In this document: positions 1 through 14,745 of the stretch, piece after piece
Layout of the letters: every line of letters begins with the position of its first letter
Numbering within the stretch: position 1 is the stretch's first letter
Assembly (NCBI GenBank): GCA_002794465.1
Contig: MTSL01000150.1
Location: 74,590 to 89,334 of the forward strand
DNA: 14,745 bases
Reading direction: 5' to 3'
Origin: Paramicrosporidium saccamoebae KSL3
Lineage: Eukaryota > Fungi > Cryptomycota
Notes under the pieces: model-generated
Told to the model about the DNA's origin: nothing
Seen by the model: only the letters and a program-made list of their open reading frames with translations
Database searches by the model: none
Made by a program: the position numbers and the translations under genes

Positions 1-96
1 CTTCTCCAAACTAGGGAACTATTCTCAAATATCCAACTAATCAGTCTTCTACGTCACAATATTAAAGACGATCGCTTAAGAAGCCACATGCCCTAA
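1..96 (+). CDS. Possible 3' end of a gene entering from outside the window (LLQTRELFSNIQLISLLRHNIKDDRLRSHMP*)
   Basis: Frame 1 is open from base 1 to TAA at 94-96. No motif recognised. Support is only the high gene density of the region. Confidence 0.25.
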   Translation, partial: LLQTRELFSNIQLISLLRHNIKDDRLRSHMP

Positions 97-197
97 TTAA
101 TTAATTCGCTCATCAACAGATCCTTTATTGAGATTTTTGATCCATTATGTGCTCTTGCTCGCTCGCCTACACACACCCTCTGCCTATTCCATATTTA

Positions 198-2058
198 TTA
201 AATGAGGCCTTGCTCCTCCCAGGATTTATACAAGACTTTTTCTTCCTCTTCTGTCAATGGAACCTCTCTCCGCACAATTTCAGGAATCGGGATTGGAATG
301 TATCGCTTGTCTATAACATTGACCAGTTCAGACACGAGGATCGGCAAGAGTCCACGCAAATATGGTTCTAGAAAGGAAAACTGCTCGTCACTGCTGAAAT
401 GGCGAGCAAAGTAGATTGTTGTAATGAACTCTCGATGCAAAAGTTTTACAGGAGGCGCCATTTCCACTACAAGGACCTGGTTCAGCACCTGAACAAACAC
501 TAGAATGTCGGGCAGCGAAGATGTGAGATCAGCCCTTTCCTTATTTAGGGCTAGACAAGCAAGTCGTCGACTTAGTTGGCGAAGTGTTAGTGGCTCAAAT
601 GCCACACTTGCGGGCAGAACTCGGCTGGAGACTAATCTGAAAAGCATCTGGACTAGAGCCCTCTCTATTTCCCCAAGCTATAACATGATCAGGCCACATA
701 CGATGAACTGTACCGGTGTCTGGTATGGGTGCTTCAAAATTCTCTTTACAAATATATCATTGAGCAAATTAAGGAGTGAGCAATTAACTGAAGGAAACTG
801 TTTGAGAAGACTCATTCCAAGTCGACTGTCAAACACCATCATCCCGATCAATTGTAACATATCCAATAAAATTTCCAGACGATCTGGATAGAATGCACTC
901 AGCCTCTTGACCAAAACTCCCATATCAAGAAGATTAAATATGTGCTCCGGTAGGATCTGTGTCTCGCCGTATAGGATATGCTTGAGGATTCGCAAATGCT
1001 GGTGGACGATTGTCCCACATGCACCATCTTTCAAGTCAGCCAGAAACCGACACAGATCACAAAACAAGTCACTGGATGTCGGAAAGTCATCATTTTGCAG
1101 CAGCGATTTTGCAGATGGCGAGACTACATAGTCTGGAATGCCATTCCTGATCAAGGGTCCAACTATTGGATTCAGGCAGACGAGGAATTCAAGAATTAGA
1201 GATACGTAATAAATGATAGGATTCAAGGAATTAGACTGAAAAAAATAGTGTACCTTTTTTTCTTTTACAGCCCGGCAATACTCGTATTCAACTGCCAACA
1301 TGACGTTTTTCGTAATAGTCGCAATTCTTTGCACAGAATCTCTTCGCTTAATGGATTCTTGTCGATCGTCATCAATAACATCCTCATTCGCTATTTATCA
1401 GTCTAAAAGTATGGAGCTTACCAAAGGTGAGATCAGCAAACCCAATGGCATGGAACAGCATTTCCAGTGTAACCGCTCGGGGGGATGTGCCGTTGATCCT
1501 CAAGGTGTCAACCGAGGTTAGTATATCGTCTACTTCACAAGAGGTCTCTTGTCGAGTAGATCTAATGACCCTTGATCTTTTCTGTGGACTCAGCAGTTCA
1601 TCGAATCCTGAAGTGAAACTGCGCGATACAGAGGCCTGGTATGCATTCACTGCGGTTGGAACAGATCGTATTTCATTCTCTTTAAACTTTAGCTCTGTTT
1701 GAAGCCGCTCGATTTCTCGTTTCCAATGCAACAGAAGCGACTGCCGTTCTTGCTCCATCGAATTCAGCTTTTCCGCATGCCTCTTGGACAATTCGTATTT
1801 TTCCGACTCAAAATGGGTAAGCTTTTGGCGAAGTAGAGCCACTTCTCCTTCTTTGACTACCTTTTCCTTTTTAATGGTTTCCAATTCTTTGGAAATCTCT
1901 TGGACCTGCCTGTCTAATTCTGTAAGCTTGGAATGCGCATGGTAGCTCTGCTCAATATTATGACTTGCATGGTTTGTCATGAATTGTGTTTCTTGCTGCT
2001 CTATCCTCTTCAGGTCTTCAGAGCTAAGGTCAAAGTCAAAGTCGGCTGTAGCCATCAT
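198..2058 (-). CDS. ATRIP/Rad26/Ddc2-like checkpoint protein, about 601 aa, 3 exons
   Basis: Exons 2058-1422, 1390-702 and 677-198. Introns 1421-1391 (31 nt, GTAAGC..TAG) and 701-678 (24 nt, GTATGT..TAG) join three track ORFs in frame (..DLTF-A-NEDVIDDD..; ..VQFI-LGEIERALVQMLFR..). The protein has an acidic N-terminal motif (DFDFDLSSEDLKRIEQQ), a coiled coil containing KEGEVALLRQKL and EIERLQTELKFKENE as in ATRIP/Rad26, and a Leu-rich helical C-terminal half. Confidence 0.65.
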
Positions 2059-2169
2059 GGCTGATGAAATGAATGTATTTTCTTATTTATTCGCCAGTCA
2101 GACTTTCTTCATGTAAGCTCATCACAGTTACAGACTTTTTGACGGGCTCGCTTCAATTGGAGATTGTTG

Positions 2170-2592
2170 TTAACGTGAGCCCATATAAACTACAGAGTCT
2201 CCCTTCATCGCCATCTCAGCCACGAGTTTTTCCCTCATTGCAATTTTCTGACGGCGCATTACACTAAATGGATGAGATTGCGCCGGAACGCTTACTCTTG
2301 AATCATGCATGCTTCATAATGATGCTTCTCGTACTCGCATTTCCATGGAAGGTAGTACTCACGCCTCTGACACCTCTTTAGCTCAATTAGCCAGTGAGCA
2401 CAACAGTCGCGAGATTGTAGTGGAATTTGATTGAGTGCCATTTCTTCGTCCGTAACCTTCATCACTATAGCATTTACCACACAACATATCAAGCATCATA
2501 CGTGGCGCCGAGAGGTCAGCGCTTAGCAATTCCTCATTTGTCATGTCCTTTGGAAAAGTAACATTCGGAACTGAATGTCCAGCGGGAGTCAT
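2170..2592 (-). CDS. NDUFB7: NADH:ubiquinone oxidoreductase (complex I) subunit NDUFB7/B18, about 117 aa, 3 exons
   Basis: Exons 2592-2502, 2464-2296 and 2263-2170; introns 2501-2465 (37 nt) and 2295-2264 (32 nt). The spliced product reads MTPAGHSVPNVTFPKDM..MKVTDEEMALNQIPLQSRDCCAHWLIELKRC..KCEYEKHHYEACMIQDVMRRQK. It carries a twin CX9C motif and the RD.CAH.LI signature. Confidence 0.9.
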
Positions 2593-2702
2593 GCTTTCAG
2601 AGAAGCCTGGCCAATCGAAATCTGATCTCAATTTGCTAATTGCGCCGGGATACCCTCTCCTTTCAATGCCTTCCTCGTCACCAGGTACACTCCACTGACA
2701 CA
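2593..2702. promoter_or_regulatory. 110-nt bidirectional promoter region between NDUFB7 and the phosphate carrier
   Basis: It is the only non-coding sequence between two divergent ATGs (2592 minus, 2703 plus) and contains GGCCAATC. Confidence 0.6.
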
Positions 2703-3692
2703 ATGGTCTCACATGTAGCTATTTCCACCAGCAAGCCGGGAATTCCACTATTTTCACCCGAGTTCTATGCGGCGTGTTCAGTGGGTGGGGCTCTTTCCTG
2801 TGGCCTGACACACACTTTGGTTACTCCGCTCGACCTTGTCAAATGCCGCCGACAGGTAGGCCCTCAACTACCCCGTCATTGATGAGTGTAGGTGGACCCT
2901 AAGCTGTACACGTCGATTGTGAACGGGTGGAGCACAATTTATCGCACCGTGGGCGCTCGCGGACTTACGGAAGGATGGGGCCCCACCTTGATCGGGTATT
3001 CCATGCAAGGTGCCTGCAAGTTTGGCTTCTATGAATACTTTAAAAAGACCTTTGCTGACATTGCAGGCCCCGAGCTTGCCAATCAATATCGCACGACTCT
3101 CTACTTGACTGCGTCCGCCTCTGCCGAAGTCATTGCCGATGTTGCTTTGTGCCCCATGGAAGCGCTAAAGGTTCGTATGCAAACATCAGTTGTTACTCCG
3201 TTTGCCACTTCTGCTACCGCTGGCTTTTCTCGAATTATCCGGGAAGAGGGAGTTGCTGGCTTGTATAAAGGACTTGCACCCCTTTGGATGCGCCAAGTTC
3301 CTTACACGATGATGAAGTTTGCCGCCTTTGAAAAGACTGTCGAAGCGATTTATAAATATGGTCTATCCAAGCCCAAACACGAGTACAACAAGCTCGAGCA
3401 ATTGGGTGTTACCTTTGCTGCTGGCTATTGGGCTGGAATCTTTTGTGCTGTTGTTTCTCACCCCGCCGATACTGTCGTGTCCAAGTTGAACAATATCAGC
3501 AGAGCTCCGGGCGAGGGAACTGGAGCTGTTATTGGAAGGATTTTAAGCGATCTTGGTTTCAAGGGCGTGTGGCGCGGGCTTGGAGCTCGTATCGTAATGA
3601 TCGGCACCTTGACGGCCCTTCAATGGTTCATTTACGATACTTTCAAGGTTTACGCGGGCCTCCCTACATCTGGTGCAGTTGAGAAGCGTTGA
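2703..3692 (+). CDS. PIC2: Mitochondrial phosphate (and possibly copper) carrier, PIC2/SLC25A3 type, about 317 aa, 2 exons
   Basis: Exons 2703-2855 and 2892-3692; 36-nt intron 2856-2891 (GTAGGC..TAG). Carrier signatures are [20 protein letters not shown] and [29 protein letters not shown] resembles the Pic2/SLC25A3 clade more than Mir1. Confidence 0.92.
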
Positions 3693-4038
3693 ATAATTAA
3701 AGTCATTTAATAAATGATTCGAAATGTGAATGTTATGGAGCTGGTATGTTATAAAACAAGTGGCACCCGTGGTTCATTGACGGCTCCAACCTGGTGTGTT
3801 GAACGCGGCTATATTAGTCATAAGCGGATACGGTCTCGCAATACCACTTTTTCGATAATATATATAAATGAGTCGAGCAACTCTAAAATTGACCAAACGC
3901 ACCTTGTGATCTATCAATATGGCGTGTCAAAAACTCTACAAGACACCTTACGGCCCATTCGAAGGGGAAACTTTAACCGACAACAGTATGGGAGTAGCAA
4001 AGAGGTTACTGACGACATGGACCGGATATGGTCCCGAG

Positions 4039-4288
4039 CCATCAAACAACTATTAGATCTACAAGATACCTTATGAACCATCAAACAACTCTTAGATCTA
4101 CAAGATACCTTATGAGCCATCAAACAACCCTCAAATCCATCAACACACTCCCACGATCCATAGAACAACCCTCAAATCCATCAACACACTCCCACGATCC
4201 ATAGAACAACTCTCAAATCTATCAACACACTCCCACGACCCATCGAACAACCCTCAAATCTATCAATACACTCCCACGATCCATCAAC
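4039..4288. repeat. Compound minisatellite: two 39-bp units, then four 41-bp units and a partial unit
   Basis: 39-bp units start at 4039 and 4078 (CCATCAAACAACT[A/C]TTAGATCTACAAGATACCTTATGA[A/G]). 41-bp units start at 4117, 4158, 4199 and 4240 (e.g. CCATAGAACAACCCTCAAATCCATCAACACACTCCCACGAT). A partial unit starts at 4281. Confidence 0.95.
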
Positions 4289-4351
4289 AGCTCCGAAATT
4301 GGTCGAGTAAGAATAATTACCATTTTATCGAGTGACTACTTCAATTTCTCT

Positions 4352-5325
4352 TCAAAGGGCTGAGGCCCCAGTGATAATATCCACGAGCTCATTGGTAATG
4401 ACAGCCTGGCGAGTCCGATTATACTTCATGGTCAACGCTACGACAATGGCTTCGGCATTCTTTGTAGCATTCTCCATAGCAGTGCGCTTGGAACTCATCT
4501 CTGATGCGTGGCCTTCCACCAGAGCCCAGTACAGGCGTGATACGTAAAGATACTCCGCAAGATTGTTTACCGTCTCGGGCTCGTACTCGTAGGCTGCAAG
4601 CTTTTCCGTGCCCAGAATAGCGGCTGCACTGGGGGGCTTGGCAATCACCGGCTCAAAATTGATCGCACTGACGAACCGGTTGTAAATGATTGCAACCTGA
4701 TCAAAGTCAAGCTCAGCTGCGCGGATCCCTTGCCAAATTACCAAAGCATCTAAGAAAGTGGGTATATTACGTCCGACTTGATTAAAATGCATCACAATGT
4801 TGCGACGAGCATCGCGAGAGACTTGAGGCTTGGCCTTATCACCAAGAACAGCAATTTGGGTATGTTCGCGATCCTGGGCCGCTAGACGACGAGTGACCTT
4901 TGAGACAGAGCTATGAATGGCACCGCAAAGACCACGGTCGGAAGAGCAGGTCAAGATAAGAGCCTTTTTAGAGTTTCCATCTTTGTCCCTTGTGATGTTG
5001 ATGGTTGGCTCTGTACCAAGAACATAGTCGTTTCCAGTCTCAGGAATCATTCCAAGATGATGTAGAAAGTCTATTAAAGTTGAAAAGAAACGGAAAGGGT
5101 ACTTTGAGTGGTTTTTCCGTACAGGCGACCCGCTTCCATACTCTTGGAAGCCCGATTAAGCTTGGTTGAAGCAATCATTTTCATTGACTTTGTAATTTTC
5201 CCAATGTTCTTGATAGACTTTAGACGGAGCTGAACTAGATTCTGAGCGTCTTATGGTGGTTTACTATCCTTGAGGGTGGCATATGTGCGCACCGGAAGGG
5301 TCAAAGTGGCCTTACTGAGGAGCAT
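4352..5325 (-). CDS. ATP3: Mitochondrial F1 ATP synthase gamma subunit, about 303 aa, 3 exons
   Basis: Exons 5325-5265, 5234-5103 and 5070-4352; introns 5264-5235 (30 nt) and 5102-5071 (32 nt). Splicing gives presequence [15 protein letters not shown], then [42 protein letters not shown] and [23 protein letters not shown] are also present. Confidence 0.97.
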
Positions 5326-5419
5326 TGGGCGGAGTCGGTGGTTGGGAGTAAATGCGCAATGTCGCCACCAGGGTTCCGGATGGACCGAAATTGCCAATTG
5401 ACAAACTAGACAGTACACA
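5326..5419. promoter_or_regulatory. 94-nt bidirectional promoter region between ATP3 and OPA3-like
   Basis: It lies between divergent ATGs at 5325 (minus) and 5420 (plus) and contains GCCAAT. Confidence 0.6.
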
Positions 5420-5965
5420 ATGGTTATGCCGGTCGTAAAATTGGGCTATCTATTCGTCAGAACAGTGGCCAAGCCCGTCTCATCCGTCATCAAGCAACAG
5501 GCCAAGGACCATCCCAAATTCAGAGAGGCATGTGTTCGACTGGCACAGCTGTATCACCGAATGGATGTCCGCTGGCGACGTAGATTAGCAGCAAGAGCAG
5601 GCGAGGACATTTCTGCCATTGTGCGACCGTTGGACGAACAGAAAGCCGTAGACTTGGGCGCCAGCTTTATTGGTGAAGCACTAATTTTCGGAGTTGCTGG
5701 CACTCTTCTCGTGGCCGAAGCCGCGAGAAGTAATCGGGCGGAATCTGCACGTCGAAGGCTCATAGAAGATCGTTTTGAAAAACTCTTTGAGGATGTCTTG
5801 AATTTGTCAGCAAGGCAGCAGGAACTGACTGACCAACTTGAGGCCGCTGATAAGAGAAGAGGTCAAGTACCAAAGGTTGAACCCGAGCACCAGATTCTGA
5901 GGTCGAAGCTTGAGCCCGAACAATACCATTTAAAGCCAAAGCTTGAACCAAGTATCGAAATTTGA
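5420..5965 (+). CDS. OPA3: OPA3-like mitochondrial protein, 181 aa
   Basis: N-terminus KLGYLFVRTVAKPVS..IKQQAKDHPKFR and the central RPLDEQKAVDLGASFIGEALIFGVAG match OPA3 family motifs. A coiled coil follows. Confidence 0.9.
   Translation: MVMPVVKLGYLFVRTVAKPVSSVIKQQAKDHPKFREACVRLAQLYHRMDVRWRRRLAARAGEDISAIVRPLDEQKAVDLGASFIGEALIFGVAGTLLVAEAARSNRAESARRRLIEDRFEKLFEDVLNLSARQQELTDQLEAADKRRGQVPKVEPEHQILRSKLEPEQYHLKPKLEPSIEI
5870..5950 (+). repeat. Degenerate 33-bp coding repeat (about 2.5 copies) at the OPA3 C-terminus
   Basis: Units start at 5870, 5903 and 5936 and encode PKVEPEHQILR / SKLEPEQYHLK / PKLEP. Confidence 0.6.
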
Positions 5966-6012
5966 GGCCGAAAATTGTTGCCATTAGGAACGGAAAATAG
6001 AAAACTTTGTAT

Positions 6013-6597
6013 TTACAAATCGAGTTCATTTAGAAACTGATCAACTTGAGCTTCAAGATGATTTCTTTTAGATACACTTGGCTCGGCACTAATAATCAGA
6101 CGGTTAGTGGGACGAACAGACTCATTGCCATCAGTTACTTTGTTAAATATTCGATAGGGAGGTAATCCAGGAACACCAGTCTCTAGTGGGTCGTCGTCAG
6201 GCAGCGGAATGTGACAATCCTCGTCGAACCATTCGGTTGTTTGAGGCTCAACAGTTTTGTCCTTGTCAAGATCTTTTTTGCGATTTAGATACTCCTCTGG
6301 GTCGAATTCAGGAAGAATCATTGAAGGCATTCCTGCCTTTTCTCTTGCCTTGTTTAGCGCAACAAACTGATCCTCCAGGTGCTTCCTTCTTAGGCGGCCC
6401 GGCCCATCCAGGCGTCCTTTCGCCTCTGTCTCCCGTAGCCGTTCAATTTCCACCAGCAGTTTGGAAGGATCTCTCCGAGCAAGAGGTGTCTTGGACAGTG
6501 CCTCTTTTCGTCCGGCCCGTTTTCGCTCAGACTGCTTTCTTTTTTGCGAACGACGATATGTCTCTACTGGATGAAGGGCCCTCTTCTCCCGTCCCAT
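6013..6597 (-). CDS. WBP11: WBP11 (WW-domain binding protein 11/Saf1-like) N-terminal domain protein, splicing associated, 194 aa
   Basis: The basic N-terminus LHPVETYRRSQKRKQSERKR..RRDPSKLLVEIERL resembles the Wbp11 domain (NPAD.FRK.QRKKE..KDP..EI). An acidic/Pro-rich tail follows (IPLPDDDP..PGLPP). Confidence 0.7.
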   Translation of the reverse strand: MGREKRALHPVETYRRSQKRKQSERKRAGRKEALSKTPLARRDPSKLLVEIERLRETEAKGRLDGPGRLRRKHLEDQFVALNKAREKAGMPSMILPEFDPEEYLNRKKDLDKDKTVEPQTTEWFDEDCHIPLPDDDPLETGVPGLPPYRIFNKVTDGNESVRPTNRLIISAEPSVSKRNHLEAQVDQFLNELDL

Positions 6598-6627
6598 TTC
6601 GCCAGGGCCTGCCGGAGACGTCCCATA

Positions 6628-7494
6628 ATGTTAATAGGCGGCGTGAATCCCACTGGTAGAGTTACTTTGTCACCTAGCGAGATGCAGTATATTGCTGGCG
6701 GCATCAAGCAAAACCTACGGGCCGATGGAAGGAGCCGCGTGGATTGGCGCGTTGCTAGTGGCGAACTGGGCCCAGTCCCTCAGGCTGCCGGGTCTGCTCG
6801 TTTCCGTCTGGGAGGGACAGACGTCATTGTCAGTGTAAAGGGAGACATTGGAAAGCCAACACTAGAAAAGCCACTAGAGGGCTCAGTTATTTGCACAGTT
6901 GATAGCTCTACCGTATTCTCCATGAACTCTTCCCTGGGAGGCACAAACGAGGACCGTCAAATGCAGCAACGTAATGACGAGCTCACTGTCATCCTGAATG
7001 ACATTCTTGTCAAATCTGGGGCCATAGATCTCGAGCTGTTTTCGCTCGTTCCGGGAAAGCACTGCTGGGTCCTTTACATTGATGTTCTTGTTTTGGATTA
7101 TGATGGAAACTTAATCGACACTATTGTCATGGCTGCCAGGCTCGCCATCTCGTCTATGAGGCTGCCCAAAGTGCGCATTGAGGAAGGAGGAGAGGCTACT
7201 GAAGTAGTCTTAGCCGAAGACGTAGACTCTTCTCGCATCATTGACATCTCTCGACTGCCTGTAGCCGTCACAATAGGCAAGCTCGGAGACGGATTCCTTG
7301 TGGATCCATCTGGTGCCGAAGAAACTTGTTGTGACGCTGGCCTGATTATTGCCCTTCTTGGTGATAACGTAGTGATGATGCGTAAACTGGGGTGTGGAAT
7401 GCTCGATCCAGGTCTCTTGACAGAGTACATTTCCGCTGCCCAGACCGCATCCGTTCATCTTAACACGTTATCATCCAATTGTATTTCAAAATAG
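6628..7494 (+). CDS. RRP42: Exosome complex RNase PH-like subunit Rrp42 (EXOSC7), about 288 aa
   Basis: Motifs LSPSEMQYIAGGIKQNLRADGRSRVDWR, GSARFRLGGTDVIVSVKG and CWVLYIDVLVLDYDGNLID are present. The ATG at 6628 is preferred over the track's non-ATG start at 6544, which overlaps WBP11. Confidence 0.9.
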   Translation: MLIGGVNPTGRVTLSPSEMQYIAGGIKQNLRADGRSRVDWRVASGELGPVPQAAGSARFRLGGTDVIVSVKGDIGKPTLEKPLEGSVICTVDSSTVFSMNSSLGGTNEDRQMQQRNDELTVILNDILVKSGAIDLELFSLVPGKHCWVLYIDVLVLDYDGNLIDTIVMAARLAISSMRLPKVRIEEGGEATEVVLAEDVDSSRIIDISRLPVAVTIGKLGDGFLVDPSGAEETCCDAGLIIALLGDNVVMMRKLGCGMLDPGLLTEYISAAQTASVHLNTLSSNCISK

Positions 7495-7505
7495 AAATTT
7501 ATTTA

Positions 7506-8767
7506 CTAGCGTACACTCACAATAATACTAAGAACAGCGCCGAGTAGGGCTAAAGCTAGTAATTCTACAGTGACACCAAGGCTCAACTGCCAAGGTATTA
7601 GCACCAGTGATCGATTTCGTGTTCTGCTGCAGACCATTTCAAGCTGACTCAGTAATGCAAGCATCTGGCCAGACGTAGGATCCTCTAACTTTACATGTCT
7701 CCTTATTTTGTGCAGCGAATTATGTAGCATTGATTGATAGTCGCACAATCCGTGTAAATCTCGGCATATTGTCGCCAAGCTATTAATCTTGATACTCTGA
7801 TCCTGTCTTGAACGACTCTCGTAATGCTCTACCAACATCTCAATTGCATAAATCTAAACATGTCCACAAGACGGAGCAAAGACCTTACCTGTGGGATGGC
7901 GAGCAGGCGAAAGACGAGTGGACTCTCCAGTCTTGACAACAAGTGAAAGATATCTGGAATATGTCGCATAGCATCAAGTATCATATGGTTGACGAAAAAT
8001 CTCGTCGCAATGCCCTTGTCTGGGTTTAACAATTCGGCCAGCTCTCCCTCGCAGTAAATCTCCCAATATTCGCGAGGTAATGGCGACCGATTCGGATTTG
8101 CAACAGTAGTGAATTCTGCAATTACGCGGGTTTTTGCAAGTAAGAGACCGGCAGAGTTGCAAAGATGCACTTCATTGGCAAGATATGGATATTCCAGACG
8201 ACCTGCAGCTGCCACCATTTTCATAAGCACAATCCAGTGTAGTCCCCCATGAAAGTGGCAATACAAGTTGTACTCGGCGGCAGTTCTCAATGAGAACCTC
8301 TTTAGTAAGTCAGCAAGGCCTTCAGCCGTCCGAGCGACCCCCTCTAGAATAATGGCTTGGAGATGCGATTCTATGCACTGGAATTCAGATAACAGGAGAT
8401 CAAAGTGCCACATGGCCTCTCCCATTAGTTCCAGCTCGCATGAATTTTTGCCATAAAAGCTATTAGGATCTTGCAGATATCTTGGAAACTCTGAAAAAAC
8501 CTTGCCTTTAGCGTCCAGTGTCATCGTTTCATCGTTTTGAGTAGCAGAGAGGCAGTGAACAAGTAGCAAATAGGTGCAAATTGAAGAGCGGACACTAGGC
8601 GGCATCTGATCCACAGCCAGAGCAATGATGGGCTCCACGTCGCACAATAACAGAAAACACTGCAATTGGACCACACTTTTGTGGTGATCACACTCCTTAG
8701 CATTACCGAGCTGTCTACGGTACCAAGCGAGGTCCAGACATGCGTCAATTATTCTTGCAAGACCCAT
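7506..8767 (-). CDS. Squalene synthase (ERG9/FDFT1)-like protein lacking catalytic motifs, about 408 aa, 2 exons, C-terminal membrane anchor
   Basis: Exons 8767-7889 and 7853-7506; 35-nt intron 7888-7854 (GTAAGG..TTTAG) gives AIPQ-IYAIEMLVEHY, matching SQS AIPQVMAIATL. Other SQS landmarks are YCHF.GGL, NSAGLLLAKT, PREYWEIY, HIPDIFHLLSRL and a hydrophobic C-terminal tail. Both Asp-rich motifs are absent. Confidence 0.85.
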
Positions 8768-8820
8768 GACAACAACTCACTTCCAAAACGGGCAATTTAT
8801 TCATCTTTGAGTTATAGGGT

Positions 8821-10116
8821 TTATGTTTCGCAAGGCGAACAAAAGTTTAGACCCCAAGGAAAATAGCAGTGATCGTCTACCGAGTATCCTAAATGCGCGG
8901 CAGCACACCTTGGATCTTCTCCCGAGCTGGGATCACAAGCATAAGCAGAGCTGGTCTTTTTTGAACCGGGCGGAATGAAAATCTCCTGTGCGGATTGATG
9001 GTATTCTAGAAAGTAGGGAGGGACATGCGGCACAATATCATTTCCATTTGTTACACGTAATCGGTCAAGGGGATCTGGAAAATGCTTCTCAACTAACCGT
9101 GCAAAGTCGTCATTTCCCACTCTAGGAGCCCCATAGGACGATAACTTTACCTTTTTCGCAAATGACAAGCTTTCGTTGAGTTCCATGGCACATATTGTAG
9201 CCAAGGCTCCGCCGAGTGAATGTCCTACAACATGTACAACAAAGTCGGGATGCTCGCCCAGAAGGGAGGTGACATGCATGATTACCTCTTCACTCACCGA
9301 CTCATAGGCTAGTAAAAATCCTTCGTGAACTTTTGGCTGCCGAAGTCCAAAGCATGATCGACGCCATGGGATCACTGTCATCACTGCGTACAAATTGTAG
9401 AGCCAATTGATTAGAGTATAGCTGCCGCGGAATGAAATGTAGATTTCTCGCCTTTTCAAATTCACTCCCATGAATCCCGCTATTTGTGTCTCGGGATTAT
9501 AAAAGTACTTTGATACTTTTATCCCGTTCGCCCCTAACCATTAGTGCTACACTCTGACTGCACCTCGACAACGCGATCCACATGTCCAATCCAATACCTT
9601 TGCCTTGTCGCAATAAGCCACACCCGCCACGTAGCCACGGTACATTAGTTCTTGCTTAAGCTCCTCGGATATTTCAGGCGGGCGAGCCTTGTATATTGAC
9701 TCCATCTTGAAGTGCTCTGGACGATCCAAAGCAATTGGAAGTGTCTTGAGAATCTCCAATTCGTCAGGCTGGAGAGTGCTTCGAATTTTCAACCCCACAT
9801 GAATCCTTACTGGATCGTTGGATGTAGACTTTTCCACTGATTCGTCTGACTTGTTGATAGAGCCCACATCTTGAAAAGGCGTGCTGACAAGAGTCATGTT
9901 AGTCTTTGGGATAGATGTGTCGATAGGAGCCGTGTTAATCTCTAACTCGCGCGGATTAGTCTCTGGGTCAAACGGGCTAGCCACTGGATCATCACCAAAC
10001 GAGTCAATTTCTGGACTGGGCGACGTAGTGCCCTCAATCTTTCCTTGCATTCCTTCTAAAGGGAATGATCGAAGACTTGCAGTAAACAACGTAATGGCTA
10101 GCAGTAGAACGCGCAT
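8821..10116 (-). CDS. Secreted class-3 (fungal-type) triacylglycerol lipase, about 421 aa, 2 exons
   Basis: Exons 10116-9564 and 9533-8821; 30-nt intron 9563-9534 (GTGCAG..CACTAATGGTTAG) gives CRGANGIKVSKYF. Signal peptide MRVLLLAITLFTASLRS, with an alternative in-frame ATG at 10140. Motifs: ISFRGS, VHEGF, VVGHSLGGALA, GAPRVGN, DIVPHVPP and DDHCYF, so the Ser-Asp-His triad appears complete. Confidence 0.92.
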
Positions 10117-10469
10117 TTTCACTGCTTGTCCGATAGCCATCGGGTATGATTAGGCGGATCATTTGTTTGTGCCCGCCAACTCTGCCGTGACTGTCCAATG
10201 AGTGGTGGCACGTTAATCTATTGATCCCAGCTTTATGTAACATGGCGCTCTTGTCGATGAGCTTTTTATAAGAACATGTATTGCGTCCGCTACACCATTT
10301 AAGATTGGGCATCGGCTTACTGCTGTTATGATGGGCGTTGGCCAATAAAAATAAAGCCATTGTTTTCGAATATTTTGAGCAATTCGGCCGGGAGTGTCAT
10401 GGTAACGGCAAATCCTGATGAGTATACAATCAATAGCCACCAACCAAGATCCAGAACCGCTTAAGGAGG

Positions 10470-12566
10470 ATGAGTATGGGGATTCCGACGAGGCACCGAG
10501 CGAATAGGGTGCTCCTCCATTTATGGATGCTTGTTGCCTGCCTCTTGCGGCCGATTAACGGACATGTCTCAGCGGGAGAGACTCTCCAGGGCGAGGACAT
10601 GGTGCCTTCCAAAGAGCAACTTGACACACAGTTTGTGGGTATTCCGGGAATTGCTCTGAGTGGTGATCCCGGCCTGGAAGCTGATCTCCTTGTCAATGAT
10701 GCTCTGGAAAAAGTCGCCGAAGATGTCACAGAAAAGATTCGAGAAATGGAACCAGTCATGGGGTCAGAAGAGGAGAAGACTGAAGTAAAGGTTCCTGAAG
10801 AAGTCCTTAATGACGCAAAAGAAGAACCTGAAAAGATCCGCTCAGCTGCTAAAGAGACTACTGATAGTGTGCAGCCCGTCCAACTGGTAAAAGAGAACAC
10901 GACGGACAATGAAGAAAATGCACAGACTTCTCAAGACAAATCGGAAGAGGTTGTTGCCAAGGATACTCAAGAAGTAGATTCGGAACATCAGGTCATTGCA
11001 GGATCGATTGAGGAGCACATTGCCAAAAAAATTGAAGACGAGCTGGCACCTGAAGAACCTATTGCTCTAGTCGAGAAGCAAGAAGAGGAACCAGCCCCCA
11101 GTGCAAGTGGTGAGACAATGCTAACTGGAATTTCCACCACCGTCATCAGCACTTCTGGGACAACGACGACATCAATCGCAACGGTCACTTTTGATCCATC
11201 GTTCACAAGAATCCGCCGCTGCATTTATGGCTGTCGCACTCTGACTGTCGAGTCTGGGTCCGCCAAAGCTGGGTTGGCTGTAGTTGCCTTGCCGGTTACG
11301 TTGCCATGTTCGCTAGTCAATTGTCCGCCGTGTGGGTGCACCACAAGCTTTGTCCACATCATTGGATGTCCAATAATTCAGACTGTAACCCCTCCAGATT
11401 CCTATGTCACGGTCACCAATGACGCCACTATCACCTATATCACAGTCACAACGACAATTTCTTCCTGTACAGCCACCACATGCTTGACACCCATCACTGT
11501 GACCGTAACTACTGGTCCTTCTGGGATAACCACCATTACGCAATACTCTACATTCGACCTAGCCACCACCATCATACAATTCTCGACTGAGAGGGCATAT
11601 TGCACTCCGACACCGATTATTCCGGATTGTCAATGTCCAGCTGGCTACGATTGGGATGGGCAATCAGATCCACCACCGGATCCCTGTGCCGGATCAATTA
11701 TTCCTCCAGATTGTCCTTGTCAGCCACAGCAGGAGGAGGAAGATTGTGGTTGCGATCAGGAAGGTGATTGTGACGATTGTGATGATGAGCACCCACAGGG
11801 CGTCGTACTCGTACCAGTGCAAGGCGGTTGTCCTGGTGGCCATTGTCCCTGGTACAACTTTAAGGCAGAGGCTGGTAAGGACGACAAGAAGATTTCCGAT
11901 TCCAAAGATGCCAATAATGCTGTCAATGCCAAAGATGGAAAGGGCACTGTAGGTTCTAAAGAGGGACAAGTGGATGCTAAGGAAAAGAAGGCAGTGGGCG
12001 CTGATGGAAGAATGTCGGCGGACGGAAAGAGAGTCAAGAAAAAGTGCAAGAAATGTCACCCGAACAAGCCCAAGAAGGGGTGCAGACCAGCTCCCATGGG
12101 CGGTGCTTGTCCGACTGGCAACCATCCGGCCCGTACTGGTGCTACTTCCACCATCACCGGTTCAATCTGCACCACGTTTGTTGTTTGCAATCCTTCCCAG
12201 TTTAACTGTCCTGCCCAAATTACTGGCGGCGCACAGCTCCCCGCCTTTATGGAATCTTGGGGATTAGCTCCCAACAAAATTCCAGGCGGCTTCCCCTATG
12301 CCTATCTAGCTGGTGGAATGCCACAACCTGGTATGGAATATCTCGGATACGACGGAAACATGCACGGGATTGGGGCGGGATATGCTCCATTGAGGAATGC
12401 AACTGAGCCGACGTCCATCTCAACGACAGCATCCGCCTCAACCACGACAAAGAAGAAGGATGTAAGAATGGAAGCAGCCTCAAAGAACTCTGCTATAACC
12501 CTTGCCGGATCAACAATCCTCTCCATGGTTATCGCAGTATGGGTTGTCCTCTCGTCCTGGGTTTGA
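10470..12566 (+). CDS. Orphan secreted, putatively GPI-anchored or C-terminally anchored Cys/Thr-rich surface protein, 698 aa
   Basis: Uninterrupted 2097-nt ORF. It has an N-terminal hydrophobic signal (VLLHLWMLVACLL), an acidic domain, Thr-rich and Cys-rich segments and a Ser/Thr stalk. It ends in SKNSA plus a hydrophobic tail with no cytoplasmic domain. Confidence 0.8.
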   Translation: MSMGIPTRHRANRVLLHLWMLVACLLRPINGHVSAGETLQGEDMVPSKEQLDTQFVGIPGIALSGDPGLEADLLVNDALEKVAEDVTEKIREMEPVMGSEEEKTEVKVPEEVLNDAKEEPEKIRSAAKETTDSVQPVQLVKENTTDNEENAQTSQDKSEEVVAKDTQEVDSEHQVIAGSIEEHIAKKIEDELAPEEPIALVEKQEEEPAPSASGETMLTGISTTVISTSGTTTTSIATVTFDPSFTRIRRCIYGCRTLTVESGSAKAGLAVVALPVTLPCSLVNCPPCGCTTSFVHIIGCPIIQTVTPPDSYVTVTNDATITYITVTTTISSCTATTCLTPITVTVTTGPSGITTITQYSTFDLATTIIQFSTERAYCTPTPIIPDCQCPAGYDWDGQSDPPPDPCAGSIIPPDCPCQPQQEEEDCGCDQEGDCDDCDDEHPQGVVLVPVQGGCPGGHCPWYNFKAEAGKDDKKISDSKDANNAVNAKDGKGTVGSKEGQVDAKEKKAVGADGRMSADGKRVKKKCKKCHPNKPKKGCRPAPMGGACPTGNHPARTGATSTITGSICTTFVVCNPSQFNCPAQITGGAQLPAFMESWGLAPNKIPGGFPYAYLAGGMPQPGMEYLGYDGNMHGIGAGYAPLRNATEPTSISTTASASTTTKKKDVRMEAASKNSAITLAGSTILSMVIAVWVVLSSWV

Positions 12567-12646
12567 ACAGAATGAATTTGGGTAAAGCGCAGAATATCAT
12601 CGATCTATTAATAGAAGTGCTTAAATGATTCGTTTATACACTGGCA

Positions 12647-13438
12647 TCATAGTTCAAAGCCTTTAAAAAAGCATGGGAACCAATATTGCGTGGTATCCAT
12701 TTGCTTGTCTATCCACGCGAGGCCATCACTCAATAAAGCCTCAATCGCCCTCTCAAATCGTTCCCGTTGCCAGCCAAGCGTTTCATAGCAATCTTGTGAG
12801 ACAAATCCACTACTTTCTCCCACAGAGAGTAGCTTGGTGCCATCGGGCGACAATTCCAGCGGGACTGATTGCAGGGCCTTACGAGTACCCAGATCTATTA
12901 TCGCGTAGCCCGAGCCCAGGGGCCTCAATGTAGCCACCGCTCTCGAAATATCATCACTAAAGTCAAATATCAAGTAGAATGAGGTACTCTGAGACTTCAG
13001 CCGCAGTCCTCGTCCGAAAACGGGCGACCCGTTTCTTGAGAATGTCAAGATCCGTAAGACCTCCAGTCTGCTCTTGCACTACAAGACAACTCTCCACTAT
13101 TTGAATCCCGAGCTCATAATAAAAGTCGCCAACACCGAGCATATCAGCCCAAAACCCTTTGCTCGAGACGAGCGGGTCAACACCAATGGAGCTGCACATT
13201 TTCTGAAAGTGGCCACGAAGCATTGGGTTCTTTTTAATGTCTTTTTGGTGTTTATGAGCAAACTCTTCAAGACTCTTCTTGAAAACTTCCAACTGGCTCT
13301 TCAACTGCTCAATTTGGGTGGAGGCCACTGCCTGTCCAATCTCTTTAAAGGTATCCTGACATTATACAGTTTTGCCAGTGATAGTACCCTCGCTGCGGCT
13401 TGCTTTTGGAGACCTCCAATTCCCACACCTCTTCTCAT
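12647..13438 (-). CDS. SNF8: ESCRT-II subunit Snf8/Vps22/EAP30, about 242 aa, 3 exons
   Basis: Exons 13438-13388, 13355-12988 and 12956-12647; introns 13387-13356 (32 nt) and 12987-12957 (31 nt). Motifs MRRGVGIGGL, FQKMCSSIGVDPLVSSKGFW, GVGDFYYELGIQIVE and GLAWID..YWFP are present. Confidence 0.95.
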
Positions 13439-13522
13439 CCCTCCAATCAGCAAGGACCTCCTAATTCGGTCATATTTGGAAATTCGCTCTCCAAATCTGG
13501 CTTGCGTTGGGAATCCCACGCA

Positions 13523-14595
13523 ATGTCCAGTGCAGATGATCACTCACGGGCGGGGTTATGGATATTTTTTTACTTTGCCGCCAATCTCCTTTTGACATTG
13601 CATAACAAATGGGTGCTTTCTTCGCTTCACTTTAATTTTCCGTGGACTCTGACGGCGTTGCACATTTCTGTCTCTGGCATTGGCTCCTATCTTTTGCTAG
13701 TGTTTCTCTACCGGATTCAACCAAGTGAACTGGACCACAAGGCGTGGACTAAGCTATTGCTATTCAGTGCCCTTTACGCTGCCAACATTGCGATCAGCAA
13801 TGTAAGTTTGGCCTACGTGTCTCTTGCATTTCACCAGCTTATACGTTCAGCAACTCCGGCATTCACAGTCTTGTTGGAACTCGTCCTGTTCAGAAAAACA
13901 CGTACCCTTCGAATCTACTGTGCTCTACTGCCAGTCGTGTTGGGGATCTGCATGGCCACAGTTGACGAGTTTTCAGATATTTCGTTCACCGTCACAGGTC
14001 TCTGTCTGACTCTGCTTGGGGTGATATTGTCCTGTGTAAAGGGAATTATAACAAACGTCCTTATGGTTGGCCCACTCCGTCTCCATCCACTCGATCTGAT
14101 TTGGCGCATGGCGCTACCTTCCGTCCTGCAGTGTCTTGTATATGGGTCCATTTTTGGCGAGCTGCAGGCACTTCCGAGATTTTTCAAAGCCGTTGACGTT
14201 GGTGGAACGACGATGAATACGGCGGTCGCCGACAAACTGCTGATCAACGGTCTGCTGGCCTTGTGGCTGAACTGGGTTAGTTTCACTGCCAACAAGAAGA
14301 CCTCTGCCCTTACCATGACCGTTGCAGGCAACATAAAGCAAGCGCTCTCTGTTGTGTTGGCCATATACATTTTTGACTCGCGCATCACCTCTTTGAACTT
14401 TGTCGGGGTTGTGATTGCTCTTTCTGGTGGTACTTGGTACAGGTATGTCCGTGTTTTGGACTAATACTATAACCTTTTAGTTACGAGTCCTTCCGCGAAC
14501 AACAGAGAACCATCCGTGACAAGAGCAGCAACGATCAACCGCACTCAAACTTGGGCTTAAATTCATATTCGATTGTCCGTAATCAAAGCGTATAA
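13523..14595 (+). CDS. Triose-phosphate/nucleotide-sugar transporter family (TPT, SLC35E-like) membrane protein, about 344 aa, 2 exons
   Basis: Exons 13523-14442 and 14481-14595; 38-nt intron 14443-14480 (GTATGT..ACTAAT..TTTTAG) gives WYSYESFREQQ. Motifs NKWVL..FNFPWTLTALH, SNVSLAYVSLAFHQLIRSATPAFT and TSALTMTVAGNIKQ are present, with about 10 hydrophobic segments. Confidence 0.88.
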
Positions 14596-14663
14596 ACTGC
14601 ACCCAAATCACCAATGAGTGTGTATTGTTGTTAGATTTTTAAGAGTACATGTCTACGGTCCAT

Positions 14664-14745
14664 ATGAGGGGAGAATATACCTACGTTAAAATTTAGATGG
14701 GGGGGGGAAATATCTCTACATTACAGCCCAGATGAGGGGGGGGGG
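14664..14745. repeat. Degenerate G-tract tandem repeat (33-35 bp period) running off the window end
   Basis: ATG[A/G]GGGG units start at 14664, 14697 and 14732. The first two are followed by related AATAT..CTAC.TTA sequence. G runs are 4, 9 and at least 10 nt. Confidence 0.5.

Follow-up and report, generated by a model that had tools for sequence, protein, structure and literature searches.

Is a squalene synthase (SQS) homolog with a replaced set of catalytic residues still an enzyme, a gene in decay, or a protein kept for another task? This question is raised by a gene of Paramicrosporidium saccamoebae, an obligate intranuclear parasite of amoebae, which is annotated in GenBank as 'Squalene synthetase' and lies within the window, the whole stretch of 14,745 nucleotides of DNA that was analysed. 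The original prediction, made from the letters alone, described an SQS homolog with replaced catalytic machinery, maintained rather than recently pseudogenised, ending in a hydrophobic anchor and possibly encoded by a parasite that scavenges sterols; as regards parasitism, the obligate intracellular life of P. saccamoebae is in agreement.

The exons reconstructed for this gene (Table 1) agree with the coordinates, the stop-free 408-residue spliced ORF (1227 nt, no internal stops) and the canonical intron of that prediction. The gene is read from the minus strand, which had been left unstated. The GenBank model (P0001, 353 aa), with its acceptor at 7689 and an intron of 200 nt (7689-7888), was rejected in favour of the 35-nt intron and, judging from the comparison of the sequences, appears to skip 55 real codons. 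The short intron is considered real because the segment that follows it is present in intronless ortholog ORFs of 400-410 aa from five metagenomic contigs, because a GT-AG intron of 36 nt interrupts the same codon in the relative L004 (82% amino acid identity to the window protein), because the 55 codons 3' of it evolve like coding sequence (dN/dS 0.20, no indels), and because two other genes of the window contain introns of 31 and 32 nt. A loss of motifs produced by a faulty gene model, either through a wrong frame or through hidden introns, was also discarded: the motif regions lie in a single uninterrupted exon, they align without gaps to human SQS, and the same losses are found in intronless orthologs.

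Table 1. Position of the SQS-like gene and of its main features within the window.
Feature	Positions	Strand	Remarks
Whole SQS-like gene	7506..8767	-	Two exons, 408 aa; MTSL01000150.1:82095-83356, GCA_002794465.1
Exon 1	7889..8767	-	Codons 1-293, Met ... AIPQ
Intron	7854..7888	-	35 nt, GT-AG, GTAAGG...TTTAG
Exon 2	7506..7853	-	Codons 294-408 plus stop codon (7506-7508)
Remnant of the flap/second-FPP diphosphate site	8624..8635	-	Human S51-R52-S53-F54 to E45-P46-I47-I48 (EPII)
Remnant of the first Asp-rich motif	8531..8557	-	HCLSATQND, aa 71-79
YCHFHGGLHW	8234..8263	-	aa 169-178; canonical YCHYVAGLVG
Remnant of the second Asp-rich motif	8102..8140	-	Human LQKTNIIRDYLED to LAKTRVIAEFTTV, aa 210-222
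IKINS	7779..7793	-	aa 314-318; replaces VKIRK of the proposed NADPH region
Juxtamembrane segment	7605..7682	-	DPTSGQMLALLSQLEMVCSRTRNRSL, aa 351-376, conserved in the clade
Predicted tail-anchor helix	7512..7580	-	aa 385-407; G386, E390 and G398 invariant in the clade

The descent of the protein from SQS is clear at several levels. Its best match among PDB sequences is human SQS (phmmer, E 2.6e-32, residues 36-363 against 15-338 of the crystallised chain), a match strong enough to place homology beyond chance, and the alignment of both proteins shows just three small gaps at 23-24% identity, close to the gapless N-terminal alignment originally described. The squalene synthase profile TIGR01559 is matched over positions 5-336 of its 337, with a score (147.9 bits) that stays below the equivalog cut-off of 286.75 and amounts to about half of it; orthologs reached 151, 130 and 57 bits, and a canonical control (P0015) 454 bits. 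An AF2 model built from an alignment of 8 sequences (pLDDT 74.7, pTM 0.77) keeps the SQS fold, as the 42 top Foldseek matches were all SQS (TM 0.84-0.90), including the human enzyme 3vj8 at TM 0.88-0.90. The SQS from human, T. cruzi and Aspergillus lead both the sequence and the fold searches of the PDB, with CrtM far behind (E~1e-3 in Foldseek), and residues of structural character are kept (YCH, NS.GL, K213, P232, a W, LSRL, F286 and AIPQ). The profile, PDB sequence and fold searches therefore bear out the proposed grouping with ERG9/FDFT1.

Relatives of the protein were drawn from metagenomes, in a search that took in 1.84 billion protein representatives. Together with eleven metagenome-derived sequences, the window protein forms a single clade, recovered in 200 of 200 neighbour-joining (NJ) bootstraps with the eight sequences that were long enough to test, and full-length intact ORFs occur in at least seven lineages with identities down to 26-28%. 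A common gene neighbourhood was found in six clade relatives, those whose contigs were read (P0005, P0007 and P0155 left out). Four long loci share one gene order, Lipase_3 / SQS-like / RNase_PH / Wbp11 / OPA3 / ATP-gamma / Mito_carr, which also holds in shorter contigs as far as they extend, a synteny that has been kept although the neighbouring exosome subunit is just 57% identical between lineages. Outside the clade, the best 150 relatives are all SQS-type, nearly all of them with canonical motifs and a few degenerate. The clade sits on a long branch, at a mean distance of 2.23 from canonical SQS, which are separated from one another by 0.97, and its sister in the NJ tree is a likewise degenerate protein of Chlorokybus (P0122), a placement most likely due to long-branch attraction. 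The best-scoring canonical relatives are taxonomically mixed (Diphylleia, lamprey, Ramicandelaber, Cyanophora, Paraphysoderma, Geosiphon and Stenamoeba), and this mixture, together with the degenerate sister, allows the origin to be assigned no finer than to a eukaryotic SQS.

Each of the motifs read in the original prediction (EPII, HCLSATQND, YCHFHGGLHW, LAKTRVIAEFTTV and IKINS) was found at the residues given there, and the replacement of the catalytic machinery extends to the eleven relatives. Among 33 human positions with a functional annotation, nearly all polar catalytic or binding residues are replaced in the eight long clade members, and just 26 of the 69 columns that are at least 90% conserved in 111 canonical SQS are kept in the window protein, mostly L, G, C, P or W. 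In the first Asp-rich motif, human R77-A-L-D80-T-L-E83-D84-D85 reads H-C-L-S-A-T-Q-N-D (H71, S74, Q77, N78), and these residues, 97-98% conserved in canonical SQS, are lost throughout the clade. In the second, N215 is changed to R (R214), R218 to A (A217), D219 to E (E218) and D223 to V (V222), which leaves E218-F-T-T-V222. Both Y73 (now L67) and Q212 are gone as well, and F288, a Phe in 97% of canonical SQS, is Leu in seven of eight clade members. The roles of the residues at the flap and diphosphate site have been described for SQS (PMC4006925, PMC10378455), and mutation of motif Asp to Asn or Glu abolishes the activity of real SQS (PMC10378455). With both Mg2+/diphosphate motifs, the second-diphosphate residues, Phe288 and the putative NADPH site lost, neither presqualene diphosphate nor squalene could be made by the known mechanism, and enzymatic activity has presumably been lost, to judge from what these residues do in other SQS. 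The loss of residues is older than the split of P. saccamoebae and the sampled uncultured relatives, and purifying selection has acted on the gene from then on.

Equivalents of Tyr171, Arg228 and Asp85 persist in the window protein. Arg228 is kept there alone among clade members, and the Tyr171 equivalent (Y169), also Tyr in P0010, is occupied by F, F, K, H, L and Q in the others, so that it lacks constraint across the clade. The replacements themselves differ from one member to the next (D80 by S, K, Q, T, R or N; D219 by E, R, N, Q or G), and no acidic cluster substituting for either Asp-rich motif was found when the clade orthologs were compared; orthologs that changed in such dissimilar ways give no appearance of an alternative active site. 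As for the cavity, judged at the sequence level, hydrophobic positions stay hydrophobic (L183, F187, Y276 to L or F, F288 to L), V175 is replaced by H, Y, N, L, R or S in the clade, and V179 by H in the window protein only.

A different picture is seen at the other end of the protein. Around the motifs, conservation is at its highest in canonical SQS (0.78-0.80) but no more than average in the clade (0.45-0.58). The reverse holds for residues 341-400, which rank with the best-conserved positions of the clade (0.60-0.67) and show the lowest conservation in canonical SQS (0.21-0.32), a contrast that is semi-quantitative because it rests on 6-8 clade sequences and because the C-termini of canonical SQS align poorly by nature. 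The juxtamembrane segment at aa 351-376 in particular stands out in the clade as one of its best-conserved regions, and in canonical SQS as one of the least conserved. Invariants specific to the clade cluster in this C-terminal part (S354-G-Q-M, R370, R372, N373, S375, G386, E390 and G398); in the catalytic domain, N198 and H201 are newly invariant polar residues, and D265, R279 and K212 are invariant in the clade too. The 19-residue stretches of highest Kyte-Doolittle hydropathy start at residues 385-389 and coincide with a helix of the model (385-407), in accordance with the C-terminal anchor of the original prediction. Constraint thus seems, in semi-quantitative terms, to have shifted to the juxtamembrane segment and to a tail anchor with an invariant Glu. 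In this regard, contacts with downstream enzymes of the sterol pathway have been proposed for the hinge and anchor at the C-terminus of fungal SQS (Linscott et al. 2016, as reported in PMC9399743 and PMC9260892).

What could then be the fate of such a protein? An ERG9 caught as a still open pseudogene, decaying after the loss of sterol synthesis, would fit a parasite with many lost pathways and a gene that evolves faster than its neighbour (dN 0.098, with 0.018 for RNase_PH between the same two species). This reading is effectively refuted by the selection data and is hardly credible: the three close pairs usable for dN/dS (dS 0.58-0.74) gave 0.13 (window gene and L004), 0.08 (L001 and L003) and 0.23 (L005 and L006), values not expected from a decaying pseudogene, with selection measured only on these three recent branches because dS is saturated between the major lineages (pS 0.77-0.85). 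Together with the intact ORFs at such low identities and the conserved synteny, these ratios sustain the claim that the protein is maintained; the intron position is also conserved, with splicing required in two species, and the C-terminal motifs are invariant in the clade. An active protein of another kind, either a divergent head-to-head prenyl synthase or a different isoprenoid- or lipid-modifying enzyme with a reorganised site and perhaps another substrate, is a more serious candidate, since the few newly invariant polar residues and the retained equivalents of Tyr171, Arg228 and Asp85 make a different chemistry conceivable, and the fold, the hydrophobic cavity positions and the clade-invariant D265, R279 and K212 speak for it as well. 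We nevertheless regard it as quite unlikely: no replacement acidic cluster exists, motif positions differ among orthologs, which is unexpected under selection for catalysis, the diphosphate-binding S51/R52/S53, R77, N215 and R218 are all gone, the Tyr171 position is itself variable, a change of Asp to Glu or Asn alone kills SQS (PMC10378455), and the strongest constraint is found outside the catalytic core.

Two further possibilities start from non-catalytic roles. Complex I is present in P. saccamoebae, unlike in Rozella and Mitosporidium, and NDUFB7 genes are found in the neighbourhood of the SQS-like gene, which would suit a complex I assembly factor of the NDUFAF6 type, a non-catalytic protein with the SQS_PSY fold, or an SQS that has taken over that role. 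This is very improbable, as the protein is SQS-type throughout, down to AIPQ, the DPxS hinge, the tail anchor and the C-terminal helices peculiar to SQS; the closest relatives outside the clade and the best PDB and NCBIfam matches are SQS-type (NDUFAF6 was set apart by its description, not by sequence), and no sign of a mitochondrial presequence was seen in the alignment. On the other hand, the protein could assist, without catalysis of its own, a canonical SQS or another sterol or isoprenoid enzyme encoded at a different place in the genome, as its partner or regulator, by analogy with the GPPS small subunit or PDSS2/Dlp1; this would be a special case of the pseudoenzyme explanation. Pseudoenzymes of the isoprenoid-synthase fold often act in this way, the Glu within the membrane part of the conserved anchor suggests a partner in the membrane, and in Diphylleia rotans a canonical SQS and a degenerate SQS-like protein are both present. 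Against it, SQS is to our knowledge not heteromeric and we know of no catalytic partner for the SQS-like protein; as a weak indication, Paramicrosporidium is not the source of any of the 20 canonical relatives of highest score that were looked up by name. Moreover, the related Rozella is reported to lack steroid metabolism (PMC8371127). Such a partnership is rather unlikely. A search of the genome paper and of other papers gave no mention of a second canonical ERG9 or of a sterol pathway in P. saccamoebae.

The marks of a pseudoenzyme, namely homology to an enzyme, missing catalytic residues and purifying selection, are all found in this protein, which is probably a maintained, tail-anchored pseudoenzyme derived from SQS that acts non-catalytically and mainly via its C-terminus. 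Loss of the catalytic residues under purifying selection makes a new non-enzymatic job the most likely outcome, and the distribution of conserved residues suggests that this job would be done mainly through the juxtamembrane segment and the tail anchor. The all-helical fold of SQS is kept, apparently with a central cavity that is largely hydrophobic. As a possible mechanism, the anchor helix would most likely bind a membrane partner through its polar side, and the gutted catalytic domain might serve as a cytosolic scaffold or as a holder of a hydrophobic ligand such as an isoprenoid or a sterol; a role in binding a partner or a lipid is favoured. A bolder version of the pseudoenzyme explanation, which we put forward only tentatively, is that the protein is the sole surviving ERG9 ortholog of sterol-auxotrophic parasites, which has been given the new role of a tail-anchored receptor or scaffold in which the old FPP/squalene cavity binds a host isoprenoid or sterol, while the juxtamembrane motif and the intramembrane Glu dock a membrane partner. 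If so, a pathway enzyme would have become a component with which an intranuclear parasite scavenges or senses lipids at its ER or nuclear envelope.

No description of an SQS-derived pseudoenzyme was found in the literature, as the original prediction had anticipated for proteins derived from ERG9. It is an unusually clear case: nothing of the catalytic inventory is left, the protein still has its fold and tail anchor, and syntenic orthologs exist with measurable purifying selection, orthologs that point to the hinge and anchor as the seat of the new function. The clade could therefore be used as a natural separation-of-function allele for the non-catalytic, protein-contact role proposed for the C-terminus of SQS, and as a handle on the rewiring of lipid metabolism in early-diverging relatives of microsporidia during reductive evolution. 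In practical terms, counting the GenBank 'Squalene synthetase' as ERG9 would wrongly credit P. saccamoebae with the synthesis of squalene.

Pseudoenzymes with the isoprenoid-synthase fold are known, such as NDUFAF6 and the small subunits of prenyltransferases. NDUFAF6 (C8orf38) likewise belongs to the SQS_PSY superfamily and is believed to be non-enzymatic, but it represents another, mitochondrial branch without the SQS-type C-terminal helices and tail anchor, as far as its description sets it apart, whereas the window protein derives from SQS proper. The small subunit of plant GPPS and PDSS2/Dlp1 have also lost their Asp-rich motifs within the same fold and are kept under selection; in contrast to the window protein, they come from head-to-tail chain-elongating synthases and act paired with a catalytic paralog. 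Divergent members of the same family, such as SSL-1/2/3 of Botryococcus and the bacterial HpnC/HpnD/CrtM, are sometimes annotated as 'squalene synthase-like', but they keep the Asp-rich motifs and are active on a partial reaction or on other substrates, whereas the window protein keeps neither motif. The closest system is eukaryotic SQS itself (ERG9/FDFT1, EC 2.5.1.21; PDB 3vj8, 3wca and 7wgh), with which it shares full-length homology, the all-helical class I isoprenoid synthase fold and the order of catalytic domain, hinge and single C-terminal anchor, and from which it differs by the absence of both DxxED motifs, the SRSF flap, Y73, R77, Q212, N215, R218, F288 and VKIRK. The hinge and polar helix region of fungal SQS has been proposed to mediate contacts with sterol enzymes of the ER apart from catalysis (Kribii 1997; Linscott 2016; PMC9260892). 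In real SQS this region is variable between lineages and stands alongside an active enzyme, whereas the equivalent hinge and anchor of the dead clade belong to its best-conserved parts, with an invariant motif of their own, C-x-R-x-R-N-x-S followed by W-x-L-x-x-G-x-x-I-E, alongside a dead domain.

Searched against the PDB sequences, the protein encoded by the SQS-like gene of the window matches human squalene synthase (SQS) at E 2.6e-32 over residues 36-363 with three small gaps, and therefore the alignment made by eye in the original prediction was correct. Comparison with family HMMs, which had been proposed along with it, showed that, with 29.1 bits, the protein barely passes the Pfam SQS_PSY threshold of 26. 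It matches the NCBIfam SQS equivalog model from end to end, but its 147.9 bits fall short of the 286.75 required there; a fungal SQS of canonical type, used as control, reaches 454 bits.

The predicted splice gives a coding sequence of 1227 nt and 408 aa, in whose translation all the residue strings quoted originally were found in place. A word-indexed protein search retrieved the GenBank counterpart, 'Squalene synthetase [Paramicrosporidium saccamoebae]', identical but shorter (353 aa), since in that model the same donor is spliced to position 7689 as acceptor, at a cost of 55 codons. The 35-nt intron is favoured by sequence evidence of four kinds. On metagenomic contigs, the orthologous ORFs of 400-410 aa have no intron and include the homologous 55 residues; a closer relative, on contig L004 (82% amino acid identity), carries a 36-nt GT-AG intron, also directly after the AIPQ codon; the 55 codons show a dN/dS of 0.20 and no indels between the window and L004; and two other genes of the window have mini-introns, lengths of about 31-36 nt apparently being usual in this stretch. 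Moreover, the disputed residues align to human SQS helices and are conserved in all orthologs, evolving as coding sequence. The 200-nt intron was rejected on these grounds in favour of the canonical intron first read from the sequence.

Coordinates of the features in the window and, where a contig is named, in related loci
Feature	Position	Strand	Detail
SQS-like gene	7506-8767	minus	MTSL01000150.1:82095-83356, GCA_002794465.1
Exon 1	ATG at 8767 to codon 293 (...LLAIPQ)	minus	ORF, then GTAAGG at 7888
Intron	7888-7854	minus	35 nt, GT-AG; removal restores the frame
Exon 2	7853 to stop 7508-7506	minus	ORF
GenBank intron (rejected)	7689-7888	minus	200 nt
Mini-intron, LCD1-like gene	1391-1421	minus	31 nt, GT-AG; frame restored
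Mini-intron, ATP synthase gamma gene	5071-5102	minus	32 nt, GT-AG; frame restored
NDUFB7-like ORF	2295-2462	minus
Class 3 lipase gene	8827-9822	minus	one copy
698-aa ORF	10470-12566	plus
Conserved block	213-14446
Lipase copies, contig L001	861-4439
Lipase copies, contig L005	7483-9932
Lipase copies, contig L006	8112-9912

In SQS (human numbering), 80-DTLED-84 and 219-DYLED-223 bind the FPP diphosphate via Mg2+, and the enzyme is inactive once Asn or Glu replaces their Asp residues. Tyr171 donates the proton, the leaving diphosphate is stabilised by Arg218 and Arg228, the flap consists of residues 50-54, the second half-reaction requires Phe288, and NADPH is proposed to bind at 314-VKIRK-318 (PMC10378455). 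The diphosphate head group is contacted by Ser51/Arg52/Ser53, Tyr73, Arg77, Asn215 and Arg218 (PMC4006925). The window protein has E, P, I and I at the SRSF flap positions, L67 at Tyr73, H71 at Arg77, S74, Q77 and N78 in the first Asp-rich motif, R214, A217, E218, T221 and V222 in the second region, L288 at Phe288, and K315, N317 and S318 at VKIRK, which bears out the claim that the catalytic machinery was erased. It keeps 26 of the 69 columns at least 90% conserved in 111 canonical SQS sequences, chiefly structural L/G/C/P/W. The product name 'Squalene synthetase' overstates what the protein can do.

Among 1.84 billion representative proteins, a profile search found 861 hits, with a clean split at the top of the list: SRSF, DTxEDD and DYLED are absent from the window protein and eleven relatives (P0002-P0010, P0013, P0027), here called the dead clade, and nearly invariant in the canonical sequences from P0011 downward. 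In a neighbour-joining tree of 300 columns, the eight long members tested were recovered together in 200/200 bootstraps on a long branch (mean distance 2.23 to canonical SQS, which differ among themselves by 0.97 on average). The sister group in this tree is itself a degenerate sequence and for that reason not reliable. The members looked up, other than P. saccamoebae, derive from ENA, JGI or Logan assemblies. Comparison of the window with six readable contigs showed the order Lipase_3, SQS-like, RNase_PH (convergent), Wbp11, OPA3, ATP synthase gamma and mitochondrial carrier in the four long loci (window, L001, L005, L006), with which L002, L003 and L004 agree as far as they reach; it follows that these genes are orthologs within a single lineage of organisms like Paramicrosporidium. 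The depth of this lineage is reflected by the neighbouring exosome subunit (only 57-68% identical) and the SQS-like protein (only 26-42%). The best-supported view is that the dead state was already established when the sampled lineages diverged.

The whole block shared with L001, L005 and L006 exceeds ten genes (also TPT transporter, an unknown 698-aa ORF, NDUFB7 and LCD1-like), with order and orientation kept and proteins 30-87% identical, a microsynteny that, judged from these contigs, is unusually stable for eukaryotes so divergent. The class 3 lipase gene lies directly upstream of the SQS-like gene and is present in two or three tandem copies in relatives. The small ORF shares 82% identity with the gene called in L005 as NDUFB7, a complex I subunit, and would fit the report that Paramicrosporidium has kept complex I. 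The 698-aa ORF had no match in a Pfam search and only partly resembles the syntenic unannotated 574-aa ORF of L005 (47-53% over two short stretches).

Conservation scored in 20-residue windows has shifted. In canonical SQS the motif regions are the most conserved (0.78-0.80) and the residues after 320 the least (0.21-0.32); the dead clade reverses this, with motif windows at 0.45-0.58 and maxima at 261-280 (0.72) and 341-400 (0.60-0.67). Residues (nearly) invariant in the clade and rare in canonical SQS cluster C-terminally: S354-G-Q-M, a C-x-R-x-R-N-x-S motif (R370, R372, N373, S375) immediately ahead of the membrane, and G386, I389, E390 and G398 in the anchor helix, E390 being present in 6/6 members and absent from canonical SQS (0%). 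In a single-pass helix, an acidic residue that never varies and has glycines on both sides is typical of intramembrane helix-helix contacts, and E390 with its flanking glycines may be such a signature. Dependence of the retained function on the membrane-proximal tail and an intact helical domain is the best-supported proposal; tail and anchor would bind a partner within the membrane, and the old cavity could possibly hold a hydrophobic ligand. For fungal SQS, Kribii 1997 and Linscott 2016, as cited in PMC9399743 and PMC9260892, implicate hinge and C-terminal region, separately from catalysis, in contacts with sterol enzymes acting downstream.

Altogether, an SQS-derived pseudoenzyme is the best-supported reading, and the window protein is probably a maintained non-catalytic SQS derivative. 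A relic pseudogene is hardly credible: Nei-Gojobori dN/dS in the three pairs without saturation was 0.13 (window and L004; dN 0.098, dS 0.741), 0.08 (L001 and L003; 0.059, 0.735) and 0.23 (L005 and L006; 0.132, 0.580), which excludes decay and upholds the predicted maintenance. The adjoining RNase_PH gene gave 0.03 and 0.08 in the same pairs, so the SQS-like gene is about 2.5-5 times faster at non-synonymous sites, yet clearly constrained; its 42% identity between window and L001 is similar to that of faster neighbours (lipase 40-54%, LCD1-like 41-46%). An enzyme still active with a new chemistry is improbable. The cavity positions are mostly still hydrophobic (L183, F187, Y276 to L/F, F288 to L), and the substitutions at catalytic sites differ among members (S/K/K/Q/T/R/T/N at D80, E/R/R/R/N/Q/-/G at D219, R/T/T/D/H/H/I/A at N215, Y/F/F/K/H/L/Y/Q at Y171), a variety that fits relaxed constraint on catalysis better than a rebuilt active site. 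An NDUFAF6-like role is very improbable. The structure prediction advised originally, an AlphaFold2 model built from an 8-sequence alignment (mean pLDDT 74.7, pTM 0.77), is all-helical, its last helix spanning 385-407. The first 42 chains that Foldseek returned for it from the PDB are SQS, with target-normalised TM 0.84-0.90 and E down to 1.9e-13; CrtM, a dehydrosqualene synthase, appears only at E~1e-3. As a sub-case of the pseudoenzyme reading, a regulatory partner of a canonical enzyme encoded elsewhere in the genome is a minor possibility; of the 20 best canonical relatives whose names were looked up, none is from Paramicrosporidium.

P. saccamoebae lives as an obligate parasite within the nucleus of Saccamoeba; its branch lies between Rozella and Mitosporidium/Microsporidia, and its 7.3-Mb genome has lost many pathways (PMC5701793). 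For Rozella, steroid metabolism has been reported as absent (PMC8371127). No paper found by literature search discussed sterol genes of Paramicrosporidium. Other, unrelated eukaryotes also have SQS-like proteins with degraded motifs: P0057 of Diphylleia rotans, which has canonical SQS P0011 too, P0122 (718 aa) of Chlorokybus atmophyticus, the environmental cluster P0119, and P0082. By their sequences, catalysis may have been lost several times among SQS paralogs. Full-text searches for an SQS-derived pseudoenzyme or a catalytically inactive SQS-like protein returned nothing relevant, as anticipated by the original prediction, which knew of no ERG9-derived example. What appears undescribed is a tail-anchored, SQS-derived pseudoenzyme with its own ortholog family; pseudoenzymes on the isoprenoid-synthase fold are already known as a class.
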